From positions 1 through 40,682 of IMG/VR virus record IMGVR_UViG_3300048861_000274: a DNA stretch of 40,682 nucleotides; one strand, written 5' to 3'. Positions 1 to 40,682 of the stretch are shown one piece after another. This stretch comes from a virus (lineage: Duplodnaviria; Caudoviricetes). The translations under genes and the position numbers were made by a program. Each line of letters opens with the position of its first letter. The first letter of the stretch is position 1. The notes below the pieces were generated by a model. The model saw nothing but the letters and a program-made list of their open reading frames with translations, had not been told where the DNA came from and made no database searches.

Positions 1-12
1 GGCCTTTGCCTG

Positions 13-222
13 ATGCCTGTCGCCTGCACCGATGAGATGCTTGATGCCAAGGACGCGCGGATTGCCGAACTGGAGGCGGCGCTCCGTCCGATAGCCGAGA
101 TGTGCGATTTCTTCGCGGTCGGGCATCATGGCCAAGTAAGCGCCCGCGATCTCCGCCGCGCTGCTGAGGCCCTGAGTGCCACCGCCCGGCGGGAGAGCGG
201 GGAGGGGGTGGACCGTGGGTAA
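13..222 (+). CDS. Phage hypothetical protein (true start may lie upstream of the window)
   Basis: ARIAELEAALRP coiled-coil motif typical of phage early genes; overlaps next gene. Confidence 0.55.
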   Translation: MPVACTDEMLDAKDARIAELEAALRPIAEMCDFFAVGHHGQVSARDLRRAAEALSATARRESGEGVDRG

Positions 223-448
223 GCGCAAACCTAACTTTCCGTTCGACCATATCGGCACGATGAACTTGTTCAGAGAGCCGGGCGGTGTCCACGAAATCAC
301 CGTGTCGAGCACGGATCCGACTGTGTTCGATGAAACGCCCGATGGACTCAGGCCGATCGACCACATTGAAAATCTGATCCTGGCCGCTGCTGCGCGAATG
401 AAAGCGCGGAAATTGGCCAATGGGACATATCGGGAGATGCCCGCATGA
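215..448 (+). CDS. Hypothetical protein
   Basis: GTG at 215 after GGAGGGGG; stop overlaps the next ATG (ATGA). Confidence 0.55.
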   Translation: MGKRKPNFPFDHIGTMNLFREPGGVHEITVSSTDPTVFDETPDGLRPIDHIENLILAAAARMKARKLANGTYREMPA

Positions 449-1167
449 ACACCCCTACCCAAGCCACCCCGCATTCGGGGGCCGTGGAGCGCAGCCCGGC
501 GCAGTTCTTCTTCGAAGTTGGCTTTGGAGCCGCCTATGCGGAGGCCGTCATCCAGCAGGGCGACGCTCCATTCGCTCTGAGCGACGCACTGATCGAACGC
601 GCATGGGAAATTGCTGGCGAGGCCCACGATGATCCAGCTGAGTTCGATCGCTACCTCGCACAAGCAAACGCCTCCCAGCCACCCGCTCCCGTCGCGGCTC
701 CTGATGGCGAGCAGCAGGCCCGGTCCATCGTTGCATCTGTCGCGGAAGAGCTTGGCTATTGCGAAGACGATGTGGAGGTTTTCCGGTCTGGCAATCTCGA
801 CGGTGACGATCTTCTGCCTGTCATGGCGGTAGAGCGCGCCCTAGCCCCGCAACCCGCCGCTTCCATCCCGGCGGCCGGTGGTGAGCCAGATTTCGAGGCG
901 TTCGCGAAGGAGTGGCACCGGGCCGTTGAGGTTATCCTGACGATGGCAGGCTTGAGCCCCGCGCTCGGGGCACAGGAAGCCATCGCGGCCATGCAGGAGC
1001 GGTTGCAACCCCCGGCGGGTGATCGCGAGGCTGTGGCGAAGGCGGCTGAGTTCCTGCTGTGGTGCTACGACAATGGGCCGGCGGTCGAACATGCGAAGGA
1101 AGCATGGGAGGCTCTGCGCCTCGCCCTCCGCTCGCCGGCTGCTGATCCCACCGGGGAGAAAAAGTGA
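445..1167 (+). CDS. Phage hypothetical protein
   Basis: 240 aa ORF, GGGAG upstream, coupled at both ends. Confidence 0.75.
   Translation: MNTPTQATPHSGAVERSPAQFFFEVGFGAAYAEAVIQQGDAPFALSDALIERAWEIAGEAHDDPAEFDRYLAQANASQPPAPVAAPDGEQQARSIVASVAEELGYCEDDVEVFRSGNLDGDDLLPVMAVERALAPQPAASIPAAGGEPDFEAFAKEWHRAVEVILTMAGLSPALGAQEAIAAMQERLQPPAGDREAVAKAAEFLLWCYDNGPAVEHAKEAWEALRLALRSPAADPTGEKK
1141..1158 (+). repeat. 18-bp direct repeat GCTGATCCCACCGGGGAG, copy 1 (copy 2 at 1464-1481)
   Basis: Exact match read from the sequence; both copies encode ADPTGE at a gene 3' end and contain the next RBS. Confidence 0.9.
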
Positions 1168-1487
1168 TGACGCACGAGGAAATCCGAGCGCTCGTCATCA
1201 ACTCTCCGGAGACGGCGGACTTCATGGCTGCTGTACCTCTAGAGGCCGCCCACCAGCGGGAGCGTTGGGGCTCAGGGCATGATGCAGGAAAGGCGCCGGA
1301 GGATTGGCTGTTCCTGGTCGGCTATCTCGCTGGGAAAGCCTGCGCCGCCGCTCGAACTGGCAATACCGACAAGGCGCTGCATCACACGATCAGCACAGCC
1401 GCTGCGCTCGCCAATTGGCACGCGGCGCTGACCGGCGCTCACACGGCGATGCGTCCCGGTATCGCTGATCCCACCGGGGAGGCTTGA
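1164..1487 (+). CDS. All-alpha MazG-like-fold protein lacking the acidic catalytic motif
   Basis: EAAHQRERWG..HD..K..EDWLFLVGYLAGKA...TAAALANW resembles phage MazG-like proteins, with YLAGK where EExGE is expected. Confidence 0.5.
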   Translation: MMTHEEIRALVINSPETADFMAAVPLEAAHQRERWGSGHDAGKAPEDWLFLVGYLAGKACAAARTGNTDKALHHTISTAAALANWHAALTGAHTAMRPGIADPTGEA

Positions 1488-1490
1488 GAG

Positions 1491-1676
1491 ATGGGTGCTC
1501 TAGACATGGACCAGCAGCACCGGGATTGGGTGCGAGATCAGGCAGGAGCAGCCGCTGGGAACCCCTATGCTACCCTGTGCGCCGTCTGTTTCGGACGGCA
1601 CGCGCCGCCGCGCAATGAGCATTGCCCGCATCAGCCCCTCGCCACCACCGCCCAGCCCGAGAGGAGTTCGGAGTGA
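1491..1676 (+). CDS. Small Cys/His-containing hypothetical protein
   Basis: RBS in the repeat; CAVC...H...HC; GTGA overlap with next gene. Confidence 0.55.
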   Translation: MGALDMDQQHRDWVRDQAGAAAGNPYATLCAVCFGRHAPPRNEHCPHQPLATTAQPERSSE

Positions 1677-2383
1677 TCCGCGTCGAGCATATCGGGTTGG
1701 CAACTCTATACCTAGGAGATTGCAGGGATATCCTGCCGACACTCGGCGAGATAGATGCTGTCGTGACAGATCCGCCATATGGCGTGAAGGAGCGGACGGC
1801 TCGAAAATCGAATGGCCGTGGGCGTGGCGGCGATAGCCGGTTGCAGGGCGGAGTGGCCGGCTCGCGTGACTGGCCTGCTATCATAGGCGATGATAAGCCT
1901 TTCGACCCGGCGCTGTTGCTGCGATATCCCAAAGTAGTCATCTTCGGCGGAAACCATTTCGGAAGCCGCCTTCCAGACGCATCAAAGTGGATAGTCTGGG
2001 ATAAGCGTGAGGAGACTACTCCTGACGACAATGCCGACTGCGAGATGGCGTGGACGAACCTGAAAGGTCCAGCCCGGATACATCGTCAGCTTTGGCGTGG
2101 GATATGCCGCCGTGGCGAGGAGAATGTCTCTACTGGTGCGGCTCGTTTGCACCCGACACAGAAGCCGATCGCTCTGATGGAATTTTGTATTCTTCAGTGC
2201 AGGCTGCAACCTGCCTCAACCATCCTTGATCCATATATGGGTAGTGGGCCTACCGGCGTTGCTGCGGTTCGTCGTGGCCACAATTTCATCGGCTGCGAAA
2301 TAGAGCCGGCCTATTTCCATACGGCCTGCAAGCGCATCGACGACGCTCAGCGGCAGGGCCAGCTATTCGGAGACGCAGCATGA
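1673..2383 (+). CDS. DNA N6-adenine/N4-cytosine methyltransferase (beta class), orphan
   Basis: LYLGDC, TDPPY catalytic motif, HPTQKP, DPYMGSGPTG SAM motif, FIGCEI; GTG start after AGGAG. Confidence 0.93.
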   Translation: MIRVEHIGLATLYLGDCRDILPTLGEIDAVVTDPPYGVKERTARKSNGRGRGGDSRLQGGVAGSRDWPAIIGDDKPFDPALLLRYPKVVIFGGNHFGSRLPDASKWIVWDKREETTPDDNADCEMAWTNLKGPARIHRQLWRGICRRGEENVSTGAARLHPTQKPIALMEFCILQCRLQPASTILDPYMGSGPTGVAAVRRGHNFIGCEIEPAYFHTACKRIDDAQRQGQLFGDAA

Positions 2384-2805
2384 CCCCCGATGTCGCCGCC
2401 ATCGCTGCGCCCCGTCGTGTCCAGCTTTCCCGCAAGAAAGGCTGGCGGATGCCGGCCAATACGGTGAGCGTCGCTCGGCCGGGGCGCTGGGGCAACCCAT
2501 TCACCGTCGAGATAGTCGGCTCGGCTGATCTCGCGGTTGATCTGTTTCGTGATGTGATGACCTGGGGTTTCGACCCGTTCAAACTCAAGTTCCTTACCGA
2601 CGCTGAGTTCAACACAGTCCACACAGCCAAAGAGGCTTGGTCAAAGCGACTGGGCTTCCGGCTTGAGCATCTAGCGGGCGCTCAGAGAGAACTGCGCGGA
2701 AAGAACCTCGCCTGTTGGTGCCCGCTCGATCAGCCGTGTCATGCAGATATCTTGTTGGAGCTGGCCAACCAAGGCGCCCTTCTGGAGGACACGAGCCATG
2801 TGTGA
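2380..2805 (+). CDS. DUF4326-family phage protein
   Basis: RRVQLSRKKGWR, RPGRWGNPF, ELRGKNLACWCPLDQPCHADILL. Confidence 0.88.
   Translation: MTPDVAAIAAPRRVQLSRKKGWRMPANTVSVARPGRWGNPFTVEIVGSADLAVDLFRDVMTWGFDPFKLKFLTDAEFNTVHTAKEAWSKRLGFRLEHLAGAQRELRGKNLACWCPLDQPCHADILLELANQGALLEDTSHV
2389..2409 (+). repeat. 21-bp direct repeat GATGTCGCCGCCATCGCTGCG (copy 2 at 2804-2824)
   Basis: Exact match at the 5' ends of two adjacent genes (DVAAIAA). Confidence 0.9.
2778..2800 (+). repeat. 23-bp direct repeat CCTTCTGGAGGACACG(A/G)GCCATG (copy 2 at 2971-2993)
   Basis: One mismatch; contains RBS GGAGG and the next start codon. Confidence 0.9.
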
Positions 2806-2998
2806 TGTCGCCGCCATCGCTGCGGGGCTGAGCGATACCGATCGCGATCGTCTTCTAGACGCCGAGCCGGCCGATAGCTTGGAATACTGGCTTCATGAAC
2901 CAGTGTCGGATCCTCGCATCGCCGGGGATGATCTGGTCGTTAGCCCATTCGGCCTCGCCGTCCGCGCCCACCTTCTGGAGGACACGGGCCATGGGTGA
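2798..2998 (+). CDS. Small hypothetical protein
   Basis: ATG after GGAGG; overlaps both neighbours. Confidence 0.65.
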   Translation: MCDVAAIAAGLSDTDRDRLLDAEPADSLEYWLHEPVSDPRIAGDDLVVSPFGLAVRAHLLEDTGHG

Positions 2999-3104
2999 TG
3001 ATCCGACAGACCCGCTGATGTTCGCAGAGTTCGTCATGGGCATCCTGACGATCTGCGGGCTTCTCTACTTCGCCGCCCGCTGGATGGAGACACAGCATGG
3101 ATGA
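2991..3104 (+). CDS. Small single-pass membrane protein
   Basis: GGAGG RBS; hydrophobic LMFAEFVMGILTICGLLYFAA. Confidence 0.65.
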   Translation: MGDDPTDPLMFAEFVMGILTICGLLYFAARWMETQHG

Positions 3105-3600
3105 TGCAGAGCGCAGGGCGCGGGAGATGCTGGCGGCTGAGTTCGACGATCCTACCGGATACGCAGGAACGGCCATCGACATCCGACGCGGTAGTTTCGT
3201 CGGCATACCGGCAGAACGGGCGGTCGGTGTCATAGCAAAACTCATTGAAGCCAGAGACTTCTACGCCGGCCGGTACGCCGAGAGGTGCGCACCGCAGTCA
3301 GAGGAACCCTCCGCCGACTACCGGCGCGGGCTGGATGAACTGAGGAAGCTGAGCGATCGGGCAACGGCTGGCGAGTGGATGGTGCAGGACGGCTGCTCAT
3401 GGCGCCGGATCGGTACGCATATGCACGACGGCGATGTTCTGTGCCCGATCGTCCAGCGCGATGGCCATCCTGACCTGATTGCAGCGGATGGCAAGCGCGA
3501 CGCCAACATGCGGTTCATCGTGGCCGCCATCAACTTCGTCAGGCAGGCCCTCGCCCAGCCCGAACCCACCAGCGGGGAGAGTGATCATGCACAGCGCTGA
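3097..3600 (+). CDS. Ead/Ea22-like phage protein
   Basis: ELRKLSDRATAGEW ... DANMRFIVAA motif pair. Confidence 0.7.
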   Translation: MDDAERRAREMLAAEFDDPTGYAGTAIDIRRGSFVGIPAERAVGVIAKLIEARDFYAGRYAERCAPQSEEPSADYRRGLDELRKLSDRATAGEWMVQDGCSWRRIGTHMHDGDVLCPIVQRDGHPDLIAADGKRDANMRFIVAAINFVRQALAQPEPTSGESDHAQR

Positions 3601-3808
3601 GGATGAGCGAGAGGCGGTGGTGCGGCTCGTGCGCCAAGCTGGCCTAGAGGCTGTCAGGATGCGCCTTGTGGCTGGAATGCCAGGCGACACCCGAACTGAT
3701 CGCGCCAAGGCCGAAGCGTTCGCCGATGGATGCTCGCATGCCTGCAAGTCGATCCTTGAGGCCATCGAGCAGGGCGCCCACCTCCAGCGGAAGGAGGGGC
3801 TGGGATGA
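3587..3808 (+). CDS. Hypothetical protein
   Basis: GGAG RBS; ERxAVV...AIEQGAHL pattern; ATGA overlap with tnpB. Confidence 0.7.
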   Translation: MHSAEDEREAVVRLVRQAGLEAVRMRLVAGMPGDTRTDRAKAEAFADGCSHACKSILEAIEQGAHLQRKEGLG

Positions 3809-4866
3809 GCCGGACGCGTCCTCTTCTGACCGTGCGCCTCAGGCTCCGGGACAAGCACTGCCGCAGCCTAAATGCTCAGGCGCGTTCAGTGAATTTCGTC
3901 TGGAATTATGTGAACGAGGTTCAGAAAAAAGCCGTTCAATCGCTTCGCCCTTGGATGTCGAAATATGACCTGATGCAGCTCACTGCCGGAGCGGCAAAGG
4001 ATCTAGGCCTGCACGCTCACACCATCCAGCGAGTCTGTCGGCTGTATGACGAATCGCGACGCTCTAAGGGAAGGGCCTGGCTGCGTTGGCGAGGGCGAAA
4101 GTCGCTCGGCTGGGTTCCGTTCAATACAGGTCATGTCCGTTTTGATGGCGAGAGGTTCATTTTCAATGGCGTTGCCTACGAGGCAATGCACCTGCGGGAT
4201 GCTCTCGCTTCGGGCATGAGATTTGGCGCCGGCTCATTCAGCGCTGATGCGAAGGGCCACTGGTATATCAACCTGCCTTGCGAGATGCCCTGTTCGGGTG
4301 TTCGCAACTCTGGCGCTGTCGGTATAGATTTAGGCCTTAAAACCCTCGCCGCGCTATCGGATGGTGAGGCGATCGCTATGCCTAGCTTCTACCGCAAAAG
4401 CGAAGCGGCACTTGCGCAGGCTCAGCGAGCCCGGAAGTCGAAGCGCGCGAAGGCCATCCATGGGAAGATCGTAAACCGCAGAAAGGATTTCCTGCACAAG
4501 GCCAGCCGGGCGCTGTGCGAGAAATACGGGCTGATCATCGTTGGTGATGTCAGCCCGTCCAAATTGGCCAAGACCCGCATGGCAAAGTCCATTCTGGACG
4601 CAAGCTGGTCGGGATTCCGTCACATGCTCTCGTACAAGGCCATTAGGCATGGCGGGAGAATGGTCGAAGTCCCTGAGGCCTACACGACGCAGACCTGCTC
4701 GACATGCGGCGCTCTGCCGCCGTCGAGGCCGAGAGGTATCGCAGGTCTGGCAATAAGAGAATGGACGTGCAGCGACTGCGAAACGGTCCACGACCGCGAC
4801 ACCAACGCTGCCCGGAACATTCTCCGCTTCGGTCTGGAAGCGCTTGTAGAAGGAGCCCTTCAATGA
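3805..4866 (+). CDS. tnpB: TnpB-family (IS200/IS605 OrfB) RNA-guided nuclease homologue, no TnpA nearby
   Basis: N-terminal VRLRL/FVWN, RuvC-I GIDLGLK, bridge NRRKDFLHK, IIVGD, EAYTTQTCSTC...WTCSDC zinc finger, RuvC-III HDRDTNAARNI. Confidence 0.95.
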   Translation: MSRTRPLLTVRLRLRDKHCRSLNAQARSVNFVWNYVNEVQKKAVQSLRPWMSKYDLMQLTAGAAKDLGLHAHTIQRVCRLYDESRRSKGRAWLRWRGRKSLGWVPFNTGHVRFDGERFIFNGVAYEAMHLRDALASGMRFGAGSFSADAKGHWYINLPCEMPCSGVRNSGAVGIDLGLKTLAALSDGEAIAMPSFYRKSEAALAQAQRARKSKRAKAIHGKIVNRRKDFLHKASRALCEKYGLIIVGDVSPSKLAKTRMAKSILDASWSGFRHMLSYKAIRHGGRMVEVPEAYTTQTCSTCGALPPSRPRGIAGLAIREWTCSDCETVHDRDTNAARNILRFGLEALVEGALQ

Positions 4867-5180
4867 AGGTAGCAGACACCCAGACCATCCGCGAGCGGGC
4901 CGTGGAACATGTCTCATATAAACTGGCGGGCAACGAGACCCACCAGCAATTGTTCTACAAGGGGCTGAATAAGGAAGGCTGGGATGACCTCGCCAAATGC
5001 GCCTTTGAAGCCGTCATAGATATTCTCATGGAGCCGGATGAGGGGATGCAGCATGAGGGGGCCCTTCGCATCTGCATGAGCCGAGAGATGGGTGATGACT
5101 ATTATTTTGCGGCGAAAGAATCCCTCCAAGCCATGCTGCGGCGGGCTGCTGGGAGGGGGGAGAATGGGTCTGACGCCTGA
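4863..5180 (+). CDS. Phage hypothetical protein
   Basis: AAGGAG RBS inside tnpB; ATGA overlap. Confidence 0.75.
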   Translation: MKVADTQTIRERAVEHVSYKLAGNETHQQLFYKGLNKEGWDDLAKCAFEAVIDILMEPDEGMQHEGALRICMSREMGDDYYFAAKESLQAMLRRAAGRGENGSDA

Positions 5181-5228
5181 TCTGCGGTATATTCGTAGCG
5201 TGTGCAGTTGCATCTAAGGGGCCAAATC

Positions 5229-5534
5229 ATGAACATGGTTGAACGAGTGGCACGGGCGCTGTGCATTCAGGACAACAAAGATCCGGACGATATGCTTAAC
5301 CCACCCATGGATATTGCGGTCGTTCGTGATGACATCGCACCGCGGCCGAAGGTGCCGCAGTGGAAGAACTTCGTCGCCCCGGCTCTGGTCGCTCTTCGGG
5401 AGATTAGAACTCCCACCCCAACAATGCTCGTGGAGGCAGAGGAGCGGCTCAAGATAGACCGCACCACGATTGCGGATGTCTGGGACGTGATGACCTATGC
5501 CGCTCAGCGCCGGGAACGCCCGCTAGCGCCGTGA
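5229..5534 (+). CDS. Phage hypothetical protein
   Basis: MVERVARAL...ALREIRTPTPTM pattern common in alphaproteobacterial phages. Confidence 0.75.
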   Translation: MNMVERVARALCIQDNKDPDDMLNPPMDIAVVRDDIAPRPKVPQWKNFVAPALVALREIRTPTPTMLVEAEERLKIDRTTIADVWDVMTYAAQRRERPLAP

Positions 5535-5926
5535 CCCTCCACTGGAACCCGAACCGGATCAGCACCCGCGCCCGCGTCCTGAAGGCGGTGCGCGACTATT
5601 TCCGCGAGTGTGGCATGTCGCCGTCGTTCTCGCAGATCGGGTTACGGGCGGGGATACCGAAGCAGCGGGTCGGGAGGTATCTCGACGAGCTGCAACGCGA
5701 TGAGTACCTGAGCTATGTGAAGGGCGAGGCGTGCTCGATCGTGCTGGTCGATCCCGGTGCGAACCTGTCGGACGCTGATCTGCGGGCTGCGTGTATCGGG
5801 CGGGGCCTGCCAGACCCCTTCCTGCTGATGAGGCACTGGCCCGCGATCATGGCCGCCATCCCGGAAGCATTCCCGGTCGACCCAATCATACCGGACGACA
5901 TCGCGGACCTGCTCAAGAAGTTGTGA
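5531..5926 (+). CDS. LexA-type winged-helix DNA-binding protein without peptidase domain
   Basis: VLKAVRDYFRECGMSPSFSQIG...VGRYLDELQRDEYL matches the LexA DBD pattern; no S24 domain. Confidence 0.75.
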   Translation: MTLHWNPNRISTRARVLKAVRDYFRECGMSPSFSQIGLRAGIPKQRVGRYLDELQRDEYLSYVKGEACSIVLVDPGANLSDADLRAACIGRGLPDPFLLMRHWPAIMAAIPEAFPVDPIIPDDIADLLKKL

Positions 5927-6125
5927 CCGGCCGTCCTCTACGACGTCCCCCGACAGCGGAAGCCGACCGATCACGCCGCCCCGTTGCACGGCGGAGGCAC
6001 GCAAGCCACAGAATATCGCTGTCATTTCGGTTGCGATCACCTGTGACGAAATTGGGACTATGCGACATCCCGCCAGAGACTCACCCCCATAGCTGAAGGC
6101 GCCATCCAGGTGCCGGGGGTTCGAG

Positions 6126-6746
6126 ATGGCAAAGCGTACCAAGAGCAAGGTCAAGTCGATGTCGCCGGAGAAGGTGGCGCAGCGGGAGGAGCGGCGTTGG
6201 CAGGAGGCTGTCAACGATATCGGCGCGGCCATCGGCATGCCGGAAGCCCAGCGCAATCCCAAGACGGTCCAGCTCGCCACCACGGCGATTGTCGACGGCT
6301 ATTCGCGGCCTATGTCGAAAACGCTTCGGAAACTCACCCCTGTTGACCGGCTGCGTAAAGCCGGCGTCCTAGAGTTCCACGAAGCTGAAGCCTGCGAGGA
6401 TTACGCGAGCATCATGGCGCGTGCATGGGACACAGTCGGTTGCACCGCCAACTACAGCGGAATGGGGTCGGGGAACTACTCCGATGCAGCGAAACGAGCG
6501 CACCGGCAGACCGAGGACCAGATCGAGGCCCGAGCTAACTACTGGTTCGCCCGATCAGCCCTTCCTGAGCAGTACGTCCCGGTCTTCGAGGCCGTGATCT
6601 GCCACAACGCTACGATCGCCAACATCGCCGGCGAGAAGTTCTCCGCGCTCGGCCGGTCACAGCGCGAGCATAAGACCCGCGCGATCATCAAGCTCTGCGC
6701 CAACCTTCTGCATGGCGCGGTCGGCAACCGGTTGACGGTGCGCTGA
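6126..6746 (+). CDS. Probable late-gene activator/antiterminator (DUF6456-like)
   Basis: Position upstream of the late promoter; PVDRLRKAGVL...EAEACEDY and a C-terminal helical HTH-like segment. Confidence 0.5.
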   Translation: MAKRTKSKVKSMSPEKVAQREERRWQEAVNDIGAAIGMPEAQRNPKTVQLATTAIVDGYSRPMSKTLRKLTPVDRLRKAGVLEFHEAEACEDYASIMARAWDTVGCTANYSGMGSGNYSDAAKRAHRQTEDQIEARANYWFARSALPEQYVPVFEAVICHNATIANIAGEKFSALGRSQREHKTRAIIKLCANLLHGAVGNRLTVR

Positions 6747-7462
6747 TGAGCAAGACGTATGCAATCGCCGATACGCACGGACGCTTCGACCTGCTCAGCG
6801 ATGCTATATCGGCCGCTGAGCGATATGCGGGCACCGAAGGGGGCACGCTGATCGTGCTCGGCGACTTCGTCGATCGCGGTCCGGCGTCGCGCTCCATCAT
6901 TGAACTGCTGATGGCCGGCCCATCACTGCCGAACTGGCGCTGGATCGTGCTCCAGGGCAACCACGAGGCCATGATGCTGGAGTGCCTGACCAATCCGGGC
7001 ATTTTGCGCTGGTGGGTGGGTAATGGCGGCGGCGCTACGCTCAGGAGCTACGGCTACCAGCACGGTGACGGCCTCGTACCGCTCAAGATTCCGGTCGGGC
7101 ATCTCGAATGGCTCGCGGACTTGCCCGTCACTCACGAGGACGATCATAGGATCTATGTCCATGCGGGTGTGCCGTTTGATCAGGACGTGGCAGCAGCCAA
7201 ACGCGATACCCTTCAGTGGATGCTGTATGCGAGCGAGCAGCACTACGAGGACGCGACCGTGTTGCCGGACGCTGGGCACGTGTCTGGTAAGCACGTCGTC
7301 CATGGCCATGAGCAATCGGCATCACATCCGCTGCTGAAGCCGCATCGGACCAACCTCGACACATTTGCCTGGAGCACAGGACGATTGGCCGTCGGGGTGT
7401 TCGACGATGCTATGTCGGGTGGGCCGGTCGACGTCCTCTGGGCGGAAGGGGCAAGGGGATGA
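6746..7462 (+). CDS. Ser/Thr protein phosphatase-like metallophosphoesterase (lambda NinI-like)
   Basis: DTHG, GDFVDRG, GNHE, HAG, HGH, NLDT motifs. Confidence 0.92.
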   Translation: MSKTYAIADTHGRFDLLSDAISAAERYAGTEGGTLIVLGDFVDRGPASRSIIELLMAGPSLPNWRWIVLQGNHEAMMLECLTNPGILRWWVGNGGGATLRSYGYQHGDGLVPLKIPVGHLEWLADLPVTHEDDHRIYVHAGVPFDQDVAAAKRDTLQWMLYASEQHYEDATVLPDAGHVSGKHVVHGHEQSASHPLLKPHRTNLDTFAWSTGRLAVGVFDDAMSGGPVDVLWAEGARG

Positions 7463-7779
7463 CGGCCGTCTGTCCATGCTGCGGCTTCGATCTCGCGCTA
7501 GACGAGCCAGTGATAACCGGTGCGATGCAGTTCGATCCCCGCGGCGACGTGCTGTGGCGCGGCGAGAAGCTGAACCTGACATCCAGCGAGCGCATCATCC
7601 TAGGCACGCTGCTGAAGGAGAGCCCGCGCCACGTCAGCGAGGCCGTCCTGCACGAGCGGATCGACTACGAAGGAGACAGCCACATCGCCCACGTCATGAT
7701 CTGCCGGCTGCGGAAGAAACTCGGCGATCCGAATCCGATCGAGAACGATCAAGGGCTCGGCTGGAGGTGGGCGGCATGA
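7459..7779 (+). CDS. OmpR/PhoB-type winged-helix protein with N-terminal CPCC
   Basis: LTSSERIILGTLL...HVMICRLRKKLG...IENDQGLGWR; no receiver domain. Confidence 0.85.
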   Translation: MTAVCPCCGFDLALDEPVITGAMQFDPRGDVLWRGEKLNLTSSERIILGTLLKESPRHVSEAVLHERIDYEGDSHIAHVMICRLRKKLGDPNPIENDQGLGWRWAA

Positions 7780-7916
7780 TGGTGATTGGCGTGTCGCTGC
7801 TGTCCGCCGCCGGGATCGGTGCGCTGCTCGATCAGCGCGTGCCTGACCATGCCGCGTTCGCCGTGACGCTGGTGATCGCGGTGATGGGGCTCGCTATGGC
7901 GGCGGTGATCGGCTGA
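7776..7916 (+). CDS. Small membrane protein (2 TM)
   Basis: GGAGG RBS, ATGA overlap, two hydrophobic stretches. Confidence 0.6.
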   Translation: MMVIGVSLLSAAGIGALLDQRVPDHAAFAVTLVIAVMGLAMAAVIG

Positions 7917-7956
7917 GGGTATATCGACGGTTCTGGATAGGAGCGGGGACCGAATA

Positions 7957-8193
7957 ATGTCGAACTATGAGATCAAGGTCCGGTTTCTGCGGCAGTTGAT
8001 AACGATCCGGGCATCTGATGCTGAGAACCTGCGATACTTTGAAACGTCCGGTTGCCGCCTCACGAGCAATGGCGCGGATATCACGGCTGAGCATATCGAG
8101 ACTAAGCGCCGACATCTCGCCGAGATAGACGGGGTGATCGCCATGGCGCAGTCCGAGCTTGGCCTGAGTGCGTCGGACGAGACAGGCTCTTGA
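7957..8193 (+). CDS. Hypothetical protein
   Basis: 78 aa ORF with upstream purine-rich RBS. Confidence 0.65.
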   Translation: MSNYEIKVRFLRQLITIRASDAENLRYFETSGCRLTSNGADITAEHIETKRRHLAEIDGVIAMAQSELGLSASDETGS

Positions 8194-8244
8194 CCCAGCC
8201 CGGCAGAAAATGTAGGTCATAGCTATCGTGGGAATTGCGCCCAC
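8190..8244 (+). promoter_or_regulatory. Putative late promoter element, copy 1 (TTGACC -35, CCGGCAGAAA spacer motif, GTGGG-N3-TGCGCCCA hairpin)
   Basis: Motifs recur with near-identical spacing at 33272-33327; lies just before the tRNA and terminase genes. Confidence 0.65.
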
Positions 8245-8250
8245 ATTCTG

Positions 8251-8272
8251 ACCCCGCTTCGGCGGGGTTTTT
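8251..8272 (+). terminator. Intrinsic terminator
   Basis: ACCCCGC-TTCG-GCGGGGT followed by TTTT. Confidence 0.88.
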
Positions 8273-8396
8273 GATTCCCGCTCTGCCTCGGCATCGGGCT
8301 TTTATGGCACGACCCGCTGTGCTCCCCGGCTCAAGGTCGTTGAGGCAGGCCACCTCTCAGTCGGCGGGTGCTGGCCTTCAGCCCGCAACAGATCAT

Positions 8397-8473
8397 CGTG
8401 CCGTAGAGCAGTTCGGTAGCTCGCCAGCCTCATAAGCTGGAGGTCGCCAGTTCAAATCTGGCCGGCGCAACCA
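8397..8473 (+). tRNA. tRNA-Met(CAT), initiator-type
   Basis: 77-nt cloverleaf: D arm GAGC/GCTC, anticodon arm CCAGC-CTCATAA-GCTGG, T loop TTCAAAT, encoded CCA, C1xA72 mismatch. Confidence 0.93.
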
Positions 8474-8495
8474 TACGCACACCTCGGAGATCGCC

Positions 8496-8678
8496 ATGGC
8501 CGCTGCCGGTGTCCGCGTAGCGATCCCAGACGGCTATGCCGACGAACTGTCCGACATCTATTGGCGCGTCGATAACCTGTGGAAGCGGATCGGCAATCCG
8601 CAGGCCTATAGCGAGGAGGTCTCCGAAATGAAGGAGAAGCTGCTCACTCTCGGCGCCAAGCGGTATCCCCGGAGATGA
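8496..8678 (+). CDS. Hypothetical protein
   Basis: GGAG RBS; ATGA overlap downstream. Confidence 0.65.
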   Translation: MAAAGVRVAIPDGYADELSDIYWRVDNLWKRIGNPQAYSEEVSEMKEKLLTLGAKRYPRR

Positions 8679-8764
8679 GAGACATCCTCTACGTCGGCGC
8701 GCTCCTCATCGGAATCGCGCTGGTCGGCTGCGCCCCAGCCTTCGCCGTCCTGCTGTTCTACTGA
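8675..8764 (+). CDS. 29-aa hydrophobic microprotein (not in ORF track)
   Basis: MRDILYVGALLIGIALVGCAPAFAVLLFY; fills the gap between two genes. Confidence 0.5.
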   Translation: MRDILYVGALLIGIALVGCAPAFAVLLFY

Positions 8765-8767
8765 GCC

Positions 8768-8992
8768 ATGCGCCTCGCCGACGTCGATGTGGCGCAGGCG
8801 CTTACGATCGATCGCGATGTGGCGTTTGCCCTCATCGCTACCGTCGAGCGCGGCGAACTCCAGGTCACGATCGGCAAATATCCGCATCCCGACATGATCG
8901 ACGTGGTCTCCACCCCGATCATCGCCGCCCTGCGGTCCAGAATTGAACGCATCGAGCAACGCCTGACGGAGCTTGGTGTCGAGTGTGAGTGA
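8768..8992 (+). CDS. Hypothetical protein
   Basis: 74 aa ORF with C-terminal coiled coil. Confidence 0.6.
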   Translation: MRLADVDVAQALTIDRDVAFALIATVERGELQVTIGKYPHPDMIDVVSTPIIAALRSRIERIEQRLTELGVECE

Positions 8993-9000
8993 GGTGCGCC

Positions 9001-9450
9001 ATGGCTGATGATGTGGCGCCGGAAGGCAAGAAGCGCGGACCCCCGAGCCCGTTCAAGCCGGAGATGGTCGAGCAGGCTCGCAAGCTGGCTCAGCTTGGTG
9101 CCACGGACGTCGAGATCGCCGACTTCTTCGAGGTCACGAAAAAGACCGTCTACGTCTGGAAGCACCGGCATCCGGAGTTCGCAGCGGCGATCGCCACTGG
9201 CAAGGAGGGTCCGGACGATCGCGTGGTGCGGTCGCTCTACCAGAAGGCCGTCGGCTACTCGTTCGATTCCGAGAAGATCTTCTGTGACAAGGGCGTCGTT
9301 ACCCGCGTGCCTGTCGTCGAGCACGTCCCGCCCAGCGACACGGCCTGCATCTTCTGGCTGAAGAACCGGCAGGGCTGGCGCGACAAGGTCGACGTTGAAG
9401 CAAGCGTGGGCATGACGGTCAAGATTTCCGGTGCAGACGCCGACCTTTGA
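9001..9450 (+). CDS. terS: Terminase small subunit
   Basis: HTH GATDVEIADFFEV...WKHRHPEF, ACIFWLKNR; GAGG RBS; precedes terL. Confidence 0.88.
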   Translation: MADDVAPEGKKRGPPSPFKPEMVEQARKLAQLGATDVEIADFFEVTKKTVYVWKHRHPEFAAAIATGKEGPDDRVVRSLYQKAVGYSFDSEKIFCDKGVVTRVPVVEHVPPSDTACIFWLKNRQGWRDKVDVEASVGMTVKISGADADL

Positions 9451-10708
9451 ACTGACGCCGAAGCAGGCGGAAGTTCGCAACATCCTCGCCGGCCCAGAGC
9501 GTCATAATCTGGTCTACGGCGGGTCTCGCTCCGGCAAAACATTTTTGCTCTGCTATGTGATCGCTACGCGGGCCATCAGTTCGCCCAACAGCCGGCACCT
9601 GATCGCTCGGAAACAAAACGTCGACGTCCGCCAGTCCGTCATGATGGACACATGGCCGACGATGATGCGGCTGGCCTATCCGGGCGTCGATTATGAGATC
9701 AACAAGTCGGACCAGTACGCGACCATCGAGGATGGGCGCGAGGTTTGGTTCGCGGGGCTCGATGACAAGGACCGCGTCGAGAAGATTCTCGGCAAGGAAT
9801 ACGCGAGTTGGTACGTCAACGAGAGCAGCCAGGTCGCATACGAGACGATCCTGACGCTCCGCACCCGGCTGGCGCAGAAATGCTTCAAGGTCGATGGCCG
9901 ACCGCTGAAGCTCAAGGCCTATTACGATCTCAACCCGACCGGGCGGGGGCACTGGAGCTATCAGGAGTTCGTTCTCGGCAAACGGCCGGATAACCAGCTT
10001 CCGGTTGAAGCCGGCTCCCGTGCCTATGCTGTGATGAATCCGGCGGACAATCCGAACCTGCCGCCGGAATACCTCGCTGAGCTTGCCGCGCTGCCCGAGA
10101 GGCAGCGTCAGCGCTTTCTAGAGGGCAAGTATCTCTCCGAAGTGCCGGGCGCACTGTGGCCATTCGAGCGGATCGAGCGGGGCAGGGTGGCAAGCCCTCC
10201 GCCGTTGACGCGCATCGTCATTGGCGTCGACCCTTCGGGTTCGGATGGCACTGGCGGTGACCGTCAAGGCATCCTCGTCGTCGGTCTCGGTATCGATGGC
10301 CGAGCCTACGTTCTCGACGATCTATCCTGTCGCATGTCGCCGAATGGATGGGCCGCCGTAGTTGCCCGGGCCTACCAACTGCACGGCGCCGATCTGATCG
10401 TTGCCGAGCAGAACTACGGCGGCGCCATGGTCGAGAGCACGTTGCGCACGGCGGACGCCAATCTGCCGGTAAAGCTCGTTTCGGCGAGCCGCGGCAAGCA
10501 CATCCGGGCTGAACCAGTCGCCGCGCTCTATGAGCAGGGCAAAGTCAGCCACGTCGGCACGTTCGGCGATCTCGAAGAGCAAATGGGGTTGATGACGACC
10601 GGCGGATACCAGGGCGGTGATAGCCCTGATCGGCTTGACGCGCTCGTGTGGGCGCTCACCGAACTCGCGGTCAGCGGCAAACGCCCGATCAACTTCGCCG
10701 GGATTTGA
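9431..10708 (+). CDS. terL: Terminase large subunit
   Basis: Walker A GGSRSGKT, Walker B WYVNE, DLNP coupling motif, nuclease GVDP and SPDRLDALVWA. Confidence 0.96.
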   Translation: MQTPTFELTPKQAEVRNILAGPERHNLVYGGSRSGKTFLLCYVIATRAISSPNSRHLIARKQNVDVRQSVMMDTWPTMMRLAYPGVDYEINKSDQYATIEDGREVWFAGLDDKDRVEKILGKEYASWYVNESSQVAYETILTLRTRLAQKCFKVDGRPLKLKAYYDLNPTGRGHWSYQEFVLGKRPDNQLPVEAGSRAYAVMNPADNPNLPPEYLAELAALPERQRQRFLEGKYLSEVPGALWPFERIERGRVASPPPLTRIVIGVDPSGSDGTGGDRQGILVVGLGIDGRAYVLDDLSCRMSPNGWAAVVARAYQLHGADLIVAEQNYGGAMVESTLRTADANLPVKLVSASRGKHIRAEPVAALYEQGKVSHVGTFGDLEEQMGLMTTGGYQGGDSPDRLDALVWALTELAVSGKRPINFAGI

Positions 10709-10722
10709 ATGGGAGACGGCGT

Positions 10723-12081
10723 TTGGCGCTAACGAACCCATTCAAGGGTCTGCGGCTTGGCCGTCCGCGGAAGGAGCCGAAGCGAGACAGCGCGCTCTAC
10801 CCGCGCCTGCTGAGCATTGGATCGCAGCGCCGCTGGGGCAGCAAAGCGCTGATCAAGCCGTCGCCGTCCAACCTGCGGCAGTTTGCCAAGAGCGTTTATG
10901 CCCGGCGAGCGATCAAGGCGATCAAGGATCCGATCGCGACGCTGGGCTGGGAAGTGACAGTCAAAGCCGGCGTTACCCTCAACGCCGAGTTGCAGCGGCA
11001 GATCGATATCGTCACGGCCTGCTTCGAGCAGCCCAACCGGGACGACAGCTTCCGGTCGTTCCGCGAGCAGCTGATCGAGGATCTGCTGACGTGCGGAGCC
11101 GGATGCTTCGAGCATCAGCTTGGTGGCGACGAGGTTCGCCCGGTGTGGATGTGGCCCGTCGACGCCCTCTCGATCCAGATCTTTCCGGGTTGGGATGGGA
11201 ACGACGGCACGCCGCGGTACTACCAGAGCCTGGGCTACAGCAACGTCGGCGGTCAGGAAGGACGGCCGCTCCGCAACAACGAGTTGGTCTATATCAAGGC
11301 CGACCCGACAACCTATTCGCCGTTCGGTCTCGGCTCGCTCGAAGTGGCGTTCCTGTCGATCTCCCGGCAGCTCGGCGTCGCCGACTATGCCGGCAACATC
11401 GCCAGTAACGCCCACCCCGAGAACCTGCTGTTCTTCCCCGGCGCCTCGACGGATGAGGTCAACAGCATCCGGGCGTTCTGGCAGAACGAGGTTGAGGGTC
11501 AGGGCAAGATCCCGATCTTCGGCGGTGGGGATGACAAGGGGGATGGCAAGGCATCGGTCGTCGTCGCCAAACTCCGCGGCGCGACCGATGACGCATTGTT
11601 CCTCAAGTATCAGGAGCTTCTGGTCCGGGAGATCGCGACCGCGTTCGGCCTGAGCCCGCAGAACCTGGCGATCGAGCGAGACGTCAACCGCGACACGGCC
11701 GAAGTGGCTGAGGATCGGGATTGGGCGCAGGTCATCATTCCGACGGCCCATCTGATCGAATCCTATCTGAATCGTGAGGTCGTCGCCGGCGCGCTTGGGT
11801 TCAGTCAGATCGCGTTCCGGTTCACCGGCCTCGATCGCGACGACGAGAAGGCTTCGGCGGAGATCTTCCAGATCCGCTACAAAAACAACGTCCTGACCCC
11901 GAACGAAGAGCGTGCCCGACTGGGCCTCACGCCCTCCGAAAATCCATGGTCGGACATGCTGTTCGCAGATGTCCAAATCGCCATCGATGCCGCCCGGAGT
12001 TCGGCGGAAGTGCTCGATCCCAACCTGGAAGATGGCGGCAAGAGCAAGCCCCAACCCAAATCACCGAAAGGCAGCCGATAA
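10723..12081 (+). CDS. Portal protein
   Basis: Follows terL; PFGLGSLE, REIATAFGLSPQNL, LTPNEERARLGL; TTG start after GGAG. Confidence 0.93.
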   Translation: MALTNPFKGLRLGRPRKEPKRDSALYPRLLSIGSQRRWGSKALIKPSPSNLRQFAKSVYARRAIKAIKDPIATLGWEVTVKAGVTLNAELQRQIDIVTACFEQPNRDDSFRSFREQLIEDLLTCGAGCFEHQLGGDEVRPVWMWPVDALSIQIFPGWDGNDGTPRYYQSLGYSNVGGQEGRPLRNNELVYIKADPTTYSPFGLGSLEVAFLSISRQLGVADYAGNIASNAHPENLLFFPGASTDEVNSIRAFWQNEVEGQGKIPIFGGGDDKGDGKASVVVAKLRGATDDALFLKYQELLVREIATAFGLSPQNLAIERDVNRDTAEVAEDRDWAQVIIPTAHLIESYLNREVVAGALGFSQIAFRFTGLDRDDEKASAEIFQIRYKNNVLTPNEERARLGLTPSENPWSDMLFADVQIAIDAARSSAEVLDPNLEDGGKSKPQPKSPKGSR

Positions 12082-12380
12082 TGCCCCGTTTCGTGCACAC
12101 CGTTGCCGTCGCTGACGGCTCCGACCTTCTGCGGTCGGATCATATCGTTCTTGCGCAGCTGACCGTCTCCATCGCCGCAGGCGGTTCGGCCGGCGCCGCA
12201 GTCACCACGGCGGTCGCCATGAAACTGCCTCCGTCCTATAAGGTTCAGGCGACGCCGAACCAGGATGCGGTTGCCTACATCGCGGCGAAGACTGCGACGG
12301 GCTTTAACCTCGTGGTCAACCCTCGTCTGGCCGCAAACACCATTGCGGCCGGCACCGTCGACCTCCTGATCACGGCTTGA
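12081..12380 (+). CDS. Small beta-rich virion protein (possible head decoration)
   Basis: TAATG coupling; Ala/Val/Thr-rich; head-module position. Confidence 0.6.
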   Translation: MPRFVHTVAVADGSDLLRSDHIVLAQLTVSIAAGGSAGAAVTTAVAMKLPPSYKVQATPNQDAVAYIAAKTATGFNLVVNPRLAANTIAAGTVDLLITA

Positions 12381-12382
12381 TC

Positions 12383-12703
12383 ATGGCGAACGAGAAAAGC
12401 CAGAGCGCGGCCGACGTCGATCCCTTCGCCGAGCCGGCGGAGACGGTCGCTCCCGAAGCCGCTGCAACCGAGCAGCCCGTGCCTGTCGCTGCGGACATCC
12501 CGGCTGAGGCCGAGGCCGATGCTCCGGAACAGATGCCGGCCGAGATCTCGTCGGAGCTGGCGCATCCCAACCGTGCGAGCGCGGTCGGACGTCTGGAGGC
12601 TTGGGCGGCGGACACCAGGCACATGCTCAGCAACCTCGGGCATGAATTCGATGGCGAGACGGGTGAGATGATCACCTATCTGCGCGCGAAGCTCCTGTCG
12701 TAA
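12383..12703 (+). CDS. Acidic Ala/Pro/Glu-rich hypothetical protein
   Basis: ORF fills the gap before the protease; host-like codon use. Confidence 0.65.
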   Translation: MANEKSQSAADVDPFAEPAETVAPEAAATEQPVPVAADIPAEAEADAPEQMPAEISSELAHPNRASAVGRLEAWAADTRHMLSNLGHEFDGETGEMITYLRAKLLS

Positions 12704-12716
12704 ACTGGAGACCGGC

Positions 12717-14087
12717 ATGTCGCTGACGAAGGAGCAACGGGACGCGCTTGCGCCCGAAATGTTCGCCGTCCCCGACAAGCGGATGTTGCCGATCCAGGAC
12801 GCCAAGCATGTGTCGATGGCGTGGGACATGGTCGACCGCACGAAGGGGCTCTCCGACGACGAGCGCACTCACGCACGGACGCGGATCAAGGAGCGGGCCG
12901 GCGAGCTTGCCATGGACACGTCGGGCTGGTCGACGCTGAAGGCAATGGCGCTTGCCGCCATGAGCTTGCAGGTTCCCGAGACTGAGGATCATCCCAACAA
13001 GATGCCCTTCAAGGGCGTCCTGACCCGTCTTGATAGCCCGTCGGATGCCCCACCCCACGGGTCGGGCGGCCGGCGCGTGCTACTTCCCAAATCCGTCGCA
13101 GAGAAGGCGTTGCCTTCGCTGCTGGGGATGGCCGTGGACCTCACGGCCGGCCTGAATGGCCACAACGCCCAGAACAAGGTCGGCCTCATCTGCGAGGCCG
13201 ATATCGAGGGTGATGCAATCACACTCGCGGGCTTCATCTACGCGGCTGATTTCCCAGACGCCGCCGCAGACATTCGCGCCAACAAGGACGTTCTCGGCTT
13301 CTCGTTTGAGATGAAGAACGTCCGCGTGGCAGACCCGACTGCGGACCCCCTGGTGATCGAGGATTGCGTGTTCACTGGCGCCGCCATTCTGAAGAAGACG
13401 GATGCCGCCTACCAGACCACATCACTCGCGGCCTCGAAGGACCGCCAGGAGACCCTAGACATGACGAAGGAAGAACTTGAGGCGATCCTCGCGCCGGCTC
13501 TGGCCGCCGCCGTCGCCCCGCTCAAGACCGAACTGGACGCTCTGAAGGCCGGCCAGGATAAGGTCGCGTCCGACCTTGCGGCGGGCAAAGAAACCCATTC
13601 GAAGATCAAGCCGCACGCCGACGCGATCCGCGCCTGCTCGGCGGCGATGGACGCCGCTGGTATCGGCGGTCACGCCACGCGCGGTCCGGCTGCCAACCTG
13701 AACCGGATGGCCGATCGCATGGAAGCTGAAGCGATGGTCGGCAAGCTGCCGCACGTCTACCGCGACCATGACTTCTTCGTCGACGCCGGCGCCGACGTTG
13801 AAGGCAAGGACAGCCCTGAAGTGAAGGCGCTGAAGGAACTCGTGGCCGGTCTGGAGACGAAGGTCACCGACCTGTCCAAGCGTGAATTCAACGCCTCGCA
13901 GGAGCCTCCTCGCAAGACGGTTTCGGCCGACAGCACTGCGCTGCTCGGCAAGTTCAACATCCAGGCGGGTGCTGATGGCAAGGTCTCGGTGCAGGCCGTC
14001 GACACGGCACTGGAAGCCGCTGGCGTCACTGGCACCAAGGCGATCGAAGCCAAGCTGAAGCTGCACGCCGCGGGCCTCATCGGCTGA
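12717..14087 (+). CDS. Prohead protease/scaffold fusion with DUF6582-like N-terminus
   Basis: QRDALAPEMFAVPDKRMLPIQDAKHV head; H(NAQNKVG) and LGFSFE protease-like motifs; helical C-terminal half; precedes capsid. Confidence 0.78.
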   Translation: MSLTKEQRDALAPEMFAVPDKRMLPIQDAKHVSMAWDMVDRTKGLSDDERTHARTRIKERAGELAMDTSGWSTLKAMALAAMSLQVPETEDHPNKMPFKGVLTRLDSPSDAPPHGSGGRRVLLPKSVAEKALPSLLGMAVDLTAGLNGHNAQNKVGLICEADIEGDAITLAGFIYAADFPDAAADIRANKDVLGFSFEMKNVRVADPTADPLVIEDCVFTGAAILKKTDAAYQTTSLAASKDRQETLDMTKEELEAILAPALAAAVAPLKTELDALKAGQDKVASDLAAGKETHSKIKPHADAIRACSAAMDAAGIGGHATRGPAANLNRMADRMEAEAMVGKLPHVYRDHDFFVDAGADVEGKDSPEVKALKELVAGLETKVTDLSKREFNASQEPPRKTVSADSTALLGKFNIQAGADGKVSVQAVDTALEAAGVTGTKAIEAKLKLHAAGLIG

Positions 14088-14118
14088 TCACCGCCGCTCC
14101 ATCAAGGATCTGACCAAC

Positions 14119-15129
14119 ATGAATATCCAAGCCAAGTCCATGGACCTGAGCGCTGCGGCTGATTTCCTCGGCCCGGGCGCGATCGAGATTCCGCTCTTCG
14201 AGAAGGAAATTCTCGACGTCGTTCGCCGCTCTTCGGTCGCCCTTAAGCGATTCAAGACCAAGCGCGCGACGGGCCACCCGCACCGCTACTTCGAGCAGAC
14301 CGGCATCGCGACCGGTGCTGCCGTCGATCCCCGCAACCTGTCGGCGACTGCGACCACGCCGACGCGCGTCGAGCGTCCGGCCTTCATCAAAGCCGCGACC
14401 GCGCAGACGAACATCTCGATGTTCGACAAGGACGTGACCGAGCAGCAGGGTCAGTTCGACTCTGTGGTCGCGACCGATATCGACGACATCACCAATGCCG
14501 TCGAGGTGAAGCGCGGCCAGATGCTCTGGGCCGGCAGCGACACCAGCCTGACCGCTCCGACCACGCTGGAGTGGATGGGTGCCTTGGCTCAGATCTCTGG
14601 CGGCGGCGCTTCCAGTTCCATCGTCAACGTGACCTGCGCGCCCGGCACGTCGATCATCGACACCCTGAAAACCACGATCGCCAACATGCTCGGCCAGCAG
14701 GGCTTCGACGTGATGCCGACCGGCATTTACGCCAACCCGGTCCTGCTCGATCTGATCGATCAGGAAGCCAAGGCGGCGCATATCGACCTCAAGACCCGCG
14801 AGGTCGTCGCTGGCGTCACGGTGAAGTACATCTCCACTCAGGCCGGCGACCTGCCGCTGATCCCGGACGTGTACATGCCGAACGACACCACGGCGAAGTA
14901 TGGCTTCAGCCTCAATGGTTCGAACAAGAACTATTATGCCGCCATCATGACCGAGCCCCTGACCGAGATCGCGTACATCTCGGGTAAGAAGGATGATCCG
15001 AACCCGCGCCTGTTCCAGCTCGGCCTGACCGGCAACCTCGCCGGCCAGTTCGTGGCTGTGAAGTTCGATGCCCTGGTCGTTAAGGGCACCGGCTATGCAC
15101 ATGGCCTGGTTTGCGTGCAGCGCCCGTAA
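14119..15129 (+). CDS. Major capsid protein
   Basis: 336 aa, follows protease/scaffold, strongly biased codons, followed by a terminator. Confidence 0.85.
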   Translation: MNIQAKSMDLSAAADFLGPGAIEIPLFEKEILDVVRRSSVALKRFKTKRATGHPHRYFEQTGIATGAAVDPRNLSATATTPTRVERPAFIKAATAQTNISMFDKDVTEQQGQFDSVVATDIDDITNAVEVKRGQMLWAGSDTSLTAPTTLEWMGALAQISGGGASSSIVNVTCAPGTSIIDTLKTTIANMLGQQGFDVMPTGIYANPVLLDLIDQEAKAAHIDLKTREVVAGVTVKYISTQAGDLPLIPDVYMPNDTTAKYGFSLNGSNKNYYAAIMTEPLTEIAYISGKKDDPNPRLFQLGLTGNLAGQFVAVKFDALVVKGTGYAHGLVCVQRP

Positions 15130-15152
15130 CGGCGCTCGACATCCACGAATGG

Positions 15153-15186
15153 TGAGGAGGGCGGCTTCGGTCGCCCTCTTCATTTC
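15153..15186 (+). terminator. Stem-loop/terminator after capsid gene
   Basis: TGAGGAGGGCGGC-TTCG-GTCGCCCTCTTCA then TTTC. Confidence 0.75.
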
Positions 15187-15197
15187 AGGGAGGCGTT

Positions 15198-15437
15198 ATG
15201 CGGGTATTCCGTCCGGGTCAGCCGAATTCCACGATCCATGTCACGCCCGGTGCCTTCCATGACACTTCGGACTGGCGGGATAAGAACGGCAAGCCGATCA
15301 CCTTCCAGGTCGTGTTCACGCACGGGGTTGCCTCGGTCGATAGCCAGCTGGGCGAATACCTGATCAAGGACGGGCATGCGCAACGCACCCCGCTGATCCT
15401 GCCAAATTTGCGCCGCTTTCTGCGCGCGGCGGGCTGA
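15198..15437 (+). CDS. Small head-associated hypothetical protein
   Basis: GGAGG RBS; FTHGVASVDSQLGEYLI. Confidence 0.7.
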   Translation: MRVFRPGQPNSTIHVTPGAFHDTSDWRDKNGKPITFQVVFTHGVASVDSQLGEYLIKDGHAQRTPLILPNLRRFLRAAG

Positions 15438-15443
15438 ACACGA

Positions 15444-16352
15444 ATGCCCTCCAGCTATCTGCAAATCAGCGAGTATCCGGCTTGGGGCTTGCCGAGTTCG
15501 ACGACTGCCGGGCAAGTCCAGCAGGCCTCCACGATGATCGACGTGTTTCTACGTCGGCCGGAGGGACTGGTTTGGACCCCGGATGCTGATGGCATGCCTG
15601 CCTTCATGGCGGCTGCTGAGCCTTCTGCAACATGCACCCTCCAAGATGATATAGCGGCAGGGCAGAACGTTGCGGCGACGCTGAGCGGTCCGGTCGGCAT
15701 GATCCAGCCGGGTGATGTGCTGATCGTCGACCGGGACCTTGAAGGCGGCAAGCCCGAAGCCCTCGTTCTCGGCTCCGTACTCAACCAGGCGGTCACCTTC
15801 CGGTCAGTCGCATACCCCCATGCCTCGGGCGCTGTGCTCGAAGCCGGCATGACGATCACCGAGCAGAAATTCCTTCCGAAGAACCGGCCCATCACGATGC
15901 TGAGCCGGTATCCTGTCGCCAACATCGTCTCCGGCTCTGGTCGCTACGGCTACAGCCGGCGCGGCGAGTCCGCGACCTCCAATATGGAAGATTTCAACCT
16001 GCTGGCCGCACTCTCGCATTTCGGCGGGCCGCCAGCATGGGAAGTGTTCGATCCGCGCACGACCGATGTCGACCCGCTTACCGGCCAGTGCTGGATCCCC
16101 GCCGGCATCATGCTGGCCTATTACACCGAGGTGAAGGTCCGCTATGTGGCGGGCTATCAGGCTTCGGCGATCCCATTCCCGATCAAGCAGGCTTGCGCGA
16201 TGCTCGTGCAGGCCATGGAGGACGCCCCCGCTCTTGGCGCGGTGAAGCGCTACCAAGCAGGCGGGACGGCCATCGAGCGCTTTGCCGACACGATGATCAG
16301 CGGCGACGTGAAGCGCGCTCTTCTGCCGTACCAGGCAAAGGCGATGGCCTGA
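15444..16352 (+). CDS. Head-tail connector/adaptor (long form)
   Basis: N-terminal SYL..SEY...ASTMID, C-terminal VRYVAGY...IPFPIKQAC...VKRALLPY. Confidence 0.78.
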   Translation: MPSSYLQISEYPAWGLPSSTTAGQVQQASTMIDVFLRRPEGLVWTPDADGMPAFMAAAEPSATCTLQDDIAAGQNVAATLSGPVGMIQPGDVLIVDRDLEGGKPEALVLGSVLNQAVTFRSVAYPHASGAVLEAGMTITEQKFLPKNRPITMLSRYPVANIVSGSGRYGYSRRGESATSNMEDFNLLAALSHFGGPPAWEVFDPRTTDVDPLTGQCWIPAGIMLAYYTEVKVRYVAGYQASAIPFPIKQACAMLVQAMEDAPALGAVKRYQAGGTAIERFADTMISGDVKRALLPYQAKAMA

Positions 16353-16699
16353 TGTCGTTCCTCTATCCCCGCACGGTCGCGTTCAACCGGCCGGCAGCGC
16401 AGTCTGGCGTTGGTGCGCAGCCCTATGGCGGGCAGGTCGTTGCTTCGGAGACGGTCGTCGTTACCGCGGTGCGCGCCAGCATTCAGGAGCGCCGCGAGGG
16501 CACGAACAATCCCGTCGGCTTGCCCGGCGATGCGATGCGGCCGACCTTCTACGTCTTCATCCCCAAGGCGGCTCTAGCGCTCGGTGTGGTGCTCGATCGC
16601 GACATCATGATCGACGATCTCGGGCAACGTTATCAGGTGGTCGCGCCGTATTGGGACTCGCTTGGCTACCGGCTTACCGTGCTGCTTCTGGAGACCTGA
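16352..16699 (+). CDS. Head closure/head-tail joining protein
   Basis: TGATG coupling; size, position and DRDIMIDDLGQRYQV pattern. Confidence 0.7.
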   Translation: MSFLYPRTVAFNRPAAQSGVGAQPYGGQVVASETVVVTAVRASIQERREGTNNPVGLPGDAMRPTFYVFIPKAALALGVVLDRDIMIDDLGQRYQVVAPYWDSLGYRLTVLLLET

Positions 16700-16700
16700 C

Positions 16701-17315
16701 ATGGCGGACGTGACCGACGCCGCAGATGCTGTGGTCGCGGTGATCTCCGCTGCGGTCTACCCGAACGGGACCGGACAGCCGTCGGTCGGAAACTGCGATA
16801 TCATCGCCTACCAGGGCTGGCCGAACCCCCAGACGCTCGACGGCGATCTGGCGAACGGCAAGGCCCACATCAGCGTGTTCCCTCGGCCCGGCGACAAGAT
16901 CACCTCGGTGATGATGGGCGACACCGAATGGTGCGAGCACGATAACAACGGCACGACCGGCACCTCGGTTCGAGAGGTCGAGCGTGCCACGAAGCAGATG
17001 CAGATCAGCGTTTGGGCTTCGACCCCGGCGCTGCGAACCGCCATCGCCAAGCCCCTCGATCTGGCGCTGCGGCTCGCCACACGGATGACGCTCCCCGATG
17101 GCTCGCGGGCCATCATGACCTACGTCAATCAGAGCGAGCGGGATGAACGCCAGGTCGTGCAGCTTTACCGCCGCGATTTCTTCTTCGACGTGAATTATGC
17201 GGTCGTTCAGTCCGACGCGGAATTCACCATCCTCCACACCATTACGAACGTCACCGGCAGCCTCAATGGCATCGCGCCGGGGCCGACGGTCACGCGATTC
17301 AATCCAGCCACATAG
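16701..17315 (+). CDS. Tail terminator/completion-like protein
   Basis: Position before sheath; GWP, MQISVWA, LYRRDFFFDVNY. Confidence 0.65.
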   Translation: MADVTDAADAVVAVISAAVYPNGTGQPSVGNCDIIAYQGWPNPQTLDGDLANGKAHISVFPRPGDKITSVMMGDTEWCEHDNNGTTGTSVREVERATKQMQISVWASTPALRTAIAKPLDLALRLATRMTLPDGSRAIMTYVNQSERDERQVVQLYRRDFFFDVNYAVVQSDAEFTILHTITNVTGSLNGIAPGPTVTRFNPAT

Positions 17316-17324
17316 GACCAGCCA

Positions 17325-17486
17325 ATGCTTCGGGTCACCATGGCGTTCGGCGGTCACTCCGTCGGCGACGAGATCACTGACACTGCGGAGATCGCAGCCG
17401 TGCTCGACAGCGAGCAGGCGCACTTCGTCGTCGCCGTTTCCTCTCCGGCTGAGCCGGCCCCCTCCGACAGCGCCTCCAAGGAGTAA
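17325..17486 (+). CDS. 53-aa hypothetical protein (not in ORF track)
   Basis: AGGA RBS; MLRVTMAFGGHSVGDEITD...; fills the gap and carries the sheath RBS. Confidence 0.65.
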   Translation: MLRVTMAFGGHSVGDEITDTAEIAAVLDSEQAHFVVAVSSPAEPAPSDSASKE

Positions 17487-17491
17487 CGCCG

Positions 17492-19033
17492 ATGCCTGTT
17501 GTCCAGCAGGGCGCGATCAATACCAACGCGCTCTACGTCCCTGACGTTTACGTCCAGATCGTCCCGCCGCAGCAGACGCTGATTAACGGACTGCCGACCA
17601 ACATCCTCGGCATCGTCGGCACCGCCCAGTGGGGACCGGTGAACGCGCCGACGATCGTGGGCAGCCTGGCGGACGGGATCAGCAAGTTCGGCAACGTGCA
17701 GGCGCGCAAGTATGACCTGACGACCGCGATCTGGGCTGCGGTACTGAACGGCGCCAACAACATCCGCGCCGTTCGCGTCACCGATGGCACCGATGTGGCG
17801 GCCTCTGGTGTGATCGGTACGACCGGCGTCACGCTGACGGCCTTCTACACCGGCTCGCTCGGCAATAAGCTCATCGCCACGATCGCAACCGGCTCGGCCG
17901 CCAACAGCTGGAAGGTCACCGTTGCGCTGCCGGGCCTCGTGCCCGAGGTGTTCGACAATCTCGCGGTCGGGCTCACCGGCAATGCTGTGTGGGTGGCAAT
18001 CGCCGCGGCCATTAACTCCGGCATCTCCGGCCTCCGCGGTCCGTCGCAGCTTGTGGTTGCGACCGCCGGCGCCAGCACGACCGCTCCAACGGCCGGCTCC
18101 GTCACGCTCAGCGGCGGCACGGATGGCGCCACGACGATCACGGGCACCGTGCTCATCGGTCAGGACACGCTGCCCCGCAAGGGCATGTATGCGCTGCGCT
18201 CGACCGGCGTCTCGGTCGCGATGCTCGCCGACTGCGACGACAGCACGACCTGGACGGCTCAGGCGGCCTTCTCGCTGTCCGAGGGCGTCTACATGGTCGG
18301 CACTGGCCCGGCGGGCGACACCATCGCCAACGCCGTCTCGGCAAAGGCGACCGCCGGCATCGACTGCTACGGGTTCAAGCTGCTGTTCGGCGACTGGATC
18401 TATTTCAGCGACACCGTCAACAACGTCACCCGCCTGATCTCGCCGCAGGGCTTCATGGCCGGCCTTCTCTCGGCCCTGTCGCCGGAGCAGTCGAGCCTGA
18501 ACAAGCCCATGTTCGGCATCATCGGCACCCAGAAGTCCTACCAGAACTTGACCTACAGTTCGGCGGACCTTCAGGCGCTGGCACAGGCCGGCATCGACGT
18601 CATCACCAACCCGATCCCGGCCGGCGCCTCCTTCGGTGGGCGGATCGGCTGCAACTCCTCGTCGAACGCGGTCATCAACGGCGACAATTACACCCGCCTG
18701 ACCAACTTCATCGCATACACGCTGAACGCGGGCATGGGCATCTATGTCGGCCAGCTTCAGAGCGCTGGCGTGCGGCAGAACGCGATGGGTACGCTCAACG
18801 CCTTCCTGTCGAACCTTTGGCAGCAGGGCCAGATCGGCAACGTCAACAGCCCGCAGGCGCAGCCGTTCTCGGTGCAGATGAACGCCGCGAACAACCCTCC
18901 GTCGCGCGTGGCCCTCGGTTATCTCCAGGCCGACATTCTCGTCACCTATCAGTCGATCATCACGAAGCTGCTGATCAACGTCCAGGGCGGCCAGTCCGTC
19001 ACGGTCACCGTCGCTTCGTCGACGCCGCAGTAA
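17492..19033 (+). CDS. Tail sheath protein
   Basis: PDVYVQIV, GIVGTAQWGPVNAP, LSGGTDG, NNPPSRVALGYLQAD. Confidence 0.93.
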   Translation: MPVVQQGAINTNALYVPDVYVQIVPPQQTLINGLPTNILGIVGTAQWGPVNAPTIVGSLADGISKFGNVQARKYDLTTAIWAAVLNGANNIRAVRVTDGTDVAASGVIGTTGVTLTAFYTGSLGNKLIATIATGSAANSWKVTVALPGLVPEVFDNLAVGLTGNAVWVAIAAAINSGISGLRGPSQLVVATAGASTTAPTAGSVTLSGGTDGATTITGTVLIGQDTLPRKGMYALRSTGVSVAMLADCDDSTTWTAQAAFSLSEGVYMVGTGPAGDTIANAVSAKATAGIDCYGFKLLFGDWIYFSDTVNNVTRLISPQGFMAGLLSALSPEQSSLNKPMFGIIGTQKSYQNLTYSSADLQALAQAGIDVITNPIPAGASFGGRIGCNSSSNAVINGDNYTRLTNFIAYTLNAGMGIYVGQLQSAGVRQNAMGTLNAFLSNLWQQGQIGNVNSPQAQPFSVQMNAANNPPSRVALGYLQADILVTYQSIITKLLINVQGGQSVTVTVASSTPQ

Positions 19034-19055
19034 TCCCCTCCAGGAGCCGCATCCA

Positions 19056-19490
19056 ATGTCTCAGCAAGGCTATTCGATTGGCCGCGACGTAACCCTGACG
19101 GTGATTTTGCCCGACGGTACGACGCTGCCGCTCAGCAAGGTGACGGGCTTCACTGCGAAGCCGGACACGACCACGCAGAAGATCAAGCCTCTCAATGGCA
19201 AGATCGACAACCTGCGCTTCATCGAAGGATGGTCGGGCTCGTTCAGCATGGAGCGCCGTGGCGCTACCATAGACCAGTATTTCGCCCAGCTGGAGGACAA
19301 CTATTACGGCGGTCTCGATGAGCCGCCGGCGATCCTCCAGCAGACCATCCAGGAGCCCGATGGCTCGATCTCGCAGTTCCGCTTCGAGCGGTTGATCCTC
19401 AACTACGACGATGCCGGCGATTGGGCGGCTGACAAGAGCGTCAGCCAGAAGATCAGCTTCATGGCCGGCCGTCGTGTGCGTCAGGCTTGA
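19056..19490 (+). CDS. Tail tube protein
   Basis: 144 aa directly after sheath; GWSGSFSMER. Confidence 0.85.
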   Translation: MSQQGYSIGRDVTLTVILPDGTTLPLSKVTGFTAKPDTTTQKIKPLNGKIDNLRFIEGWSGSFSMERRGATIDQYFAQLEDNYYGGLDEPPAILQQTIQEPDGSISQFRFERLILNYDDAGDWAADKSVSQKISFMAGRRVRQA

Positions 19491-19903
19491 ACATGACTGA
19501 TACGCCAGAAACGCTCGCCGTCGGCGGTGCTACCGTCACCCTGAACCCATCGCCGGTCGATGCTCCGAGCGTTCAGGTCGCTCGCGCCGGCGCCAAATCG
19601 ATCGATGTTTCGGACGTCAACGGCCGCGTGATCACGCTGAAGAAGCCCAGCCCGCTCGCGAGCCTCGACTTCACGAAGGCCGCCGGTGCTGCTGGTATGA
19701 ACCAGCTTTATCTGGCGGAAGTCGCCCACCTGAAGTTTGTTGCCGCGATCGACGGCACCCCCGTCGCTACCCCGACGACCGACAGCGAATTGCGCGCTCT
19801 CTATGTCCGTCTCGGGGATGAGGGCAACGAAGCGGCGCAGATCGGCGTATACGAGAACTTCGTCACGCCCGAGGACAACCGGGAAGCGGTAAAAAACTCC
19901 TGA
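19487..19903 (+). CDS. Tail assembly chaperone (gpG-like)
   Basis: After tube; DVNGRVITLKKP; ends in slippery A-AAA-AAC. Confidence 0.82.
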   Translation: MNMTDTPETLAVGGATVTLNPSPVDAPSVQVARAGAKSIDVSDVNGRVITLKKPSPLASLDFTKAAGAAGMNQLYLAEVAHLKFVAAIDGTPVATPTTDSELRALYVRLGDEGNEAAQIGVYENFVTPEDNREAVKNS

Positions 19904-20073
19904 GGGACGCCGACCTTCGCGAGTGCTTCTGGCTCGTGAAGAATGGCGTCCCGTTCGATACCGCCTTCGCCATGGACGAGAACATGAGGTCCGCAGCCGC
20001 GATCATGTTCTCCGAGATGGAGGGCGCCAAGTTCAACGTCGAGGCTTTCGCCTTTGAAGAGCGGGAAGGGTAG
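19897..20073 (+). CDS. -1 frameshift extension of the tail chaperone (gpGT-like)
   Basis: -1 frame open from the slippery heptamer at 19891-19897 to TAG 20073: LLRDADLRECFWLVKNGVPFDTAF... Confidence 0.8.
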   Translation, partial: LLRDADLRECFWLVKNGVPFDTAFAMDENMRSAAAIMFSEMEGAKFNVEAFAFEEREG

Positions 20074-20076
20074 GGC

Positions 20077-20565
20077 ATGGACCTCTCACTCTTCGACATG
20101 GTCGAGAAGCTGGTTCTCGCCGAGGCCGCAATCCATCGGAACGCTCATTCGGCGCTAGAGCGCGTGGCGCAGCGGGTCGAGGCGACGGCGAAGTCGGAGT
20201 TTGGCGTCTATCAGCCAGCGGTGGGGCCGTTCCAGGAATGGCCCGAACTGGCGGAGTCGACGCAGGAGGAGCGAGAGCGGCTGGGCTATACGCCTAACGA
20301 CCCGCTGCTCCGTGACGGCACGCTGCGCGACAGCATCGAACATCGCGTCGAGGATTTAGAAGCTCAAATCGGCTCCAACAGCGACATCATGGTCTATCAG
20401 GAGTTCGGCACCAGCCGCATTCCGCCGCGCCCCGTCCTGGGGCCGGCGGCCGAGCGGAACCACGATGTGATCTTGAAGGAACTCGGCGGCGCGGTTGTCG
20501 CCGGCCTCATCGGAGAAAATCTGGTCCACGCCAGCCTTGGCTACGATCAGGTTGTGAAGTCCTAG
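20077..20565 (+). CDS. Virion morphogenesis/neck protein (HK97 gp10-like)
   Basis: PLLRDGTLRDSI, YQEFGTSRIPPRPVLGPA. Confidence 0.85.
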   Translation: MDLSLFDMVEKLVLAEAAIHRNAHSALERVAQRVEATAKSEFGVYQPAVGPFQEWPELAESTQEERERLGYTPNDPLLRDGTLRDSIEHRVEDLEAQIGSNSDIMVYQEFGTSRIPPRPVLGPAAERNHDVILKELGGAVVAGLIGENLVHASLGYDQVVKS

Positions 20566-20792
20566 CCGAACCAGGTCGAGACGATCACGCCGATCAGGAA
20601 AATACTCACGACCAGCCCGCCAAGGCCGATCAAGAGCACGAATACGCCGACCATGGCGAGAAGCGCGGCATCCCATGCCCCAAGCGCTGGCCGTTCGGCC
20701 ACTACTGTCCGACGATAGAGCGACGGCCTGTCAAAGGCCGGGTGCCTATCTGCCAGCCATAGCTGGATCTTGCGGGAGATCTTCATGAGCAT
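20562..20792 (-). CDS. Small antisense membrane protein inside the tail operon
   Basis: Fills a ~220-bp gap with no + strand ORF; long hydrophobic C-terminus; start uncertain. Confidence 0.6.
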   Translation of the reverse strand: MLMKISRKIQLWLADRHPAFDRPSLYRRTVVAERPALGAWDAALLAMVGVFVLLIGLGGLVVSIFLIGVIVSTWFG

Positions 20793-22566
20793 CGACGCTT
20801 ATAAAGTCGCCGTGCGGATCTCGCTAGTCGAGAACGTCACGCGCGGCCTCGCGATGATGTCCCGCCATTTCAAGGCGACGGATGCCGACGCGAAGGTGCT
20901 CGAATCCCGGCTGAAGTCTATCGGCAAGATGGCAATGGTGGGCGGCGCGCTCGCCGGTGCAGGTTTCGCGGGCCTGCGGATGCTGCAAGGCCCACTCGAC
21001 GAGGCGAAGAAGTATCAGGAGGAGATGGCGCGCTTCGCGTCACTGGGTTTCGGCGCGAAGGTCAACGCGCAAGCCGACGCCTATGCGCGCGGTATGCAAA
21101 CGATCGGGACCAGCACCCGCGACAATATGACGCTGGTCTCGGACGCCATGGCGGTGTTCAAGAACCTGGACCACGCCAAAATGGCCGCTCCGATCATGGC
21201 GCGGATGAAGTTCGCCAATGAGGCACTGTTCGGCGATGCCGGCAAGGCTAGCGACGCGAAGTTCATGGACCTGCTCAAGGTCATCGAGTTTCGTGGCGGC
21301 CTTTCGTCGGATGCGGAGTTCGCAAGGCAGGCCAATTTCGCGCAGAAGGTCATCTCCGGCAGCCGAGGCCGGGTCGATGCGACCGCGATGCTTCAGGCAC
21401 TCAAGACCGGCGGCGTCGCGCTCTCTCGCCGCGACAACGGCGCCTTCTATCTCGGTAGCGAGCCGCTGATCCAGGAGTTCGGCGGTTCCCGATATGGCAC
21501 AGCCGCCATGTCGATCTATCAGAACCTCGTGCAGTCGCGCGGTACAGTGACGGCGCAGCAGGAGCTTTATCGACTCGGCCTCCTCGACGCTTCGAAGGTC
21601 CAGTTCAACAAGCTCGGCCAGCTGAAGAAGGCGCTGCCCGGCGCGTTCGTCGGCTCCAGCATCCTCGAAAATCAGGGCGAGTTGGCACTGCTCCAGCAGG
21701 TGCTGCTACCGGCGTTCGCGAAGGCCGGGATCACGAACCCCGAGATGATCACCCGTGAGTTCGGGATGATCCTCGGGAACAGGACCGGCTCCGGCCTGAT
21801 GGCGCGTATCTTCCAGCAGCAGCCGAGCTTGCAGCGGCAGATCGCGGCCAACCGGAACGCCTATGGCATTAACGAGATGAGCAATGCCGCGGCGAACACC
21901 GCGCGCGGCAAGGAGATCGACCTCGAAAAGAAGGAAGCGAACCTCAAGCTCCTGATCGGTCAACAGATCCTGCCGATCTACGTGCGTGGGTTGGAGATGA
22001 CGGCAAAGGCCCTTGGGCTGCTGATCAGCGTCGGGAGCAAGCATCCGATCCTGACGAAGCTCGCGGTTGGCGCCTTTGTTGCCGTGTCGGCCATGGCCGC
22101 CCTCGGCGGCTCCCTGCTTCTGGTCACCGCGGGTTTTCGCGCGATCGGGCTCGCCCTGACGATCATTCGCTTGCCGGCGCTACTGCCTCTCGTGTCAACG
22201 GGTTTCACCCTCATCGGCGGTGCGATCGCAGCCATCGGCTTGCCCATCACTCTGACCGTTGCGGCCTTGGCTGGCCTCGGCGCGGCGATCTACGGCATCT
22301 ACACGCACTGGAATCAGATCAAGCACTTCTTCGGCTTCGGCGACAGTCCGTCGCCGTCATCGAGCGGTGTGCCCGGCGGCACCGTGCGGCCCAGCCACAC
22401 GCTGAGCCGCCAGGGCGGCGACGTTTTTCTGGACGGTAAGAAGGTGGGTAAGGTGATGGCGCCCTACCTGCTCAGCAATGCGGCCAAAGGCGGCGCCGGC
22501 CCGAACGGCGGTAGCACCGGTTTCAACCCGGCCTTGGCACCCCTGCGGCCGGCGACTGCTCGATGA
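20785..22566 (+). CDS. Tape measure protein (593 aa)
   Basis: AYKVAVRISL start, Ala/Gly-rich helices, hydrophobic segments, YTHWNQIK, DVFLDGKKVG. Confidence 0.88.
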   Translation: MSIDAYKVAVRISLVENVTRGLAMMSRHFKATDADAKVLESRLKSIGKMAMVGGALAGAGFAGLRMLQGPLDEAKKYQEEMARFASLGFGAKVNAQADAYARGMQTIGTSTRDNMTLVSDAMAVFKNLDHAKMAAPIMARMKFANEALFGDAGKASDAKFMDLLKVIEFRGGLSSDAEFARQANFAQKVISGSRGRVDATAMLQALKTGGVALSRRDNGAFYLGSEPLIQEFGGSRYGTAAMSIYQNLVQSRGTVTAQQELYRLGLLDASKVQFNKLGQLKKALPGAFVGSSILENQGELALLQQVLLPAFAKAGITNPEMITREFGMILGNRTGSGLMARIFQQQPSLQRQIAANRNAYGINEMSNAAANTARGKEIDLEKKEANLKLLIGQQILPIYVRGLEMTAKALGLLISVGSKHPILTKLAVGAFVAVSAMAALGGSLLLVTAGFRAIGLALTIIRLPALLPLVSTGFTLIGGAIAAIGLPITLTVAALAGLGAAIYGIYTHWNQIKHFFGFGDSPSPSSSGVPGGTVRPSHTLSRQGGDVFLDGKKVGKVMAPYLLSNAAKGGAGPNGGSTGFNPALAPLRPATAR

Positions 22567-23519
22567 GCGATGTCGTCGTCACGCTGGGCGATTTCCAGTT
22601 CAACCGGTTCGAGGTTCCGGAGCAGATTGGCTTCGGTGGCGACCAGTCCCTCGTCGTGCACCGTCTCGTGGGCGGCAAGCGCGTCGTGGACGCCATGGGC
22701 GAGGATCCACGGGCACTGGAGTGGTCGGGATGGTTCGTCGGGTCCAGCGGGCTCGACAGGGCGCTCTACCTCGATGGGCTGCGTAAGGCCGGCAAGCCGC
22801 TGGTGCTGACTTGGAGCGAGCTGCGCTACACCGTCGTCATCCATTCCTTCCAGTGTGAGTTTGTCCGGGCCTATCGGCTGCCGTACCGGATCACCTGCGA
22901 GGTCGTCAGCGACGACACCGCGCCGATCACGGAGATCACCCAGCCGAGCCCGGACCAGCTTGTCGACGACGACATGACGGATGCGGGGACGCTGGTTGAT
23001 ACGATCGATGATCCGACGCTCTCGCCGCTGATGGCCACGCTGGTGACGGCACTGGCGACCGTGGGCACGCTCTCGACGGCATCGCCGAGTGCACTGAACA
23101 CCATCCTGCTGCCTCTGGCGGCCGTGCGGACCCAGGTCGGCACGATGCTGACCGCCTCGGACGCGACACTGGCTGGCGTCTCTATGCCAGGCGGGATCGT
23201 GGCTGGCGGCACTCCGGCGCAGCAAGTCGTGGTGCTCGCCAACCAGATCAGCGTCATGCAGCAGGAGCCGAACCTGATCCTGCTCGATCGCACGTTGGGT
23301 CGGGTCTCGGCCAACATCGCCGCGATCAACACCGGCACGTCGTCGGTCACGCTCGCCGGCGGCAACCTCTATGCTGTGGCCTCGGAGCAATATGGCGACC
23401 CGATGGGCTGGACCGCGCTGGCGATCGCCAACAAGCTGACCGACCCCGAACTGTCCGGCGTGCAGACGCTCAACGTCCCGCCATTCTCAAACAATACCAA
23501 CGGCATCCTGAATGGCTGA
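22563..23519 (+). CDS. Tail tube initiator/hub protein with C-terminal LysM-like domain
   Basis: LGDFQF..FEVPE N-terminus; NLYAVASEQYGDPMGWTALAIANKL...LNVP. Confidence 0.82.
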   Translation: MSDVVVTLGDFQFNRFEVPEQIGFGGDQSLVVHRLVGGKRVVDAMGEDPRALEWSGWFVGSSGLDRALYLDGLRKAGKPLVLTWSELRYTVVIHSFQCEFVRAYRLPYRITCEVVSDDTAPITEITQPSPDQLVDDDMTDAGTLVDTIDDPTLSPLMATLVTALATVGTLSTASPSALNTILLPLAAVRTQVGTMLTASDATLAGVSMPGGIVAGGTPAQQVVVLANQISVMQQEPNLILLDRTLGRVSANIAAINTGTSSVTLAGGNLYAVASEQYGDPMGWTALAIANKLTDPELSGVQTLNVPPFSNNTNGILNG

Positions 23520-23628
23520 TCGGCCGGTCCCGCCGCCCATGCGTATCCGATGCAGCCCATGCGGCCGCATTTGGGAAAGGGGCGAGGTGAGCCCATGCCT
23601 CATGTGTAGGTTGTTGCGTCGTGGCTGA
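23512..23628 (+). CDS. 38-aa CxxC-CxxC zinc-ribbon microprotein (not in ORF track)
   Basis: MADRPVPPPMRIRCSPCGRIWERGEVSPCLMCRLLRRG; 8-bp overlaps with both neighbours. Confidence 0.5.
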   Translation: MADRPVPPPMRIRCSPCGRIWERGEVSPCLMCRLLRRG

Positions 23629-24751
23629 CCTGAACACGCTGCCGGTCGTGCCGACGGTCCGGCAGCCACGCGGTGCCGTGAAACTCAACGGCACGATCGT
23701 CGTCGGCTGGGAAACGTGGGAGGTCGACAACAACCGCTATCAGGCGGCTGATACTTTCCGGGTCACGTTCCCGATGGCGTCGCTCCCGGCCGGCTTCGGC
23801 ATTGACTGGTTCGCGTCGCAGGCCAGCATCATGGTCGAGATCTTCGGCAACGAGGCGCCGGCCGATCCATCCAACTATGCGCCGGCGGCATCTGATAGCC
23901 AGATCCTCGGCCAGACCGACCACATCGCGATCGACATGAACGCCCGCGAGATTGAACTTTCGGGCCGCGACCTGACCGCCAAGCTGATCGATACCAAGAC
24001 CTCGGAAAATCACCAGAACGCCACGTCCAGCCAGGTCGCTACGATCCTCGCCACGCGCGAGGGGCTGACACCGGTTGTGACGGCGACGACCACGCGGATT
24101 GGCCAGTATTACGAGATCGATCATACTGATTTGAGCCAGCAGCGTTCCGAATGGGATCTCCTGACGAAGCTGGCGGAATATGAGGGCTTCGACGTCTTCG
24201 TGGTCGGCAAGGAGCTGCATTTCGGGCCGAAAACGCAGGACACCGGCAGCCGCTACGCGATCGTCTGGACCGAACCGACCGACGACTCGCCTTACCCGAC
24301 CGCGAACGCGACGACGCTCTCCTTCTCCCGCGACCTGACCATCGCGAAGGGTGTCAGCGTCGAAGTCCGGTCCTGGAACGCCAAGCAGAAGAAGGCTTTC
24401 ACCGCAGCGTGGCCGAAGAACGTCCGCTCAACCCGGCCGGGGCAGGCGAGCAACAACAACCTGACCTACCACTTCACCATCCCGGGGCTGACGCAGGATC
24501 AGGCCAGCCTACGGGCGCAGCAACTCTACAACCAGATCGTGCAGCACATGATCTCGATGGAGGCCAGCATGCCGGCCGATCGGATCCTGAATTGCAGCAT
24601 CGCGCTTCAGGTTCGCGGCACAGGCACGGCGCTTGATCAGGTCTATTACCCGGACTCGGTCAAGCGCTCGATGTCCGTCTCGGAGGGGTATCGCATGACC
24701 GTCTCCGCAAAGAACGTGAGCCAGGACATCGAGGCGGCCGACCAGTCGTGA
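23621..24751 (+). CDS. Baseplate hub (gpD/Mu gp44-like)
   Basis: ADTFRVT, ELSGRDLT, SEWDLLTKLAEYEGF, VEVRSWN. Confidence 0.88.
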   Translation: MADLNTLPVVPTVRQPRGAVKLNGTIVVGWETWEVDNNRYQAADTFRVTFPMASLPAGFGIDWFASQASIMVEIFGNEAPADPSNYAPAASDSQILGQTDHIAIDMNAREIELSGRDLTAKLIDTKTSENHQNATSSQVATILATREGLTPVVTATTTRIGQYYEIDHTDLSQQRSEWDLLTKLAEYEGFDVFVVGKELHFGPKTQDTGSRYAIVWTEPTDDSPYPTANATTLSFSRDLTIAKGVSVEVRSWNAKQKKAFTAAWPKNVRSTRPGQASNNNLTYHFTIPGLTQDQASLRAQQLYNQIVQHMISMEASMPADRILNCSIALQVRGTGTALDQVYYPDSVKRSMSVSEGYRMTVSAKNVSQDIEAADQS

Positions 24752-25299
24752 GCGAGGCATTCTGGAACGCGGTTCGGAAGGCCTCTTCCGAAGCCGGATC
24801 GTCGCGCGCGGTCACCCGGCACGGAACGATCCAGAGCTATGACCCTGACGCCTATGCTGTGAAGGCCATGCTTCAGCCGGACGGCACGCTGACCGGCTGG
24901 ATCCCGCTCAAGGCAGTCTGGGCTGGCAACGGCTGGGGCGCCTTCTTCGCGCCTGCGATCGGCACAGCAGTCGAGGTTGATTTTCAAGAGGCCGACGGGG
25001 GCGTTGGAAGCGCTGGGCTATCGTTTTTCAACGATGTCGAGCGGCCCCTGTCGGTTCCGGCCGGCGAGTTCTGGCTGGTCCATGAAAAGGGCGCGTCGAT
25101 CAAGCTGACGAACGACGGCGCGCTGGCGCTAGCGGACGGGCAGGGGGCAACGATCGCGATGCCCGGCGACGGCACCATCCAGAGCGCCGGCAACTGGGCG
25201 CACACCGGCACCTTCAGCGCGAACGGCATCGGCCTGACGACGCACCATCACACGCTAGTCCAGCCGGGCAGCGGCAACTCGGGAGGCCCAGCTGCATGA
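24748..25299 (+). CDS. Baseplate spike (gpV/Mu gp45-like)
   Basis: OB-fold TGWIP...P.IG..V.V.F, beta-repeat tail, C-terminal THHH iron-binding motif. Confidence 0.92.
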   Translation: MSEAFWNAVRKASSEAGSSRAVTRHGTIQSYDPDAYAVKAMLQPDGTLTGWIPLKAVWAGNGWGAFFAPAIGTAVEVDFQEADGGVGSAGLSFFNDVERPLSVPAGEFWLVHEKGASIKLTNDGALALADGQGATIAMPGDGTIQSAGNWAHTGTFSANGIGLTTHHHTLVQPGSGNSGGPAA

Positions 25300-25682
25300 C
25301 GACGCTGGCGGACCTCTACAACTACATAGGCGGCGATCTGGCGACGTCCGGCACCGGCGACCTTCAGACCGTCACGGACACGCTGCGCGGCCAGCAGCGC
25401 GTGCTGCGCCGGCTCCTGACCAACCCCGGCGATTACATTTTCCACCCGACCTACGGCGCTGGCCTCCCGAGCTATGTCGGCCGTGTCGCCAACATCGCCG
25501 AGATCACCGCGCTGGTCCGGGGGCAGATGCTCCTGGAGGACGCCGTGGCCAAGAGCCCGGCGCCGTCCATCGCCGTCGCTCCGATCCCGAGCCCAGCCGG
25601 CGGCGGGTTCTCGGTCACCATCCAATACACCGACGCGCCGACCGGTCAGCCGGTCACGCTGTCGTTCGATGTGAGTAAGTGA
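25296..25682 (+). CDS. Baseplate wedge (gpW/gp25/gp46-like)
   Basis: RRLLTNPGDYIFHPTYGAGL. Confidence 0.88.
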   Translation: MTTLADLYNYIGGDLATSGTGDLQTVTDTLRGQQRVLRRLLTNPGDYIFHPTYGAGLPSYVGRVANIAEITALVRGQMLLEDAVAKSPAPSIAVAPIPSPAGGGFSVTIQYTDAPTGQPVTLSFDVSK

Positions 25683-25685
25683 TCG

Positions 25686-26822
25686 ATGACTGACCTTCAG
25701 ACCAAGAATTTCAACACGCTGGTCAGCGAGCAGGTCGCGACGATTCAGGGCGGTGCCTCGGCGCTCGTCGACTTCACGATCGGCTCGATCCTCCGCGCCA
25801 TCGTGGAGGCCTATGCGGCCGTCGCGCTGTGGCTTCAGGGCCTGATCCTTCAGGTGCTGGCACTGACCCGTGCGGCGACGTCGAGTGGATCGGATCTGGA
25901 TAGCTGGGTCGCAGACTTCGGCCTGACCCGACTGCCGGCGGCGTTTGCCAGCGGGCAAGTGACCTTCTCCCGGTTCACCTCGACGTTGCAGGCCGTCGTG
26001 CCCATCGGGGCGATCGTGCAGACGGCGGACGGATCTCAGCAGTATGCGGTGACGGTCGACACGACCAACGCCGCCTACAGCGCCTCGCAGGGCGGCTACG
26101 TGATCCCGGCTGGCACGCCCTCGGTCATCGTGCCCGTGCAGGCTCTTACGGCTGGCACGGGGGCGAATGCAGCAGCTGGCGGCATCAACACGCTCGGGCA
26201 GGCGATCGCAGGCGTCGATACCGTGTCGAACGCATCGCCCTTCGAGAACGGCCAGAATGCCGAGAGCGATGCGGCGCTCCGGACGCGGTTCATCAACTAT
26301 CTGGCCAGCCTGTCGAAAGCGACCAAGGCTGCTGTCGGCTATGCCATCTCCTCGGTCCAGACCGGGCTGACCTATCAGCTCGTCGAGAACGAGAATTTCG
26401 ACGGCACCGCGCACATCGGCTTTTTCTACGTCGTGATCGACGATGGCAGCGGCGATCCGTCAGACGCTCTCGTCGCTGCGGTTTATGCCGCTATCGACGC
26501 CGTCCGCCCGGTCAGCGTCAACTTCGCGGTGTTCAAGCCGACGGTCGAGACCGCAAACGTCGTGATGACCGTCAAACTGGCGGCCGGGTACGACATCTAT
26601 ACGACCCCGGCGCTGGTTCAGGCCGCGATCACGAACTTCATCGACAGCCAGCCGCTCGGCACCACGCTGGCTTGGTCGCGCCTGATCCAGATCGCCTATG
26701 ACGCCTCGCCCGGCGTGATCGGCGTCTCGAATTACACGCTGAATGGCGGAACGTCGGATCTCACCGCCAGCGCCAATCAGGTGATCAAGTCGGGGACCAT
26801 CACCGTCGCCGGGACGTTCTGA
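25686..26822 (+). CDS. Baseplate J/gp47-family protein
   Basis: GSDLDSW..FGLTR.PA..ASGQVTF, G.NAESDAALRTR. Confidence 0.94.
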   Translation: MTDLQTKNFNTLVSEQVATIQGGASALVDFTIGSILRAIVEAYAAVALWLQGLILQVLALTRAATSSGSDLDSWVADFGLTRLPAAFASGQVTFSRFTSTLQAVVPIGAIVQTADGSQQYAVTVDTTNAAYSASQGGYVIPAGTPSVIVPVQALTAGTGANAAAGGINTLGQAIAGVDTVSNASPFENGQNAESDAALRTRFINYLASLSKATKAAVGYAISSVQTGLTYQLVENENFDGTAHIGFFYVVIDDGSGDPSDALVAAVYAAIDAVRPVSVNFAVFKPTVETANVVMTVKLAAGYDIYTTPALVQAAITNFIDSQPLGTTLAWSRLIQIAYDASPGVIGVSNYTLNGGTSDLTASANQVIKSGTITVAGTF

Positions 26823-27586
26823 TGGCGACGGGCGACCAGAACGACCAGCAGAACCGGCTGCTCAGCATCATCCCGCCGTGGTTCGGAGACAGTTTCCCGC
26901 TCCTTTCGGCGATCCTGAACGCCTTCGCAGGCGTGCAGGCCTTCCTCTACGATCTGATCACCTTCGCCCGGATGCAGACGCGGATCGCTACCGCCAGTGG
27001 CGGCTGGCTCGATCTCATCGCGTATGACTTCTTCGGGGCCGGGCTGGTCCGCGGCATCAACCAGTCGGACGCTTCATTCCGCAACGCGATCCTGATCAAT
27101 CTCTTCCGGGAGCGCGGCACCCGCAACGCGATCGTCAAGGTCGTCACCGACCTGACCGGCACGGCACCTATCATCTTCGAGCCTTCCCGGATCCAGGACA
27201 CTGGCGGCTATGGCGCACCGGTCATGGGATATGGCGTGGCCGGTCGCTACGGCTCCTTCGCGCTGCCCTATCAGGCATTCATCACAGCCTTCCGACCGGC
27301 CAACAGCGGCATTCCGAACGTAGCCGGCTATGGGATTCCGACTGGCGCCTACCGCACACCATCGCGGGCTGAATACGCGTCGCTCGACATGATCTCGGGG
27401 CAGGTAGCGGACGCTGACATCTTCGCCGCGATCGATGCGGTGAAACCTGTTGGCACGATTATGTGGGTCCGGATCGGCAATGCTGCTCCGAACGTCGGCC
27501 CCGCGCCGCCGGCATCGCTGTTCCTGAATGGCGGCCAGCTTCTCCTGAACGGCGGCAACATCCGCATCGTGGGCTGGGCCCTCTGA
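26822..27586 (+). CDS. Baseplate wedge (gpI/gp48-like)
   Basis: TASGGWLDLIA.DFFG, SDASFR, AIDAVKPVGT. Confidence 0.82.
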   Translation: MATGDQNDQQNRLLSIIPPWFGDSFPLLSAILNAFAGVQAFLYDLITFARMQTRIATASGGWLDLIAYDFFGAGLVRGINQSDASFRNAILINLFRERGTRNAIVKVVTDLTGTAPIIFEPSRIQDTGGYGAPVMGYGVAGRYGSFALPYQAFITAFRPANSGIPNVAGYGIPTGAYRTPSRAEYASLDMISGQVADADIFAAIDAVKPVGTIMWVRIGNAAPNVGPAPPASLFLNGGQLLLNGGNIRIVGWAL

Positions 27587-27631
27587 TCTTTCCGGGCGCG
27601 CGCCCTCAATCTGACATTGCTGGAGAACTCA

Positions 27632-28879
27632 ATGGACCGCATGATCGTCTGGCCCGGCGCCATCCCGCTTGAGACTGACATCCTCAACACGAACCGGCAG
27701 GCCATGGTGTCGGTCGGTTCGCTGGCATCGGCACTGTTCGGCTCGACCGTGACGGTCAATGGACTGTTGGCCGCTCCGACCGCGCCGGCTTCGATGCAGG
27801 TGCAGGTCGGACCCGGCGAGATCTACAGCAAGCAGAACGTCGACAGCACGGCTTATAGCTCACTGCCGTCCGACACGGCGCACCAGACGGTCAAGCAGGG
27901 CATCCAGAACACGTCGATCCTGCTGAACTGCCCGGCTCCCGGCTCGGCGGGCCAGAGCATCAACTATCTGATCCAGGCCGCGTTCTCTGAGGTCGACACC
28001 AACTCGACCGTCTTGAACTATTACAACTCCAGCGACCCGACGACGCCCTACACCGGGCCGAACAATACCGGAGCCTCGCAGCCGACCACCCGCGCTGACA
28101 CTGTTGTGCTGTCGGCGAAGGCTGGCACCGCGGCGACGACCGGCTCACAGACCACGCCAGCGCCAGACGCCGGCTTCGTACCGCTCTGGGTCGTAACCGT
28201 AGCGTTCGGCGCCACGACCATCACGAGCGGGAACATCTCGCAGGCGCCCGGTGCCCCGGCGATGCCGGCGGCTGGCCTCGTTGGGGGCGTGCAGGGAGGT
28301 GGGTTTCAATACGCAGCGTCGACCGGCACCGCGAATGCGCTGGTTGCCTCGCTCAGCCCTCCTCCTGCCAGCCTGACCGTCGGCATGGAAGTGATCGTCA
28401 AGGCATCGGCGACGAACACCGGCGCCGCGACGCTCAACCTCAACGGCCTCGGCGCTTCGTCGATCACGTTCAACGGTGCTGCTCTGGCCGCTGGGGTGAT
28501 CAAGACCGGACAGCTGCACGCCCTCATCTGGGACGGCACCAACTGGCAGCTGAAGACGCCCAACGCCGATGGGATCATCGCGGCGGTCCTGACCGATCCC
28601 GGCTACGTGATCTACTCGAACGGCATGATCATGCAGTTCGGAAATGGAGCGCACACGGACAATACCGGCGGCCAGACGATAACCTTCCCTATCGCGTTCC
28701 CGAACCAGGTGATCACGGCGCAAGCCTCGAACACGGCAAGCGCTTTCCCGACCGCCTTTCATGGCACCGGAGCCTTCTCGACGACGGGGATGAAGGTGTT
28801 TTCTTCGACGGTATCGAGCGGCAGCATCACGGCGGCCGCGTCGGGCACGGCCTTCCGCTGGCTGGCGATCGGTAAGTGA
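27632..28879 (+). CDS. Tail fibre protein
   Basis: Follows wedge genes; NTGAATLNLNGLGA repeat; C-terminal GMIMQFG...ITFPIAFPN...WLAIGK domain. Confidence 0.85.
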   Translation: MDRMIVWPGAIPLETDILNTNRQAMVSVGSLASALFGSTVTVNGLLAAPTAPASMQVQVGPGEIYSKQNVDSTAYSSLPSDTAHQTVKQGIQNTSILLNCPAPGSAGQSINYLIQAAFSEVDTNSTVLNYYNSSDPTTPYTGPNNTGASQPTTRADTVVLSAKAGTAATTGSQTTPAPDAGFVPLWVVTVAFGATTITSGNISQAPGAPAMPAAGLVGGVQGGGFQYAASTGTANALVASLSPPPASLTVGMEVIVKASATNTGAATLNLNGLGASSITFNGAALAAGVIKTGQLHALIWDGTNWQLKTPNADGIIAAVLTDPGYVIYSNGMIMQFGNGAHTDNTGGQTITFPIAFPNQVITAQASNTASAFPTAFHGTGAFSTTGMKVFSSTVSSGSITAAASGTAFRWLAIGK

Positions 28880-28917
28880 TCCGGCCTTTGGCTCCCACCA
28901 GCGCATCGAGGTAGCCC

Positions 28918-29196
28918 ATGGCCGACGTTTTCTGGACACCGACGACGCCCGGCGTCGCGTCGTCAAGCTTCTCCACCGCCTACGTGGCAACCCGTGTCGC
29001 GGGCGCCGCGCTGGATGGCTCGCAGGACACGTTTGCGCAGGTCGCGATCGCAGCGATCGTGGCCTATGCCGTTGCGCAGATCTCTACCGGACAGATTCCT
29101 TTCACCGGCCTGCCAGACTTGGCCAACGGCGGCGCAATGCCGGCCGTCGGTTCCGGACTTCCTTATCTGAAAGCAGGAGTGCTCTGCATTGCGTAA
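28918..29196 (+). CDS. Small fibre-associated hypothetical protein
   Basis: GAGG RBS; overlaps next gene. Confidence 0.65.
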   Translation: MADVFWTPTTPGVASSSFSTAYVATRVAGAALDGSQDTFAQVAIAAIVAYAVAQISTGQIPFTGLPDLANGGAMPAVGSGLPYLKAGVLCIA

Positions 29197-30892
29197 CCTC
29201 ATGATCGCCCTGATGCTCATGCTCGGGCTCGTCTCGCCGGCTCTCGCCGGAGGCCCCAACTTCTCGAATAGCGGGGGCATCGGCAACGGCGCTTATACGC
29301 CAGCCGGATCCAGCGGAGAGCCGTGCGGTACCGGCGCAACGTGGTGCATCAATGGCGCGACCGGGGCAATTAACGGCGGAACGGTCGCGGTCGGGGGCGC
29401 CATTTCGGCTGGGTCGGTTACGGCTACGGGCGTAGGATCATTCGGATCGGTATCCGGCAATGCTTCGGCTGCCTCCGCGCTATCATCGGATAGCGGCGCG
29501 CTCGCCCGCGCGTTCTCGGATCGCCTTGTGGATCAGGTCTCGGTCAAGGATTTCTGCTCTGCTGCGATCTCCAGCAATAACGCAGAGAACCCATCGCTCG
29601 ATGCCACTCCATGCATCCAGGCTGCTGTCACCGCGATGTGCGCCCGAACCAATTTCGGCGGCCGGATCTTCATACCGGCCGGCAGCTATTACATCGCGGC
29701 CACGGTCAACGTCACCTGCTCCGGTCTGGATATCGCCGGCGCCGGGATCGGCGACCGATATGTCGCTTCTGGCACCCAGATCATCGCTGGCCATCGGACG
29801 GACACGAATCCGGTATTCCTTGCCAAGGTTACCGGCTTCACGAGCCAGGCCGGCGAGACGAACGCCCCTAGCCCCTCCATTTTCTCCAGCGGACTCGCCA
29901 TCCATGACATGGCGTTCGTCAATCAGGGGGCGAGCGTCGCCAATGGCCGCTCCGGCGCCATGATGGAACTCGATTTCTGGCAGCAGGCGTACGTCTACAA
30001 CATCAACGCCTACGCGGTTTGCACTGCGGCGAAGGTGTATGGAGGATTCTTTGTCAGCTTCAGCAACGTGATAGCGGACAATTTTCAGACCGGTTGCTCG
30101 ACGTTCGCCCTCTCTGGCGATGTGACAAAAAGCTATACCACGCTCGATGTTGTGTCCTTCGATCGCGTGAAGGTAAATGCCGGCGCGTCGGGCGCCTGTT
30201 ACGCGATTACCGATCGTGTCCAGACGGTGTGGTGGCGCAATACAACCTGTGAGACCTCTGGATTTGCGTTGCAATCGTCCTGCCCAACCATGACAAATGC
30301 GCTGTACTGTCCGGGATTTTTCACTCTTCAAGATTTTGAAGCGGAATATATGGGCACTGCGGGCGGGAACCTGATCGACATCAATGATCTCGTTGACGGC
30401 TTCAAAATGACGCAGTCGTGGCTGCGCGGATTCAACAGCGGCAACTTCGTAAATAATCTACTTAGCTTCCAGCAAAGTCGATTTACCACGACGGACTTGC
30501 TCACCGTCTCCATCAGCGACAGCTGGCTGAAGGGGTCCGGCGGAGACGCGCTTTATGTGAACGCACCCGGCGCCATGACGATTACCGGCAACCACATCTA
30601 TGGCGCCTCCCACTTCAACGCTGGCGCCTTCGGTGGAGTCACTCTGGACACGAAGGCGAAAGGTGTCTCGATCGTCAGCAACGTTTTCTGCGGGGGCGAC
30701 TGGCTGGCCGACGTCGGGAACCAGATGACCGGAATCCGGATTCTTGGGGTTTCCGACTACATCACCGTGACGGGCAACGTTTTCCAAGGCGACGTCTCGC
30801 CGCCGTCTGGGCAGCACAATGGCTGCTCGTCCGCGCTCTCGAACACGTCGAGCGGGACGCATACGACAGCTACGGGCAACGTTGGACCGTAA
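29189..30892 (+). CDS. Right-handed beta-helix tailspike/depolymerase-like protein with N-terminal signal peptide
   Basis: MRNLMIALMLMLGLVSPALA signal; VSVKDF, DATPCIQAAV, GGRIFIPAGSY pectate-lyase-3-like start; ITGNHI/IVSNVF/VTGNVF repeats. Confidence 0.82.
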   Translation: MRNLMIALMLMLGLVSPALAGGPNFSNSGGIGNGAYTPAGSSGEPCGTGATWCINGATGAINGGTVAVGGAISAGSVTATGVGSFGSVSGNASAASALSSDSGALARAFSDRLVDQVSVKDFCSAAISSNNAENPSLDATPCIQAAVTAMCARTNFGGRIFIPAGSYYIAATVNVTCSGLDIAGAGIGDRYVASGTQIIAGHRTDTNPVFLAKVTGFTSQAGETNAPSPSIFSSGLAIHDMAFVNQGASVANGRSGAMMELDFWQQAYVYNINAYAVCTAAKVYGGFFVSFSNVIADNFQTGCSTFALSGDVTKSYTTLDVVSFDRVKVNAGASGACYAITDRVQTVWWRNTTCETSGFALQSSCPTMTNALYCPGFFTLQDFEAEYMGTAGGNLIDINDLVDGFKMTQSWLRGFNSGNFVNNLLSFQQSRFTTTDLLTVSISDSWLKGSGGDALYVNAPGAMTITGNHIYGASHFNAGAFGGVTLDTKAKGVSIVSNVFCGGDWLADVGNQMTGIRILGVSDYITVTGNVFQGDVSPPSGQHNGCSSALSNTSSGTHTTATGNVGP

Positions 30893-30895
30893 GCG

Positions 30896-30933
30896 ATCGG
30901 GCAGGCAGGCAAATCTATCGCCTGCCGCCTGAT
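30896..30933. terminator. Stem-loop between convergent genes
   Basis: ATCGGGC-A-GGCAGGC ... GCCTGCC-GCCTGAT inverted repeat. Confidence 0.6.
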
Positions 30934-31703
30934 TAGCGAGATAGTGCCTGTTTTGCAGCCTCTACGACGGCCTCAAGATGGCGGACACGTTCTTCCAGAT
31001 CAGATATCCGACGCACGTGGCTGAAGTGAATAAAGTCGTCTGTGGGATATTTGAACGCACCCATGCGCTCGGGGTGCTCATTGGCGACATACCAACGGTT
31101 AAGGCCATCAAAGCCAACGAAGGTATAATCGGCAGCTAGCACCATGGGCTCCCATGCTTCATGGGTATGAACATGAACCTTCATTGGTTCTGTCGCCTCA
31201 ATGCACAGTATCCAGGGCCTGAACCGCTTAAAGTCCATTCCTCGAATCGCCTGTTCCTCGAAGCCCTCAACGTCAATTTTGAGGAAATGGATATTGGCCG
31301 GCGCATGCTGCTCGCAAATTTGCGTGAGGGTCAGGGCGTCAACCTCCACGCCCCGCTTCTCGACATTCCAGTCGCCGACATGGCGATCCGCGAACTCCTC
31401 AACGGCAGTTCCAAGGCCGCCCTCGGGGTGATCGTAGAGAGTAAGCTTTCCGGGCTTGTCCGACGCTGCGGCGTGGACGTTGATGTCACGCGGCCGTTCC
31501 TCCGAAAGGCGCTTGTGCCAATAGGGCGACGGCTCGACGTTGATGCCGTGCCATCCATGGTCATAGAACAGCTTTGTCACCGAATGCTCATCAGGCGCAT
31601 TGGCGCCGACGTCGATGTAAAACCCTTCGCTATGATGCACGCCATTCAAAGCGCGAAGCAATAAAATGTCTTCTCGTTGAATAGACCAACTTACTACTGC
31701 CAA
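30933..31703 (-). CDS. FkbM-family methyltransferase
   Basis: FYIDVGAN, GWHGINVEP, FLKIDVEGFE, FDGLNRWY, C-terminal coiled coil. Confidence 0.93.
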   Translation of the reverse strand: MAVVSWSIQREDILLLRALNGVHHSEGFYIDVGANAPDEHSVTKLFYDHGWHGINVEPSPYWHKRLSEERPRDINVHAAASDKPGKLTLYDHPEGGLGTAVEEFADRHVGDWNVEKRGVEVDALTLTQICEQHAPANIHFLKIDVEGFEEQAIRGMDFKRFRPWILCIEATEPMKVHVHTHEAWEPMVLAADYTFVGFDGLNRWYVANEHPERMGAFKYPTDDFIHFSHVRRISDLEERVRHLEAVVEAAKQALSR

Positions 31704-31727
31704 GATGTCCTCCGCCTTCTCTATGCG

Positions 31728-32015
31728 TCAATTTATCGACTTAGCTTGGTGGTTTTGATTGTTTGAATCCATCATCCGCAATATCTGCCGGTGGAGATCC
31801 TGGCCGAACCCGGACACGAATTTTAGTATTGCTGTTTGATCGATTACAAAACGAGGATCGCTGCTGATGATGGCCGCGACTGTCCGGCCAAGCGCACGGA
31901 CGGCGAGGGCGTTCGTTTCAAAAACGTCTGTCTTGCCACTTTCGGCTGTCACCCTTTGGATAGCGTCTTGTATGCAATTATCCAGGGCGGCATCGAAATC
32001 GGATATATCGTTCAT
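31728..32015 (-). CDS. Hypothetical protein
   Basis: ORF between the two methyltransferases; probable start MNDISDF. Confidence 0.55.
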   Translation of the reverse strand: MNDISDFDAALDNCIQDAIQRVTAESGKTDVFETNALAVRALGRTVAAIISSDPRFVIDQTAILKFVSGFGQDLHRQILRMMDSNNQNHQAKSIN

Positions 32016-32088
32016 GCGGTGCCTTATAGCTGCGCGGTCATCGCTGCGGCAAGAAAGGCCGGAGCGACAGCCATTCATGGAACCGATC

Positions 32089-33192
32089 TTATCCAGCCTT
32101 CCTAACGAGAATCCCGAAACACGTTGATGGGAATCCATCCAAGGCAACCTTTAGGGCCGGCGTTCCACCGAGGAATTGCTGGGTTTCTTGCGGCATATCG
32201 TGGATCCAAGGCGGAAGGTCGATAAACCGATCCATAGGCTTATCGCCGAGATCGTAGTTCAGCGGCGCCACATAGTGGCCGTTATCTCGCAGGTGCTGTG
32301 CCAGCGTGCCAAAATGCGCCCGCTGGAAGAGTACCGTAGGCCAGTTATCGATCGTTGCGCCATGGGGCTCGATGTTGAACTCAGTCGTGTGCACTGAGAG
32401 GCCGCCTGGCCTCAGTGTCGCCAAGCTATTCTCGATGAAGGCTATGCCGTTTCTGATTGATCCGAGATGCTCCAGCGCGCATACCGACCAACAGAAATCA
32501 TAGCCAGTCAGATCATCTGGGATCGCATTCATATCAACGTACCTAAGCGACACGAGCCTATCAAACTCATCGCGATTAATCATGTCCGGCATGAATGCTT
32601 GATCAAGGCTCGCGGCATGCTGATTAGTGGCAGCCCATCCGGCCGCCTGGGCTTCAGCCGCAGCTAGGTCAGTGACCGTCACTGACACCCCATTTTTGGC
32701 AAGGTAGCTTGGGATTGGCTCGGTTCCGCAACCAAATCCGAGGCCCCGTGCGCCTGCTCGGATGTGGCCGTTCTCGTGCATCGCCTGAAGGACATAGGCG
32801 AGCTCCCAGAGCTTCCGATGGAATATGACCGGAATGTTGAGCTGGGCACACCAATGTGCCAGCCAATCGCTTTCCATGTCGACCTGGGTAGAGGCCTTTG
32901 ACTGAAGGCCAACGAATCGCGGGGCCGTGTTCCTATGGAGAGGCATGGTTTCGGCCAGTTTTCGCGCTAGGTCGTAGCCGTAAAACTTCAGGTTCATGTT
33001 CGTGAGGTGCGTGTTACGCACCATGATATTGAGAGCACTCAAGTTTGGCTGCTGCTCAGCGTTCAGCCTAGACAGGGACAGGAGGGAGTGCACCTCTGCA
33101 AGAATCTCAGACTTGATTGAGGCGCGAAAAGATTCTCGTTCAGCCTCTATTTCTCGCGCCCGCTTCTGCCTACGATGCTTCGATCCGAACAA
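32089..33192 (-). CDS. Class I SAM-dependent methyltransferase
   Basis: HRKLWE, GLGFGCGTEP, VTVTDL, VDMN, CALEHLGS, LRPGGLSVHTTEF. Confidence 0.88.
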   Translation of the reverse strand: MFGSKHRRQKRAREIEAERESFRASIKSEILAEVHSLLSLSRLNAEQQPNLSALNIMVRNTHLTNMNLKFYGYDLARKLAETMPLHRNTAPRFVGLQSKASTQVDMESDWLAHWCAQLNIPVIFHRKLWELAYVLQAMHENGHIRAGARGLGFGCGTEPIPSYLAKNGVSVTVTDLAAAEAQAAGWAATNQHAASLDQAFMPDMINRDEFDRLVSLRYVDMNAIPDDLTGYDFCWSVCALEHLGSIRNGIAFIENSLATLRPGGLSVHTTEFNIEPHGATIDNWPTVLFQRAHFGTLAQHLRDNGHYVAPLNYDLGDKPMDRFIDLPPWIHDMPQETQQFLGGTPALKVALDGFPSTCFGILVRKAG

Positions 33193-33271
33193 GTGAACCC
33201 CCTACTACGAAACGCTTGCGCGGCTATGGACTGAGCCGATGGTGTAGGCAAGCATCGCGAATTTGCTGCAC

Positions 33272-33327
33272 TTCCCCCTGACCGGCAGAAATGCTATGCA
33301 GATATCTGACGTGGGCACTGCGCCCAT
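33272..33327 (+). promoter_or_regulatory. Putative late promoter element, copy 2
   Basis: CCGGCAGAAA at 33282-33291, GCTATGCA -10-like, GTGGGCACTGCGCCCA from 33311. Confidence 0.6.
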
Positions 33328-33332
33328 AGCTT

Positions 33333-33355
33333 AGGCGCCTCAACGGGCGCCTTTT
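33333..33355 (+). terminator. Intrinsic terminator after promoter copy 2
   Basis: AGGCGCCT-CAAC-GGGCGCCT then TTT. Confidence 0.78.
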
Positions 33356-33430
33356 CCGTATCCCGAGACCGCCGACGAAGCCGACACGGCATCGCGCGTC
33401 CGACGCGCATCCTAGACCCCGGAGACTGCC

Positions 33431-33820
33431 ATGAAAATGCCCGCTCGGGCAGCCTTCGCGCTGTCCGTTCTGCTCGCTTGCACGCCGGCTGCGGCGCAGT
33501 CGCTTGATCAGAGCGGCGGTGTGAACTCCTTCAAGGGTGCCGCTATCACCGGTACGTTGTCGGCAGCTGGCGCCTCGGCATCGGTCAAGGTCCGCGGCGA
33601 TTTCAACTTCAGCCTGTGGGGCACCTTCGCCGCGACGTGCGAGCTGGACCGAAGCTTCGATTCCGGCACGACATGGATCCAGCTGACGGCGATCGGATCT
33701 CCGTTCTCTTGGACGGCGCCGGCGACCGAGGTTCTGAACGAGCCGGAATCCGGCATCCTCTACCGGGTCAACTGCACCGCGGTGTCCTCCGGGACTGTGA
33801 ACTATCGGGTGTCGCAGTGA
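33431..33820 (+). CDS. Small beta-rich protein with signal peptide
   Basis: GGAG RBS; MKMPARAAFALSVLLACTPAAA/QS; RSFDSGTTW Asp-box-like motif. Confidence 0.78.
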   Translation: MKMPARAAFALSVLLACTPAAAQSLDQSGGVNSFKGAAITGTLSAAGASASVKVRGDFNFSLWGTFAATCELDRSFDSGTTWIQLTAIGSPFSWTAPATEVLNEPESGILYRVNCTAVSSGTVNYRVSQ

Positions 33821-35466
33821 CGGGTCGCTCGATGCGCGCTATCATGGCGCTGGCGCTCGTTTCCAGTGCGATTTCGCCGGCTTCGGCTGCCATCGATACG
33901 CCGGCTCGCGGTCTAGCGCTTCAGGCGAAAGCCGCGACGGGTATCGCGCCGAAGATGGCGATGCCGTTTTTCCGGGGCATCAGCCTCGCCGGCAACAATC
34001 GCTACGTCGGCGCGACGACGTGGCCGTCGCAGGACGGCATGAAGTATTGGTTGAGCAAGAAGTTCAACCTTTTCCGTATCATGACGACATGGAATAACTT
34101 CCAGTCGCCGGTCGCGGGGTTGCCCGCCGGCCCGTTGAACGCGGCCAACGTCGCGGGCCTGACCGCCACTATCAATTACCTGACCGGGCAAGGTGCCTGG
34201 GTCATCGTCGATATGCACGATGGCCTGCGGTACAAAACCAGCGGCCTCGACGCGGACGCCGGCTCGATCATCGGGCAGTCGACGGTCACCAACGCGCAAT
34301 TCGCGAGCTTCTGGGCTCAGATCGCGAACCTCTACAAGGGCAACCCGCGCGTCATTTTCGAGCTGACGAACGAGCCGAACAACCTCGACACGACGCTCAT
34401 GCTCGGGACGTTTCAGGCGGGCATCAACGGGATCCGGGGCACCGGCGCGCTTAACGCGATCATGGTGGACGGCAACGGCTACTCGACCGCGCTGAACTGG
34501 ACGGCGGGCTCGCCGGCGAACGGCGCCTCGCTGCTGACACTCACCGATCCGGCAAATAACCTGATCCTCTCGCCTCACCAGTATATCGACCGCGCCGGCG
34601 GCACGGTGTCGACGTGCTATCTGAATGAAGCACCGATTGACATGGCCAACGCCACGGCGTGGGCGGCTGCGAACAACGTCAAGCTGCTGCTTGGCGAGTT
34701 CGGAGGCGGCAATAACTCGACCTGCTACAGCGCGCTGAAGGAGCAGATCGACGTCACGGAAAGCCGCCGCGATGCGTGGAGCGGTTGGGTCACGTTCGCG
34801 GCCTATGCCGGCCAATATTCCTATGTGACGCCCGACACGTTCTTCCTCGGCATGGACCCAGACATCTACTCGCCGCTTGGCGTGGACGATCTGCGCATCA
34901 CCAATTCGATGGCGTCCTTCCTGAACGACGCCCCGGGCACCGTGACCAACACCGCTGTCGCCGCCACGAGTATGACGGCCGCCGCTGGCACAGCGACCAA
35001 CACGACCGCGCCGGATGGCGTCACGGCTGCGCGTAAGTTCGTCGAGGACACGACGACCGCGAACCATCAGCTTTTCAGCGGAAACCTGACCCCTACGGCA
35101 GGCAAGAAGCATACCTTCCAGTTTGACGTGCAGCGCGATGCTGGCACCCGGAACGTCCGCGTGGTGATCGCCGATACCCAGACCTACGCCAATTATACCG
35201 ACATGATCATCTCGCTCGATACGGGCACGATCGGGCAGGTCACGGGCAACAGCACGATCTTCACCTATGCGACCGGCAGCGCGCGCAAACTCGACAACAA
35301 CGCCTGGCGCATCACGGTCAGCACCATCATCGAGAGCATTACGGGCGCCGGGACGATCAACGCGACCGTCAATTTGCAGCCGGTAGGTTCGACTAGCTCG
35401 GCTGGATACGCGGGCGATGGAACGAGCGCGCTGCGTCTCTGGAACATGCAGTGGAAGGTCAACTGA
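33817..35466 (+). CDS. Glycoside hydrolase family 5 with signal peptide and C-terminal beta-sandwich domain
   Basis: NLFRI, IVDMH, FELTNEP acid/base, HQY, LGEFG nucleophile; Thr/Ala linker; APDG-containing C-domain; GTGA overlap (alternative ATG 33832). Confidence 0.9.
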   Translation: MTGRSMRAIMALALVSSAISPASAAIDTPARGLALQAKAATGIAPKMAMPFFRGISLAGNNRYVGATTWPSQDGMKYWLSKKFNLFRIMTTWNNFQSPVAGLPAGPLNAANVAGLTATINYLTGQGAWVIVDMHDGLRYKTSGLDADAGSIIGQSTVTNAQFASFWAQIANLYKGNPRVIFELTNEPNNLDTTLMLGTFQAGINGIRGTGALNAIMVDGNGYSTALNWTAGSPANGASLLTLTDPANNLILSPHQYIDRAGGTVSTCYLNEAPIDMANATAWAAANNVKLLLGEFGGGNNSTCYSALKEQIDVTESRRDAWSGWVTFAAYAGQYSYVTPDTFFLGMDPDIYSPLGVDDLRITNSMASFLNDAPGTVTNTAVAATSMTAAAGTATNTTAPDGVTAARKFVEDTTTANHQLFSGNLTPTAGKKHTFQFDVQRDAGTRNVRVVIADTQTYANYTDMIISLDTGTIGQVTGNSTIFTYATGSARKLDNNAWRITVSTIIESITGAGTINATVNLQPVGSTSSAGYAGDGTSALRLWNMQWKVN

Positions 35467-35491
35467 TGCGTCCGGCGAGCAGGAGCGCGCG

Positions 35492-35932
35492 ATGAACCTC
35501 GCCGACCTTCAGCAATATTTGCCCGTTGTGACCGCCTTAGGCGGTCTCGGTAGCGCGTTCCCTGTTGCAAACATCCTTCTGCATCGTCGGGAAAAGAAGC
35601 GCCTCGGTGTCGAGGCAAAACAGAAGGCCCGAGAGCAAAAGGACGAAGTGGCGTTGGACCTTGTTGAGCAGCTTACCAAACGGGTCGGTGAGGTCGAGAC
35701 AAGGGCGGAGGAGCGGGTCAGGGCGGTAGAAGATGCTGCTGCCATGGAGCGGAAGCTGTGCGACGCCAAGCTCGCTGCATCCGATGCCAAGGTCGACAGC
35801 CTTCAGCACCAGCTCCGGCTCGTGGAAGGAATGATCGATAGCCTGCTGCTCGCCATCGAGGTCGCGCCGGACAAGGCGGCGGAGGTCGTTGCGAAGGTAA
35901 AGGATCGCCGAGAGGCGAAGAAGGCGGCGTAA
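35492..35932 (+). CDS. Membrane-anchored coiled-coil protein (holin/lysis-accessory candidate)
   Basis: AGGAG RBS; N-terminal hydrophobic segment then charged coiled coil; upstream of endolysin. Confidence 0.6.
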   Translation: MNLADLQQYLPVVTALGGLGSAFPVANILLHRREKKRLGVEAKQKAREQKDEVALDLVEQLTKRVGEVETRAEERVRAVEDAAAMERKLCDAKLAASDAKVDSLQHQLRLVEGMIDSLLLAIEVAPDKAAEVVAKVKDRREAKKAA

Positions 35933-36032
35933 GCCCCGTCAGCGTGGATGGCTCCGGCTGACGGGGCGAGGCCACCCACGGGGCTACGCATTGGCCTCGG
36001 CCTCCAAACAACTGACATTGATGGAGGTTTCC

Positions 36033-36533
36033 ATGACGGAGCCTAACTCGGCCGTTCCATCGCGCGCGCCTGCCGCAATGCTGGCGGTGTGTGCCGCTGT
36101 GACCTCCGTCCTGGCGTTCACCGCCAATAACGAGGGCACGCGGTACAGGGCCTATCAGGATGTCGCGGGCATCTGGACCATATGCCAGGGGCACACGCCC
36201 GCAACGCCCGGTCAGACTGCGACGGCTGAGGAGTGTTCGGTCTTTCTCCGCGAGGATCTGACCGAGAAGGCGAAGGGCGTCCTAGGGTGCACCCCCGGTC
36301 TTGCCCAGCATCCCGAGGCGCTGATGGCAGCGACCGACTTTGCGTTCAACGTCGGGCAGAACGCCTATTGCCGTTCGACCATCGCGATCCGGTTCAATGC
36401 CGGCGACATCCGCGGGGGCTGCGATGGCTTCCTTGCTTGGGATAAGGCGACGATTGACGGCCGAAAGGTCGTGATCGCTGGCCTGGCCAAGCGCCGGCAG
36501 GCTGAGCGCACCATGTGCTTGGCCGGCCTGTGA
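36033..36533 (+). CDS. GH24 lysozyme endolysin, probable SAR type
   Basis: E-x8-D-x5-T triad (EGTRYRAYQDVAGIWT), FAFNVG, GLAKRRQAER; Ala/Val-rich N-terminal anchor. Confidence 0.93.
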   Translation: MTEPNSAVPSRAPAAMLAVCAAVTSVLAFTANNEGTRYRAYQDVAGIWTICQGHTPATPGQTATAEECSVFLREDLTEKAKGVLGCTPGLAQHPEALMAATDFAFNVGQNAYCRSTIAIRFNAGDIRGGCDGFLAWDKATIDGRKVVIAGLAKRRQAERTMCLAGL

Positions 36534-36754
36534 GCAAGGATATCGGCCAAACGGCCTACGAGGCCGCCCGCCAAGTCGGGCTGACCCCGGACAACCGCGA
36601 CTGGAATCCCGGCCCGATGTGCCGCGGCGTCGGGCCGACCGATCGCCGCCGCTGGGAACGCATAGAAAATGCCGTGCTGCGCCTTGCCGCCGATCGGGAT
36701 GCCGATCTGGATCGGGTGCTGCCGCACGCTTGCCTCAACAGAGAAGTGGGGTGA
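36530..36754 (+). CDS. Hypothetical protein
   Basis: GTGA overlap; GQTAYEA...RWERIENAV. Confidence 0.55.
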   Translation: MSKDIGQTAYEAARQVGLTPDNRDWNPGPMCRGVGPTDRRRWERIENAVLRLAADRDADLDRVLPHACLNREVG

Positions 36755-36757
36755 TGC

Positions 36758-37990
36758 GTGGAAAAAATTGATCCCGCGCTGCTGAAATTCGCGAACGAAA
36801 ACCAGGCCGCTGTCGTCGAGGCAGTAAACAAGCACGGCGGTTTCCGCGCCGCCGCTCGAGCCTTGGGCCGCGAGCACACTAGCCTGGTAAAAGCTGTCGA
36901 GCGGCTGAAGGGCATCGCTTCCCGGAACGGCTATGCGCCGGGGCATTGGGAAGGCGGCGTCGCGCCCGGCTACTTGATGGGGAAAGTGACCGTTCACCGC
37001 ACTCCCAATGGCGTGGTCCAGCAGTGGGAGCGCCAGCATCCAGACGCGGATCGGTTCGAGCAGATCAAGGAAGCGATCGACGACTTTATCCACGACCGGG
37101 TGAAGCTGGTCGCGCCGGCTCCGGCCATACCAGACAGGCAGGCAGATGTGGTGCCGTGGATCATCATCGGCGACGCCCATTTCGGCATGCTCGCTCATGA
37201 GGCGGAGACCGGAGAGAATTTCGATCTGAAGATCGCAGAGCGCGAGATGTGCGCCGCGATCGAGATGCTGATTGAGGGGATCGAGCCGTGCGATCGCCTC
37301 GTGATCGAGGATTGCGGCGACTTCACGCACTACGAGAACACGTCGGCGACAACGGAGGCCAGCGGGCACCGGCTGGACCATGACGGGCGCAACCCCAAAA
37401 TGATCCGGGTCTATTCCCGGACCATGCGCTTCATCGTCGACAAGGCGCTGGAAAAGGCGAACGTCGTCGACATCATCATCAATCAGGGCAACCACAGCCG
37501 GGTCAACGATTGGTGGATGGCCGAGCTACTTCGCACCTCCTATCCATCCGACCGGGTCAACGTGCTCGACAACGACAACGTCTTCATCGCCTACCGGATG
37601 GGGAAGACGCTCGTCATGTGCCACCATTCGGACAAGTGCCGACCGGCGCAGCTTGCCCACGTCATGGCGACCGACTTCGCTGAAGACTGGGGCGAGGCCG
37701 AGTACCGCTACATCGATATCGGCCACATCCACCACAACATGGTGCTCAAGGAGCATCCCGGCGTCACGGTCGAATCCTTCAACCAGTTGGCCGCCAAGGA
37801 TAAATGGGCGCACGACGGCGGCTATCGCTCCCGGCAGTCCATTGCGGTCGTGTTCCGCAGCCGAACCTATGGCGAGATCGGCCGCCGCACTCTGCCGATC
37901 CGGCAGGTTCGAGACACCATTCAGGCCGCGATGAACCGGGACGGGCTGGCGGTCTACCTACCGGCTAAACGGCGCGCATTCGCCGCCTAA
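36758..37990 (+). CDS. HTH plus calcineurin-like metallophosphoesterase
   Basis: HGGFRAAARALG HTH; GDAHFG, GDFTH, GNH, HH, GHIHH metal motifs. Confidence 0.85.
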   Translation: MEKIDPALLKFANENQAAVVEAVNKHGGFRAAARALGREHTSLVKAVERLKGIASRNGYAPGHWEGGVAPGYLMGKVTVHRTPNGVVQQWERQHPDADRFEQIKEAIDDFIHDRVKLVAPAPAIPDRQADVVPWIIIGDAHFGMLAHEAETGENFDLKIAEREMCAAIEMLIEGIEPCDRLVIEDCGDFTHYENTSATTEASGHRLDHDGRNPKMIRVYSRTMRFIVDKALEKANVVDIIINQGNHSRVNDWWMAELLRTSYPSDRVNVLDNDNVFIAYRMGKTLVMCHHSDKCRPAQLAHVMATDFAEDWGEAEYRYIDIGHIHHNMVLKEHPGVTVESFNQLAAKDKWAHDGGYRSRQSIAVVFRSRTYGEIGRRTLPIRQVRDTIQAAMNRDGLAVYLPAKRRAFAA

Positions 37991-38004
37991 TCAAGGACAT
38001 CGCC

Positions 38005-38379
38005 ATGACTGCTACCACGCTGGCGCAGCGCGTTGGTGATGCCTTCGCGCGTCTCGGCGGCTGGCTCTATCGCCGGGCCAATGAACGATCGACCTATACC
38101 GGAATCGGCCTGATCGCCCTGGTGTTCGACCACGGGAAGTTCGCGACGCAGATCAACCAGATCGGCGACGCGATGCCGCTGATCCTTGGCGCCGGCGGCG
38201 TCGCGCTGACCGCTGCGTCGACAAGCCCGAAGCCAGCTGCGAGCAATCCGCCGGCCCCCACGGTCGACGAGATCGTCACCGCTCTCGCAGCGGAGCTTCC
38301 GGCGCTCCTGAAACCGATCGAGGCGGTCATTCTTCCGCCGCACCCCGCTTCGTCGCCCGATCCGGCGGCGCAGATCTGA
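38005..38379 (+). CDS. Holin-like membrane protein with Pro-rich tail
   Basis: AAGGA RBS; ERSTYTGIGLIALVF and LILGAGGVALTAA hydrophobic segments. Confidence 0.6.
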   Translation: MTATTLAQRVGDAFARLGGWLYRRANERSTYTGIGLIALVFDHGKFATQINQIGDAMPLILGAGGVALTAASTSPKPAASNPPAPTVDEIVTALAAELPALLKPIEAVILPPHPASSPDPAAQI

Positions 38380-38405
38380 CCACCAACCATCTGAAAGGAT
38401 TTAAT

Positions 38406-38822
38406 ATGAGCTTCCTAGGTCTCGGCCATTTCCGCCACTACACCGATGCCCAATGGGCGACCGTGAAGCCGGCACTTGAAGCGGCCGGCATTTCCGGCAG
38501 CGAAGGTGCGATGTTCACCCAGACGCAGGCTGCCATCGCGACCCTGCTGAAGGACGATCAGCTCGTAGCCCTCGCCGAGAAGGCGATCAGCGACGTGGCG
38601 GCGGATCCCACCATTCCGCTCCTTCAGCGCCTTGCCACTGCTGCGGCGGATGTTGGTCCCGGTCTCGTCACATGGTTCGCGACCGGCGGCGTCACGAAGG
38701 AACTGGCGGACGTTACCACGATCGCCACGACCTTCGTTCAGGAGGTCTACAACATCAAGAACTCCACCTCGATCGCTCAGGCCGTGGCTGATGTCGCGAC
38801 CGTGGCGGCGAAGGTCGCGTAA
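38406..38822 (+). CDS. Ala-rich helical hypothetical protein
   Basis: AAAGGA RBS; TAATG coupling. Confidence 0.72.
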   Translation: MSFLGLGHFRHYTDAQWATVKPALEAAGISGSEGAMFTQTQAAIATLLKDDQLVALAEKAISDVAADPTIPLLQRLATAAADVGPGLVTWFATGGVTKELADVTTIATTFVQEVYNIKNSTSIAQAVADVATVAAKVA

Positions 38823-39094
38823 TGGGTCTGTTCGGCCGGCTCCTTGGGAGCGAACCTCCGAAGGTGCCGGCCGGCGCCACCCTGGTCCTTTGCGACAATC
38901 AGTCGCAGGGCTCGTTTGCCAAGAGCTTCGTTTGGTGGTGGGCCTACGTCCTGCCCGGCGACGAGCAGGATGACGTATCGAAGCAGCACAAGATCAGCCC
39001 TACGTTCACCGACGTGACCTACGCCAACGCGTGGAAGGATTGGCTCGACGATCCCAAGGGGCATCCGTTCCAATACCCAGCCGGTGCGGTCTGA
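38822..39094 (+). CDS. Hypothetical protein
   Basis: Coupled ORF, Trp-rich. Confidence 0.65.
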   Translation: MGLFGRLLGSEPPKVPAGATLVLCDNQSQGSFAKSFVWWWAYVLPGDEQDDVSKQHKISPTFTDVTYANAWKDWLDDPKGHPFQYPAGAV

Positions 39095-39125
39095 TCCGAT
39101 TCGTTGATCCGAGCGTTACACCGGC

Positions 39126-39266
39126 ATGGACACGCCCAAGCCCCCATCCGAGATGACTGATCAGGAGCTTCTGCGCGAGTGGGAGTGCATCGATTGCGAT
39201 GCCGAGGATCAGACGCGGACAGACGCGCTGGCGGCCGAGCTTGAGAAGCGCGAGATCGACTTCTAG
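39126..39266 (+). CDS. 46-aa acidic protein (not in ORF track)
   Basis: MDTPKPPSEMTDQELLREWECIDCDAEDQTRTDALAAELEKREIDF. Confidence 0.6.
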   Translation: MDTPKPPSEMTDQELLREWECIDCDAEDQTRTDALAAELEKREIDF

Positions 39267-39299
39267 CTTGGCGGCACCAAACGCGTGTGAGGCCTCGAT

Positions 39300-39605
39300 T
39301 TAATTCGCCGCCCGCTTCCGATTGAGCGTCTGCCAGGTGTGGATGCCAGATTCCTCGTACTGCTGACGGCAACTCTTGGCGTGGTACATGATCAAGTCGC
39401 TTTGTATCTTCACTGCCTTCCGGAGCGATCCGGGAGTGTCGGTATCAGGGGATGCCTCGACCAGCACTGCCGTCAGAAAGTTAAGAGCCGACAGCATATT
39501 GCGGCTCTCGATGGGCTCGTTTGGCGTGCCGACCTTCGCCATCCCGGACATCATCGCCGAGATCAGCTGCTGAACCTGCGGGATGCTGATGGGATCATCT
39601 GCCAT
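39300..39605 (-). CDS. Hypothetical protein
   Basis: AAGGA RBS on the minus strand; 101 aa. Confidence 0.68.
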   Translation of the reverse strand: MADDPISIPQVQQLISAMMSGMAKVGTPNEPIESRNMLSALNFLTAVLVEASPDTDTPGSLRKAVKIQSDLIMYHAKSCRQQYEESGIHTWQTLNRKRAAN

Positions 39606-39629
39606 CGCTCATATCCTTTGTTAGGTGGT

Positions 39630-40262
39630 TCAAACCGAACGTCGCGTCGGGAACACCGGCCCACGCACGCTCATCTGGTCGGACGGGTATGGTTGCTGGA
39701 GTGCGACCACGTCCTCGTAGCTGCCACGAAGCCAGCGGTCCCAGTCGGCCTCCTGCAAGATCGTTATCATCGCTTTGGGATGAACCAGCGCAACCAGATG
39801 GTTCGGATCGCATGTCACTATCGTGAAGCCGCGCTTATCACCGACGTCCTGCCAGAAGCCGGCGACCGCGAATATCGGCTGGTCAGTGCAGGCAAACCAC
39901 ATCTCGCCCCGGACCGGCTTCTTTCCGTCCCCTAGATCGGTAGGCTCCGGTGCCCACTCGCAGAACTCGGTCAACGGGATAAGGCAGCGGTTGTGCGGCT
40001 TCTCGGCGAGCCGACGCCATTGTGGCAGACCCAACTGGCGGACGTTGGTCATCGGGAATTTGCCGACGCCTGCCAACACATCCCAAGGCATCGTGTCGAT
40101 ACCGCGTCCGTGGTCGTTCTCACGGACGATCCAGGCACGTCCTCGCGGCACCAGTTCCTGCGGGTTGAATCGGTTGTCCCGCGGCCTCTCGACGATCCAC
40201 TTGGACCCGAATCGCTCGACGAGGGTCTCGGGCTCACCGAGGTATCTGGCTCTATTGCACAT
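39630..40262 (-). CDS. SOS response-associated peptidase (SRAP; YedK/HMCES family)
   Basis: N-terminal MCNR (Cys2), TNVR, RCLIP..F.EW, FAVAGFW, HPKAM. Confidence 0.93.
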   Translation of the reverse strand: MCNRARYLGEPETLVERFGSKWIVERPRDNRFNPQELVPRGRAWIVRENDHGRGIDTMPWDVLAGVGKFPMTNVRQLGLPQWRRLAEKPHNRCLIPLTEFCEWAPEPTDLGDGKKPVRGEMWFACTDQPIFAVAGFWQDVGDKRGFTIVTCDPNHLVALVHPKAMITILQEADWDRWLRGSYEDVVALQQPYPSDQMSVRGPVFPTRRSV

Positions 40263-40274
40263 CTTCTCAGCCTA

Positions 40275-40682
40275 TCACCGCTCCAGCTTCGGCGGCACCA
40301 TCAGATGCGTGCCCTGACTGTCGCTCCATCCGGGTCGATGTTCCCGAGCAAGCTTTAACCCTTTGAGCCGGTCGAGCACGCGCTCCACGAGCTGGTTAAT
40401 CGCCGCCTCCCGCGCCAGCCGGTCCTTGCTCCGCGCCGTGACGTACAGCTGCGCCGGAGCCTGTTTCAGCGCGAATCCGACCTCGAATGAAAGGTCGCGC
40501 GTGTCGAGGGTCACGAATTCGGCGATGGCGTGTCGATCGAAGCCCAGCACGGCAGCAGCGATCTTCCGCGCCATCTCGTACTTGGGGAACTCGTTCCGCT
40601 CCTCCGCCTCGAAATCCGCGTAGGGATGCATCACGGAGAAGACGATTCGGGCCGCCTCGCGCAATTCGAAAGCCTCGTTCAT
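40275..40682 (-). CDS. Hypothetical protein (start at window edge)
   Basis: 135 aa ORF co-oriented with SRAP. Confidence 0.6.
   Translation of the reverse strand: MNEAFELREAARIVFSVMHPYADFEAEERNEFPKYEMARKIAAAVLGFDRHAIAEFVTLDTRDLSFEVGFALKQAPAQLYVTARSKDRLAREAAINQLVERVLDRLKGLKLAREHRPGWSDSQGTHLMVPPKLER

Follow-up and report, generated by a model that had tools for sequence, protein, structure and literature searches.

A RuvC-II-rearranged TnpB in a provirus early operon: a candidate RNA-guided homing cassette with a predicted restart signal

Our analysis of a provirus record about 73% complete, referred to here as the window (the whole stretch of 40,682 bases), suggests that its tnpB gene belongs to a translationally silent, transposase-independent, RNA-guided homing cassette, a reading that we judge somewhat likelier to be right than wrong. 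By its sequence, the encoded protein is a RuvC-II-rearranged TnpB of the published RIIr-5/TnpB2 type. The active-site swap flagged in an earlier note on this DNA is itself an already known class and not new. The new part is the context: the element appears to have entered the start codon of a phage gene, and an SD sequence and ATG inside its predicted omegaRNA likely keep the interrupted gene working. The features of the locus are given in Table 1.

Table 1. Features of the tnpB locus, numbered from the first base of the window
Feature	Position	Strand	Remarks
Upstream phage ORF	3587..3808	+	73 aa from ATG at 3587; no family; TGA overlaps tnpB ATG
Ribosome-binding site AAGGAGG	3791..3797	+	7 nt ahead of tnpB ATG; from sequence
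ATGAG: start codon and inferred TAM position (TGAN)	3805..3809	+	Left boundary inferred after 3809, by analogy with relatives keeping the left end
tnpB, RuvC-II-rearranged (D175, G247, E291, D332)	3805..4866	+	353 aa
Synonymous-site constraint block inside tnpB	4723..4752	+	Several codons reach third-base identities of 0.7-1.0; the 5′ half lies at about 0.33
Predicted omegaRNA stem 1 (6 bp) and 6-nt pseudoknot loop	4825..4842	+	From covariation
Short covarying stem and AAGGAG ribosome-binding site (4850-4855)	4843..4856	+	
Mini hairpin of 5 bp that contains the ATGA stop/start overlap	4857..4869	+	Intact relatives have the same hairpin and the TnpA-binding right-end hairpin here
Restarted downstream ORF	4863..5180	+	105 aa; element supplies the first five codons plus two bases; no family, no relatives
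Strand of the pseudoknot (4873-4877), then the final two bases of the element	4873..4879	+	Right boundary after 4879
Predicted guide, formed by the opening codons of the interrupted gene	4880..4899	+	Matched by the TnpB-free sister allele (4878-4904)

The rearranged active site and its class

The tnpB product scores 217.9 bits against the guided_TnpB profile (cut-off 100), matches PF01385, PF07282 and PHROG 506, and scores higher against the IS200_TnpB profile (159.5 bits) than against that of IS607_TnpB (86.3 bits). The earlier note had read the aspartates of RuvC-I and of RuvC-III as intact, and D175 (GIDLG) and D332 (HDRDTN) are both in place. Its claim that G247 (IIVGD) replaces the RuvC-II glutamate also holds, G247 being aligned to the catalytic Glu of ISDra2 TnpB. 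E291, 44 residues further on, lies ahead of a C4 zinc finger (C298/C301/C322/C325) as the note had proposed, with six residues between it and C298 of the first CxxC. The note was only partly right that canonical TnpBs usually have Pro at this position: among the 42 canonical-E relatives in the matches listed, a sample rich in Actinomycetes, Pro occurs in six, whereas Arg occurs in 33, Gln in two and Lys in one. The aligned residue of ISDra2 TnpB is Tyr.

The D-G-E-D state is common to 119 of the 119 homologues listed, the window's own sequence left out, and hence is a clade trait rather than a chance change; it is also invariant across the 56-row alignment A1. An AlphaFold model (mean pLDDT 83) has the TnpB fold, with D175 within strand 171-176, E291 directly after strand 285-290 and D332 at the beginning of helix 331-350. 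The conserved triad suggests that the protein is probably active as a nuclease, as does the DNA cleavage reported for its class. The rearranged site is not an assembly error, since it lies in sequence recovered with no differences in contigs of two soil metagenome runs: one contig of run X1, possibly the source of the window DNA, covers 3092-5159, and two contigs of run X2, from another study, cover 3365-4746. No RNA data set was listed as containing the region.

Replacement of the glutamate by Gly with a compensating glutamate is the described state of RIIr-5, the largest rearranged clade (Altae-Tran 2023, PMC10691335). Jiang 2023 (PMC10530073) places the alternative Glu about 45 residues away and reports it as essential in ApmFNuc; TvTnpB, a rearranged-site TnpB, is reported in the same work to cleave DNA beside TGAC without collateral activity. 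The label “Fanzor-like” given in the earlier note is apt for the position of the glutamate but not otherwise. Pro-Fanzors are described as combining DPG at RuvC-I with the alternative Glu and an IS607 TnpA (Yoon 2023, PMC10711439). We rejected this assignment: RuvC-I reads D175-L-G (DLG), the ends of the relatives are IS605-type hairpins rather than IS607, and the neighbouring ORFs scanned include no IS607 serine TnpA or recombinase.

Could the protein instead be a TldR-like repressor that is guided by RNA and binds without cutting? It lacks the canonical RuvC-II Glu, it lies in a prophage and, as for TldRs, it has no transposon ends. However, the definition given by Wiegand 2023 (PMC10705468) asks for at least two lost catalytic residues, precisely because rearranged glutamates exist. 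Only one canonical residue is lost here, D175 and D332 are retained, and the alternative Glu is invariant, in agreement with the earlier note's preference for a rearranged TnpB. Moreover, the predicted guide corresponds to the beginning of the next ORF and not to a promoter, and the genes beside tnpB are small phage ORFs, with no fliC, oppF or csrA among them. We therefore rejected the TldR assignment, and regard a repressor as highly improbable.

A short omegaRNA that carries a start signal

The predicted omegaRNA core spans 4825-4879 (55 nt) and is intact; the cores at six other loci are 53-60 nt long. Stem 1, located by anchoring solely on the D332 codon, has 168 of 168 cells paired over 28 loci (10,000 shuffles: mean 115, maximum 137), and the pseudoknot, in which loop bases 4832-4836 meet 4873-4877, has 127 of 130 paired across the 26 loci whose end was recognised (mean 110, maximum 122); these counts are not independent, since the loci are related and the shuffle test takes them as unrelated. 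RNAalifold recovers stem 1 with up to eight double changes per pair, whereas free-energy folding alone fails to single out the scaffold (z −0.53). The 5′ arm of stem 1 in the window forms a complete stem with no 3′ arm from the 27 other loci, and the compensatory changes in its stem 1 and pseudoknot arms are common to no other locus. The right boundary is fixed at 4879 because the window's terminal motif also closes distant IS605-type elements ahead of unrelated flanks. There is no Rfam match within 3000-6200. The synonymous-site constraint at 4723-4752 may mark a promoter or the 5′ portion of the omegaRNA; hence, the RNA may begin further upstream, and 55 nt is the length of the covarying core only. 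A small GNRA-type hairpin lies within this block.

The gene sits in an early operon, among the small early ORFs of a provirus that also carries terminase, portal, sheath and baseplate genes. It has ATGA coupling at both ends, its start overlapping the upstream TGA and its TGA stop overlapping the downstream ATG. The AAGGAGG ahead of it presumably once served to start the interrupted gene and now drives tnpB. Searches found no relatives of either flanking ORF (3587..3808; 4863..5180), no related region in the phage collection, and no sigma-70 promoter or terminator. The early region is made up of interchangeable gene modules in a mosaic arrangement: in both runs, a sister allele skips or replaces a DUF4326 gene (joint 2408 to 2792). 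Further along the record, positions 30001-33200 form a low-GC island (0.54-0.57) of moron-like cargo, its reverse-strand genes including one for a methyltransferase-domain protein (32089-33192), and a 616-aa protein encoded at 33616-35466 combines a GH5 (cellulase-family) domain with a head-spike fibre domain.

An insertion at codon 2 leaves a gene without its start, so the restart frame that restores a codon-2 insertion is the one needed. An SD sequence and a start lie inside the omegaRNA, open to the boundary, at 19 of the 26 clade loci with the right-end motif, and the frame fits a codon-2 insertion in 16 of these 19; the window's own restart is in frame (17 nt). Such in-frame starts occur at 10 of the 11 loci with an intact right-end hairpin. 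The 15 hairpin-less loci divide into six with an in-frame start, two with a start in another frame and seven with none. In a sister group with a different terminus, only 1 of 58 loci has an in-frame SD and start; frame-1 starts at 14 of the 58 were discounted, their ATG lying inside the group's own terminal motif. The distance from ATG to boundary takes 10 distinct values in the clade, seven of them in the restoring frame (p 0.02), or nine of 13 when five further loci are included (p 0.009). Indels have therefore tended to keep the restart frame.

Seven of 20 restarted ORFs match PHROG families, all seven in the restoring frame, and the other 13 match none; five in-frame restarts yield ORFs shorter than 40 aa. 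Among the products are GcrA, MmeI-like and N6/N4 methyltransferases, an HTH protein and GP46, and the GcrA and MmeI-like profiles begin just past the element-encoded residues. The clearest natural case is a Polaromonas locus (L118:3001-7046), where the second codon of an MmeI-like methyltransferase gene holds an intact-ended element and a 997-aa ORF is restarted. Among the best 19 of 48 matches to this gene, all 19 element-free homologues start two codons before the boundary residue, and Thr is residue 2 in 18 of them. In a phage search with another locus, L033, matches begin at residues 1-6 of the post-boundary sequence. The SD within the omegaRNA also encodes a conserved E-G-A, which weighs against this reading. 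Our search of the open-access literature returned no account of an IS605 right end restarting an interrupted gene.

Relatives, ends and a natural target allele

Relatives came from collections of viral, genome and metagenome sequences, made non-redundant at about 90%. The window falls within a 28-row clade with support of 93 in a quick tree (95 rows, SH-aLRT only). Viral contigs make up 27 of the 28 rows, an enrichment that is partly a sampling effect because the genome and metagenome scans covered 4 and 2 of 64 parts. Beyond one already known, close homologues (E≤1e-100) were found neither in 400 sampled Sphingomonadaceae nor in 400 sampled genomes of the class, and plasmids held none; cultured phages contain only 47% relatives. 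A close homologue in Sphingomonas (L097:3001-3993/L324) lies in a 595-codon open frame, with tnpB fused behind a long N-terminal phage-like sequence; P0038 is 527 aa long. Four viral contigs (L228, L231, L232, L236) carry tnpB-less copies of the right-end motif, one an inverted pair, as short non-coding derivatives. A separate long-branch viral subclade (L048, L049, L079, L081) has the rearranged site and an AGGAG motif, with no recognised right end.

TnpA hairpins with DNA guides, present at the left and right ends of relatives, are absent from the window. The right-end hairpin is kept at 11 clade loci and absent at 15, the window included. Our left-end survey of 34 loci, four of them not assessable, gave 16 pattern matches, of which 12 were kept; the other four (window, L020, L006, L045), with five mismatches each and no CAxN guide, were dropped as false. 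Targets were predicted from the left-end guides by the pairing rule of IS608, in which the guide pairs with the cleavage site. The predicted TGAN is found upstream in 11 of the 12 left-ended relatives, its last base varying with the guide (TGAC, TGAT, TGAA, TGAG). TAM and subterminal guide have been described to pair and covary (PMC10055086). Read by eye, nine of the 12 elements lie in an ATG, two in a GTG and one in a CTG, and six of seven script-flagged ATG cases read in frame into tnpB. These patterns suggest that the intact-ended relatives occupy codon 2 of genes.

If so, the history of the cassette can be proposed from its relatives. An ancestral IS605-type element, moved by TnpA in trans, would have entered after the TGAN in a start codon, taking the gene's start for tnpB and re-supplying a start in the matching frame from its own omegaRNA. 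Both transposase hairpins would then have been deleted. In a co-infecting phage that lacks the element, TnpB-omegaRNA is predicted to cut at TAM and guide, and recombination would copy the cassette into the cut sister phage. The resident copy would escape cutting, since a right end rather than a TAM precedes its guide on the 5′ side; no self-target worth noting lies beside a TGAN in the provirus at up to four mismatches. TnpB-driven homing is established, and homing by TnpB and its retention after TnpA loss have both been published (PMC10055086, PMC13565253).

An alternative is that the element is still a transposon, mobilised by a host TnpA in trans through the mini hairpin at 4857-4869 and a degenerate left end. 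No Y1 TnpA (PF01797) was found in the provirus record. The search covered this record, about 73% complete, so a trans-acting tnpA in the rest of the phage or in the host genome is possible, and solo TnpBs are often mobilised in this way (PMC10691335). A perfect 10-nt palindrome (3812-3821) right after the junction could be a remnant of the left end, but it has no folding support (z +0.82). Only 19 nt separate the ATGAG junction from the conserved protein start, there is no left-end hairpin or CAxN guide, and the best left-end match has five mismatches. No near-identical copy was found at another site in the collections searched. We consider continued transposition the least probable of the readings discussed here.

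A candidate target for homing is found in the same soil communities. In both X1 and X2, a sister-allele contig joins 3121 to 4878 and 4904 to 5130, at depths of 11 and 9.97 (tnpB allele, 15 and 4-5). In X2, an equal-depth record (1001 nt; 261 nt at 96% on 2861-3121) was taken as the sister contig. The sister arm is 710 nt long, compared with 2008 nt in the window, and therefore has no room for tnpB. Its 27-nt match (4878-4904) has a likeness of 85% and is bounded by joints of a kind that often stem from repeats or other organisms; it starts two bases ahead of the predicted guide. This is what an element-free TAM/start ending in AC would give, whereas the window's own 5′ junction is TGAG. The sister allele could also be a deletion derivative of the cassette. 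Seven exact matches to an 18-nt guide in viral contigs, none with related flanks, were taken as chance.

What is the present role of the cassette? It could be a neutral relic that has lost its ends, is tolerated because an in-frame restart is nearly harmless, and is decaying with no present homing. The cassette is a single copy without either end, hairpin-less forms are scattered over the quick tree as repeated decay would give, and 9 of the 15 hairpin-less loci lack an in-frame restart. However, the window tnpB is an intact ORF on an end branch of 0.27, and its stem 1 and pseudoknot carry lineage-specific compensatory changes. Six of the eight rows of the window's subclade are hairpin-less yet keep ORF and pseudoknot, and the guide still matches a co-occurring allele. 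A relic is, in our view, unlikely, although it deserves to be taken seriously. Alternatively, the nuclease may benefit its carrier simply by cutting co-infecting or superinfecting sister phages, with flanks too diverged for copying. The sister is less than 85% alike, or different, over about 683 nt beside the site, so that repair would need the more distant homology at 2861-3121 and from 5130 on. Nonetheless, this homology flanks the site on either side at about 1 kb or less, which suffices for co-conversion of the kind described for intronless homing (PMC13565253), and killing without copying seems improbable to us.

We favor homing, and extend the proposal to the clade with more doubt than confidence: the relatives would form a phage-adapted IS605-type lineage that combines start-codon targeting, restart from the omegaRNA, repeated loss of ends, homing between sister phages and an omegaRNA core of about 55 nt, with a natural target allele in the same soil communities.

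Comparison with known systems

Among the rearranged TnpBs, the protein most resembles those of the RIIr-5/TnpB2 class, such as TvTnpB: Gly replaces the RuvC-II Glu, an alternative Glu follows at a distance of about 45 residues (44 here), and DRDxN and the zinc finger are present. The TvTnpB TAM, TGAC, is the commonest target inferred for the intact relatives of the window element. However, TvTnpB belongs to an IS605 element that has TnpA as well as both ends, whereas the window gene has neither TnpA nor hairpins, is embedded in an operon and is followed by an in-frame restart. With Fanzor2 and pro-Fanzors it shares an alternative Glu six residues ahead of the zinc finger (PDB 9b0l; PMC10711439, PMC11832414). 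The fold matches to Fanzor2 9b0l (Z 20.5, rmsd 8.3, 332 aligned) and ISDra2 8h1j (Z 19.9, rmsd 8.2, 323 aligned) are tied, but the sequence match is weaker for Fanzor2 (E 2e-12) than for ISDra2 TnpB (E 8e-29), the best match among natural solved structures.

As in ISDra2, the predicted omegaRNA overlaps the 3′ end of tnpB, the loop of stem 1 pairs with the 3′ end, and the guide is the right flank. ISDra2 differs in having canonical D-E-D, in retaining TnpA and end hairpins, and in its 116-nt scaffold, of the same stem 1/pseudoknot layout (PMC10097598), compared with a 55-nt covarying core here. The window offers a predicted nuclease of 353 aa with a covarying scaffold core about half the length of the ISDra2 scaffold, in a class reported to act without collateral cleavage. 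Relative to mobile IS605/IS1341-type elements, the right-end omegaRNA with its pseudoknot is present, and the TnpA hairpins with DNA guides are absent.

IStrons, in which a group I intron is joined to IS605 or IS607, also keep a TnpB element harmless within a gene, and their retention of TnpB after TnpA loss implies homing (PMC10690162, PMC13565253). We rejected an IStron here: there is no Rfam match for a group I intron in 3000-6200, and the left end has only 19 nt of room. An IStron restores its gene by splicing, whereas the window element would lend a new SD and ATG in frame. If correct, this would add to splicing a second means by which a TnpB transposon can occupy a gene without breaking it. 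It would also show how a transposon could turn into a free-standing RNA-guided homing nuclease of phages, a path that a 2026 review describes as awaiting validation (PMC13565253). The locus offers paired donor and target alleles for a direct test.

TnpB-driven homing, including a plasmid gene drive (PMC11870625), is one precedent for such a nuclease. Another is found in the free-standing homing endonucleases of T-even phages, such as SegF in intronless homing (PMC13565253). There too, a nuclease gene lies in a phage operon, and the window protein is likewise expected to cleave the corresponding allele in a related phage; recognition is by protein only in the T-even enzymes, whereas it is predicted to be RNA-guided here.

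Follow-up and report, generated by a model that had tools for sequence, protein, structure and literature searches.

A phage tnpB gene without transposon ends: predicted omega-RNA within coding sequence and a matching target in a co-occurring relative

The tnpB locus and its product

The window analysed here is the whole 40,682-nucleotide stretch of IMG/VR record IMGVR_UViG_3300048861_000274, a 40.7-kb provirus of estimated 73% completeness with terminase, portal and tail-sheath genes. Downstream of a DNA methylase gene and a DUF4326 gene, among small ORFs without family, lies a gene (3805..4866; all features of the locus are on the plus strand) whose 353-aa product matches TnpB families. It is tightly fitted between its neighbours, as the first-pass annotation had described: ATGA overlaps are present at both ends (3805-3808 and 4863-4866), the tnpB ribosome-binding site (RBS; GAAGGAGG, 3790-3797) lies inside the upstream phage ORF (3587..3808; 73 aa, no family), the stop of which overlaps the tnpB ATG, and the RBS of the next gene (GAAGGAG, 4849-4855) lies inside the 3' part of tnpB. 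This next gene (4863..5180, 105 aa) is an interrupted phage gene, restarted in frame by an ATG (4863) that is borne by the element, as is its RBS; residues 1-5 come from the element, and the native start would read MTQTIRE. No tnpA accompanies tnpB, as was also noted at first and as is usual for IS1341-type elements, Y1 TnpA being absent from the record at its estimated 73% completeness. The GC3 of tnpB is 0.66, compared with 0.68-0.72 for most neighbours, 0.59 for the methylase gene and 0.76-0.89 for the structural genes, and RTGA overlaps are common in the same phage region (445, 1164, 2380, 5531, 7459, 8989).

Judging by its residues, the protein has an intact, rearranged RuvC triad and an intact zinc finger. 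D175, G247 (at the position of the RuvC-II glutamate), the alternative E291, D332 and the four zinc cysteines (C298/C301/C322/C325) are invariant in all 15 aligned proteins. A glycine at RuvC-II with a compensating glutamate defines the RIIr-5 TnpBs (PMC10691335), of which one ortholog (written RII-r5) is reported to cleave DNA (PMC10278001); the product shares with this clade both the glycine and the invariant downstream glutamate, a likeness at the level of residues. The predicted structure (pLDDT 79) has the ISDra2 TnpB, 8h1j, as its best Foldseek match (E 1.7e-18). The closest TnpB relatives found are about 70% identical, and searches for TnpB relatives returned no orthologue at the same locus. 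Among cultured phages, only distant full-length TnpBs (<48%) and terminases (<50%) were matched, the former in Ralstonia, Acinetobacter, Salmonella and Bacillus phages (H1-H13; 43-48% identical).

A predicted omega-RNA within two overlapping genes

The locus had initially been read as leaving no obvious space for an omega-RNA. This does not stand: a covarying omega-RNA core extends from the tail of tnpB into the first six codons of the next ORF. The predicted scaffold (4689..4879, with an uncertain 5' limit), drawn from RNAalifold and a covariance model, lies wholly in coding sequence. It contains a conserved 6-bp stem-loop (4825..4842), the loop of which bears the first strand of a pseudoknot (4832-4836); the second strand (4873-4877) pairs with it and is followed by a terminal AC that closes the element at 4879 (4873..4879). 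A short 3' hairpin (4857..4869), with a stem of only 5 bp, occupies the place of the long TnpA-binding right-end hairpin of mobile relatives. It corresponds to the short palindrome correctly noted across the tnpB stop, which we now regard as the shortened 3' stem of the omega-RNA; the TTCAA that it contains is ruled out as the right end by the alignment and by the empty allele described below. Conservation stops at 4879, and hence the guide is taken to start at 4880: a predicted guide of about 16 nt (4880..4895) begins in codon 6 of the next ORF, and identity to a related phage runs on to 4904.

The support for this RNA is covariation, single-sequence folding of the 3' region being not significant (z 0.04 and -1.5). 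TnpB matches were obtained in 181 sequences; 129 distinct ones reach the 3' end and 78 of these have at least 52% identity. In 71 of the 78, a terminal A(C/A/T) is preceded by a pentamer complementary to a loop that caps a stem within the tail of tnpB; of the seven exceptions, three are truncated contigs. The covariation alignment comprises 50 of the 71 sequences, chosen by hand to remove near-copies. All 11 pairs of the core hold in all 50 sequences (all 550 cells pair), with two-sided, compensatory changes at 10 of the 11; the covariation score was equalled by 0 of 500 shuffles, and slid controls pair at 17-43%. The full pairing of the pseudoknot is partly due to the selection of sequences, whereas the six-pair stem at 4825-4842, which was not used for selecting, covaries at all six pairs and is paired in 50/50 sequences. 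One U:A pseudoknot pair is specific to the window phage (1/50 sequences), and one of its sides lies in a codon of the neighbouring gene. Among 14 loci with short ends, RNAalifold gave two-sided changes at 23 of 49 pairs; all 14 can form a hairpin at the site of the 3' stem, with differing sequences, few of which beat shuffles singly.

The scaffold thus appears to be encoded in cis and to end at the right end, as in OMEGA TnpB systems, and a pseudoknot joining stem-loop and 3' end is reported to be required for cleavage in another TnpB system (PMC13521648). The covariance model, which included the window's own sequence, scores the window omega-RNA at 78 bits and finds no second omega-RNA in the record (next match 12 bits, E 0.09). 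An Rfam search of the record returned only a tRNA gene (8397-8470), just ahead of the packaging genes. These results bear on three options proposed at the outset for the guide. Its embedding in coding sequence is supported; supply in trans is unlikely within the record, as there is no second copy, and a dispensable guide is unlikely because of the compensatory pseudoknot pair specific to the window. The predicted RNA would mean that the overlapping coding sequences of two genes can accommodate an entire guide RNA, and that the portion of the omega-RNA deleted naturally here, the TnpA hairpin, is likely to be dispensable in a 353-aa nuclease. At the 3' ends of two other loci (L006 and L109) the terminal element motif is duplicated with a spacing of about 45 bases, so that either copy could define a guide.

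Loss of transposon ends and insertion at start codons

The initial impression that the locus has no clear subterminal hairpin is borne out, as the hairpins of an IS1341-type element, one after the TAM at the left end and the TnpA hairpin at the right, are both missing. The left end has 20/37 mismatches to the left-end hairpin of the clade, against 0-14 in loci classed as intact, and the right end has 13/26 mismatches to the right-end hairpin, against 0-7, with the 5-bp stem in its place. At the left junction (3805..3815), 9 of 11 bases equal the start of the empty allele and the TAM position reads TGAG, not TGAC. This junction may represent a degraded target copy; with 8/12 it fell below the 10-of-12 cut and was rejected as such.

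Classification of 70 proteins by thresholds gave 20 without both hairpins, 19 without the left one only, 25 with both and 6 unclassed. With these threshold classes, end loss is scattered across a quick tree (at least nine forced changes), and a single origin of the end-less forms is not supported. The window belongs to a six-member group (support 99) in which no member is classed as having the left hairpin (one is unclassed) and one keeps the right hairpin; all flanks and guides differ within it. At eight other loci (L001, L021, L103, L104, L110, L113, L116, L026), another conserved, hairpin-like leader about 60-110 bases 5' of tnpB replaces the usual left end.

In five loci (L146, L109, L158, L032, L027), the first 7-10 guide bases recur just upstream of or at the tnpB start, with an intact TGAC in L146 and L109. 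Such 5' guide copies occur in 5/40 loci lacking the left end (0.08 expected) versus 0/25 with left ends, and may be either the scar of a transposase-free insertion or a site of self-repression. A different arrangement is seen at L138, where TGAC together with the 13 leading bases of the locus's own guide lies about 90 bases past the right end.

The nearest described systems are the TnpBs of IS200/IS605 elements (ISDra2, PDB 8h1j/8exa; the IS1341 tnpB-only group). Common to them and to the window are the TnpB fold, a pseudoknotted omega-RNA overlapping the 3' end of tnpB, a guide from the right flank, a TAM at the insertion site and the lack of tnpA. The window differs in the loss of both subterminal hairpins and in having scaffold and guide entirely within two overlapping coding sequences, and its clade in favouring and rebuilding start codons.

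This last property is apparent in the elements that retain both hairpins. TGAY stands ahead of the left hairpin in 23/25 of them (background 14%) and TGAC in 14/25, ten of the 14 reading ATGAC or GTGAC; one table in PMC10787141 gives both TGAC and TGAT as TAMs of TnpBs. The TAM assigned to the window is deduced from these relatives, which are 52-70% identical and none of which comes from its own subclade. At the right end, an ATG in frame with the final AC is present in 40/61 loci, and in 19/25 intact elements; 29 of the 40 frames run on for at least 50 codons, and the frame of the right-end ATG is open in 31/61 loci, the two remaining frames in 17 and 20. The tnpB stop takes the form ATGA in 27/72 clade members, including 6/25 with both ends intact. 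We infer that members of the clade insert at start codons, take over the start for tnpB and provide the interrupted gene with a new RBS and ATG, from which both ATGA overlaps would follow. The tidy, operon-like fit therefore comes, most likely, from the clade's way of inserting, and the operon coupling taken at first as a sign of domestication is not evidence of it. More generally, the lack of omega-RNA space or the coupling to an operon need not mean that a tnpB is domesticated, and our results point to an IS clade that targets and rebuilds start codons, a behaviour for which a narrow literature search found no paper.

An empty allele in a co-occurring phage and the role of the nuclease

The native start MTQTIRE was predicted beforehand and then found both in a library protein and in a phage contig without tnpB. 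The protein, P0125, came from a full-library protein search (40% identical over 98 aa, E 7e-5); it contains MTQTIRERAVE, opens like the window ORF at 3097 and has no tnpB in the 180 codons ahead of MTQTIRERAVE. Two soil sequencing runs, X1 and X2, contain the window phage and also a contig of a tnpB-free relative; X1 may be the source sample, and both may belong to one campaign. The upstream codons of this relative are unlike those of P0125, so that the two represent separate empty alleles. Searches along other lines were less productive: scans of viral contigs with the two flanking genes and P0125 gave no matches, a degenerate motif for the empty start gave two matches in another frame of an unrelated gene, which were dismissed, and P0124 proved a chance repeat match. 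The one other guide tried, that of L005, matched only its own contig among viral contigs, with no empty site.

The contig of the relative in X2 (1001 bases) matches window positions 2861-3121 (11 differences), 4878-4904 (exactly) and 5130-5161, in this order, with 450 bases between the first two matches versus 1756 in the window, and 231 differing bases between the last two. In both runs the stretch ahead of the 4878 match closes with GGGAGG, which resembles an RBS, seven bases and ATG, so that ATG-AC, and with it TGAC, directly abuts 25/25 guide-side bases. This confirms the element boundary at 4879. The remainder of the relative's gene does not align at an 80% cut. An assembly jump between the alleles is unlikely, because the shared 27 bases are shorter than the 31-base word. 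Other contigs from both runs share further patches with the window between 2300 and 6300 (2792-2890, 2926-3121, 5130-5161, 5543-5576 and near 5618, 5972 and 6274), several of them near gene boundaries, as in mosaic exchange among relatives.

The empty site carries the predicted TAM and an exact right flank, as expected for an OMEGA TnpB whose guide derives from its flank; the sequence to the left of the ATG is different, so that it is probably not a precise empty site. A relative with a precise empty site, a TAM and a standard right-end omega-RNA, revealing an ordinary IS1341-type insertion, had been named in advance as the observation that would overturn domestication. Half of this was found: in a relative, TAM and guide are joined at an empty site, and the clade resembles IS1341; with the loss of both transposase hairpins, however, the window cassette is no longer an ordinary mobile IS. 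Any IS insertion, whether still active or dead, would be expected to show such a match, which may reflect a conserved gene-start patch exchanged among mosaic phages instead of selection acting on the guide. Within the window itself, none of 335 TGAC sites is followed by more than four guide seed bases, and the record holds no TAM-flanked target; as with homing endonucleases, the target is present in a related phage and absent from self.

We propose, with a probability of roughly 60%, that the locus encodes an immobilised, IS1341-derived TnpB with a guide RNA embedded in cis, predicted from sequence to cut phages carrying the empty allele, for homing or exclusion. A mobile ancestor would have inserted at ATG-AC, converting the host gene's start into the tnpB start and supplying a new RBS and ATG from its right end; the hairpins are now lost while catalytic residues and RNA pairs are retained, as the sequences show. 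TnpB would process its own mRNA into the omega-RNA, as PMC10278001 suggests, and find the matching target that is present in the co-occurring relative and absent from its own record. Cutting would most likely occur during co-infection or superinfection of a lysogen, in a host inferred to be common to both phages, and favour the tnpB allele: the break would either destroy the rival or be repaired from the tnpB genome through the shared flanking patches, which would amount to marker exclusion or to intronless homing. Repair would transfer about 2 kb, neighbours included; an unrepaired break would eliminate the rival. On the right-hand side of the cut the two phages share little sequence (a few bases, followed by 32 at 5130-5161, beyond which they diverge), so that conversion may be inefficient and exclusion is as plausible as conversion; only exclusion would benefit the phage itself rather than the cassette. 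Of the functions proposed in the first-pass annotation, competitor exclusion is the one to which the exact target in a co-occurring relative lends weight.

The closest analogues of the proposed role are phage homing endonucleases (T4 SegF/SegB; PMC13565253) and a TnpB plasmid gene drive (PMC11870625), in which a non-transposing nuclease gene would likewise cut a co-infecting relative and spare self; the window system differs in being RNA-guided and in sparing self because the element splits the TAM from the target. TnpB is reported to displace empty-site plasmids without TnpA (PMC11870625) and to drive donor-site restoration in chromosomes (10.1101/2023.03.14.532601). The review PMC13565253 treats co-infecting phages as a theoretical TnpB target (section 6.1), and it regards copying after orthologous-site cleavage as theoretical for phages, citing only the plasmid experiment; a preprint on a cyanophage tnpB describes a recent host IS copy (10.64898/2026.02.14.705889). 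A literature search covering mostly listings and the beginnings of abstracts found no paper showing homing or exclusion by an end-less phage TnpB. The window phage and its co-occurring relative with an exact target therefore form a natural pair in which to study transposase-free homing or exclusion by TnpB, which print treats as theoretical.

Alternatively, the locus could be the remnant of a stranded insertion, in which tnpB is kept only because its ends supply the neighbouring genes with stop, RBS and start signals, and nuclease activity has ceased to matter. The recurrence of end loss over the tree is what decay would give, and broken relatives exist, L013 being frameshifted. The low dN/dS values (0.13-0.21 in 10/10 pairs) speak for the preferred reading, but cannot date selection, since dS is near saturation (1.3-2.2) and spans the mobile past. 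We nevertheless consider a remnant unlikely, given that the 353-codon frame is complete and retains every catalytic and zinc residue despite the loss of both hairpins, that a compensatory pseudoknot pair, one side of which lies in the neighbour's codon, occurs in the window alone, and that a co-occurring relative has a perfect target.

Improbable, too, is an exapted regulator or host-targeting effector resembling TldR, whose ribonucleoprotein would bind a host or phage site or control downstream translation. Control of host genes by phage-borne TnpB derivatives is reported (bioRxiv 10.1101/2023.11.30.569447), the omega-RNA includes the RBS and first codons of the next gene, and the five relatives with part of their own guide at the 5' end of tnpB would suit such a role. 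The TldRs of fliC-P prophages, TnpB-derived repressors, are similarly phage-borne and immobile with a retained guide RNA, but they are nuclease-dead, with an inactivated RuvC, a free-standing guide RNA and a host-promoter target, whereas the window TnpB keeps D175, E291 and D332; moreover, its guide is the native flank, unchanged toward any new target, and the record holds no internal target. Least credible is that the cassette is still a normal non-autonomous IS1341 element whose unusual short ends are recognised by a host TnpA acting in trans: only about 25% of tnpB genes have a nearby tnpA (10.1101/2023.03.14.532601) and close relatives without ends occupy other loci and have other guides, but excision is reported to require intact ends (same source) and here only 21 bases, with no hairpin, separate the ATG from conserved residue 8, the right end reads ACAC without the right-end hairpin and its guide tetranucleotide, and searches for TnpB relatives found no second near-identical copy of the cassette.

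Beyond the preferred reading of an immobilised nuclease directed at empty-allele phages, a wider possibility can be put forward tentatively. End-less TnpB cassettes might constitute a standing class of RNA-guided phage-versus-phage weapons, parked at shared gene starts of mosaic phages at no cost to the operon and reaching new sites and guides without a transposase, by break repair that would leave a 5' target copy of 7-10 bases. If so, a 5' copy that kept its TAM could let TnpB repress its own gene.

Two further features were seen elsewhere in the window. A low-GC stretch among the tail genes carries two methyltransferase genes on the opposite strand (30933-33192, minus strand), one of them FkbM-like, and the 616-aa product encoded at 33616-35466 contains a glycosyl hydrolase family 5 domain.
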